NCBI GenBank assembly: GCA_964016885.1
Contig: OZ024745.1
Coordinates: 54,498,001-54,562,000, forward strand
Source of the DNA: Eledone cirrhosa
Lineage: Eukaryota
Direction: 5' to 3'
DNA: 64,000 nucleotides
Each line of letters begins with the position of its first letter. The stretch's first letter is position 1. The notes beneath the pieces were generated by a model. The model was not told where the DNA came from and made no database searches. It worked only from the letters and a program-made list of their open reading frames with translations. The translations under genes and the position numbers were made by a program. This document shows positions 1 to 64,000 of this stretch, piece by piece.

Positions 1-1509
1 ATAGTGTATTGGCACGTAAGTGTGATAATAAAGAAGAAGGAAAACAAGTGGAGATTTAGGTTACAATAAGAGTCGAGATAAAAGATACAAACCTTACAAA
101 ACTGTGCAAAATCACTGAGGCATCTAAAATCTCATCAGCTCTCACTTGGCATCCAGTTTTGCATGATTATATGAGAGGACGGCATTTTGTTATGTCAACT
201 CGTGCAGCAGAAAATAAATAAACAAAACAAAAAAAAAAGAACAGACAGACGAACAGACTGTCTAATCAGGGAGCGAGAGAAAGTGCGCTGGACCAATAAC
301 GTGCCACAAGCAAAAAGGAAAATCACAACCCTAGTAATCTTTACTTGTTTTCCTTTCCCCCTGTTTCACTCCTACGTGCCAATACACTTATGTCTCAAAC
401 CTGTTTACATTTAATATACCTTTTCCCTACCTCACAACTTCTCGTTCCACTATCGCGCTCACTGGCCACAGTATTTTTACCCGACTTCCTTGCTGTTGTC
501 ATTAACAGTATTCAGCCAACTTATTTTCCTCTTTCTCTCGTATACACATATATGTGAGAGTCGTAATTTACTTGAAGTTTTGTGGAATATGTAAAGTGTG
601 AACGATTTCGAAGCCGCCAAAACATATTCATTGTGCATATAGACTCATTCAAACCCGACCTTGTAGAAATCAACCAAGCTTGCGAAAAAAAAAAGACCTG
701 GCTGCTGAAGCAATAGACCATTTCATAGGGAGCGTTGAAGGTGTGACTTGTGTTCAGTTGGAATACTGTCGATCGTAATCAGAATCTGCTTATACTCACA
801 ACATGACTGGATCTATAATTTCCAACACCAAGCATTACACATTTCTCTAAATACAATATATCTGTCATCCCATGCGGTAATCCTATTTATCTATACCTCT
901 GTCCTTAGCTACACTACATCTCGTAGTAACCCAACCGCAATACAGCTACACTATGATCCTAGCTTAGCTCCAACACTTAACGCTATAAATGAAACCTAAG
1001 TATCTACTAATCCGTATATGTCTAGAACACTTAATATAAACATAAATAACCATCCATTCTGAGTACTAAATTCACCACATACGCAGTTGTAACAATACAT
1101 AAGAGAGAGATAATATTGGCAGAAAAAGGTGGATTTCTCACAAGTATGCCTCAACATAATTTGATCTCTCGTTTCCCCATATACAACAAATATAACCCAT
1201 ACACTTTGTTTCACACCAACACAGCACGAAACATTTCATCCATCCATCTTATCTATCCCTCCTACATGGTCATTTATATGAATCTTGATTTCTACAGAAA
1301 AAATTAACTTATCTTGACCAAAACACTATACAAACCACAGGCAGATATCAAAGGACAAGCAAAGATTCTGGTGTTACACAAAGACACAACAACTATTACA
1401 TATGACTTTGATAGAGATGGAAGATGTTTAATTTACTGGCCGATATTAGCTTTCCGATCATTTTTTTTTCTTCTCGTCTCATCATCTACCTTTAAGTGTT
1501 TGAGCAATA

Positions 1510-1696
1510 ATTGTTTCTACTTTTAGCACGAGGCCAGCAATTATCACAGTGCATTACTGGTACTTTATTTTATCGACCCCGTAAGGATGAAAGGCAAAGT
1601 TAACCTCGACGGGATTTGATCTCAGACCGTAAAGGGACCTAACTATGCTGCAAAGCATGGCGTCCAACCCTCTACCGATACTGCCAATTCACCGCC
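1510..1696 (-). mobile_element. tRNA-derived SINE (family S), full length
   Basis: Reverse complement matches the copies at 24122 and 58594: A box TGGCAGTATCGG, B-box-like GAGATCAAATCC, core GCCTTTCATCCTTACGGGGTCGATAAAATAAAGTACCAG. Flanked by an imperfect duplication tgttt.agcaataat. Confidence 0.85.
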
Positions 1697-2191
1697 CTTG
1701 TTTTAGCAATAATATTGACTTGTCACCCATTAACTTGTCTCAATCAATCTTCGAAAGAGGACAGCATAAATGAACATGTATAGCCACTCCCTAAAAATAA
1801 ATTATAAACGCACAGCAATGATTGGCTGACTGTCACAACCAACCCATCCCACAATCCCATAAACAACGTTTAGTCAATTTTCTATTGATGCCCATAGTTA
1901 TTTCCATACACCTATATATTTCTTTTTCCCGACCAAACGAATAATAATTATATTTACACTTTTTTCCAGAGAGATGCAGTTACGATATTTCTTGCAAATT
2001 TGAAGTTATCGATTGTCTCATAATCCAGACATCATAGACTTGTGATTGGGATATTATATTATGTATTGCATCGAAACACGTGTTATATTTACTAATAATT
2101 ATTAATAAATGAAATATTGAACATCAACATCTACGCTTCAGTGAGTTTTCCACACCCATATAAATACACGCACTCACACAATCACACAAAT

Positions 2192-2287
<96 letters not shown>

Positions 2288-2489
2288 AAATAGAGATAGA
2301 AAGAGGGGAAAAGGGAGTGAGAGATTAACAATTTAACTTAATTTATAAACATTATATAGCTAACTGATATACCGGTGCACATATTTTATGCTAACAATTA
2401 AGTTATCGTCGACATAAAACAACTAAATTGAAAACAACTATCATTGGCCTAGTTAACGCTGTTATAAATAATTAATTATTATCTAGGTA

Positions 2490-2830
2490 CCGTGATCTTT
2501 GTTCTGCGTTTTGGGCGAAAACTTCAATGTCCGTAAGCTATCTTGGACTCAACAATATCCCAACATCTCTTAGCATAGACTTTACCAGGGAGGCTTAACA
2601 TCTATAATTGGTGCAATCTATGTTGTTTTCCGTTTTGAAAATTGGGATTATCACTCTCGATTGCCGTTGCTTAAGTTCCTTTATAGAGACCCAGACCATC
2701 CGGCACACATGATGCAGCCAAAGATTACCTTCTCTATTTAAGACTTCATTTCGGGTCGCGTTTCATACTCCTCAGTGACATTGTCACAGTTGAGCTTTTT
2801 AATTGGTCTTGTGACCACAGCCTCTCCGAT
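2490..2830 (-). pseudogene. Decayed RTE-like LINE reverse transcriptase fragment
   Basis: Manual minus-strand translation gives RPEM...VIIPIFKTENNIDCTNYR / LSLPGKVYAK...IVESKI, with frameshifts. Confidence 0.65.
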
Positions 2831-4531
2831 GAAATTGTTTAAGTTTCAATAGATTAGTTACCATAAAGGTAAAATCATAATCTAACTGCATATTGTTTTA
2901 TTAATAGCATTCGCTGTATTGGCATACTCAATAGAGCAAAATATAAAATGCATAATTGTAGTTAGTAAAGTTTTGTTATATTTTGAGTACAAATACTGCT
3001 GATACCATCTTTACCTTTTATTCATCTGAATCGATAAAATAAAGGACCACTTAAATGCTGCAAACGATTATCAATTTGATTAAATACTTCTATTCAAATT
3101 CCATACATTCTGAGTTCAAAGTCTAACATTAATCTCTTTTTTGGGACGATAAATAAATAACTAATCTAGGGCCAGGGTTTAAGAATTTTGTTAGAACATC
3201 GGTATTTATTTTTTCTGTTTTTGTTCCGAGTTCAACTAGAACTACCTTGGTTCAATACCACCACCTTGTCTTTGGACTCTCAGTTTGAAACATTCAGGTA
3301 GGCCGCCGAAATTAGGGTACTTCTTTCATTACTACCAAATAGACTCCGAAGTTCTGAAAAGATCCATGGGTGACTAAACGATAAAACTATGAAAATGCAT
3401 GATTTTATACAAATGCTAGAACTTATTATTCACTATTTTCAGATCCATGTGATCACGGTGCTTTAAGTGATTTGAAGTAATGTTTTATATCCTCTTTACG
3501 TTATTAACCTAAATCCAGTTAAGGTCAATTTTGCTAGGCTGAGTCCTCCCTACCACACACGCACACTTACAGACACATATAAAGTAAAACACACACACTA
3601 ATAGGATCGATAAAGTAAGATACCAGTTAAGCACTGGAGAAAATGTAATAGACTATATTACCCACCACCACTAAAAAACCTCTTGCGCTTATGTACTAGA
3701 TCTATAAATCGATATTTCTCGTTGATATTGCAAACTAGTTAGTGTGTACACATTTTTCCCATGCTTATTGCATCGACGGTTGGAAGGTCACATTACACTA
3801 TTGGTTATTGTATAATAGCTAATATAAACGAAGATTGTAGTGAATATAATGCAAATGCACAAACAACATCCGTCATTTTGCGGCTACATATCCTGATATT
3901 TGATCGATAAAATGTGAATAATTGCATACGAACCATAACATTGATGAAGACGATGAAGATGAAGATGAAGAAAACGACGCCGACTACGACAGCTCCCAAC
4001 CACACTCTCCTCACTAATACTACAACAACAACAGCCGCTATCACAACCACCACTAAAAGTAGGGAAATTAATAACGAAATAAAAATATTTATATATTAAA
4101 ACAAAATAAAGCAAAACGAAAAACTGCAACAAATCCAATTTTGTTTAAGAGAAAAGTAACATACACAAACATAAATGTATGTGATTATGTATCTTCATTA
4201 TCTTTATATTTCTATCCATGTCGACATCACTCCTCCTCTATCTTTGTGTATGTATGTGCATATCCAGTTCCAAGTAGGTTTAAGACATGTATTGAAATAA
4301 TACAGTATCATCCATCAAGCCTGTGTCAGGCACATAGATGTACTTTTCCGGGGATTTGACCGGGAGCTGTTAAAGAAAGATTCTGGCCGTTTAAGCTGCC
4401 AAACCAACGAAACAAAAAAGATAACGTTTATTATTGGACACATACTATATTTTATGGCGCCTATGAGTGTATGAATGAGCACATATATACAGACACATAG
4501 ACAGGCGTCCATTTTTACATACATACATACA

Positions 4532-5128
4532 TGGTGGCTGCGAACTCGTTTTCGAGTACGGCCACTACTTTATATCCATGTAGGAGAACCCCTACCGATG
4601 CGCTGAATTTTAGTCCAGCCAGCGACTTGAAAACTCTGGTACAAACACTACACCTGTGACAATTATTGACACATAGTGCTGGGCCCATGGTACCATGTGA
4701 CGACATGTGCAGAGAGATCTCCAGATATAAAGCAATGCCTGTGCCGTGAAGCTTTTATAGTGAGCAAAGGTACTGCACAAAGCCAGTCCCACTCTCTTAA
4801 CCAAGATGATATTTACCAAAAAGAAGAACAAGTCAACATCATTGGATACCATCAGGGTTGCAGGTGTTATATCAGAGTTTTCCTTCTCCTAGAATTCTGC
4901 CTTGACAAAGGCTAAGGGGTCATCTCTCCCGGTGATTTTGGATGGCCATTGACTCTTAAGAGCTCCTTTGCCCTTTGACAGGTTTTGTTTTTAGTCCTGC
5001 AGGATGTCCATAGTGACCCTCCTCACCAAGAAACATTGGTGGGGTTGCCAGTTTAGTCGCCAACGACCCGACCATGAGACAGGTTTGTACTGGGATACAT
5101 GTTACCAGTAGCACCAAGCGGTGACCTG
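4532..5128 (-). mobile_element. Short non-autonomous RTE-derived element with (TGTA)n tail, copy 1
   Basis: Near-identical to 12620-13120. The 3' part encodes CSVCTRVFKSLAGLK, resembling the C-terminal zinc-finger remnant of RTE ORFs. Embedded in (TACA)n on both sides; an extra 3'-end fragment lies at ~5315-5365. Confidence 0.7.
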
Positions 5129-5209
5129 ACATATACATACATATATACATACATACATACACACATACATACATATATATACATACATATATACATATAC
5201 ATACATACA

Positions 5210-5243
<34 letters not shown>

Positions 5244-5551
5244 CATATATACGCACATACATATATACATACATATATACATACACACATACATACATAT
5301 ATACATACTACATATATGGTGGCTGCCAACTCGTTTTCGAGTACGGCCACTACTTTATATCCATGTCATACTTTATATCCACATACATACATACATACAT
5401 ATATACATTCATACATACTTTCATACATGATGGCTGCAGACTCTGCTAAGAGTATTGCAATCATTTGTTAGAGATCCTTAACAAGCAATTCCTGTGCTTT
5501 GAAGGATTTTTAGTGGGGATACATACATACACACACACACATACACACATG

Positions 5552-5640
<89 letters not shown>

Positions 5641-5681
5641 AATACTGTTGGCTTTTTGTTACAATATTTTCTATACCTTTC

Positions 5682-5767
<86 letters not shown>

Positions 5768-5900
5768 GTGAGGTTTTTTTACAAAATGAAAAACAACCGA
5801 GGTGTCCTACACGAGTGAAAGTATAAAGAAAAAAAGATGAAATCGAAAATGCAACTGGAGTCTTATTTAAAAAAAAAATATATATGTATTTATTTGGTTC

Positions 5901-5936
5901 CTTTACCGGTTTCGCAGTTCTTCTGCTTTTCAAAAA
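5901..5936 (-). ncRNA. Minimal type I hammerhead ribozyme-like motif (family H1, U3-A8 variant)
   Basis: Minus strand reads UUU-UUGAAAA-GCAG-AAGAA-CUGC-GAAA-CCGG-UA-AAG, within a 210-bp insert (5761-5970) between two (TA)n tracts. Confidence 0.6.
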
Positions 5937-5965
5937 TAGAGTTGAGACGGAGGGTCTGTGGTTTT

Positions 5966-6035
<70 letters not shown>

Positions 6036-6717
6036 CATTTGGAATTTGATGGCCGAGAGCCCCAGTTAGCAGGATTGGTGCATAGTAAATATAGAAATAC
6101 AGTAAAATTCCAAGGAAGTCTCCACGACGTTTCGGTTAAGTTCTCGGCTTCATTTCTATATGCTGGTGATATATAACATGATATTTTACGAAAGTCATTC
6201 ACATTTGGTGGCAGAACCGACTGAATAATATTAACAAGCTTGACCAAGATAATATTTTTCATTCATAATAACGCTATATCAACTTCGATGGAGTGGCCAT
6301 GCCGATGGAATGCACAACTATCGGTTGCACGAACAGCTTTTTGTTTAAATCCCTGAATGTAATAAAGTGCATACTAGTAACTATAAGGAAGAATGTTAAA
6401 GGCATGCTTAAAGGAAATCTTAAAGATTGTAGCATCAATCTTCTGTAAATGGGAATATACATCTAACTACGCATGTATGTATGTTTGTCTCTTTTTCATA
6501 ATCCTGAGTATAATTTTAACTGCCCCTCCCCGGTTGTTTGGTTGAATAGAAAATGAAAATGTTGAGATCTTTTGCGATATATTTTACATAGTCATATTTT
6601 ACAGATTTTGAAGGTTCAAGATATCGTGGCCGCTTGTAGCATATGAATTAGGGAACCGAGTTCTTTTTTCAGAATCCAACTTCAATCATATGTATAACAG
6701 ATCCTTAAGGATCATGT

Positions 6718-6832
6718 TTATTCATATGTGACGTGCGTTTCTATAGAATCTACAAATCTGGTGAGCTATCGATTCCAGAGTCGGGCGCGATGACTACCGA
6801 TCGATCGCTAAACGCGAGTCACATGTGAATAA
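6718..6832. repeat. MITE-like element with ~23-bp imperfect terminal inverted repeats
   Basis: ttattcatatgtgacgtgcgttt pairs with aaacgcgagtcacatgtgaataa. Confidence 0.45.
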
Positions 6833-8069
6833 TCACATTCATGCTATATTGATACTTCGTTCCTGCTCCTTATGATTATTATCTACACTAAACCGACTAG
6901 GGTGTAATACCACATCAGCAATAGGGCTCATATTCGCATTTATTGTTCAAATTGGTAAACCAATAGTAACTATATATATATTAGTAATCTGTGTTATATG
7001 TATGACTACGAGTCTGTATGCCTGTTTATGTCAGCATTTGTATCTATGTTTACGGGCGTAAAGCCGATATTGTTTAACGAGATTGACGTAGTGATTCAAT
7101 AAATATTGATCGATAGAACATGTGCTAAACTGATATCAGTAAAAGAGTTAATGTGATCGATTCAAACTCTTAAATATGCTGCTTTAGCTTGACCGTAATC
7201 CAACGTCAGAGACTGGTAAAATTACATACATACACGAGTACTCACAACACACAGATACACACACTCATATACAAATACACACGCATATATACATATATAC
7301 ATGCATCTATACATTTTCACACACACACACACATATATATATACATACACATACACACACATATACATATATACATACCTACTTGCATGTAAACATTCTC
7401 ACACACACATGTACATATACATATATATATGCTTGTTTTATATGGTTTTTGTAATAAATAAACCAAACATGCACTGAATGAAGGATTTTATAATGTCAAA
7501 ATATTATTTATTTTCAGATATTGTGTTGGATAATATTAGAGTTTACACAAAAGGACTTAAAATACATCAACTAATGCATCAACTGAAATATAAATAACCG
7601 ATACATTCAGAAGTAAAAACAACATTCCACCTATATTTACTTGCTTATATATTTATATATTGACAAGATATATTTCAGTTAATACGGTGAATATTTTTTC
7701 TAAATTCAGGTAATCATTAATTGAGCAGTACTATCGATTATAGCTACCAAATTCTGAAGCACAATGTTTTTAAAATTTGTACCAATGTATGTGTAAACAG
7801 TGTATAATGGTGTTTGGGTTAGTAGTTAGGTGTTTGGTACACAATCGTAAGGATCCGGATTGGATTCCTAGGTGTTCGATGTGTTTCTTGAGGAAGATAC
7901 TTTATTATCCCGTTACACCAGTCCACCCAGCTAAAAAGAATTTAAAAAAAATAATAAATAGCTCCTGTAATTCAAAGTTGCAGCTTTGTCACACAGTGTC
8001 ACAATAATTCTTCATGTGAATTGTCTTAAGAATGAAATAAATGTGTAGTTGAAAAGCTCGGCTACAATG

Positions 8070-8192
8070 TATTGCCTTCATTATTGGTGCGTGTGTTTTT
8101 TTTTTGGCAGCATGATCCTCTCAAAGTATAACAACATCTGTTTCAACACACGTTTTCAGATAAGAGATCCTGCAAAACAAATTAAAAAACGA
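8070..8192. mobile_element. Diverged fragment of the PLE-like non-coding family H3
   Basis: Similar to 34640-34749 (ggtgcgtgtgttt...aaagtataacaa...tttcaacacacgttttcagataa). Confidence 0.7.
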
Positions 8193-8818
8193 TATGTAAA
8201 CATGAAAATCGTTGATATTAACTCATCAAAATCCATCCACACAATGAATCTATAAGATTGTAGTAGTGAAACTGCATCCCGTTGTTCAGAGTGTACACAT
8301 TTTAGTTAATATCTAGGGCAGTGGCCGTGCTTTGGCACAGATACGTGATGCATCTATCTCCCGGAGGGAATCCGTTTCTGTACTACCGATACGATGCTGG
8401 CAGTGTTCAGAAAATTGCCTATTATCAGCATATAATACACAATCAGGCTATTTTCTCCTCAGCGGGTGTCCAAGTTAATAGCTAGGTCTTTGTCGTGCAG
8501 ATAATTAGGGTGCTTATCCATGTTGTAACTCCGTGAGGATAAACCCCTTTTAAGCAGTCTAAAATCACTTCACCTCATTAGTGTATCCTCACCGAAATGT
8601 GCGTCATTAAGTGTGACAGAGTTTCCATTCACCAAATATGTAAATGTAACCCTGTCTTAACAATATGTATATATGTATATATGTACACACAAAAGTGTGT
8701 GGATGTGTATGTGCTCGCGTATGTATTATATATGTATATGTACAGTTTGGTACATATACATATATAATACCCCCCCCCCCCCACACACACACACATACAC
8801 ACATATATATATATAGAG

Positions 8819-9000
8819 AGAAAAGCTTCTATAGGACTAGAACTGTTTCATTCGTGAGAAATCATCAGGAAGCTCTGATGATTTCTCACACATGAAACAG
8901 TTCTAGTCCTGTAGAAGCTTTTCTATATTAAAACATTTATACTCTGCTATGTATTGAGTACCTTACTTACTGTGGTTACCCCCGATTTAACCCGGAATAA

Positions 9001-9002
<2 letters not shown>
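8819..9002. mobile_element. PLE-like inverted repeat with HHR motifs on both arms (family H2)
   Basis: 8819-8868 is inverted relative to 8875-8924. Both arms read CUGAUGA-UUUCUCAC...-GAAACAGUUCUAGUC. Flanked by (TA)n; a third fragment lies at 11947-11988. Confidence 0.7.
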
Positions 9003-9078
<76 letters not shown>

Positions 9079-9082
<4 letters not shown>

Positions 9083-10560
9083 ATAAGAAACCGAAAGTCA
9101 GTGTTGCGACGAATCAAATTTATTAGACATATTACAATCGTGTACACGCCGGACAAGGGCACCCCACCCCCACAACGTGGAACGAGGAACGCAAACACCC
9201 GGATACCATTAGTACTAACATAGGCAGACAAACTTCCAGGGAGCTCACACATAACGATATGGATAGGAGTATTACGCACGACAGGGAAGGCACCATGACG
9301 CATAGACAGAAGAGGGCGCATGGGAACCCTAGGGACCCCAGCACATGCAGACTGAACGTAGAAGCAGCACAGACCACGACGGGGAAACCAAAGATAGTGA
9401 AGTAGCTAACGATGCACAGAACATAGAACACGCTAGAGATAACAACAGGATAAAGAATACCAACAATGATACGGCAGGATACTCGGGTAGCAGGGCGGGA
9501 ATGAAAACTAGGGCTAGTAAACATGTCCAGAATAAAATAGTAGTTCTAAGCATAGGGATAGAATAGGGGATGAAATAGGAGTAGGGCGTAACCAGAGAAA
9601 ACAACATGACACTGCACTCATTACTAGTAGCAGACGACGAAATAAGAATAGGTCTAGAAACATAACATGATTCAATGCACCATACTCGAAGCATGTATGC
9701 ACTAACGTGCCAGGACTCTTCTTCAGGGCATTGGACGAGTGCTCCCCGGCATCCCACAGGTACCACAAAATATTCAACCGACACACCATGAAGTTCTCAT
9801 TTTCCACGGCACGCAACATGGCAGACTACATGGCTAAGGCCAACGCAATGAAATTGAGGACACCCCACCGACAAACCTTACAGACCTCAGACACGTCGGG
9901 CGTGGGGGAGGGGGGCTGAGTGGAGCGCATGGGGAAGGGGCTAGTGGTTCTGGAGATGTGCCTGGGGGCGGAGCTGTGGCCGTGGAGGACCCAACACCTG
10001 GCAATAGAGACCAGCAGGTGGTGAACACTAAGTCCACTACTCTGCCGGAACACCACACGAGGACCGGGGAGAAACCAAATAAGACGTCAGGCCCAGATAA
10101 AGGGAATGACAAAAATGATGCACGGACATGTAACTGCCGTGTAGGAGAAGAGACTCCTCTGCAGGGAATGTGCCTGAGAAAAGGCGTTGTCGACAGATGT
10201 GTGGTTACCACGCACAATACAGGCACACATACATCGGAGCAACATCCACGACTTTTAAATCGAGGATGTAGAACCACAAGTACTCGTTCAAAGACAAGAA
10301 CAAGATACACTCCTCCAGACTGGTGGACCTAATATGGGGACTCAAAGACAGTGGCACAGAGTTTGACCTCAGCTGGAGTATTGTAGAGCGCGTGAATGCG
10401 TACTCGGCTGGCGAGATGAGGTGCAAGTTGTGCCTGTCCGAGGCTATCGAGATAGTAAAACTAAAGGACGACGCAGTCAACCTCAAATCTGAAATCATCA
10501 TGCCATGCAGCCTGCAGACACCAATATAAATGCACGCTCTGCGCTTTAGTGATACCGGAT
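9079..10560 (+). pseudogene. Decayed Penelope-like retroelement C-terminal region (post-RT linker and GIY-YIG endonuclease region)
   Basis: Fragments RNIT*FNAPYSKHVCTNVPGLFFRALDECSPASHRYHKIFNRHTMKFSFSTARNM, CNCRVGEETPLQGMCLRKGVV and WSIVERVNAYSAGEMRCKLCLSEAIEI...NLKSEI resemble PLE C-termini. Starts directly after (TA)n. Confidence 0.75.
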
Positions 10561-11671
10561 GGGTCTATCTAAGGCAATACCGGGATCACAATGCCAGGTG
10601 GGGCGCATGCAGCGGACAACGATATACTACAGCATAACTATGAATGCAAGGCGGAACAAGCTGACATCAACGACAGATTCAACAATACCTACCTCGTAAC
10701 GTACCTTGGATAGCACCATCCCACCAACTTGGGGACGCCGACTCAATATAAGTCTGATTTTGTCTACAACCTTATGTGTGGTTTTGAATTTGAATTTGAA
10801 TTTTTAATTTTCGATTCGTGATGTTTAATTTGCAAATTTGATGTTGTACCTGATGCTGGTCTTAAGGTTAATGCTGCAGTTAATTCTAACTTTGCCTGCT
10901 GTTGCTATATACATGCCTACAACACCCGCCACTGGTATATTCAACTTATGCATACATTCCATGTATATTTCATATATACTATTATGAAAAGGCTATTCTA
11001 CACATCCACAATATATATAACTTGTTTGTGTATGTACATACGGTCGCCTGTGTCCACCAGTTATAAAACCCGTCTCATATGCATGGTTGATGTGCAGGCT
11101 CTTACCCAGTCCCTTGGATCGTCAGTCCCCCTGTATCTTATATATCCCTATGCACCACAGCCCTCAAGTATTTTATGCAACTTTATGCACATCCCATAAG
11201 GTCCGGGTGGCGTGAACAGGAGATACCTCCTCTGCATATTTGTCATGTATACGATCCTTTTTCCAGTATTTTATTTTATTTTATTTTATTTTATTTTATT
11301 TTATTTTATTGCACGCATTTATATATAGGTGCCACCCATGTTATCTGTGATTAGGGAATGGCTACTACGTAGATATTACATTTATGTATATTGTGCATGC
11401 ACTTTCAGGCTTATATCGCCACATGAATGGGTTGGGTTCGAGCCTCAAGATTGTTGTATCATATAATATTTTATGCGCCATGTGCACAGTTGCGTGTGTG
11501 TGTGGATGTGTAGCTATTCGTCAAGTATGTACTTTTTCAGATGTATAACCATAACCATGCGCGGCTACATGTATGTGTGTCTACGCACATATACATTTAT
11601 AATAAATAAAATAAACAGACTAAATAAAGATGACGTAGGCATACAATACAACAGGAGGAAACATAATAGCA

Positions 11672-11711
11672 CCACTGACGATGTTGCAGATGTGCAACGA
11701 AAGAACTTTGT
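11672..11711 (+). ncRNA. Minimal type I hammerhead ribozyme (family H3, diverged subfamily)
   Basis: CCA-CUGACGA-U-GUUGCA-GAUG-UGCAAC-GAAAGAACUU-UGU. Flanks (~11625-11915) resemble 34441-34692. Confidence 0.75.
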
Positions 11712-12619
11712 TAGACTATATATATGTGTTTGTGTCTATATTATATCTGTATTTTTGACCGTTGGTCAGTCAATGGTAACATTGAGGACCGAATAAATTA
11801 AATTAACCGATATAAAAGACACAGAAGCGAAAACCAACCAAACAGTGAGTGTGTTCTGTTATTAATTCTGGCAATATTATTACACAAATATGACCCTCCC
11901 CAAGTATAACAATAAATATATATATATATATTTAATATAGAAATGGCTCTACAGATCTAGAACTGTTTCATTCTGGAGAAATCATCAATTTATATATATA
12001 TACAGTGGGAGGAAGAGAGAGAGAAATTGAGTCACAGAAAAAAAGAGATAGCTAATGATAAACGAGCATGCTTATTCGTCACACTGTCACAAACATATAC
12101 ACACTTACCATTTGCCATCGTGCACATATACACAATATAGATCAAAGGAAACTAAATACACCGCCAAACCCTCCACCACCAACACAACCACCTCAAAATA
12201 TCGATACACGCATGGATAACTAAATAGGCGAAATCAGTTGTATTTTAGGCATATTTCTTCCTGAAGAATTGATTGGCATATATTTTCAAGCATGTAAAGG
12301 AGATGGATCGATGACATGCAGCAGACATAATCGGTTAGCTAGAGTAAAAGATCAATGGGTAGTTTTGCTTAATCAATATAGTTACATGTGAATATAAAAG
12401 CGGTAGTGGGAAGGATGTCATGGAAGCGGGCAAAAGCCATGTTACATGATGTTTGTAAACGGTTAGACGCTATCTATTTTTAAGTTTTACCACTTGCATA
12501 TAAATACGAAGCCATAACTGTGCCTGTGTGAATCAACGTTTGTATGTATAAGAATACACACACACATATACACACAAACACACGCATACATACATACACA
12601 TACATACATACATACATAC

Positions 12620-13120
12620 ATGGTGGCTGCCAACTCGTTTTCGAGTACGGCCACTACTTTATATCCCTGTAGGAGAACCCCTACCGATGCGCTGAACGAG
12701 TGTGACTTTTCAGTCCAGCCAGCGACTTGAAAACTCTGGTACAAACACTACACTTGTGACAATTACTGACACATAGTGCTGGGCCCATGGTACCATGTGA
12801 TTACAAGTGCAGAGAGATCTCCAGATATAAAGCAATGCCTGTGCCGTGAAGCTTTTATAGTGAGCAAAGGCACTGCACAAAGCCAGTCCCATTCTCTTAA
12901 CCAAGATGATATTTACCAAAAAGTAGAACAAGTCAACATCATTGGATACCATCAGGGTTGCAGGTGTTATATCAGAGTTTTCCTTCTCCTAGAATTCTGC
13001 CTTGACAAAGGCTAAGGGGTCATCTCTCCCGGTGATTTTGGATGGCCATTGACTCTTAAGAGCTCCTTTGCCCTTTGACAGGTTTTGTTTTTAGTCCTGC
13101 AGGATGTCCAAAGTCACCCT
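12620..13120 (-). mobile_element. Short non-autonomous RTE-derived element, copy 2 (5'-truncated)
   Basis: Near-identical to 4532-5020, with a 12-bp indel; embedded in (TACA)n. Confidence 0.7.
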
Positions 13121-13416
13121 ACATATATACATACATACATATATACATATACATACATATACACATACACATATATATATATATATATACATACATATAT
13201 ATATACATATATATATATACATACATACACACACATACACACATATATATGTATATATACATACATATATATACATATACATACATATACACATACATAT
13301 ATATACATACATACACATACATATACATACATATACATATGTATACATACATACATACATACACACATATATACACATACATACATATATATATATACAT
13401 ACATACATATATATAC

Positions 13417-13526
<110 letters not shown>

Positions 13527-13922
13527 TTCGTTTCTGAATTTGTTTAGCAAGATTCTTTATCTGAAATCGTGTGTTGAAACCGATATTGTTATACTTTGGG
13601 AGGGTCATGTTGCCAATAAGAAACACACGCACCAGTTGCTTTCACTTCAATTTAATTTAATATATATTTATAAATTTACAAATTTATAAATTTCTATTGG
13701 TTGGTTGGTTCCACAACCAGATAGTTGTTTATATATATATAGTCATAGTTCTTTCGTCACACACTCTGTGACCTCTTCAGTGACTGGGGATTTCTTTCTT
13801 CGTTTCTGTGCCTTTCCTTTCTTCTATCCTACGCCATTTTGTTTGTGTGTGGGTTGCGTGCTCAGTTTGCGCATGCGCCACATCCGGGTGTCTGTGTGTG
13901 TTTGTGTTCATTTTTCTATTTT
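13527..13922. mobile_element. PLE-like non-coding element, family H3, between (TA)n/(TACA)n tracts
   Basis: Homologous to 34123-34437 and contains the HHR at 13741-13785. Confidence 0.75.
13741..13785 (-). ncRNA. Minimal type I hammerhead ribozyme (family H3)
   Basis: AGUCA-CUGAAGA-G-GUCACA-GAGUG-UGUGAC-GAAAGAACUA-UGACU; 5-bp stem I and 6-bp stem II. Confidence 0.85.
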
Positions 13923-13930
13923 ACATATAC

Positions 13931-13965
<35 letters not shown>

Positions 13966-13968
13966 CAT

Positions 13969-14002
<34 letters not shown>

Positions 14003-14006
14003 ATAC

Positions 14007-14057
<51 letters not shown>

Positions 14058-14077
14058 CATATATATATACATACATA

Positions 14078-14117
<40 letters not shown>

Positions 14118-14156
14118 CATATCCATATACATACATATATATATACATACACATAC

Positions 14157-14191
<35 letters not shown>

Positions 14192-14225
14192 CACATACAT
14201 AAATATATACATATACATACATATA

Positions 14226-14257
<32 letters not shown>

Positions 14258-14359
14258 CATGTTGCATGTATATATATAAATATGCATGTACATATGCAAC
14301 TAGTAAGACCATTATTCAAAGGAGTAGATGATACTTTGGATAGTAGTGTATGATAATAT

Positions 14360-14479
14360 TACAAAAAGCTGGGGCCCGACGGCTGAGCTTTTGCCGTTTT
14401 GAGAGTTAATTCCAGACTTTCTCTGTCGAGAATTAGCTGTCCAAACGGTAAGAGCTCAGCCGTTTCTCCCCAACATTTC

Positions 14480-14482
<3 letters not shown>
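14360..14482. repeat. Diverged inverted repeat of family H6
   Basis: cccgacggctgagc...gccgttt / aaacggtaagagctcagccgt resembles 62521-62652; followed by (TA)n. Confidence 0.65.
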
Positions 14483-14517
<35 letters not shown>

Positions 14518-17500
14518 TAAGTTCACATACACAGGTACAACCTTCGGCACAGAATGCTATGGCTGCGTAAGTGCTTCCGACTTACGCCAACATAACATTT
14601 TTCAAAGGAAGATAATTCATTCAAAATTAGCCAAAAGATTCGAAGGAGGTGTTTCAAAATCCGGCTTTAATAAGTTTAGTCAACATAGTATATATCCTGA
14701 CATAGAAAGTAATCAAGCAAACGATATAAAACGAAATACAGCCTACGTTAGTAGCGAGTGGAGTCGGCATAAGTGATAGAAATGTTATACGCTGATTCTT
14801 TGATCGAGAATTAATAATAAGAATACCACAAAACAACCTTACCTGAATCTTGTTCAGAGAAGAAATTGACTTTTACAGTTGGGTAAGAGGACATGAAGTA
14901 TGGACAACAGAAACTGGTAAAATCTAATGGAGTGAGGAAACGAATATATCAATTTTCAGTTGCACGCGCGCACACACACACACACACATGCAGACATTTT
15001 TCTGTTAGTGGATATGTAGCTTTTGTCACATTTAACAGTGCAGGTCATGGCATATTGAGGTCTTCTGTAGATTTCATGTGACTATGGATCTGCAGTTAAA
15101 AACTTCTTTTCCAAGGCACAAATCTTGGTCATGTTTACATATGTAAGTAAAACAGTGGACCTTGCATACAAATCTACCCTTTCAACGCTACGTTGTTCAA
15201 GAGGGAGGTAACGGTCTTTACAGCTTGACTTCAAAAGCATTGTAATCACCAAGTAAAGAAGAGCAGTCCATACTATAAGACCGCCAGTTCGACGCTCTAG
15301 TAGTTTCGATAACCCTCCGCTCTTTTCTAGGAATTTGTTTATATATATATCAAGCTGGCGAGGATATGAACTTAGTGCATAGACAGCCGTAACTTACAAC
15401 GTAATACACTTTTTGTAAGGTTCTAACGATTTTTGTCAAATTTACCGCCTTACTAGGTTCAATCAAATCGTCCATAATCTCCCTCAATAAATTTGCTATT
15501 GTGTCTGTAAGAAAAATTCATTGTCATTATAGTTTGTTGACATATAACGGAACTCTTTTGTGTATATTTGTTAAAACATTACATCTTTTATGTATAATTC
15601 GCCGAGAGCGTCAGAACTGTCAATTTATTTCACTGTGTTAATTTCTTTTGCATTGGTAGGCACTGCAGCTATTTACTATATGAAATAAAGCAACAATACT
15701 ATAAATTCTAGAGAACAATACATACGCGATAAATTTGTTATAAGGTGTTATTATTTTTACTGCTGTGTAGCCCCAGGTTATTTTTGATTGAAAAGACTTG
15801 TTGCACGCTGGTAATCGACCGAAAGATGAGGTGACTTTATTGTTTAACCCTCGTCCTAACATTTTAGAAAATTAATCTTTCCACTGTATTCATCCATTCT
15901 AAAAACGGTAATATATAGTTTTTCAGTAACTATACTTCTAAATCCTAGAGGTCAAGTGGTCGTGCAGAGACATAATCGTTGTTTTGAAAAATTTGAGAAT
16001 GATAATACCACTGTGTTTCGTTAAAGTTTTTACAAGACCTATTTCTATTTAATTTCATTAATCTTAAAACCTTGAAGTGTCATTATAGGAGTAGATGTTG
16101 AAATGTTTACCCACCCCGAAATAGAATCAGTACCATAAATAGACGGGACATTCTTAAAAATAAAATAAAAAAAGAATAAAATAAAATAAAAAAAAAAGAT
16201 CCACAGGAGATATCAGATCTCCCCACGGCAAAATTTGAAACGAAAAAAAGAATCTCTTTATAAGAATATTGAAATAAATAGAGCAAGGATTTATGTAGAT
16301 TATGTCGAGTATCAGTGTTATATTTATTTTATTTATATAAATATATAAAATAGTATTTTATCCAATTTAAATGCTATCTCCACTTTAAATGAAATTATAT
16401 TTATTGAATTTTAAAACAGGAAAAACTTAAAACTAATGAAAAACCTGTGTATTAAGTTTCAATATAATTTCATTTCGTTATGTTTTCTTTATATATTATG
16501 AATATGAATCTTTTGTCAGACCAGAAATTTCAAAACTAACAACAAATAAAGAATCAGTTCCTCGAAATAAATACTTACACTCGGTTATATTAGATTAAAT
16601 TAGATTCTGGGATTTAAATAAGTATCCTGTTATATATTGAACTGAAACATAAGGGAAACAAATACTGATCCCTCCCACGTCTATTCACAAGAAAGAAATA
16701 TAACATATTAAAAGAAATATGAAAAAAAAAGAAAAAAAAAAGAAAATGACAGCTAAGAACATGAGAAAGAGATAATATGAAGTTATAAATTGATAGCCGA
16801 TTAAGAAGTATTGACACAGAAGCGTTTTGGGAAAAATATAGTAATGATAAATGGAGAGATCATGAGTTATAAATTAATGCAGCACAATTCCCAGATGGGC
16901 AACAGATATTATTTCCATCAAGGGAAAAGTTGGTTGTACAGGTGATATGTGCGGCTCGAATGGTTGTTATAGTTGTGGTTGTTATAGTTGTGGTTGTATG
17001 ACAGTAATGGAGATGCCAGTTGTAGATATCTAGCGGGAGATATACACAAATCAAAAATACAGACATTGGAAGACAAACAATTCGAAACTCGTATATACAC
17101 AGATATATGGTGTGTATAATTATATAGTATTTATATGCATATTTAGATATGGATACACATAAGCATACATATTTACACACGGTATAAATTTACCAATTAT
17201 TGGACAGAGACACATACAAACAGACTCATATATAAACAAATATATATATACATGTTCACAAACATAATTTTGTTTGTATAGTGTCTATGTATACGCACAC
17301 ACACACGCGCACATATATATATATATATGGATGTGTGTATGAACGGTGGTGTATATGTAACTGTGCCCGTGTATGAATGTATACTGTATAGGCCTATGTA
17401 TTTTGAGAAATTTGGTAAATCCAAAAATGATTATAGTTTAGCATTAGAGGGCTAAATATCATGGAATTATTAACTAGACGATCGTCTCCTATCAGGAATA

Positions 17501-18022
17501 GAAATATCAAACAGTGCATGAAAGCCTTAAGTCATCTCTCGATTTTACACCATAATTTAACTATGGTGTGATTTTATCGTTGTTATTCTGTTGCTTCGAC
17601 GAGAGAAAGCATCGTTTTGATAATCTGCTTCTAGCAGCAGAAATTGGTCAGACGCGGTGATTATTTAAGTTTTTCTGTATGCGGCTCTTCCTCCTCTCAT
17701 TTCATAATACAAATATCTAAGAAATTGGGGAGTAATAGGCATCAAATTCATATTTTACTAGAAACCGGAAAATGGGCAAAAATTCCGCACCGAATTGTAG
17801 TCAAAATTGACAAGTCTTTTAGGAATACCATCGCTTACTGCAAGAGCCCATACAACGGTGTACCACTGAATTCTAGCCTGACACACTAGGAAATTGTGAA
17901 ATTAGTGACATGTACCTATATAGTTATATGTTGCCTTTAAAACTCGCTTTTAAAACATAACATACCATGCATATAAATACATGATATCAATACATGTATA
18001 TTATATATACAAAGAATGCATA

Positions 18023-18066
<44 letters not shown>

Positions 18067-18072
<6 letters not shown>

Positions 18073-18296
18073 CAAAATATTAATAAATGAAGATATTCAC
18101 ATAATCAAAATATGTTTATGATATATATTTCGAAGGTACTGTGCTGTTTTTTCAGTATGTCCTCGTCAGATAAAATTCATGTATTTTATCTGACGAGGAC
18201 GTACTGAAAAAACACCATAGTACCTTCGAAATATATATAATAAAAGATATATTTTGATTATGTGAATGTCTTCCTTTATTAATATTTTGAATAATA
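18067..18296. mobile_element. PLE-like inverted repeat with an HHR on each arm (family H4)
   Basis: ~110-bp arms centred near 18180. The plus arm (18190-18237) reads CUGACGA-GGACGUACUG...UAGUACCUUC-GAAAUAUAUA; the minus arm also keeps CUGACGA and GAAA. Lies between (TA)n tracts. Confidence 0.8.
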
Positions 18297-18388
18297 TTAA
18301 TAACTCCAGAAAACTTCTTTGTAGAGTGCGTTTAATATATTGTAAAACTATATTCATTGAGTAATCAATGAACGATATTAATCTTTGG

Positions 18389-18426
<38 letters not shown>

Positions 18427-19043
18427 ACCTACAATATTTACTCATCAAATATGTTGAAGCTCGAACGAAAACGCAAAAACACGTACAATATACATACAAA
18501 ATTGCATGCATCCATATATCATATGTGTTCGTAGTACTCAATCATTAGGCGAATGACACTGTGTGTTTTGAAGTTTCCTTATGTATACCCCAAGGAGTCA
18601 TAAGTTAGACCCAATTAAATTAAATTTATGCTGGTAATTTGTAGGCATTCTTTTGAGGTGACAAGTCATATGACTTTGAAAAGCCACATGACATGAATAC
18701 ATATTCCATTGTCTTTATACTTGTTCACAGAAGGACTCAACTATGATTTACATAGATAAATGATGAATGTCTGACAGCAGGTTCGTCTGTATATGTGAAC
18801 TGTTATATATATATATATATTGACAACTCTGATAATATATTTGTTTGTCGTAGACATACTAACGTTTCCATGCAAATACTGTTTTACATTTTTCTTCCCA
18901 TCCTCCATTGCATATCAAATTTCCGCCTCCACTCTATCATTTCAATTCTTATACTTTCATCAAATTGGCGTCACATGAATTATCATGTGTGAAAAATATT
19001 ATATATATATATACACACACATACTGTTTATCTTTTACACACA

Positions 19044-19107
<64 letters not shown>

Positions 19108-19207
19108 CAGGGTGTCCCAAAAATGTATTCACACTTTGATTACCTGTACAGGCAATATTTATTAAAATTCTGTTGAAGTGTGAGTATACAGCTTTTGGGA
19201 CACACTG
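19108..19207. mobile_element. Tc1/mariner-type MITE
   Basis: TA-CAGGGTGTCCCAAAA...TTTTGGGACACACTG termini, ~100 bp, inserted in a TA-rich tract. Confidence 0.75.
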
Positions 19208-20904
19208 TGTATATATACATACACATACACACAGACACGCGCGCACACACACACACACACATAAATATATATATACGTACACATGCACATACGACCACTT
19301 ACACACATAAACATATATTATGTATTAATACACATACACATATGCTGAGAAGACACAAAAGCATGGGCTCCTATTGATATATCTATTCAATATTTATACA
19401 GACAAATCTTAATTTGCAGAAATATTATATTATTGATTAAGGATTATCGGTACATGCTAACTGAATAAATATTTGATGTGTAAATATTGTAGGTATACAT
19501 TTGAACACAAATACAGATATAGAAACAGTGCAGAAATGTAAAAGTGTTAACGTGCTATAGTCCTGTTACACTAATCATAATTTAGAAGAAACAAAATATG
19601 ATGGATGGAATTTCGAATACAAAATGTTACATACAATATGCAAAGAAAAAACTATAAATTGTAACATTATGTTAAAGAATACAAAATACTAAACGAAAAA
19701 ACAAACAAACAATTCAAAAACAATATACAGAATACAAATTACAAATTTCCAACATCATAAATTATATAATTATAAAATTATAACGTTATTCAATTATCAA
19801 ATTATAGAATTATAAATTTAGATATTGATAGAATAGTGATGATACAGAACTACAATATAATAGTGCTGGTGTAGAAATAGGTTTGTTATGGACACACATT
19901 TCTGCAAGGGGTGGGTGAATAATCATGTGTTGACCGGGAACTAATTTGTGGGAAAATAGGGCAAAATGGAATGTTATGTGTTATGGTGTGGTTTTTGCTA
20001 GATAGTGTTCCATCATTTTGAAATTCTTCCAATCGTATTTGGATCTGTACACATAGAAAATGATTAATTAAAATTTTTATATTTGGATTGATATGGTTTA
20101 GAGAAATATGGACGTGTTTTTTCTGATACCCAGTATTTTGTTCGCAAAATTTACACTTTCTATAAACTTTATTCTCACAGCACTTTTTTAAGTTCGAAAG
20201 TTCAAGCTTCGTACACAACGTTTATTAAAATTGATGTTATATACGGTGCTATGTGGATTTTTAGAAACCATATGTCTTCGGATTTGCTGGTGTGTTTTCG
20301 GCTAAATATGTTTCTGAAATTGAGGATGTTATTGTTAATATTTAGTCAGCGTGACAACGGCAGTACTCGTATCCGTCTACCCAGCTCCGTAGACTAGATG
20401 AAGGGATGAGATATACTCAATTTTACAACTAGGCCCAAATGCTTGCAACAGAGTGATCTTCATAAGTGGGTTTGCTAGCGGCTGCAAAAGGAATCGGACC
20501 TTGAATCTCCCAGATACCGGTTTAATGCTCTAGCCATTAAGCTAAGGTACTTCAAACAACATCTTATCGTCTAAATTAAGGAGTTAAATGAAGCAGCTTT
20601 TTTAGAATGTAAACAAACATCGTGTGCAAACCTCGAATTTACGAAGCACTGAGAGAACAACCGCAAGTACAATCAGTTTTATAAATAGCTTATAAAATAG
20701 GGTAAAACCATTGAACTAAGCGAACTTTGCTAACATTTACCGTCTAAATTAAGGAGTTGAAACAACCAAAGTAATCAGGAGTATTTCCCAGAAATTATCT
20801 ATTTGGCTATCACATATAATCGTAGATAGCAGAGTTATTTCAGATATTCATGATGAATACAAAAGAAAAATAAGTTTAGAATACCCAGTGCTAGATGCCT
20901 AGTG

Positions 20905-21089
20905 GTACCCGCGCGAGCGGAAAGGGCTGCTCGCAAGCCCTCCACTAGGGTGGAGTTACGATTTTAGGAATATGATTGGGACTACATGGATGAGGAAAGC
21001 ACGATCCAGAGAGGAATGGACGGCGTGCTGTGACCAGCGGCGCCGAATGGACGCCCGACAGACTGGTCGGTCAAGGTGATCAAGGTGAT
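20905..21089 (+). mobile_element. RTE-clade LINE 3' fragment
   Basis: Translates roughly as YPRERK.AARKPSTR.SYDFRNMIGTTWMRKARSREEW and ends in a (CAAGGTGAT)2 tail. Confidence 0.65.
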
Positions 21090-21302
21090 ATATATATATA
21101 TATGAATTGTGTGCGTGCATGTATTATTATGTTTACTTGCATTAGGCCGTACATATTTCATGAAATATTTATTTGCTACTGAAGCTCTATAAGCTTAACC
21201 ATACGTCACACAAACCCTTAATAATAATAATACTACACACACATAAATATATGCATACATACACATAAATATATACATACACACACAGAAACACACAAAC
21301 AG

Positions 21303-21337
<35 letters not shown>

Positions 21338-21338
<1 letters not shown>

Positions 21339-21782
21339 TCTTCATTGCTGTAGTGGAGTCTGTGCTGCTGTATGGGTCTGAGACTTGGACACTGACCAAG
21401 AGACTCACTCAGATGGTGGATGGGTGCTACACGAGAATGCTGAGGATGGCTCTGAACATTAATCAGTATACACTGAGGATGAAAAACTCAGAGCTGTATG
21501 GGAGCCTCCCAAAAGTCAGCTCAAAAGTGACACAGAGGAGACTGAGGTTGGCTGGACATGCTCACCGACATCCAGAGTTGACATTGCACTCCGTGCTCCT
21601 TTGGGAGCCCCTACATGGACACACTGGAAGAGGAAGACCAAGGTTAACATATGTTGATGCCCTAAGGACAGACACTGGTCTGTTGGAGACGCAGGACATG
21701 GCAGCGATAATGAGGGACAGAGACCGCTGGAGAGAACTCGTCCATGGATCTCGGGAATTTTACCCGCCTTAGATAGATAGAT
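21338..21782 (+). mobile_element. 5'-truncated RTE/RTE-X LINE, C-terminal ORF open
   Basis: ESVLLYGSETWTLTK...CYTRMLRMAL...RRLRLAGH...LLWEP...GRGRP...DRDRWR; the stop codon runs into a (TAGA)n tail. Confidence 0.85.
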
Positions 21783-21884
21783 ATATATATATATATGAAC
21801 GATATAGACATATATTAATATTGTCTAGGGTCCTGAAATCTTTGGTGATAGAGTAGTTATACATTGTGTTGTTCACTTTCTAAT

Positions 21885-21927
<43 letters not shown>

Positions 21928-21992
21928 AAAATTATTTTCGCTCTAGCATTGTGGATTCGTTAATGCATTCGTGAGTTTTATATCGAACGATA

Positions 21993-22153
21993 ATTGTTTC
22001 TACATTTGGCACAAGGCCAGCAAATTACCCAGTGCATTACTGGTACTTTATTTATCGACCCCGTAAGGATGAAAGGCAAAGTTAACCTCCGCGGGATTTG
22101 AACTCTATGCGTCAAAGCATGGCGTCCGACCCTCTACCGATACTGCCAATCCA
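21993..22153 (-). mobile_element. tRNA-derived SINE (family S), internally deleted
   Basis: Same sequence as the other S copies. Confidence 0.85.
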
Positions 22154-22676
22154 TCGATATTCGATTCGTTTGCAGATAAACAAGTTTTAGACGACTATCG
22201 TCATACTTTTGTTCTACTGTTGGCAGAAAGAAACAATCAATAATTGTTTCAGTGTTATTGTCCTTTGTGAAGATTGTGTATCTCTCCTTTCCTCTTTTCT
22301 GCCTCATACGTGACAATCTCCATGGCCACGTTCTTACAGACACATTGCTTACCAAACCTCAATCACCCGGGGGCGTAGTTGAAAGAGAGGACAGTGATTC
22401 CCATCACAACACTATAGACTCTCTCATACCAGCACAATGCCCAGTATTGATAGAGGTCATCTGAATCGGGCAAGCCGACGCATCAGACACCGTATTGAAT
22501 CAGTAATTGAAGCTAACGTAGAATTCATTGAATTGAAATTATAATATCTATATATCATATCTAAACAGCATTTCTTTAATGTGTAATGCGCCGTTTTCAA
22601 ATTTAATGTAAATGACCACAAAAAGTGTCACATCCTGTATATATTATATTATATGGTTCCTTACCACATTTCCTTC

Positions 22677-22740
<64 letters not shown>

Positions 22741-22786
22741 CACACGCCCACTCACATATATGTATATATATATATATATATGTATA

Positions 22787-23015
22787 TAGTATAAAAGAGC
22801 AAACACAGGTAAGCATTAAGAGAAGTAAATACCTGGATTAAATCCTTCTCTTAATGCATACCTGTGTTTTCTCTTTTATACTTTATACTCCAAGATTGAA
22901 CGGAATTCTTACAAACTTGTGGAGTTACCCCTAACCGTACGTTGAAACCATCCATGAAACTGGCTTTCTTAACCAAAAACTGGATCACAATAAGCAATTT
23001 TTTGCTTCTCTAACT
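22787..23015. repeat. PLE-like short element with inverted terminal duplication
   Basis: gtataaaagagcaaacacaggtaagcattaagagaag is inverted to cttctcttaatgcatacctgtgttttctcttttatac, next to (TA)n. No HHR core seen. Confidence 0.55.
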
Positions 23016-23378
23016 ATATACACATACTACACATGTGTGTGTATGTATGCGTATGTATGTGCAGTAGTACTAAGAAAACGTTTAAGTATAATACGAGTGT
23101 ATATAAAAATATATATAAACATATATTATATTTTATATACAATAAACCTATAGGTAGTTTACCTATCAAAGAAAAATCCTTTTTCTTTTTGTATTCAAAA
23201 CATAATTATTCTCTATTTTTCTTTCTGAATATATCACCTATTTGTCAGTACCATCGTTAATACCAGTCAACACTGTTTCAAGATTTGTTATTCTTCTATC
23301 AAGAGAATTTTGCGTGGTGAACATTTGCTGCTAGCGATGCTAATTTGTATATCACAAACAGAACACACACACGCACGC

Positions 23379-23485
<107 letters not shown>

Positions 23486-23605
23486 CAAACACAGACACAG
23501 ACACACAGACACAGACACAAACACGCACACACACGAACACACACACAAACACACACACACATAGACACACATACACACACAAATATGTATATATATATAT
23601 ATACG

Positions 23606-23792
23606 TATAAACGTTTGTATATGTATAATAAAGCCAAAACAATGTAGGTATGGACATAGAATAAAGAATGCAAATACAAAAGATATTGTTGAAAATTAGT
23701 CTTTTATCTTAGATTTATTTAAATGTCCTTAATTTTCGAGATAATATCTCTTCTTCGGAGGGAAGTAAAGCGGTTAAACCAGTGTTCTAAAT
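23606..23792. mobile_element. Family H5 element with HHR-like motif on the minus strand (23727-23762)
   Basis: Homologous to 33410-33791; CCU-CCGAAGA-A-GAGAUA-U-UAUCUC-GAAAAUUA-AGG. Confidence 0.7.
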
Positions 23793-23858
23793 ATATATAT
23801 ACATAACTTCTACAATTCTAGAACTATCACATTTAATTCGTATGAAATCACAAGAAAA

Positions 23859-24036
<178 letters not shown>

Positions 24037-24121
24037 CTAAATAGTGCTTTTGCAGCATTACTTTAAGCTGTTAATGTATATGTACACATACGAAACTATA
24101 TGATATTTTTATTCATTATAT

Positions 24122-24307
24122 CGGTGGATTGGCAGTATCAGTAGAGAGTCGGACGCCATGCTTTCCAGCATAGTTACGTCCCTTTACGATCTGAGTTCAA
24201 ATCCCGCCGAGGTTCACTTTGCCTTTCATCCTTACGGGGTCGGTAAAATAAAGTACCAGTAATGCACTGGATAATTGCTGGCCTTGTGCCTAAAGTAGAA
24301 ACAATTA
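24122..24307 (+). mobile_element. tRNA-derived SINE (family S)
   Basis: A box TGGCAGTATCAG, B box GAGTTCAAATCC, conserved core, 3' end GTAGAAACAATTAT. Confidence 0.9.
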
Positions 24308-24358
24308 TATAAGTATATATATATGATGTTTCATATCCCCATAAGTTAAACACTATTC

Positions 24359-24405
<47 letters not shown>

Positions 24406-24587
24406 ACGAATTCTAAACACATGCAGGAACGCAATCACACACCCACAGAAACATACACATATGTAAAGAATGGATGAATATATGTTATGCATACGTGAAT
24501 TCATATAAATATGGAGATTTATATACAACTAATGAAGGAAAGTTTTCGAACAGAATTACGTGATAAGAATGTGTCTCAGCTTACCAA

Positions 24588-24714
<127 letters not shown>

Positions 24715-24767
24715 CATATATATATACATATATATATACATATATATATATCTATATATCTATATAT

Positions 24768-24819
24768 ATGTGTGTGTGTGTGTGTGTAAGAAGGTGACTG
24801 TCCATATGTGTGTATGTGA

Positions 24820-24889
<70 letters not shown>

Positions 24890-24935
24890 GCTCACATATA
24901 CACATATGGACAGTCACCTTCTTACACACACACAC
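24768..24935. repeat. Fold-back inverted duplication around a (TA)n spacer
   Basis: gtaagaaggtgactgtccatatgtgt.tatgtgagca - (TA)n - tgctcacata.acacatatggacagtcaccttcttac. Confidence 0.85.
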
Positions 24936-25648
24936 ACCCACACACACACACACATATATATGTAAATACACACACAAATATATATATATATATATGTGTG
25001 TAGCTATCTATCTTTCTATCCCTTTGACTATTTATCTAACTATCTAACTGTCTATTTATTTATTCAATATATCTATCTAACTATCTATTTATTTATTCAT
25101 CTATCTATCTATTTATTATCCATCTGTCTGTCTCTCTCTCCCTCTCTCCCTCTCTCTCTGTATCTATCTATCTACCTCGGCACTAAAACATAATTTATTC
25201 TAAATATTATGATGACTGGGATAATCTATATTTTCTAAATTACCTTTTTTTACATTCTTTTAATTTCATTTTCATCTTATTTTATAACATTTTCAATATG
25301 TTTTATATATTTGCAGAAAAGAATTATGATAATAAAAGAAAGCCAATAAAAATAAGTACGCCAAAAATAATGTTTCCACTCTCCCTTGAAAACCCAACGC
25401 TCATACAACCACCACATTGAAAATGGCAATGATTTTAATGTCCCAGTCACCTTTAACAGTTATTATTCATTATAGTTATTACTCATTATTTTTTTTTGTC
25501 AACATTACTATGGAAATTCAGCTCAATATGGCCTCGATATCATCTACATTGACCTCTCTCTCTCTCTCCTTTTACCACACGCTCTATCTCTTTCTTCTGT
25601 TTTTTGAATATATATATATATATATATGTGTATATATATATTTTTTGA

Positions 25649-25751
<103 letters not shown>

Positions 25752-25958
25752 CCACAAGTACACAACACACACATATATAGATTTATATATCATACTAATC
25801 TATTTTACTGTATAGAGGACCTATATTTAATTGTATTCAAAGTTATACATACATATATATATATATGTATGTGTGTTCATGTGTGTATGTGTGTATGTAA
25901 GTATGTGTAGTGTAATGTATGTATCTCCCCTCCCCCTCTCTCTCTCTCTCTCTCTCCC

Positions 25959-26057
<99 letters not shown>

Positions 26058-26924
26058 TGCACTATGCCCATTCACATGTACACGTATACGAACACCACAA
26101 TCACACCCACAAACGCATACACACAAAACATGTGTGTTTATGTGGATATATGTGTGCCCATCTGTATTTTTGTACGTGCATGTGTACATAAAACTGGTGG
26201 TGAATTGTTGGAGATGAAATAGTATAGAAAAACCAGATATGAGAAACTATACACCTTTCCTCTCAAATAAGCAAGCAGTCTCACTCAAATTATATGAATG
26301 CCCCCCCCCCCCACCTACTTCCTTTATAGACGAGGGTCTCCTACATTAGTCTCGAATTTAATAACCTCACTAAATGTATTTAAACATCAAAAATATATCT
26401 ATGATCTTTTGAAACTAGAAACATAGAAAAAATTTATTACGAAAATAAATGTACTTGATTCATATGAAATAACCATACATGTACATAATTTTAGCATCTG
26501 AACCTGAATATTATGTCTTGATGGGGTTTATTCTAGAATTTTTTATTTTTAAACCAAGGCACTTATAAATTTATAAGATAGACATTGAATCACACACAGA
26601 TTCATACACAGACATAGATATATGTACACGTATATTTCTGTTTAATATCCACAAGGGCTATACACACACATACACTCACTCACACACACACATACACCTA
26701 CACACACACACACACACACACACATTCACACACATACACACACACACACCACACACTTATCATATATATATATGTATGCATATGTACATGTCTCTATTAT
26801 GCATACGGAAGCATGTATATATATATATGCACACACATATATATATATATATACATATATATACTGTATATATATATGCATATGTACATGTCTCTATTAT
26901 GCATACGGAAGCATGTATATATAT

Positions 26925-26984
<60 letters not shown>

Positions 26985-27846
26985 TAGTGTTTGTGAGCGT
27001 GTTTGTATATATATCCCAGAGTGTGTATGAATTTATGTAAAATTTCATTTTTATTTCCACAAATATAAATATAAATTAATTATATGATAAAATATGCAAA
27101 TATACGTAACCATTAGTGTACCGTTCGATCACATATATTCTATATTGACAAACATATATATATATATATATTGACATACACACACACATTTATATTTACA
27201 TATATATCGTACGAACATTTATGTAGTTTGTATTAGAATTTATGTATCGTAGCGGTACTCTTATATATCGTATTAGTATTCATTTTCGGGATTCTGAATT
27301 ATTATTCCGTATTAGTTTCGGGATTCTGAATTATTATTTCGTAGTAGTTTCTTTAGTATTTTGGCCCCCTACTTGTTGACCTGTCACTGTAAGATAGATT
27401 TGGACGATTACTACTAACTCATAAAATTCTTTCACTACAATCTCGTATTTAGTATTCCGTCCCACCTATTAAACTTTTCTATAGTTTAGCAGTACCAGTG
27501 AGAGACTTGATGATTGTGGTAGGGTAACCAGAATTGTTTTTTTTAAAATATTTTTAACATTCTTATTATTCTTCTATATATTTACTCCATATTGATTTAC
27601 TTATCGTATCAACTTGCTCCCCCTCCCCTTCCCGAGTATACTTCTCTTGACCTCTTATCCTTAGGATTCTGCTGTAGTTGACACTATCAACGCACGACTG
27701 GGTTTCCTCCACCCCCTCTCCCTCTTTCTTCTACTGGCAAGTTCAGCTACCCATTCCTTCCACAAAATGCCATGGTAGTATTATGTGTCTCAACAACAAA
27801 CTTTTGACCAATCCTAGTGACAATCACTTTTACCATATATGGAACT

Positions 27847-27941
27847 ACCCCCTGAAAAGCTCGGCTATTCATGTACCAGGTAAAAATTTTCATTTAGTCC
27901 AGAATTAGCCGTCGAAACGGCTTGAGCTCAGCCGTCGGGGT
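27847..27941 (+). ncRNA. Type I hammerhead-like motif with long stems II and III (family H6; G8 is A in this copy)
   Basis: ACCCC-CUGAAAA-GCUCGGCUAUUC...GAAUUAGCCGUC-GAA-ACGGCU-UGAGCUC-AGCCGU-C-GGGGU. The element continues to 28036 and matches 62592-62730 and 22652-22680. Confidence 0.7.
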
Positions 27942-28184
27942 CCTACTCGTTCCTATTACCCACTCTACTACCCTAAGTATTGAGTACTTTGGTGCGTTAT
28001 GGTCCATCTGGTTCCTGACCACATTTCCTTCGTTATTTACATATATATATATATAGAGAGAGAATAGAATGAAACGAAATTTCATTTCTCACTCTTAGTT
28101 CGGCACTTACTTAAATGTAAGTATGTAAGTATACGTACATACATATATGTATACAGACGTACAGGAAAGTATATACTTTTAGAC

Positions 28185-28271
28185 GTTCAACCATCTGGCA
28201 GGAAGGTATACGATGCTGACGATAGCTAATAAGCTTGAAACTAGTACATCGTTCCTGTGTCAGTGTTGAAC
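28185..28271 (+). ncRNA. Intact type I hammerhead ribozyme with extended stem I (family H7)
   Basis: ACGAUG-CUGACGA-U-AGCU-AAUA-AGCU-U-GAAA-CUAG-UA-CAUCGU. Stem I extends through CAGGA/UCCUG, CUGGC/GUCAG and GUUCAAC/GUUGAAC. Confidence 0.9.
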
Positions 28272-28439
28272 AAAAAGGTGACGTGGTTGCCTAAACACTG
28301 TAAATGTTCGGTAAACCGATACGTGCATATATGTATGTGTACATGTATGTATATATATACATACTACTGTACGTCTGTATACACTACATGGCGAACTGAA
28401 TGCGCACGTGTATTTTTTCCTCACTCCCTTATTTTCCCC

Positions 28440-28790
28440 CTCGTGTATTAGGACTCTCAGTTTGGCACATACAATGTACAACCCACAGAAACCTTTCTTT
28501 CAACCTAAGCTTCATGAAGCAAATCCTCCCCCCTAATGGGATTCACTTTCTAACACTTTCAAACAGCAGAGTGATTAAAAGTATCCCTATTCCCACCTGT
28601 GCAGTCATCTCTGGTGCCACACCTGAATAGTGTATCTTCCATCCTCCATCCAAATTTACTTGACCAGAGCTGCGGGGCATTCTTAAGGAAATGCCGAATT
28701 TATCTAGCCAGTAACATCTAGCCTCGTCTACTAGTTGCAGCTCTTCACATGTAAGGGTTATGATGTTTCAGGTTCCAGTGGTTACTTTTT
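28440..28790 (-). pseudogene. Decayed RTE-clade AP-endonuclease fragment
   Basis: Manual translation LVDEARCYWLDKFGIS...SGQVNLDGGWKIHYSGVAPEMTAQVGIGIL...*IPLGGRICFMKLR...YVPN. Confidence 0.7.
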
Positions 28791-29189
28791 GCTCCCTTAC
28801 GAACCATCTTTGGTGTCTCGGGATGCGCAATCTTTGTGCGCAATCGGGATGAAAAATCTTTGTGCGTCCTTTGTTTGTCTCTCAGGACAGGATGCATGCA
28901 CATGCCATTTTCAGCATAAGATGGAGGTTACAGCATAATTTTCGAACAGGCAACTGTACCTAAGGTGTACAGCATTAAATATTTAAATAATTATACTGTG
29001 ACATAAATGTATTGTATAAGTTTTCATATATACATTCATGCATACACACACACACACACACATATATATATATGAAAAGTATAGAAATTATTGTAGCAAG
29101 AAGCCAACAGTATTCCATAATATATAAGTGACTATAGCGTCAAAATGGAAACATAGTTAACGTAAGATGTGGTAAAATAATTCAAACTC

Positions 29190-29231
<42 letters not shown>

Positions 29232-29389
29232 TATTTACGCATCGAGAGAGAGAAAAAAAAGGGAGGATAGGTGATACATATAGTTATTTGCCAAGTAGCG
29301 TATGCCAAAGGTGCTCGATACTAGTGCCGGCAGTATTAAATATTCGAAGTGTTAATATTTTGTGGGCTAGAGAGTTAGCAGAGCTTAAG

Positions 29390-29483
29390 CACGTGGAAAA
29401 GTAAGAAATCGGAGAATAGACCGTTAAAACATGTTAAATAAACATGTTTTAACGCTCTATTCTCCGAGTTCTTACTTTTCCAC

Positions 29484-29485
<2 letters not shown>
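29390..29485. repeat. Near-perfect ~45-bp-arm inverted repeat abutting (TA)n
   Basis: acgtggaaaagtaagaaatcggagaatagaccgttaaaacatgtt / aacatgttttaacgctctattctccgagttcttacttttccacgt. Confidence 0.8.
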
Positions 29486-29552
<67 letters not shown>

Positions 29553-29554
29553 TT

Positions 29555-29880
29555 TATATACATTAAATTGAACAGAAATATCTCACTATTCTTCAAATTT
29601 TCTTGACTTTCGCGTTTTTTAACCTTATGAAAATTTTGCATGTCAAAATAATCGCCATCTGCTATCCTTTAGGAAGGCACATGTTTCCATCCCTGTATAA
29701 TTCTTTTGACTTTGATACAAAGAATTCCATCAAACCTCTGGTTTCACTGGTCCTCATTAAGAGATAGTCAGCAGGCGCGAGACCGTAAAATTTGGGTGAT
29801 TTTGATGGAGTGTATTTTCTCGAAAGTGCAGTGGCTATATCTCTGGTCTAAGAATAATTTTTCTTAAATTCGTTCCAGCA
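29555..29880 (-). pseudogene. Decayed mariner transposase 3' end
   Basis: Minus-strand fragments GLAPADYL (cf. SPDLAPSDY), EFFVSKSKELYRDG...LPK and DGDYFD. Confidence 0.6.
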
Positions 29881-31735
29881 ATCACGTAGGTTTTAAAGTG
29901 AAATGTTCATTGTTCCTTCTCCTGTGACTAAACCATTAAATACTGAAAATGACAACAGCAGCTCTGTATCGTTCTTGTCAGGACAGGAACTTAATTACCA
30001 TTTAGGTTACGGTAATATGAGAAAAAGAGAATAAATGATGATTTCTGCCGACTAGGAACAACACCTATGTTTATATGGAAATCGATATTGCGCAATGAAT
30101 GTAATCTGATAGGAGATTTATATTTTAAAGAGACAAACCTAAATACTTTAGTGTATTTAGTTCCTCGTTGTATAGTTTATGCCAATACACAACACAACAA
30201 AAACTAAATAAACATTGATAATAAATCATGAAAAATCGGGCAGTGAAATAAATTAAATAAGGTGATTCACACATTTTACAGCATTTAATAATGCCCCACA
30301 GCGTTCTGAATCTATTTAACTTTGCCGTTTACCACTTAAGATTCAGGTGAAAGTGATGCCTTGAAGAGCTAGAAATATCCACCAAATCTCCATTAAATTA
30401 CAATATATTTTTTTCAAATGGAAGTGTTCAGTAGATAATGCGGTCATAAATACTCCTAAAGATATATTCTTAGAGACGACCGGAAGGAATTCCTTTGATC
30501 TCCGGATTCCTCAATCAGGTTTGACCTACTAGAAAATGGCATAAAAAATTTCGACAACAACAGCCACAATAAAAGAAATTCCTGTAGTATAGCGATTTCA
30601 TTGTTAAAGAATACACACATGCACCGTAAAATGGAAGAGGATAAGATTTTAGAAATAACTGGAACTTGCTGATATGTTTTGCTCAACACGGAAATTTCAA
30701 CGAAATTCTGATATAAATTTAAAAAACCAATCATGCATCAATTGCTATTTTTGTTGTTTATATGGCTGCTGCTATTTTTGTTATTGTTTTTATTGCTGCT
30801 GCTGTTGTACTTTGTTTTTGCCTTTGTTATTGTTGGTGGTGTTTGATTAAACCTAGACAAGCGTTGACCAAACAGCAATAAAAACGAAGATTTTCTAACT
30901 ATTGCTATAATTTTAACAAACGTATTTTTCGTACTTTATGATGGTAAGCATAAATTTGAGGGAATGTTGGCTGCTCTTCAGCTACTAATTCTAGTAGATC
31001 AAATAGTGGCTTCCTTCTTGGCTTTATCACCATATGCATCTAATAACGAGATGTTATCTTCCGAACTGAACTAAACACTGTCGGCATTTACTCTTTTGCG
31101 CTGCTGCCTTAGCAATATTACACTGCTCTAGTTTTTCTAAATACTCAGAAAAGACTTTTTCTATAAGTGCTAATTATCTGTATTATCATGAATATAGTTC
31201 TCAATTGGTTTGCCACTGTAGTTTGCCGAAGTCTTTAAATCTAAACAATTCTATAGAGCTTGCTAAGTTTTGCTGGCAATTAAATTGGTATTGGGAAATG
31301 GGATTCTAGAAGACAACAACAAATGTCTGCTAATGTGCCAAGTAATTAATTCAGAATATAGGACTGGGTGAAAGAGAGAAGAAGGATTGGGCTGAGTGGT
31401 GATGATAAATGGAAGAGGAAATAAAAATAGAAAGACAGATAGAGATATAGAAAGGGAGAGAAAGTATTAAAAGTGAGATGAAGTAATAAAGAGAAATGCA
31501 TATGTCCAAGCACGCATAAGTATATGTGTGCGTGGGTTTGCGTAAAAGACAATAAACGAGAGATAAAAGGAGAGGTAACAAATGGGCTGAAACTGTAAGG
31601 GAGTAATACAGGGGGGATTATATTGGGAACATATGTATGTTTCCATGAGTGTGTGTGTGTCTGTGTGTGCATATGTCTCACGAACACACACACACACACA
31701 CGCACGTACACACGCATATATACATGTGTGTGTGT

Positions 31736-31780
<45 letters not shown>

Positions 31781-32389
31781 TGTGTGTACGTATGTGTGTG
31801 TGTACGTATGTGTGTGTGTGTGTAGTGTGGGTGTGTGTGTGTGTGTCTGCATAGTAATATTTATTAAAACGTTGTTTATAACGTTGCAGTATTCGTTTTG
31901 CTCTAAATTCAAATCACAATGACGTCAAATTTGCAATTCCAACGTTTGTAGTCAATAAATGAAGAAAAAGTCTAGTATTGGGCAGGTACTTTCTCTATAT
32001 AACTTTCTATGTACACCTCTCTCTCTCACCTGACACTTTAGAAGAATACGGTTGTGGTGAGACTTGGGGCGTGATGCACAAGCTATACTAGCACGTGGGA
32101 CCGGATTTGCTCATAATCAGAGACATAAAGAGGGCGAGAGAGATAGAGGCGATTACTGTAGGAGTTCGGTCTTCCGCCTTCGAACACATTGCACCTGTCA
32201 TGTGGATCCTGTATGAATTAAGTTTCCAAAGAATAAATTACCAATTGAAACGAAATTTCAGCCTTTTAAATCATAGATGTCTCAGTTTGTAATATTTCCT
32301 TTAATAGGCTTCGTCCTCGTCAACCCTTAATAAACCTCGTTAAGCCCTATGACTTCATTGGGAATAATGGATTTAGAGAAATATGTATG

Positions 32390-32475
<86 letters not shown>

Positions 32476-32559
32476 AAGTTATATTTAAAATTGTTGGGTT
32501 ACAACTAGTAAATATTTATAACTGATATAAAAGCACTCGACAAATATTTGGAGTATATT

Positions 32560-33390
32560 TACAATATTAAATAAATGGAAAACTATATTTATAAAACCAT
32601 ATTTATTTCATTATATATATTTCGGGGATATCATATTAACAACATGTTATGCCTTCATCAGACAAAATACAATATAAACAGTTTTATAGATAAATATATT
32701 CGACATACCGTAATAAACATCAACTTCATTTGAAGAGGTTTACTCTAGCAGTGAAAATACAGAGAGAAAGAAAGAGAGAAAGAAAAGAGGGAAAAAAGAA
32801 AGAAAGAAAGACAAAACGAAGAAGAGGAAGAAAAAGAAGAAAAAGAAAAAGAAGAAATGCATGGGACCAAATAGAGAGATGGAAAAATAGATAAAGCGAA
32901 GATATTCATGTAAAGAGACAGAAAGAGATATATATATATATAGAGAGAGGAAATAGAGATAGATACATATATATATATATATGTATCTATCTCTATTTCC
33001 TCTCTCTCTATATATATATATATCTTTCTGTCTCTTTACATGAAGATCTTCGCTTTATCTATTTTTCCATCTCTCTATTTTGTCCCATGCATTTCTTCTT
33101 TTTCTTTTTCTTCTTTTTCTTCCTCTTCTTCGTTTTGTCTTTCTTTCTTTCTTTTTTTCCCTCTTTTCTTTCTCTCTTTCTTTCTCTCTGTATTTTCACT
33201 GCTAGAGTAAACCTCTTCAAATGAAGTTGATGTTTATTACGGTATGTCGAATATATTTATCTATAAAACTGTTTATATTGTATTTTGTCTGATGAAGGCA
33301 TAACATATTGTTAATATGATATCCCCGAAATATATATAATGAAATAAATATGGTTTTATAAATATAGTTTTCCATTTATTTAATATTGTA
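32560..33390. mobile_element. ~830-bp palindrome centred on (TA)n with an HHR on each arm (family H8)
   Basis: Arms of ~410 bp with a few mismatches, centre atagatac(AT)ngtatctat near 32975. HHR CUGAUGA-AGGCAUAACAUAUUG-U-UAAUAUGAUAUCCCC-GAAAUAUAUA at 33289-33336, mirrored at 32612-32661. Confidence 0.8.
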
Positions 33391-33409
33391 TATATATATA
33401 TATATATAA

Positions 33410-33791
33410 ATAAACGTTTGTATATGTATAATAAAGCCAAAACAATGCAGGCATGGACATAGAATAAAGAATGCAAATGCAAAAGATATTGTTGACAATT
33501 AATCTTTTACCTGAGATTTATTTAATGTCCTTAATTTTCGAGATAATATCTCTTCTTCGGGGGGAAGTAAAGCGGTTAAATCAGTGTTCTAAATAGCTTG
33601 CCACCTATTTAGAACACTGGTTTAACCGCTTTACTTCCCTCCGAAGAAGAGATATTATCTCGAAAATTAAGGACATTTAAATAAATCTAAGGTAAAAGAC
33701 TAATTGTCAACAATATCTTTTGCATTTGCATTCTTTATTCTATGTCCATACCTGCATTTTTTTGGCTTTATTATACATATACAAACGTTTA
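33410..33791. mobile_element. Family H5 inverted repeat with two HHR-like motifs (33529-33564 minus, 33638-33672 plus)
   Basis: ~185-bp arms with a ~10-nt spacer. Both arms read CCGAAGA-A-GAGAUAUUAUCUC-GAAAAUUA-AGG. Confidence 0.75.
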
Positions 33792-33833
33792 TACCTCATT
33801 ACACAATGCTTCAAGTGAACTATAACTTCCTCC

Positions 33834-34777
<944 letters not shown>

Positions 34778-34781
<4 letters not shown>

Positions 34782-34965
34782 GTTCCTACTTTTGGCATAA
34801 GGACAGCAATTATCCCACTGTTTTACTGGTACTTTATTTTATCGACCCCCGTAAGAATGAAAGGCAAAGTTAACCTCGGCGGGATTTGAACTCAGACCAT
34901 AAAGGGCTGTGACTCTTTGCTGTAAAGCCTGGCGTCTGACCCTCTACCGATACTGCCAATCCACC
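34778..34965 (-). mobile_element. tRNA-derived SINE (family S)
   Basis: Same consensus as the other S copies. Confidence 0.85.
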
Positions 34966-35161
34966 ATTCGTATTATATATATATCTAATACGAACAAAGT
35001 GGAAGTGTTACACACAAAATTTACTGCTGAATCCTGGGCAATAAATCTCCTATGTAACATCTCCACTTTGTTCTTACTATATACATCCTGTTCTGCATCG
35101 AGTGCTGACCTTGCATCGGGTGCTGACCAATTGTCTTCGGACTTTCTGAACCTTCTGTACG

Positions 35162-35258
<97 letters not shown>

Positions 35259-35282
35259 GCACGCACGCACACACACTCACAT

Positions 35283-35335
<53 letters not shown>

Positions 35336-35336
35336 T

Positions 35337-35606
35337 TTAAGAGAGTAAAACAAAGAATCCTTTAATACATCAAAAGTTTTTATTAGCCGACAATGTTTCG
35401 TCCTATTAAGGACTCATCAGGGCAATCAAAACAACAAAGAGGAGTCCTTAATAGGACGAAACATTGTCGGCTAATAAAAACTTTTGATGTATTAAAGGAT
35501 TCTTTGTTTTACTCTCTTAATTTTTCGGCTCTGTTTAACTGCATTGAGCTATACCTTTTACTGTCATTTCTATTTGACTCAAACACGCTCCAGTATTCTA
35601 ATCCTT
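35337..35606. mobile_element. PLE-like inverted repeat (family H9) with a canonical minimal HHR at 35385-35424 (minus)
   Basis: GCC-CUGAUGA-GUCCU-UAAU-AGGAC-GAAAC-AUU-GUC-GGC. The plus arm (35441-35520) is truncated inside the core. (TA)n flanks. Confidence 0.85.
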
Positions 35607-37118
35607 ATATATATGTATATATATATATATATATATTTATTAAAATAACAGATTAAAGTTTAAGCAAAGAATCGCTGCTTTCACCCTTAACGGGATCTTA
35701 TATATATATATAGAACTAGATAATAGAAGGTTAAACCTATTATTTTTCGATGATATGAGAGTATGGGACACATATATAAATGTAAATACATTACATATTC
35801 CTCTATGAATATATAAGACATATAATTAAACTTAATAAGATTTGCATAATCAGATTTCCATTTAGTAAATTTTGTAGGCAGCTTACAATGTCTGTCACGA
35901 ACTTTAGTACTATTAAAGTCAATACTCTTTAATTTAAGAGTGCAAAACTTATTTAAGACAAATATCCAAGTGCTAAGATATAAAACGCACCTTTATAAAT
36001 GTGAAAGAGAAGTTTTCCTAAAATAAAATATCTTAATCACATGATTGTTAAGCTACGACTGGCAGATTTGTAAATGAGAGAACTTAACGTTTTTCAACTA
36101 GATTTATTCATGTTTAATTCAACCTTTAATTGTTTTTCTTTTAGGCATAAGGTAAATAAACATTTTGAATCCGTTTTTTATTTTTTAATACTTTTTCTTT
36201 CAAAGATTCCCATTTTGTTTTGCTATGTATTTCATACCAGTTTTTGACCAATGGCCATTATCATGTAAACTTTCCAGATAGAAAATTGAATAAAACATAC
36301 ATTAAAAAAAACATAACACCAACAAAAATTTAAAAGCGGCGAAAAAAATCAAAATAAATAATTCATTACAGAATTCAAATGACGAGTTTTGTTATAAAAG
36401 AGATGTTGAGATAAGAGAAGAAAAACGAATGATTACCATACTCATAAACAGACCGGCGTGTACGTGTACATATTTAAAGAGATACGCTTATACAGACAAG
36501 CAGAAATACTGACATCCACACACAAAATCACACGTACGCACAAAATGAAAATGCACGTAAACACATATGCTACATAAAAATTGAAGAAAAAAAAAAGAAA
36601 TATGTAAAAAATGAAATCGAAATAATAACAGTAACAACAGCAACCTTTTCGAGAAGTAAAAAGAAATAGAAAAAAAAATAACAACAATAAAAAAAACCCA
36701 GCTTGAATGAAAACCAGACAAATGTTTTATATAATTTATCAAGTTAGTTATTTGGTGTTAACGTATTTCTAATTGGAAATATCTTGCGGGAACGAAGTTG
36801 AAAAATCAATTATAAAATGCTTGGTGGAAAAAAAAGGAAAAGTAATGAACATAAATATAAAATAAAATAAGGTATCACAAAGAAAATAAATATCAATAAA
36901 TAACTAAAAATAATGGCAAAGGAGGGAAAAAAGCAAAATATTTTTATTTCCTCTGAGATTTCATCAATTTTAATTGCTTAATCGCTTGCTATTTAATAAA
37001 ATGTAGACACACATACACACACACAAACACAAGCACGAACACACACATATTTACACACACACACACACATACACATATATATGTGTATATGTATATATAT
37101 ACACATATATGTATATAC

Positions 37119-37215
<97 letters not shown>

Positions 37216-37435
37216 AGTATAACTGGATACATATGTATATATATATTTATTCATCTCTACGTGTGTGTGTGAGTATAACTGGATATATATATATGCATGG
37301 ATATGTATGTATATATCACATATACAGATATAACAAAGCAAGGGAAATAAAAACACACAACTGGCACGTTCTGGTGTTCAGTAATGGGTTGTGATTTAAA
37401 TATTGAAGTCATGACGTCTGAATTCAAATTATATA

Positions 37436-37436
<1 letters not shown>

Positions 37437-37512
<76 letters not shown>
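37437..37512. repeat. (TAA)n microsatellite, left boundary of the R4/Dong stack
   Basis: Pure TAA run; further runs at 37827-37880, 41371-41388, 41947-41959, 46851-46872 and 47735-47770. Confidence 0.95.
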
Positions 37513-37513
<1 letters not shown>

Positions 37514-37824
37514 GCCTGCCCATTCGATACGAGAGTGCAAGAGAAGGAGAGGGAGAAAATTAACCGATACCAGGACTTGGAACTGCCATGAGGTCAAAGT
37601 GGTTCCGATAGTCATAAGTGCACTAGGTACTATCTCAAAGAGTTTCCAAGGATGGTTAAAGAAAATTGGTCCCGCCCCGCTTTTTGGTACACTTCAAAAG
37701 GCATGCTTGCTGGGAACAGCAAAAACCCTCCGATACGTCCTGCATATCTGAGGCTGCAGGTAGTGGCTTGATATTCATTTCAACAAACTTTCCTGTTAAA
37801 TAACATCAATGACTGTGACTCAAA

Positions 37825-37826
<2 letters not shown>
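37514..37826 (+). mobile_element. R4/Dong-like family A, short 5'-truncated copy
   Basis: Matches 41023-41360 with a ~23-bp internal deletion; (TAA)n on both sides. Confidence 0.9.
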
Positions 37827-37880
<54 letters not shown>

Positions 37881-40800
37881 GAACGTCATGTGACAGACTC
37901 TCACCCAACAGGTGCCCCCTGGCTCAGCAGCAGGAACCTGACTGTCAACCAAATACTGCTGATGTTGGAGGAAGGAGAAGAAGGAGAAGAAGGAAAGGGG
38001 CCAGAACCAACTGGACGAAAGAATTGAATAGAACTGTTATGCAACTGTTATGCAATGCTACCTGAAAAGTAACCCCAAGGAGAGGGGCTACAGGAGACGG
38101 ATGCATAACATCTGGAACGAGATTGGTTTATTTAAATTAGATGAACAAAAATTGGCCGGGCAGGCTCGGGTAATAAGAACTAATGGGTGGATAAGCGAGC
38201 TGGAACTGGAGGAACTGAGCAGAGAGAATGGCTTGGAGATGGCGGGTGTAGTATGCCAGACAAGCGAGCCGGTGGGAAATGAAGGTGAGGAGGTCCTGAG
38301 AACGGAGGAACCACCCGAAGCAGACAATGATCTGAATACTGAGATAAATAATACCTGGAACAGAGATACGGCCACTGAGGAGATGAATGCTGACGGGCTA
38401 GGACAAGATTCGGTTGACATCCTAAATTTAGTGGTAGATGAATTGAACAATGATAGTGGGAGACCTATGAACCTAAGATTTGTAGACAGGAAAAAGTTAA
38501 AAGAAACAACAGCTAAGGTAAACAAAGTCATCCCATACCTTGAGGCGAGGAGCCTTCACCAGTGCAACAATATCCTCAGAGCAACAGCAAATACGGTGAG
38601 GAAACTACTTGGTATAAAAGCGAGAGGAAACAACAGACAAGAAAGAGCATAGCCGTGGTGGAAGAAGAGACTGAGTGGGCAAATCGGGGAAATGAGAAAT
38701 GACATAGGAAAGCTTGAGTCACTACTGAATGGGACACTAAAAAACATAGGCACTAAAAATAGACTGGAAATAAAATACAAAACTAGGAGTAAAAAGCTAA
38801 ATATTATCATAGAGGAATTGAAGCAACGCATTGTAGCAAAGAGTGCAAATATCAGGCGATCCGAGAACAGAGTCAGTCAGTATAAACAGAACCGCATGTT
38901 CGACAACAACCAGAAGATGCTGTTTGGACAGCTTGAGGGCAAAGAAAGAGGCAACGACTTGATCCCTGGGGCGGAACAAACTAAAACATTCTGGAGAGGA
39001 ATATGGGAGCAGGATGTTAGACACAATGCCCAGGCAGGGTGGATTGAGACAGTACAGAGGGAGATCGGTGAGCAGGCACAGCAACAGACTGATTTGAGTA
39101 TCACAGTTGAAACTCTTAAGGGGCAAGCCAAAAAACTAACCAACTGGAAATCACCAGGCCCAGATGGTGTGCAGGGGTATTGGATTAAACATTTAACATC
39201 CCTCCACCCGAAGCTGACGGCCATGTTCAATGACTGCTTGGTGTCGGGTGAGGTGCCAGAGTGGTTGACAAAAGGTACCACAGTTCTGATAATGAAAGAC
39301 CGAATCAAGGGTAATGATGCTACCAACTATAGACCTATCACATGTCTGCCCGTAATGTGGAAACTGTTGACGAGCATTGTGTCTGAGGAAATCTACCATC
39401 ACCTCCACACAAACAACTTGTTACCGGACGAACAGAAAGGATGCCGAAAGAAGTCACGTGGTACAAAGGACCAGTTGCTTATTGATAAGATGGTAATGGG
39501 GAATTGCAGGAGGAGACACACTGATCTTGCCATGGGATGGATAGACTACAGAAAGGCATTTGACATGGTGCCTCATTCCTGGATCACCAAAAGCCTGGAG
39601 ATCTTCAGGGTGGCAGATAACATCAGACAGTTGCTAGGCAGGAGTATGGGGTTCTGGGAGACAGAGTTGACATCAACTGGAGTATCCTTGAGAAGCGTGA
39701 AGATCAAGAGAGGTATCTTCCAGGGAGATAGCCTGTCCCCTCTGTTGTTTGTCCTTGCCCTGATGCCCTTGACCATTATGCTGCGAAAAGTGAGAGCAGG
39801 ATACAAGTTGGGAAGGGGAGAGCTTACCATCAATCACCTCCTCTTCATGGACGATCTTAAGCTCTTCGGGAAAAGTGAGAAGGAGTTGGATGTGCTTGTT
39901 GACACTGTCCGTATTTTCAGCAGTGATATATGTATGCAGTTTGGTATTGGTAAATGTGGAGTCATTGTGATGAAGAGGGGTAGGTTGAGCAGAAGTAACG
40001 GGATCCAGATACCAACAGGTGAGATGATAAAGGAAATTGACTCTGAGGAAGGATACAAGTATTTGGGCGTTCTGGAGGCTGATGGCATAAAGAACAAAAA
40101 AATGAAGGAATTGTTAAGAACTGAATACATTCGGAGAGTAAGGAGCGTATTGAAGTCACATCTGAACAGCAGAAATGCCATAAGCGCAGTAAATTCCCGA
40201 GCTGTGTCTATTATTAGGTACAGTGCGGGAATTCTGAGATGGAATGTTGCTGAACAAAAAGAAATGGATAGGAAGACTAGGAAGCTATTGACTATCTACA
40301 ACATGTTCCACAAGAGGAGTGATGTCGATAGACTCTACCTAAGGAGATCTGAGGGTGGAAGAGGTCTTATCAGCATAGAGGACTGTGTTCAGATGGAGAA
40401 AAACAACCTATACAAATACGTGACCTATAGTAAGGAGCCAATGCTCAGAACTGTACTGAAGGAGGGGACAGTAGGCCAGGGGATGTCCAGGGAGGAAATA
40501 ACATCAAGGAGGAAGAGCAGCCTTAAGGGAAAATCCCTTCATAGTACCTTCTTTGAGAAAACTGAATTTAGAGATCCACAGACATGGAACTGGTTGAGAA
40601 GAGGAGACCTCAAAAAGGCTACAGAAGGAATGCTAATGGCTGCGCAGGAGCAGGACCTCAAAACGAAGTGGTTGAAGCACCATATCTACAAGGAGGAGGC
40701 TAGCCCACTGTGCATGATCTGTGGAGAGAGAGAGGAGACTGTGGCTCACATTGTGTCCGAGTGTAAACACCTAGCCCAGACCCACTATAAGGGCTGGAGA

Positions 40801-41360
40801 CACGATGTGATGGGCAGGGTGATCCACTGGCACCTGTGCAAAGTAAACAATCTACCACATTCTGAGAAATGGTATGAGCATAGGCCAGAGGCGGTGATGG
40901 AGAACAATCAGGTGAAGGTGCTGTGGGATTTTAGGATACAGACGGACAAAAAACTGGAACACAATAGACCTGACCTGGTGGTTGTGGACAAAGAAAAAAG
41001 ATCGTGCCTGATTGTGGATGTGGCCTGCCCGTTCGACACGAGAGTGCAAGAGAAGGAGAGGGAGAAAATTAACCGATACCAGGACCTAAAGTGGGAGGTG
41101 AAAAGGATTTGGAACTGCCATGAAGTCAAAGTGATCCCGATTGTCATAGGCGCACTGGGGACTATCTCCAAAAGTTTCCAGGGATGGTTAAAGAAAATCG
41201 GCCCCTTCACGCTTTTTGGAACGCTTCAAAAGGCATGCTTGCTTGGAACAGCAAGAACCCTCCGATACGTCCTGAATATCTGAGGCTGCAGGTAGTGGCT
41301 TGATATTCAATCCAACGGACTTTCCAGTTAACCAACATCAATGACTGAGATTCAAGGAAT
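37881..41360 (+). mobile_element. R4/Dong-like RLE non-LTR retrotransposon, family A, near full length
   Basis: Single long frame with RT and RLE domains, short 3' UTR, TAA-repeat flanks. Confidence 0.9.
38050..41283 (+). CDS. RT plus CCHC zinc finger plus restriction-like endonuclease polyprotein (one in-frame TAG at 38650-38652)
   Basis: ORFs 38050..38652 and 38692..41283 share a frame. Motifs KSPGPDG, NYRPITCL, WIDYRKAFD, GIFQGDSLSP, HLLFMDD, CMIC...HIVSEC, RHD, RPDLVVVD...DVACP. Confidence 0.9.
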
Positions 41361-41388
41361 AACAATGACGATAATAATAATAATAATA

Positions 41389-41946
41389 AAGAATTGGTGG
41401 GAGCATCAACCACCTCCCATACTTGAAAAAGATCACATCTCAATCTTGTGGAACTTTAGCATCCAAACAGACCGAAAAATAGATGCAAATAGACCTGATA
41501 TAATATTGAAGGACTTTCAAAGGAGGGTATGCCTGCTAATTGATATGTCTGTTCCAATAGACAAGAATGTATCTATAAAAACATTTGAAAAATTGAGCAA
41601 GTATAAGGACCTGGAGATAGAAATTGGAAAAATGTGGAAATTGAGAACTAAAACAATACCAGTGGTGGTAGGCGCTCTGGGAATGATACCTAAGGGGTCT
41701 AACGACTACTTATCGCAAATCCCAGGAAACCCGCGTATAGGAGAAATACAAAAGATAGTACTAATGGGAACTGCCCATATACTAAGGAAGATCCTGTCAA
41801 TATAAGTACATCACAAGTCTAAACACTAAGGATGCATGTGTGAATATGTGTGTTCTTTCTTGAACATGGCGGACCTTGTTGTCTCTTGAGGTCACTGGTT
41901 GTGACTTGGTGATAACTCGTATAAACATAAAGCAAGATAAATGCAA
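41389..41946 (+). mobile_element. R4/Dong-like family B, 5'-truncated copy
   Basis: Open RLE C-terminus (NRPDIILKD...IDMSVP...KYKDL...PVVVGALG); near-identical to 46292-46848; TAA tail. Confidence 0.9.
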
Positions 41947-42777
41947 ATAATAATAATAAAAATCGTTCCCGTAAGTTTTTGATTTTTAACATATTCAAAT
42001 CAATTGTGAAATAACAATTCTTAGTACAAATGTTTCATAAACCACCGAATCAAGTCCCATAAAATTTCGGATCCATATTATATTGTTATATCGCTCAAAT
42101 ATTCAATTTTGTATTATATATTTGTATTCAAAAAAGAAAATGGTTATAAATGGAAGAAAACACCCTCTGTCTACACTATATAGAACAGCCAAATAACAGC
42201 AATTTCACCAACACCAGAAACTTGATACACGACCTACCCCATCACACTAAATATAACAGCCAGATAACGGCAATTTCACCACCACCATCACCAATCCCAG
42301 CATCATAATAATAATTACTATTTTTATTGTCTCAAGTTTTAACAAAATGTTTCATTCCAATTTTACGGGAATATGTCAACACAATATATATTAAACATAC
42401 ACGCCACAAACTCATAGATACTACATATCACATAACTCAGTAACGACAACGCCACCGCCGTCACCACTCCATCCATCATTGCTACCACTATCCCATCACC
42501 ACCGCCACCACTCCTTCATTGCTACCACCACTATTCCCCTGTTAACTTGAGCGAGAAAGGGGAAGGTGGCGGTATCACTAGACAAGGGAGAGGCTAGCAA
42601 AAGATATAAATAGATTGACTTAGTGACCTGGCCACCGGCCAAACGTCAACATCAACAACTATGGCACTGCTGGCTCACCCCTTCCTCACCCAGAATATAA
42701 AAAGCCCCAGCACCACCACCGACATAGCCAACAACAATAACAGGTAACTTCAGCAAAAAGCATATTATATTATTGTA

Positions 42778-42828
42778 ATGCACTGGGTGATTGCTGGCCT
42801 TGTGCCTGGAGTGGAGACAATTATTAAT
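42778..42828 (+). mobile_element. SINE family S 3' fragment
   Basis: aatgcactgggtgattgctggccttgtgcc...gacaattatt. Confidence 0.6.
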
Positions 42829-42907
42829 AATTTCATTCTTAAGCCACGCAATGCTCACATTAAGGAACCACTCATGATAATAACAATTTAAAAAAACAAC
42901 AAAAAGA

Positions 42908-45900
42908 AATCCCCGTGACCAAGAAATACCGGGATGGCGGCCGGCGGGGAATAGCCGTGTCTCTAGGGGAGAACGACCCCTCTAGTCTTGGTTGACACTC
43001 GTTCTAGAAGTGGTAACACGAAATGATCACCCCTTGGCGGATAAGGATAAAACGCGACAAAATAAAGTAAATGTCTAATGATAAAATCTCATACCGGTTC
43101 GGCCGTCACCCGGGTAAAAAAGGGCCGCGTCCCTCAGAGAGGAACCAGACTGGGGTCGAAAAATCAGCTAATGGTTCAAACCTTCCCATCACTTCGGAGC
43201 TGGAAACCTCCCATAAACGTAATAGTCCTACTGTTGGCCCTCCATGCTCACCACCAAGAAATCCAAAGAAAAAGAGAGAAAAATGGTCAAGGGAAGATAA
43301 TAAAGAAGTCCTTGAGGCTTTCTACACTGTCATGTACTACCCATCAAATACATCGAATACAGAACAGACATATATCAACTGGAAAAAGAAACATCCCGAA
43401 AACAGAGGCTATATTGAAAGTAACAAACTAGCCAATATACGAAGAAATATTGTAAGAAAAAAGTTACTAACTGATATAGAAATTGATCAGATCAAGCTAT
43501 TAGCACAAAGTCAGCGAAGGGAAAATGAAACATGTGTCAGTGAAAACGAGGTAAATTGTAACACTTCGAATCCCAGCGTTGGGGCGGAATCACTGGCAAC
43601 AGAACAAATTAAAGGAAGGAGGGAGTGCATGCTCAAGATGAAACTCCAAATGAAAATAATGAGATCGTAAATGATAAAGAAATGAATGAGAATGAACTTG
43701 CCAACTTGAAGGATGAAATTATGATCGAATGGATGAAAATGAAAGAATCTGACATAGGGCAACGAGACACCCTCCCTAAGATCCAGAACTCCAAACAGAA
43801 CCAAAAGATAATACACAAGACTAACATAATTCTCAAAAACATTATCATCACAAACAAACTAAACATTACTGATTTAAATCATCTCTATTATGCATCGGCT
43901 AAAGTCACCACTCACTTATGTGGAGTGAAGATGAAAAAACAAAGGAATTCCCACAAGAAATCTACTTGGCAAGAGAACATCAATCGCCAAATAAACCTTC
44001 TCCGATCTGACATAGAAATTTTAACAAACTATAAAGTAGGTGAACATGTTAAACAAATTAAACTTAGAAAATTGAAAAAAAAGTCAGTATAAAATCAACA
44101 AGTGACGTAGACATGCTGATAGAAATAATCAAGCAAAAAGTGTCGGCCAAAGCTGCTCGTATAAGGCGCTTTGAAAAACGATCTAGATTCTATAAGGACA
44201 ATAATATGTTCAAAAACAACCAAAGAAACTTCTACAGAAAAATTGGTAAGTCAACAATAACTGCTAAATCAATACCACCCAAGGAGGAAGTGCAAGAATT
44301 CTGGGAAAAGATCTGGGCCGAGGAAAAAGTTCATAACATATATGCCCCATGGATAGACAGACAAATGAAAGAAAGATACAGCTCACCTTGAGGAACAAAT
44401 ATGGGAAAATATAACAGTTGAACAGTTGCGCTTGGCTCTAAGATAAAACAACAAATGGAAATCCCCAGGAAAAGACAAAATACAAAACTTTTGGATAAAT
44501 GCCTTCACAGAGTCTCATGAGCTGTTAGCCCAACTTTACAATGAAATAGTTAAGGAGCCAGAAAAGATACCATCATGGCTAGTTAACGGCATTACATTCC
44601 TGCTTCCGAAGAATGATGAGACAAACAATCCCAACAATTACAGACCGATAACTTGCTTGACCACAATGTATAAAATTTTAACATCAGTCCTAACTGAATA
44701 CACATATGACCACCTGATAACAAATGACCTATTTCCCATTGAGCAGAAAGGGTGTAAACGAGGCTCATATGGCTGTAAGGATCAGCTTCTGGTTAACAAA
44801 ATGATACTGGAAGATTGTCATAATAGACAGAAAAATCTATCGATTGCTTGGATAGATTATAAAAAAGCATTCGATAGTTTGCCACACAGTTGGATTGAAA
44901 AATGTTTAGAGATTTTCAAAATATCCCCCGTTGTGAGGAGGTTTTTGTCATTCAGTATGAAGACATGGAAAACGACATTCCTTTTGAATAGTGAAACAAA
45001 ATCACTGGAAGCTGGAGAAGTTAATATTAATTGTGGAATTTTTCAGGGTGACTCTTTATCACCGCTTTCATTCTGCATCGCACTTATTCCATTAAGTAAA
45101 ATGCTCAATGAAACAAAACATGGATATAAAGTCTATGACAAAACCATTAATCACTTGTTCTACATGGATGACCTGAATCTATTTGCAAAAAATGATGAAC
45201 AATTGCAAGGGCTATTATCCACTGTGGAGCAGTTCAGTGATGACATTAAAATGGAGTTTGGACTAGATAAATGTGCCAAAGCAACGTTCACCAGAGGAAA
45301 GCTGCTGAAGAGTTCAGACATTAATCTTGATCGGGGGAACGTGATAAGAGAACTTGATCAAGAAAAAACTTACAAATATCTAGGTGTTTGTGAAGGAGAC
45401 GGAATCAAGCACTCGACAATGAGGGAAAGGATAAGGAAGGAATGTTACCGCAGAGTAAGAGCAATCTTAAGAACGGAATTGAATGCAAGGAATAGGATCG
45501 ATGCCATAAACACGCTTGCCATACCAGTAGTAACCTACAGTTACAATGTCATCAACTGGTCAAGCACAGAGATCCGTAGGCTCGATACAAAAATTCGAAA
45601 ATTCTTAACCATGCACAGAATGCATCACCCTAAGGCAGATATAGATAGAATATATCTCCCTAGGAAAGAAGGAGGACGTGGGTTAATCCAGTTAGACATT
45701 GCGTTGAAAACTGCAACAATTGGATTATCTACATATCTAAGGGAATCACATGATTGGATGATCAAACTCGTTTTGAAACACGAAAGCATCAAAAGATCAT
45801 ATTCCATTACAAAAGATGCACAAAGATACAGTAATGGACTACAAATTTCAGAAGTCCCATTTACTGCTGAAATGGAAAACAGAAAAAACAAAGCAGGTAA

Positions 45901-46848
45901 AAGTAACTGCAAAGAAAGAACTGCTACAGAAACTGGCTAAGAAATGGCAAGAAAAGCCTCTGTATGGAAAATACCCAGAGCGAGCTAACAATCCCGATGT
46001 TGACAAAACTTTAACCCATCAGTGGTTAGCATCCTCTGGACTGAGATCGGAGACTGAAGGACTGATTATATCGGCACAAGATCAGTGTCTGCCACAAAAA
46101 ATTACCAAGCCAACATAATAAAAAATGGATGCAGCCCATTATGCCGTCTATGCAAAAAACAACCAGAGACCATTGACTATATAATTTCAATGTGCAGTCC
46201 TATAGCTCCAACCGAATACCTAAACAGGCATGACAGAGCTGCACAATACATACATTGGATAATGTGTAAGCATTTTGACCTGCCCCATCAAAAGAATTGG
46301 TGGGAGCATCAACCACCTCCCATACTTGAAAAAGATCACATATCAATCTTTTGGAACTTTAGCATCCAAACAGACCGAAAAATAGATGTAAGTAGACCTG
46401 TTATAATATTGAAGGACTTTAAAAAGAGGGTATGCCTGCTAATTGATATGTCTGTTCCAATAGACAAGAATGTATCTATAAAACATTTGAAAAATTGAGC
46501 AAGTATAACGACCTGGAGATAGAAATTGGAAAAATGTGGAAATTGAGAACTAAAACAATACCAGTGGTTGTAGGCGCTCTGGGAATGATACCTAAGGGGT
46601 CTAATGATTACTTATCGCAAATCCCAGGAAACCCGCGTATAGGAGAAATACAAAAGATAGTACTAATGGGAACTGCCCATATACTAAGGAAGATTCTGTC
46701 AATATAAGTACATCACAAGTCTAAACACTAAAGATGCATGTGTGAGTATGTATGTTCTTTCTTGAACATGGCGGACCTTGTTGTCTCTTGAGGTCACTGG
46801 TTGTGACTTGGTGATAACTCGTATGAACATAAAGCAAGATAAATGCAA
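42908..46848 (+). mobile_element. R4/Dong-like family B, apparently full length, ORF broken by frameshifts and stops
   Basis: GC-rich 5' UTR, ATG at 43071, fragments through 46707 with KSPGKD, NYRPITCL, WIDYKKAFD, GIFQGDSLSP, HLFYMDD, CRLC..MC, RHD; TAA tail. Confidence 0.9.
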
Positions 46849-46874
46849 CTATAATAATAATAATAATAATAAAT

Positions 46875-47733
46875 ATAACAACAAGGAGGAAGAGCAACCT
46901 TCATGAAAAATCCCTTCAAAGTTCCTTCTTTGAGAAAAAAGAAGTTAGAGATCCACAGACATGGAACTGGTTGAAAAGAGGAGACATTAACAAGGCTACA
47001 GTAGGAATGCTAATGGCTGCACAACAGCAGGCCTTCAAAACGAAGTGGGTGAAACACCATATTTACAAGGAGGAGGCTAGCCCACTGTGTAGAATCTGTG
47101 GAGAGAGAGAGGAGACTGTGGCTCACATTGTATCCGAGTGTAAACACCTAGCCCAGACCCACTATAAAGGCTGGAGACATGACGTTATGGGCAGGGTGAT
47201 CCACTGGCACCTATGCAAAGTAAACAATTTACCACATTCTGAGAAGTGGTATGAGCATAAGCCAGAGTCGGTGACAGAAAACGATCAGGTGAAGGTGCTA
47301 TGGGATTTTAGGATACAGACGGACAAGAGACTGGAACACAATAGACCTGACCTGGTGGTTTTGGACAAGGAAAAAAGATCGTGCCTGATTGTGGATGTGG
47401 CCTGCCCATTCGACACGAGAGTGAAAGAGAAGGAGAGGGAGAAGATTAACCGATACCAGGACTTAAAGTGGGAGGTATAAAGGATTTGGAACTCCCATGA
47501 AGTCAAAGTGGTCCCGATTGTCATAGGCGCACTAGGTACTATCTCAAGGAGTTTCCAGGGATGGTTAAAGAAGATTAGTCCAGCCCCGCTTTTTGGAACA
47601 CTTCAAAAGGCATGCTTGCTGGAAACAGCAAGAACCCTCCGATACGACCTGCATATCTGAGGCTGCAGGTAGTGGCTTGATATTCATTTCAACAAACTTT
47701 CCAGTTAAATAACATCAATGACTGTGACTCAAA

Positions 47734-47735
<2 letters not shown>
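46875..47735 (+). mobile_element. R4/Dong-like family A, 5'-truncated copy
   Basis: Homologous to 40498-41360 (CRIC...HIVSEC, RHD, RPDLV) with a premature stop at 47478-47480; TAA flanks. Confidence 0.9.
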
Positions 47736-47771
<36 letters not shown>

Positions 47772-48013
47772 TTTTCTTTATTAACCACAAGGGTTCACAT
47801 AAAGTAGACATTAAGGACAGTACAGGACAATACAGGACGGTACAAATGGGCATTTCTGCGTGTAAAAAAACAGAGGTTGAAATAAAATAACAAAGAAAAA
47901 TTCCCCAATAGGGGGGAGACTTCCAAGGGACATTTGTGGAGAAAGCCCATTAAAAGACCACAGTGGCCCTGACCACCAGGGCAAGTGCCCTCTCCCAGTT
48001 TTCCACCTTTAAT

Positions 48014-50254
48014 TTACAGACACATACTCAGAGAAGGCCCATTCATTCGGGCCATACTTGCTTCTCTCACCCATCTTTCAACAAAATGCTGGGAAGAGAG
48101 CACTTCCCTCTCTACCCTGATTTTCCTTTTCAAATGAAATTTGAAAAAGTTAATCAGGGCATCACCGAAGAGGTAAGTGCTCGTCTTCAATCCTTTCAAA
48201 CGTGTCCACCATACTATCTCTTTCGCCATGGCCACCAGACAGATAAAAACTGCCTGCCCTTCCAGGCTAAAGGAAGGGGGCGGGGCAATCCTCACGATGG
48301 ACTCAGCTGATAGCTGGATCCGTCCTACACGTGACAGCAGGTGTTCGACATAAACCCACAAGTCAGCAATGCTCGGACACTGGACGAGTGCGTGCAGGAC
48401 GGTTTCGTCGCCCTGCGCGCATCTCGGACATGCCCGGCTGACGGCACCTCCATGCCTGTAGAGTTTATCCCGAACTGGCAAAGCTCCTCGGTAGCACTGC
48501 CAGGCCAGGGATTTCTGGAAGTTGTCCATAGGCCCCGGCCCGAAAGTCCTTCCGAAGAGATTGGCTAGTTGATTTTCGTCGACGCCTAGAGTTTCTCCAA
48601 GTACGTTATCGCTCTTCCCCTCTACTAATCCCCTATAGAACGCCAAGGTGGAGTTTCCACCGATCACATTGCCCGATTGGTCGAGGGCTGTGAGCGCCTG
48701 AAGACATTGCAGTCTCCAAGCGCTCCCTCTCGGTCTTCGCTTGACCCAGGACTGCAGCTCCGTCAAGGAGACGAGCTGGGGAAAAACGTGTCTTGCAAAC
48801 GGCGACCACACCTGATCACCGTCGAGGAAGAGGTGGAGATGTCGTAGCCTGAGCGCGTGTCTGCGCATCATCAGCCACGGCATGCCCAGCCCTCCACGTA
48901 GCGGGTGTTGACAGCAGATGGACCGCCTGACCATCGGAGCGCGTCCCTTCCACAAGAAGCGAAAGAGCAAACGCTCCAGCGCAGTCAGGCGGGGCTTAGG
49001 ACAAGGTACGACGGTCAGGCGGTAGTAGATGACGGATGCGATGTACGCATTCGCCACCTCCGCTCGACCTTTCAGGGATAGCTTCCTCTCGGCCCATTTC
49101 TGGGTGAGAGAAGCCACCCTGCTCGTCACCTCGTCCCAGTTTTTGTCCGTCTGGAGGTCTGGACCGAACCAGACCCCTAGCAATTTAACCGGTCCGTCCG
49201 TCCAGCGCCCGACGACGCTGTTGGACGGCATGGTCCTGCCTCTCCAGGTGCCGAGCTGCAGGCCCACTGACTTTTCCTGGTTGATCATTGCTCCTGTCAC
49301 CGCTTCGTATTCTCTTAGTGTAGTGCCGATCGCCTCGATGTGTTTGGCGTTCGACACCACTACGGTGACATCGTCGGCATATGCTGACACGGATCTTCCG
49401 CATCCTAGTTCGCGCGGGACCCCCCTCAACGTCTCCAGTTTGTGCAGTAATGGCTCGAGAGTCAATACGTACAATAGGGACGAGAGGGGACATCCTTGGC
49501 GGACCGAGCGCATGATGTTGAACGGTTCCGAAAGGTGACCGTTCACTCTCACTACAGAGCAGATGTCGCTGTGCATGGCAGCGATCCAGCCTCTGAAGAC
49601 GGGCCCAAAGCCAGCCGCCCTCAGGACTGCCGTTAGGTAACGATGGTCGACCCTATCGAAGGCTTTCGACTGATCTAAATTGATCAAAGACCCACCCGTG
49701 CCAGGTTCCCTAGCTACCCTCTCTACGATGTATCGCATGAGGTGGAGGTTGTCGTGGATGGATCTGTCGGGAATGGCGCATGTCTGTGCCTCTCCCACCA
49801 GACCACCAACGACAAGCGCCAACCTCTTTGCTAGCACCTTGGCCAAAATCTTGAACTCTGTGTTTAGCAGAGTTATGGGCCTAAAATTATCTATGTTATC
49901 CCCCTTGTTCGGATCCTTTCTCAGCAGCGCCACCGCTCCTCGGCTCACAGAGCTGGGAATTCTCCCGTTCTGTTGCCAGTTGCAGTAGACGTCCGCCAAG
50001 AGGCCTCCGAACAAGTTTGGCAATTGTACGTAAAGTTCATAGGGCAGACCATCCAAACCAGGCGATTTACCCCTTGTGCAACTAGTCATTGCATCCCGTA
50101 CTTCAGCGGTTGTTATCGGCTTTTCGCAACACTCCGCCTCAGTGGCCGAAAGCCGCGGCAGTCCGTCGAGGTAGACACTAAAGTCCATCCCTCGATCCAG
50201 CCCGCCACTGCCCCCGAACAGTTGAGCGAAGTGTCGCTGAAAAGCTTCACACAT
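48014..50254 (-). CDS. ORF2 reverse transcriptase plus C-terminal CCHC finger
   Basis: KSPGLDGLP, FRPITLLN, LDQSKAFDRVDH, VRQGCPLS, SAYADD, CPRC...ETVLHALVQC. Confidence 0.92.
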   Translation of the reverse strand: MCEAFQRHFAQLFGGSGGLDRGMDFSVYLDGLPRLSATEAECCEKPITTAEVRDAMTSCTRGKSPGLDGLPYELYVQLPNLFGGLLADVYCNWQQNGRIPSSVSRGAVALLRKDPNKGDNIDNFRPITLLNTEFKILAKVLAKRLALVVGGLVGEAQTCAIPDRSIHDNLHLMRYIVERVAREPGTGGSLINLDQSKAFDRVDHRYLTAVLRAAGFGPVFRGWIAAMHSDICSVVRVNGHLSEPFNIMRSVRQGCPLSSLLYVLTLEPLLHKLETLRGVPRELGCGRSVSAYADDVTVVVSNAKHIEAIGTTLREYEAVTGAMINQEKSVGLQLGTWRGRTMPSNSVVGRWTDGPVKLLGVWFGPDLQTDKNWDEVTSRVASLTQKWAERKLSLKGRAEVANAYIASVIYYRLTVVPCPKPRLTALERLLFRFLWKGRAPMVRRSICCQHPLRGGLGMPWLMMRRHALRLRHLHLFLDGDQVWSPFARHVFPQLVSLTELQSWVKRRPRGSAWRLQCLQALTALDQSGNVIGGNSTLAFYRGLVEGKSDNVLGETLGVDENQLANLFGRTFGPGPMDNFQKSLAWQCYRGALPVRDKLYRHGGAVSRACPRCAQGDETVLHALVQCPSIADLWVYVEHLLSRVGRIQLSAESIVRIAPPPSFSLEGQAVFICLVAMAKEIVWWTRLKGLKTSTYLFGDALINFFKFHLKRKIRVEREVLSSQHFVERWVREASMARMNGPSLSMCL

Positions 50255-50264
50255 TTGCCCGGGA

Positions 50265-50661
50265 TCGTTCCAAGAAAGGTCTCCAGACGCCGGAAGAAAT
50301 CAGGCCGCCCTGCTCCTGTCGGGGCATAGACGGCCACTAGCCTGAAAGCTTGCCCGTCTCCGCTGGTCACGTCCAGCACCACCAGCTTACCCTCTGGGTC
50401 CAGGAAGATGGCCCGTATGGCGAGATCCAAACCTCTCCGAAAAAGCACAGCAACTCCTCCCCCCGATCCAGGACGGCTGGGAGACGCGTACACATCGAAG
50501 CCGCCGAAGATCGGTGCGAAGGCCCGTGCTTCGGAGATTCTGGTCTCGATGATGGCCACTACATCTATGTTTAGTGACCTGAGGTCGTTGAGCAGGTGAC
50601 CCTGCTTCCATGACGACCCCAAGCCACGCGCATTTATGCTGCCTATTCTGAGTGAGGTCAT
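50265..50661 (-). pseudogene. ORF2 AP-endonuclease, N-terminal half only
   Basis: MTSLRIGSINARGL...DVVAIIETR...GGGVAVLF...FRLVAVYAP. No GDFN or SDH motif follows; the sequence jumps out of frame to the RT-proximal region. Confidence 0.85.
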
Positions 50662-50696
50662 GTTTAAAATAGAGTGGAAAAGATGGGAAAGACCAC

Positions 50697-52620
50697 TTAC
50701 CGTACTTTTCGTAGAGGAGGGATGGTTTTTACATCCCTTTTCACTTGATCGTCTGGTGAAGGGACCGTTGAATCGTCCCTTCGGCTGGTCGTCGGCTCTT
50801 CTATGAGTATGTCCGAATATACTCTTCGATTGATAGTTCCTCCTAGGTCCCTGAAATCACCAACTGCGTTGGGGAATTTCGTTTTAATGTTTGTGTATTG
50901 TTTCTGTGCTATTTTTAGCAGTCTTATGTTAGTTGGCGTTTTGATTGGTGCTGGTATTATGTAGTCGTGTTGTGAAATGTCTGTGTGTTCAATTATGTAA
51001 GTCATTAGTTTCTTGTTGTGTGTATTTATTGCCGTGCATTTGTTTTTCTGGGGGTGGGGTGTGGTTCTGCTATTTTCTTGTCGTTATTGCTGAGTGTGTG
51101 TGTTTTGTTGTTGTGTTTGCGATGTTGGTGCTTGTGGTGGTGGTGTTGAAGTTGTTGTTGGCGATGGGGTTTTCGCCGGTGGTGATGGTGGTGCTAGTGT
51201 GGGTGGTAATGGTGTTGGTGGTGTTACTGCTGTGAGTCTCTTTGCAGTAGACTTTACCCTTTTCTCATTTCTTTCCTCCCTTTTCAAAGGCGACGATGCG
51301 CTGCTTCTGCGTTTGTGCCTTCTTACGAACTTTTGCCATCCCTCTCCCACCTCACACTCCATGTCTGATTCTGTGAGGTCGGGGAGGGGTACCAGCTCCA
51401 CTCTTTCACTTGTTGTTGTTGGTGATGTTTGCACTGGAGTCTCTGTTGCAGCTGCATTTGGTATTGCTGTTGTTGTTGTTAATATTTCCACTGCTGCTGC
51501 TGTTTTTGATTTCCGTGGCGTGGGTATGGGTGCCACGGACCTATCGTTCCTTGTTGCCGTTTGTCCTGTTGCTGGTAGCCGTGGAGCCGGTTTCGGAAGG
51601 AGGGGGGTTTTCTCCTTTCTCAATGTCTTCTCGTTGCAGAAGGCCCTGAGGTGAGTCTTCGATCCACAGCGAAAGCATTTCGGGCGTTTTCCCTCAACAC
51701 TTATGGGCAGTTGAGTGCCGTTATCAAAGTCTATCACATCCGGGATAGCTTCGATGCACTCCTGGTTGGTTTGGATTAACATCTCAATGGAGGTGCCGAC
51801 CCAATCTTCTCTTACTTTTTTCTGTACTTGCAGTACAGTTGTTTTGTCCTCGATTCCGACGAGCACAGACGCGGCCAGCCAAGAAGGGGCCATCCCGGGG
51901 GTGGGGGGTCAGTTTGACCCTCACAATTTTTTGCCCGCAGTAGGAGGGCACCAACACCATTTCCTCGCTCCTTAGGGTCACTACGGATTGAGCCTTTGCC
52001 TCCTGGGGTGTGGCAAAAAGTACGTCTACGGTGGCATATTTTTTGCCTCGGGTGATGTGCGTTTTCCGCTGCCACACAGACCCCAAGGCTTTTTGTATTT
52101 GAGCCTCTGTGGCTCTTTCAACCCTACGAGATTTTGTACTTACTGTACGGTACGTGACCGTACAGTGCTGTTGGGTTTCGAAAAATGTTTCCGCTGCCTT
52201 GCAGATTGCTCGGTGTCCAGTCTTTGTCACCATCTTCTTCGCTTCCTCTAATTCCTCATTTGTTATGAGGATTGTTTCCAGGTTCTTCGCGATACCTGCA
52301 AACGAGATGGGTTTTTCTTTGCTGCTGTTGTTGTTGTTGTCGTCAGAGCTGCTGTTACTTTTGTTGTTGCTGCAGGTACTACGACTACTGCCTCCGCCGC
52401 TGTTGCTGTGGTTGTTGTTGGTGTTGCTGCTGCTAATGCTGTTGTTGTTTATGCTGCTGGTGATGCTGTTGCGGCTGCTACTGTTGTTTTCATTGTCACT
52501 GTTGCTGTTGTTATTACGGCTGCTACTGCTATTATTCCTGACGTCAGACGAATGAAATGGGTTTTCGTATTTCCCGCACACCTGTTTCGTCGTTGTCGTC
52601 GTCGTCGTGGAGAAATCTTG
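50697..52620 (-). pseudogene. ORF1 gag-like protein in frameshifted pieces; start uncertain
   Basis: Zinc knuckle CFRCGSKTHLRAFC, ISFAGIAK, WQKFVRRHKRR; frame change at the C-run near 51900. Confidence 0.75.
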
Positions 52621-52777
52621 CACGCTTTGCACGAGACTTTTCTTTTCTGTCGTCGCTTGCGAAAGAGAAGGGAGGGAGAGAGACACATTTAAAGAAGGGA
52701 GGGAGAGAGACAATCTTCTCTCTGCTGTAGTGATGATTGAGGAAGAAGAAGACGGAATGAGTGGGAGTGACCTAATG

Positions 52778-53086
52778 GTTTCTGATTTGGGCACAAAGCC
52801 AATAATTTTAGGGGAAGGGGAAAGTCGATTAAATTGACCCAGTGCATTACTGGTGCTATATTTTATCGACCACGTAAGGATGAAAGGCAATGCTAACCCA
52901 TAATAATAATTGTTTCTACTTTTGGCATAAGGCCAGCAATAATCCAGTGCATTACTGGTACTCTATTTTATCGACCCCGTAAGGATGAAAGGCAAAGTGA
53001 ACCTCGTTGGGATTTGAACTCAGACCGTAAAGGGACGTAATTATGCTGGAAATCATGGCGTCCGACCCTCTACCGATACTGCCAAA
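52778..53086 (-). mobile_element. Two adjacent SINEs: a truncated variant (52778-52890) and a family S copy (52908-53086)
   Basis: Both contain ccagtgcattactggt...ttttatcgacc.cgtaaggatgaaaggcaa. Confidence 0.85.
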
Positions 53087-53399
53087 ATGCTTTCGCGAAC
53101 TACCCGCGTAGTGTATTCGCCTCATATGCAGGTTCACGTTCATTCTGTACTTCTTTACTTTTGCAACCAGTGCTGTTCCAAACAAATCTACTTCATTCAC
53201 TGCCCTCAGTAACACCTATCTGAACGCACATAAATATTGCTCTAACCCCTCAATTTCTATTTTAACACAATTTTCTATGCCAAACAAACCTCAGCCTAAG
53301 TTTGCTCGGGGTTATGTGCTACTCTGCCCTTGTTCAATCTATGATAATATGGCCAGCGTTATACCCTGGAGACTGTGTGGGAAGTGTGGATTTAACAAG

Positions 53400-53800
53400 G
53401 CAAAAAAATGAGAAAGTACTGGAAGCGGAAGATTTTATGGGATTTACCCATCAAACCCACAAACGGCTAGATCATAATAGATCAGACATTACTGTAATCG
53501 AATTGAAAAATATAACGTGTCATTTGATAGACAAAGTTTCTCCATATGATACTTGCAGAGAAGGAAAAGAAGAAGCGTGCACAAATTACAGTCCTCTGAA
53601 ATATCAAATTTCAATCATGTGGAAGATGAAAAAGGTGAAAGTGATACCAGTAGTCGTTGGCGCATTAGGGGCGATCTCAAAAGCATTTTGATAAATTGAT
53701 TAAAAAAACTACAATTGAATCTGACAGTGGAAATGTTACAGAAACCTTGTTTGTTCGGAACCGTTAGGATAATAAGAAAGGTATTGGTTATAAACTGAAA
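53400..53800 (+). pseudogene. Old RLE-type retrotransposon 3' fragment
   Basis: QTHKRLDHNRSDITVIE...WKMKKVKVIPVVVGALGAISK. Confidence 0.75.
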
Positions 53801-53864
53801 AAAAGAAAACAACGTCATGATACGAAAGACAACTGGAAGGCCATGAGCTCGGTTTCGGTTGTTA

Positions 53865-54365
53865 GAAACTATATGAAACGCAAACCATTTTGTACATATT
53901 AAGGAGGCGTGACAAGGTTTGTGCTAAGATGCATTGGATATAGTACAAGAAGTATGGCATTGATGTTGTTTGGGAATGGTACCAGCACAAGACAGAATCA
54001 ATGGTAAAAGACGAAATTGTTAAGATATTGTGGGATATGAGTATTGAAACTGATAGAGCGATCAAACACAGACGACCTGAGATTGTAGCGACTGGAAAAA
54101 CGGCAAATAAAAGTTTCACAATTAATGAGGCCTGTCCAGTGGATACCGATCTGGCAGGAAAGGGAAATAAGAAATGTAGGGTGGGAATAGCAAGGATGTG
54201 GAATAAAGAGATATGCATCATTCCCTTGATCATTGGGCCTTTTGGATAAATCCCACCCAATTCTGACAACGACTTGAAAAAACTAAACATAGAATATGAG
54301 GTGAATATTCTTCAAACTTCAATGCTTTTAAGGGCAGCACACATACTGCAAAGATTTTATCCATT
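53865..54365 (+). pseudogene. Second old RLE-type retrotransposon 3' fragment
   Basis: RRDKVCAKMHW...WYQHKTESMVKDEIVKILWDMSIETDRAIKHRRPEIV...EACP...IPLIIGPFG. Confidence 0.75.
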
Positions 54366-56073
54366 AAACAAGAGAAAAACCATTCGTTCTCTCAGTCTTT
54401 TAATATTATGTTAAGCTTGATGTTGAATTATAAATAACCACCAGTAACACCAAAAGGTGTGCAAAAGAGATAAACATTTCTAATTTAGTCACAAGACCAG
54501 AAATTTAGGAGAGTTGAAGTCGAATAAACCGATTCCCGTACTTCATTGATACTTTGTTTTACCGACTTCGGAAGGATGAAAGACAACGTTGAAGTCAGTG
54601 AGTTTCGAACATAAGTAGCCACGATCTTAAGATTCTACAAATCTACTGCCCCCTCATTAATAATAAGAATGAGAAATTTGTTGATGTTAATATCGGCCTT
54701 TGTCAAATGTTTCTCATTTTTCTCGCCTTTATCACCATCATTGTATTGCGCTTGCTGACCAACATCATCCGTGTATAAAGAGCATATATTTTTGTTGTTT
54801 TCGCTAAAAATAAACACCTTTGTTCAAAGTTATTTCAGATATAAATTTTCCTTTCAGCTTTATTAAACTATATTTGTCTTACACCAACGTATACGCCTTT
54901 ATTTCAAAGCTAGGGTACATGATCTGCAGAAGTTATTTTGGTATAGGTGTTAGGACTTGTATTTCTAGCAGATTGACTGATGGCATAGTTACATGTATTG
55001 TTATTGTTCATGTTGTTGTTTAAATTTAGATCGGCCCTGGTTGACCAGATATTTTATCTAGCATTCCAGTGGTGGATGTCTTGTGGGAGCTACATTGTGT
55101 GGGAATCGTTATACCTAGAAGGTAGAGTATCGCCAAAAGAACATCCAAATGAAAGGGGATATTTGTAATCGCAGATGTTTAGTACTTACATACTTCGTGT
55201 TCAAATCCGGCTGCATCCAGCTTTTCAATGGCTCCTATAGAACTGGCTAGATGTAAATATCAAGAAAAATGTGCGAGGCCCCTTCGAATTGCCCTTGATA
55301 TCTGTGATAGCTTTGAATGACACACTTAAAAGGGATAACTGAAGGTCGGAAATTGTTTGTTCCGTTTGAATAATCTAATATTTGATTCACAAAATTTTCC
55401 GACGCTACACAGTATCCCGTCTAAACTTGCTTTCATATTATCTAACGTGATCATTTCTATTCTCTTTGACCTTTCATACTTCTCGCCCAAATTCTCCCCA
55501 CCTTTATACATATATCTCTTTTCTTTTTCTGACTATAAAAGAAATAGAACGTAATGTTTGTTTTCAAGCTAGAAGGTCACATTTCATTTACACAGGAGTT
55601 ATATTCTTAACGTCTCGCCCACTCCTTCTGTAATTTAAGACTAACAGCGATGAACTACTAAGAGAGACGGAGCAATGGGTGATACTTTTAGCTCTCGACT
55701 CAGTGAAGTAGCTATGACGAGGCGATTAAAGGACGCCTCTAATAAATCCCAGTCGTCGGGGATCTGAGACGGACCAGATTGGTGACTGGCGTGAACAGTG
55801 AACAAGCTCACCAGAACTGCAATATTGTGAGACGTTACAAAAAGAAACATACCTTCTTCTTCCCGTGTGTTTAACAAGCGATGTGTTTAGGCCTTAGGTA
55901 GAAGGGCTTGTTCTAAAAGTATACATGACAGTCTTTAATACATGGTCTAAAGATTGACGATATGTCTGCACCATGTCCTGGGAGATGCAGTATATACGCA
56001 CACAGATTGCGTATTACGGGGCTGACCATACAGAGTCTTTGGGAGTGAGCAAACGGTAACAATAGCTCTTTCA

Positions 56074-56169
<96 letters not shown>

Positions 56170-58593
56170 GTTTGTGTGTGAGTATGTTTGTATTAATCTG
56201 AGCACATGATTAAATTGGTTGGTAAAATTTAAAACATATTGGCATCTGATTGTTTCTTATAATTTCGGAAATGACCAAGAAAAAAGAGCCTAATATAATT
56301 GCTGTCATTGGTAGGTTTAACTTTTATCTCCCTTGGGTGATATAATATATACCAAAATACCAAGCAAGTACTGGGGTTCATTTAACCACCTATAATCACC
56401 CATCTTACAAGAAACAGTCTGATAGTGTGATAATTTATAGGTACTTATTGATTTTTATTATTGTCACAAGGTCACATAAATGGACAATATTACAATCAAT
56501 TTAATCGACCATTAAATTTATAACCAAAGTTGTACTAAAGGCAGATTTGAACATGATGGATCGTGGATTCAGAATGTAAACTGTCGCCCTTTAGTACATC
56601 TTTTGGCAGAGGTATTAAAAATACGACCATCTACTTCCATTATTTAAGTCGTTATTAACGAGTAAAAATTGCTCCATGTAACTCTAATATCCATATCACG
56701 TACATTAACTGAGATACACATCTAGCATGTATAGAGTATGTGACATGAATCATACATCTTTTATTTTTTATGTGGCCCAAAGTCAGACTTGTTAAATCAC
56801 TATGAATGAAGCAAGGGCAATCACACCGTAAGATGTTTTGTATTCTAATATATCGAAGAGTATATAAGTACATCAAGTACACCACCCAGGAGCAAATTAT
56901 TCAACACATTCATATTTGTTTTTTATTAAGTACGGTGCGGCCTGCATTGACTCAAGGGGCTCCTTTCATAATCTGATGGTTAATAGATATGAATGCATCC
57001 AGGGAAAATATGTCTTGCTATGACGATGTTTCTAGAAGAATAATTTGATCTTCCCATCTTGCGAGCTAACAAATCTGCACTGAAATTATAACAAAGGCAA
57101 TACTCTATATTCATAATAAACGATGTTATAAGAAACAGAAAGACTGCAGGACTGACAATAGATTTTTGACAGCACTAAATTCAGGTGTCCCTTGAGAATC
57201 TACAGAAAGTAACAAATAAACCAAACACTCGATATTTTCTAGTTTACATGTTTTAATCTACAGCGCAAACATGTCTGACAGTATTCCTGTAACATTGTTC
57301 TGTATAACATAAAACAAGCAAGCTACTCCACAACTTAATATAGCGCATTGAGCAGAGACACACAGGCATACAGACTCACGCAAACACTTAAGCACAAGCA
57401 CACACACTCTCATAAACATACACGCACATAAACATATATACATGTATGCATACACACACATATATATACATTCATACACATATACACATACATACTCACA
57501 TTTACACATCCCTACATATACTCATAAGTACACGACGTACATAATTAATTCAAACATACATTCAAACATTCATACATAGATAGATACATATATACATACC
57601 TGCATGCATGCATACTTGTTTACACGTTCAAAAAATAAAACATCATGATTATCGACAGTTCTTCACTATTCTCATTATACTCTCACCTCTTTCATTCCAT
57701 ATATTCCTATTACATTTTTATTAATTTATTTATTCTTGTTTACTACCTTTCTTTCTTCTCCTACTATCTCTACCTTCCTCACCCCTGCCCACCCTCTTCC
57801 CCTCCCGCACTCTCATTCTTTCTAATCACATTCAGTCATGTGAACGGTATTTCATGCCAGATCTTTCTGTTGAACTCATACAATTAACAAAAGATAGCAG
57901 ATCGCGTTCTTATGAATAAAGAAAGCATTGAACAAATAAACCAGCAATTGACACAAACCGGATCGAAATTAACACACAACAGAATTAAAGTTAGTAATGG
58001 CACCTATTATGCTAAAACCTCTTCGCTTTTCACCTAATGGACAGCAAAATTAAGTTCAAATTAAATCTGTCAATGTCTAATAGTGAACTAAAAGTTCACG
58101 TCATCTTCGAATTTATCAAGAACATTCCAGGTTAAACTGCTTCAACTGTTTAGTTACTTTTTTAATACTTGTTTTGCCTGTTGTCCTTCTATTTTATTAT
58201 GTTTGTCGATCATCTTGTTGTTTTACCTGATATAAATTTGTATGATATCTCTATGGTATTCTATTGTTGCTTTTAAGAAACAATCATTTCCTTCATTACA
58301 ATCATTTTGTTAAGTGCTAAATAATGTGAAGCAAATGATGAAATGAGGCTTTTAAAAATATTTGTATCTGTACAGTGTAGCATAATGGTAAAATGCTTTG
58401 GTCGATAGCCAAAAGAATACTGATAGGTTTACAACAGGTCATTCAGTTGTTTTGATTTTATTTGTTTTCTGTTGTGTTCTTTGTTACGATATACTTTTTT
58501 GTGTTTGCTAGAAATGATAATATCGCTGATGTATCGTTTTAAAACAAGGAGTTAGAAGCCTGTTTATATGACATCTTCATGTTATTACCTTGT

Positions 58594-58779
58594 GGCGGTG
58601 GATTGGCAGTATCGGTAGAGAGTCGGACACATTGCTTTGAAGCATAGAGTTACGTCCCTTTATGATCTGAGTTCAAATCCCGCCGAGGTTAACTTTGCCT
58701 TTCATCCTTACGGGGTCGATAAAATAAAGTACCAGTAATACACTGGGTATTTGCTGGCCTTGTGCCAAAAGTAGAAACA
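58594..58779 (+). mobile_element. tRNA-derived SINE (family S), full length with 13-bp target-site duplication
   Basis: A box TGGCAGTATCGG, B box GAGTTCAAATCC; GTTATTACCTTGT at 58581-58593 and 58780-58792. Confidence 0.92.
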
Positions 58780-59559
58780 GTTATTACCTTGTTGTTTTTA
58801 ACAAATACTGGGTGACATCATGTATGAGTGAAAATCTCATTTCATATATGCATGATTTCAAGTGTGAAAATTCACCCATCTTGGTAGGCGGAATATTTAT
58901 GGAGGTTTATCCATCAGATCCTTTCTGTTCTAGAGTGGTAGACTTAAATTCGCGCTCATATTGTTCCACACCAACATGTGTTAGAAGTATTAAAGGATCG
59001 GACGAAATACCCGGTGAAATGTTTTCGACTCTCTGCTTCCTGAATTAATTTCCCGTCAATGTCAACATTGATTTTCTTCCTTTGATTCTGATAGTATAAC
59101 AAATTCGTCCATGGTGATGAATTGGCTGAATTATTGGAGCCAATTTTAATATTTTTTTAGTTCACCATCCCTCCCTACAGGCAATTTCAGTTGTAGATTT
59201 AAGCGGTTACTAAGCTTCAAGGCCAGGATTTGGTCTTTAGAAGAGTCCACACTGTTGTAAGCAATTGGAGCACGTCACTGGCTACAAAATAGTCTTCCAA
59301 TTTCATCCACCAATTATGCATGGTCTGAAACAATAAATCTAAAACATGTAAAAATATTCACTCTGCAACAAACTTTCAGGTCTCTGCTCTGAGGATGAAT
59401 TCTTTTATTTCTTCCAAGCAATCTCATGTTCATTGCTCAACCACTTCCGAGTGAAACATTGAAACATGTTAATGTTTCGTATTGAATAGTTTCGTATCAT
59501 GTTCCTATCCCAGATAGAATTCCTTTTCTCATCTGTGTATTTTGCTACTGGAACTTTTA

Positions 59560-60662
59560 TAGAGGAGGTTGGGTTGAGGTTTGAGGATGAAAATAACGCT
59601 TATATTGCTTCGTTGGTGTATTACAGAATCACCGTCATGTCATATTCCAAGAAAGACCCCACTAAATTAGAGTGTATGTTCATTCGCTTCTAGTTGGAGA
59701 GAAGTTTCGCGATTGTGTCGAAATGTATCGTGTCAACGTCAAATATAACTGGGTCAGACGATGATGCGAAAAGTGATGCCCATAAACAAGCTAAGGATTA
59801 ATTATTTGCAGAGACTCCTAGAAGACGATGACTGAATAGTTATGTTCACTAATCGCCCCACATATACCTTCAACAGCTGTTTCTTTGATCAAGTAAATAC
59901 CAAACACGAACACTGCGCTGTCATAGCAAGGCCTCTACTCTAAGACGTTCGATGGGCTCAAGAAGCAGAGGTGCAGTCTAGCAATACAGACATAGTTTGG
60001 TCTATGGTGGACCACGTTGAGCGTGTGTTACTCGATCCAAACAGATGTTTGTGGTCTTTCAGCGACAATTTGCTGAACTTTCGGAACGAGTGGTGGGCCG
60101 GAACAACGATTTGACTTCAGTGTTTATCTCGCCACAGCTGTTAGTCTCTGCAATGGAGCCGTGGTGTTGCGAAAATCCGATAACAACAATTGAAATACAG
60201 GACTCTTAGTTTAGCTGCACGATGGGCCAATCACTTGACCTAGATGGTCTGCCCTACAAAATTTACGTTTATAGGCCAGAATTGTTCGGCGACCTTATGT
60301 CAGATATTTAGCACATCTGACAGTAGATTGAGTCAAACTCCAGTTCTGTAAGCCAAGGAACTGTGTCGTTGCTGAGAAAGGAACCGATCAACGGGAACGA
60401 CATAGGTAATGTTCGGCCTATAATTCAAGACTTTGCCAAAAGGATAGCAAACTGTTGGTGCGCTCAAATGGATAGGTAATTTACCGGGAGTCAATACCCA
60501 CTGTGGTATATTTTTTATTGTTATTAATTCATTATTTATTGTTATCTGTTATATTTGTTTGCACGTTTTCAATTATTTTCAATTGTTTGTAAATCCCACT
60601 GTCCCTGTCTTTTCTATTGTTCTATATGTTTTGGCCACTGTGGCCAATAAACAAACTATTAG
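59560..60662 (+). pseudogene. Old, rearranged L1/Tx1-like remnant related to the 47771-52760 element
   Basis: NAYIASLVYYRITV (cf. NAYIASVIYYRLTV), QMFVVFQRQFAEL (cf. QMCEAFQRHFAQL), LDGLPYKIY, VSLLRKEP; similar 3' UTR ending tgtggccaataaacaaactatt. Confidence 0.75.
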
Positions 60663-60874
60663 TATAAAAAAAGCCAAAAATAAAGATTAACTATCAAAAA
60701 TTGTAAGTTATATTTCCACTGTTCCCAAACGTTCAGAGTGAACATTTCAGCGGATTTGGTATTTGTCTTCCATACATACAAGTTGATTTGTAATAGACTG
60801 TTTCCACATCTGTTGATGACTAGGCATCATGTAGTCAAGATGAAATAGTCTACTGCTAATCTCACCAGCTTTAA

Positions 60875-61010
60875 AACTACTGCCACCACAACATCCGCAC
60901 CGCCGCCGCCGCCACCACCACCACCATTACCACCACCACCATCACCACCAAACCTAATTACAATGACCACAAACAGCCTCTCTGGATCGTTTGCAACGCC
61001 GCAGCTGCTA

Positions 61011-61095
<85 letters not shown>

Positions 61096-62145
61096 CACGA
61101 CCACCAACAGCACCACCACCACGACCACCACCACCTATACTACTACTAGAATAATGTACACAACCGCTAATTATGGTAGGACTATAATGTCCACAACCAC
61201 CCCAAGCACCGTTAATACCACGATCACTACAACAGTAACAATTATTACTACTACCCCCATTGTTGCTAAAACAAGTACTGAAACTGATCATAAGTTCCAC
61301 CAGCACCAGCACCACCACCACCATCAACACCATCATCATCTCCACAACCACCACAATCACCATCATCATCACCACCCACCACAACCTCCACTACCACTAC
61401 ACCACCACAACCACCACAATCACCACCACCACAACCACCACCGGAACCACCGCAACCACCACAACCACCACCACCACCACCACCACAACCACCACAACCA
61501 CCACCACAACCACCACAACCACGACTACAACCACCACAACCACCACAACCACCACTACAACCACCACAAACACCACAACCACCACAACCACCACCACAAC
61601 CTCCACTACCACCACTCCACCACAACCACCACAACCACCACCACTACAAACACAACCACCACAACCACCACAAATACTACAAACACAACCACCACCGACA
61701 CAACTTTACTACTACCACCACAACAACCACCATATCAACAACAACACCATCATCATCACCACCACCACCACCACAACCATCACCACTACAAACAACCACC
61801 ACCGACACAACCTTACTACTACCACCACAACAACCACCATATCAACAACAACACCATCATCATCACCACCACCACCACCACCACAATCATCACCACTACA
61901 AACACAACCACCACCGACACAACCTTACTACTACCACCACAACAACCACCATATCAACAACAACACCATCATCATCACCACCACCACCACCACCACAACC
62001 ATCACCACTACAAACACAACCACCACCGACACAACCTTACTACTACCACCACAACAACCAACATATCAACAACAACACCATCAACAACAGCAATAAAAAC
62101 ACCACCACAATGTCCGTCACCAATACTACTAATCGTACAATACTA
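60875..62145. repeat. Compound trinucleotide low-complexity tract (CAC/AAC/CTA/CTG) with ~110-120-bp higher-order repeats
   Basis: The unit start accaccgacacaac(c/t)ttactactaccacc recurs four times between 61690 and 62080. Confidence 0.9.
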
Positions 62146-62377
62146 AATTCACGGTCGATCCATGACAGAAGAGCGCTACATATTATTGCTAGCAAGAAAT
62201 TTATGAGCGATGTGTGTTAGGTGTTATACTGGTCAAGTTGATCTAGACGGAATGGAATGTGAAGTTGTAATTTGATCTAAAAACGAATGTACTTAATGCG
62301 CCACCCACTATCTAGTACATCATTAATTATATAGTCTGTCAAGGAGACTTAAACGCTTTGGTTATTGCGTTGAGAAG

Positions 62378-62429
<52 letters not shown>

Positions 62430-62446
62430 ACATTTAACCCTCCCCC

Positions 62447-62520
<74 letters not shown>

Positions 62521-62524
<4 letters not shown>

Positions 62525-62728
62525 AACGAGTAGGACCCCGACGGCTGAGCTCAAGCCGTTTCGACGGCTAATTCTGGACTAAAATGATTTTAGTCCAGAA
62601 TCAGCCGTCGAGACGGCTTGAGCTCAGCCGTCGGGGTCCTACTCGATCCTATTACCCACTCTACTACCCTAAGTATCGAGTACTTTGGTGCGTTATGGTC
62701 CACCTGGTTCCTTACCACATTTCCTTCG

Positions 62729-62731
<3 letters not shown>
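62521..62731. mobile_element. Family H6 inverted repeat with 5'-truncated HHR halves
   Basis: ~63-bp arms centred near 62586; GAAACGGCUUGAGCUCAGCCGUCGGGGU on the minus arm; (TA)n on both sides. Confidence 0.8.
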
Positions 62732-62759
<28 letters not shown>

Positions 62760-62765
<6 letters not shown>

Positions 62766-63823
62766 AATAATGGAGCTGCGGCGTTGCAAATGGGTTACAT
62801 ATAAAAAAGGGGGGGAGTCCTTCATCAGTGACCCTCCAACCGTCCCAGGCATTTCATCGCTTTAAGGGCCATATACCTCAGGTTGGTGCGAACAACGGCT
62901 AAAAAAAGTCGTTGGGACACGTAAATAAAGAGAACGTTAGGGTGAACAAACAAAATGGTTTAAGCAACAGAAAGTGAGAGGAAAGAGACAAGTCCCAGAT
63001 TTCTATGAATATAAACTCGATAAAATCGTGAACTACTAGAGAATAAAGACCATCGGACCTGGTTGAAATGTGAGTAAGGAAGGAATTTCTCACAGGCCTA
63101 ACGGGAGGAAGAAGAAGAAGGGGTCTGGTGTGCGAATTCGGTAAACATAAGTTTTGTGAAGACGCAGACGAGAGGGAGAGAAAAAAAATTCATACCGGCT
63201 TGGCCAAGAGTGCGCGAGAAAAGGAATCGGACAGGTCAAGCGGGAAGAAAGAGGAGTGGGGGAGAGGTAGTGACAGGGTATGAGTGAGTGAAAGTTGAGG
63301 AAGAGGCTAACAGAGAGAGAGACTGCTAGAAAGGGTAAAGATACAAAGAGAGAAACAGACGGGTGGCAGCAGAGGAAAAAATATGTGTAAATATGATAAT
63401 AATGGAGCTGCGGCGTTGCAAATGGGTTACATATAAAAAAGGGGGGGAGTCCTTCATCAGTGACCCTCCAACCGTCCCAGGCATTTCATCGCTTTAAGGG
63501 CCATATACCTCAGGTTGGTGCGAACAACGGCTAAAAAAAGTCGTTGGGACACGTAAATAAAGAGAACGTTAGGGTGAACAAACAAAATGGTTTAAGCAAC
63601 AGAAAGTGAGAGGAAAGAGACAAGTCCCAGATTTCTATGAATATAAACTCGATAAAATCGTGAACTACTAGAGAATAAAGACCATCGGACCTGGTTGAAA
63701 TGTGAGTAAGGAAGGAATTTCTCACAGGCCTAACGGGAGGAAGAAGAAGAAGGGGTCTGGTCTGCGAATTCGGTAAACATAAGTTTTGTGAAGACGCAGA
63801 CGAGAGGGAGAGAAAAAAAAAAA
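62760..63823. repeat. 632-bp-period tandem direct repeat (about 1.7 units) between (TA)n tracts
   Basis: 62760-63188 is repeated almost exactly at 63392-63820; the identical ORFs 62899..63093 and 63531..63725 are offset by 632. Confidence 0.9.
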
Positions 63824-63865
<42 letters not shown>

Positions 63866-64000
63866 TTGTATATATGAGATATGTATAGCTGACTTACTAA
63901 CGTGCGTTTATATTAAACGCAGGTATTAGAGTAGTTTTGAAAAATGGATATTGCTGTTAAACCACATTTTCTTTCTTGTGTCGAGGAAAATAGGTAAACT

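Follow-up and report, generated by a model that had tools for sequence, protein, structure and literature searches.

The hammerhead retrozymes of animals are repeats of 150–450 bp with RNAs of 170–400 nt (PMC7229834). Ribozymes of the axolotl that have a similarly weak helix III, or a U·U pair, cleave efficiently only as dimers, retrozyme circles are closed by RtcB, and Penelope elements have been proposed as the mobilisers (PMC7229834). A 2026 preprint backs the Penelope link with co-occurrence and with homology in Xenopus (10.64898/2026.07.22.740005). Newt satellite 2 and the schistosome hammerhead repeats are reported to have an internal promoter that acts from the upstream unit (PMC2220036, PMC6765202). 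Penelope-like elements leave an inverted 5′-truncated copy and a 30–40-bp tail that is usually at one end only, and they are biased towards microsatellites (10.1101/2021.04.23.441226). The field has yet to settle which enzyme moves animal retrozymes and what lies behind their unusually high expression; as far as the portions consulted go, the papers that propose Penelope do so without an insertion footprint (PMC7229834, 10.64898/2026.07.22.740005).

We analysed a 64,000-nt stretch of the Eledone cirrhosa genome (assembly GCA_964016885.1, contig OZ024745.1, forward-strand positions 54,498,001–54,562,000), here called the window, and use its own numbering. An initial annotation made from the sequence had picked out 28095–28400 as an intact hammerhead at the tip of a ~300-nt rod-like hairpin, a candidate retrozyme monomer or viroid-like RNA. 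Sequence comparison indicates that the hammerhead motif is real and that it lies inside a damaged copy of a large retrozyme family.

Results

The catalytic core is as annotated, with CUGACGA at 28216–28222, GAAA at 28237–28240 and the GUA site at 28244–28246. A check of the sequence also placed the 6-bp stem I (28210–28215/28247–28252) and the helix III palindrome ACUAGU (28240–28245) where they had been described, and found the CAGGA/UCCUG pairing (28199–28203/28253–28257) and the 7-bp helix GUUCAAC/GUUGAAC (28185–28191/28265–28271). Helix II comprises four pairs with a U·U mismatch at its base, a mismatch that the initial annotation did not mention. That annotation was also silent on the inability of helix III to form two pairs intramolecularly. 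Folding gave a single A·U pair on a four-base loop at +6.0 kcal/mol within one molecule, and a possible 6-bp duplex at −4.8 kcal/mol between two copies. Since helix III cannot close in the monomer, ribozyme cleavage is likely to depend on dimers. The catalytic fold is calculated to lie 1.4 kcal/mol above the minimum and to make up ~3% of the ensemble, predicting a ribozyme that is weak alone. A motif scan detected one ribozyme at the locus, within less than one full unit, in agreement with the annotated absence of a second copy, and no hammerhead motif on the minus strand there. Rfam returned no hammerhead match at the gathering score and none at E ≤ 10 (0 of 22 matches). Weak Rfam matches to miRNA families, due to AT-rich hairpins and far below their cut-offs, were rejected.

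The features of the locus copy are listed below. Unit positions (q) refer to the natural cut-to-cut monomer of another family locus, L003, which is 442 nt long and in which q1 is the first base after the cut.

28041–28061, no strand: (TA)n tract plus (GA)3, the insertion target, forming the end of a neighbouring high-copy repeat (sequence)
28062–28164, minus strand: inverted arm, unit q279 to ~171 (BLAST to L003 and alignment)
28162–28164, no strand: inversion junction with 3-nt microhomology (alignment)
28163–28302, plus strand: sense part 1, q359–442 followed by q1–56 (96–100% to L003)
28170–28175, plus strand: TATA word; the U6-like upstream word is missing from the locus copy
28185–28271, plus strand: extended stem I, with the 7-bp helix, a 6-pair helix, CAGGA/UCCUG and an AGGUAU bulge (intrinsic to the family)
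28210–28252, plus strand: type I hammerhead motif, predicted cut after 28246 (sequence and motif scan)
28301–28303, plus strand: locus-specific deletion of q57–106, 50 nt relative to L003 (BLAST)
28303–28383, plus strand: sense part 2, q107–189, of which the last 17 nt pair with the inverted arm (BLAST)
28384–28400, no strand: flanking non-family sequence, holding the right arm of the outermost helix (no family match)

The inverted arm matches L003 at 90% over 28062–28175 by BLAST; it holds a one-sided tail and ends 7 nt before the long terminus (q286; see below). Sense part 1 contains the TATA hairpin, the extended stem I, the ribozyme and the first side hairpin. Sense part 2 stops 20–40 nt ahead of the usual short terminus, and the missing 3′ end was not found elsewhere in the 64-kb window. 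The flank at 28384–28400 was covered by none of 39 other genome matches. Contigs from other sequencing runs, of unrecorded kind, carry on into family sequence at 28163, 28164 and 28302, continuing past 28302 with the sequence that is deleted at the locus; 28358–28574 is uncovered at 97% in such contigs, which allows no inference. These alignments identify the locus as an incomplete two-armed copy of a hammerhead repeat, both truncated and internally deleted, and probably inactive.

Directly upstream, 27845–28040 is a different high-copy repeat, the (TA)n end of which hosts the hammerhead copy; it has a hammerhead-like motif of its own with a changed core, long helices II and III and a GUC site. 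The right flank at 28444–28800 belongs to an older repeat family with 75–79% identity among its matches.

The exact 31-nt core occurs 10,046 times in the 3.0-Gb genome, against 0 for a control. A search with the locus stretch gave 1,323 candidates, of which 40 were scored. The family was sampled at 80 loci from the first 100 listed exact-core matches (C1, 1.6–42.5 Mb), so that all were picked by the exact core and come from one chromosome arm; 78 were mapped, L067 and L068 being dropped as not centred. Tandem multimers are present elsewhere in the genome, as a retrozyme reading of the locus had led one to look for: 30 of the 78 loci have at least two ribozyme-bearing segments, and the 21 full units measure 417–464 bp. 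The distinct monomers across loci (n = 38) are 411–511 nt long and 80–100% identical. The family has two main subfamilies, A and B (33 and 45, respectively). The unit has a GC content of 39% and its anatomy lacks an LTR pair, and no ORF of at least 150 amino acids is present at the locus. In the mapped loci the unit is preceded by a further unit, direct or inverted, or else by unrelated flank.

Circular folding of 10 of the 38 monomers gave z-scores from −2.4 to −10.5 in every case with 65–70% of bases paired, and stem I was fully formed in 4 of the 10. The consensus fold of 23 monomers branches, and 97.3% of its cells are paired. Between the subfamilies, stem I (G·U/U-A) and two other helices carry both-side changes. 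Cells with both-side changes exceeded all 500 shuffles, the independent events being few; pair-level covariation was not above shuffles (7 pairs, with 59 of 500 shuffles as high). The helices bridging the two sides of the cut site are conserved. The copies number in the thousands, many of them tandem multimers, and compensatory changes preserve the inner helices, which bears out the annotated membership of a metazoan non-LTR retrozyme family. The family is a non-coding hammerhead repeat of 417–464 bp and, on the sequence evidence, likely a retrozyme. The active-retrozyme definition of Li 2026, as worded in the portion available (10.64898/2026.07.22.740005), describes other loci of the family and does not describe this locus.

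Among side observations on the family, one array unit beside B units (L251:3666–4076) resembles subfamily A over its first half and subfamily B over the rest, a chimera attributable to template switching or recombination. A segment near the short end, L003:1910–1945, is far deeper than the rest of the unit in the run of a second organism and may be shared with another repeat. An RNA-editing scar is not clear in the family (A>G 45 against T>C 28, p = 0.06).

The family shares with the metazoan non-LTR retrozymes a type I hammerhead, dispersed tandem repeats, low GC, the absence of an ORF and a self-paired predicted circle. It differs from those described in the available part of that report in a unit at or above the reported size range, in a ribozyme that combines both weakening features, and in having fixed paired ends, a (TA)n target and an internal U6-like word (PMC7229834).

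The rod-like appearance of the locus has another origin. Folding of 28090–28405 gave −107.1 kcal/mol (z = −6.8, with none of 100 shuffles as good), so the stretch does fold far better than chance; the fold is nevertheless multibranched, with several side hairpins. The perfect 16-bp helix is present and really extends to 17 bp (28148–28164/28367–28383). The outermost 11-mer pair holds at 9 of 11 Watson–Crick positions, with its right arm outside the element, in the flank. The stretch had been described as one folded unit without a duplicated arm. However, 28062–28164 is the reverse complement of unit q279 to ~171, and the long helix is therefore an inverted duplication, perfect over its outer 16–17 bp because the copy begins with an inverted piece of its own unit. 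Removal of the left arm in silico changed the energy from −107 to −65 kcal/mol, a cost of 42 kcal/mol. Nor is the locus a monomer: its sense portion amounts to ~220 bp, contains a deletion and is joined to the inverted arm, whereas the true unit is 417–464 bp and branched.

The inversion junction was not recovered as a family feature, the 29 junctions in the 78 other loci being scattered and none identical to it. A junction search gave three other full-length spanning matches among the 40 candidates scored out of 591. Two of them join at different positions. The third (L253, the same as L002) joins at the identical short-homology spot, but its long and short ends have changed places, and it is therefore likely to be an independent event. 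The inner helices are the family structure, and the inversion junction behind the outer helix is not propagated. We conclude from these comparisons that the rod is an accident of insertion.

In a viroid-like replicon the monomer is a rod or quasi-rod, and both polarities carry ribozymes. The designation does not hold here, where the fold is branched and the motif is on a single strand. That the locus itself might yield a functional rod-like or viroid-like RNA monomer draws on its fold (z = −6.8) and its intact ribozyme core. We nonetheless judge this highly improbable: there is one ribozyme only and no motif on the minus strand, the outer helices derive from a local inversion and from flank, the copy has lost its 3′ end, the promoter word and 50 internal nt, and the junction is not propagated.

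The two-armed form of the locus copy recurs across the family. Outward 3′ ends cluster at q280–288 (long) or q205–232 (short), and the 78 mapped loci have two outward ends in 29 cases, one in 48 and none in 1. Every classed two-armed locus has one long and one short end (21 of 21, p = 4.8e-7); in the remaining 8 of the 29, one end falls outside both classes. A (TA)3 sequence lies within 20 nt of 81 of the 88 classed 3′ ends, compared with 8.5% of control positions, and is found at 16 of 50 outer 5′ ends. Both arms belong to the same subfamily in all 22 typed loci, a further 7 having an untyped arm. Rare variants are mostly private, with 7 common to both arms and 115 on one arm, and for this older family we rejected shared rare variants as a proof of the circle.

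This anatomy resembles that of EN+ Penelope-like elements in its inverted 5′-truncated copy, one-end tail and microsatellite targets; canonical Penelope clades also carry a hammerhead, in their terminal repeat (10.1101/2021.04.23.441226). The same source, in the part consulted, points to differences: the Eledone unit has no ORF, its tail is ~57–74 nt compared with 30–40, and its hammerhead is full-size with an extended stem I.

Inverted sequence ends many loci, as it would if the unit were a MITE, or another DNA transposon with terminal inverted repeats, that carried a hammerhead by chance. The terminal inverted repeats of a MITE are fixed and equal. In the present family the ends differ by a fixed tail, the units are tandem, 48 of the 78 loci have a single arm, and 5′ ends and junctions are scattered. 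We regard a MITE origin as largely refuted and barely credible.

Penelope-like elements abound in the genome, which contains 10,596 GIY-YIG candidates, of which 150 were scored, and Penelope open frames of up to 1,096 amino acids. Five Penelope ORFs were tested; all matched the reverse transcriptase family (two above the cut-off) and four matched GIY-YIG. Pieces of Penelope ORFs occur near 10 of the 110 unit loci. Together with the Penelope-like insertion anatomy and the match of Xenopus retrozymes to Penelope terminal repeats (10.64898/2026.07.22.740005), these pieces would suit a unit that is the pseudo-LTR of an unsampled autonomous Penelope-like element, its copies being that element's 5′-truncated ends. 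The pieces, however, come from several families and lie apart from the unit, and no shared ORF body joined to the unit was found in the 110 loci. None of the 40 Penelope-type loci examined has the hammerhead unit as its terminal repeat. At L141 and L142 the unit lies within (TA)n, outside the terminal repeat of the Penelope element itself. What lies upstream of the unit, as noted above, is a unit, an inverted unit or unrelated flank. We thus consider the pseudo-LTR explanation improbable.

The unit tail gave no match to Penelope ends better than shuffles. By eye it had suggested the commonest Penelope family, a likeness discarded because it did not exceed shuffles (scores of 24–30 against a null mean of 29). 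Naiad was also set aside as partner, Naiads being without hammerheads in the portion available (10.1101/2021.04.23.441226).

Several other elements were noted in passing. More hammerhead-like cores, mostly in inverted pairs, lie in the window at 8868–8875, 13780, 18169–18190, 32661–33289, 34372–34501 and 35420, and resemble cores near Penelope ORFs. In the commonest of the Penelope families with long ORFs (L131, L132, L140 and L142), a minimal hammerhead lies 1.0–1.4 kb past the ORF; its core is a U3-A8 variant and its helix III is palindromic, and the family has several alternative 3′ ends. Related sequence occurs at ~5700–5950 of the window. The window also holds non-LTR retrotransposon ORFs at 38032–41283, 43071–47480 and 48014–50856, which from their motifs we take to be R4/Dong-like and L1/Tx1-like.

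The best tail match led to a young tandem family of 465-nt units with near-identical copies (L197, L234–L247). Global alignment of this sister to the present family gave 295 identities and a score of 252, compared with a null of 28 ± 14. In the sister the palindrome of helix III and the bulge of stem I are the same, and the ends lie near q232 and q301. Eleven of its 14 loci are two-armed, and all 11 pair a long with a short end. By eye, variants are common along an arm or across both arms in L235, L237, L241, L242, L244 and L246, which would fit one template per insertion, whether circular or linear. Multi-unit repeated blocks in L234 (sister) and L248 (present family) are higher-order DNA duplications, and growth at the DNA level therefore also occurs. 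No RNA-editing scar was found in the sister family (12 against 14).

The longest word common to the family and its sister is TATGCAAATTAG, 119 and 131 nt ahead of the cut. Three U6 loci, which are the ones with a distal element, the best U6atac and MRP have this word, exactly or with one or two changes, at −76 to −78 with a TATA at −30. It is missing from 14 other U6 and 4 other U6atac matches, which are likely to be retrocopies. The chance expectation of the exact 12-mer is 8e-5 per unit. Both promoter words occur in subfamilies A and B (with one change in B) and in the sister, at a spacing of 42 nt in all three compared with 46–48 nt in the host genes. Because the promoter words match those of host U6-type genes, an internal U6-type promoter in the unit is likely. 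The word doubles as one arm of an RNA hairpin. At the locus, the position 30 nt past the TATA is 28200, the start of the CAGGA arm of the extended stem I, and this is the predicted start site. The distal promoter word was not found on the sense strand of the unit at 2 mismatches, and T4–T6 runs within the unit would hinder Pol III.

A promoter of the U1/U2 type was rejected, as host U1, U2 and RNase P have a different proximal word and no fixed octamer. In the host snRNA promoters (L159–L178, L199–L217) we observed a distal word resembling TTACCTCCCT at around −255 to −290; the proximal element is TCAGT near −57 to −66 in U1, U2 and RNase P, and an octamer-like word at −77 in U6, U6atac and MRP. 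Newt satellite 2 is described as having an snRNA-type promoter transcribed by Pol II, and the schistosome repeats as transcribed by Pol III (PMC2220036, PMC6765202, in the portions available). In contrast to these, the Eledone word matches the host U6, U6atac and MRP promoters and not those of U1 or U2.

The promoter block, that is, the sequence upstream of the predicted start, is spanned by 69 of the 78 loci. This count bears on whether the same retrozyme, mobilised by the same Penelope enzymes, might be copied from a linear read-through transcript of a tandem array, the weak ribozyme often leaving multimers uncut and the long end being the RNA 3′ end at an oligo-U stop. In its favour, A, B and the sister all have an oligo-T run no more than ~15 nt from the long end, the ribozyme by itself is predicted to be weak, and a homogeneous source array would account for the variants shared along an arm as well as a circle does. 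With upstream sequence in 69 of 78 loci, however, a linear template would need repeated read-through past T-runs and intact ribozymes. The helices joining both sides of the cut site are also kept, and circles are known for the retrozymes of coral, mussel and axolotl (PMC7229834). A linear template is, in our estimation, unlikely.

Discussion

We favour as the probable explanation of the family a retrozyme inserted into (TA)n by Penelope-type enzymes via a circular RNA. The anatomy of the copies, their ends, target and copy number are observed; the circle and the cutting, transcription and priming steps are what we infer. In a tandem array, the U6-like word and TATA of one unit would start transcription just before the ribozyme. 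Neighbouring ribozymes would use the palindromic helix III to pair with each other and would release a unit-length RNA, which a host ligase would join into a branched circle. The Penelope GIY-YIG nuclease would cut (TA)n, and the reverse transcriptase would prime from each side of the break, the two priming sites being fixed and ~57–74 nt apart. The predicted outcome is a pair of opposed arms, one with a tail and one without, meeting at a variable microhomology junction. Arrays could grow later at the DNA level.

The link drawn for vertebrate retrozymes offers a parallel in its co-occurrence with Penelope and in the presence of monomers, dimers and multimers. That link, however, comes from Xenopus co-occurrence and homology, and no mollusc is sampled in the portion of the preprint available (10.64898/2026.07.22.740005). 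The Eledone family, by comparison, gave no homology to a Penelope end but has an insertion footprint. In the literature consulted we found no report of a hammerhead retrozyme in octopus or another cephalopod, noting that the supplements of PMC7229834 and of the 2026 preprint may list cephalopods, and none of a retrozyme with a U6 promoter. As read from sequence, the interest of the family lies in its Penelope footprint and its putative U6-like internal promoter.

The locus itself is ordinary debris of its family. The family provides a short non-coding substrate for study of the origin of the Penelope inversion and one-sided tail. The questions of enzyme and of expression both become testable, given footprints that can be counted, a candidate promoter whose start site is predicted, and long Penelope open frames in the same genome. 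More tentatively, and with doubts that outweigh our confidence, the Eledone elements may form a retrozyme superfamily in which each unit has captured a host U6-type promoter, placed so that the first transcribed base is also that of the ribozyme. The RNA would be cut in dimeric form and circularised, and Penelope enzymes would go round the circle as they copy it, working from either side of a (TA)n break and entering at two sites marked by structure. If so, it would be a circular RNA that parasitises Penelope elements, encodes no protein and supplies its own promoter, with its whole cycle legible in the genome.
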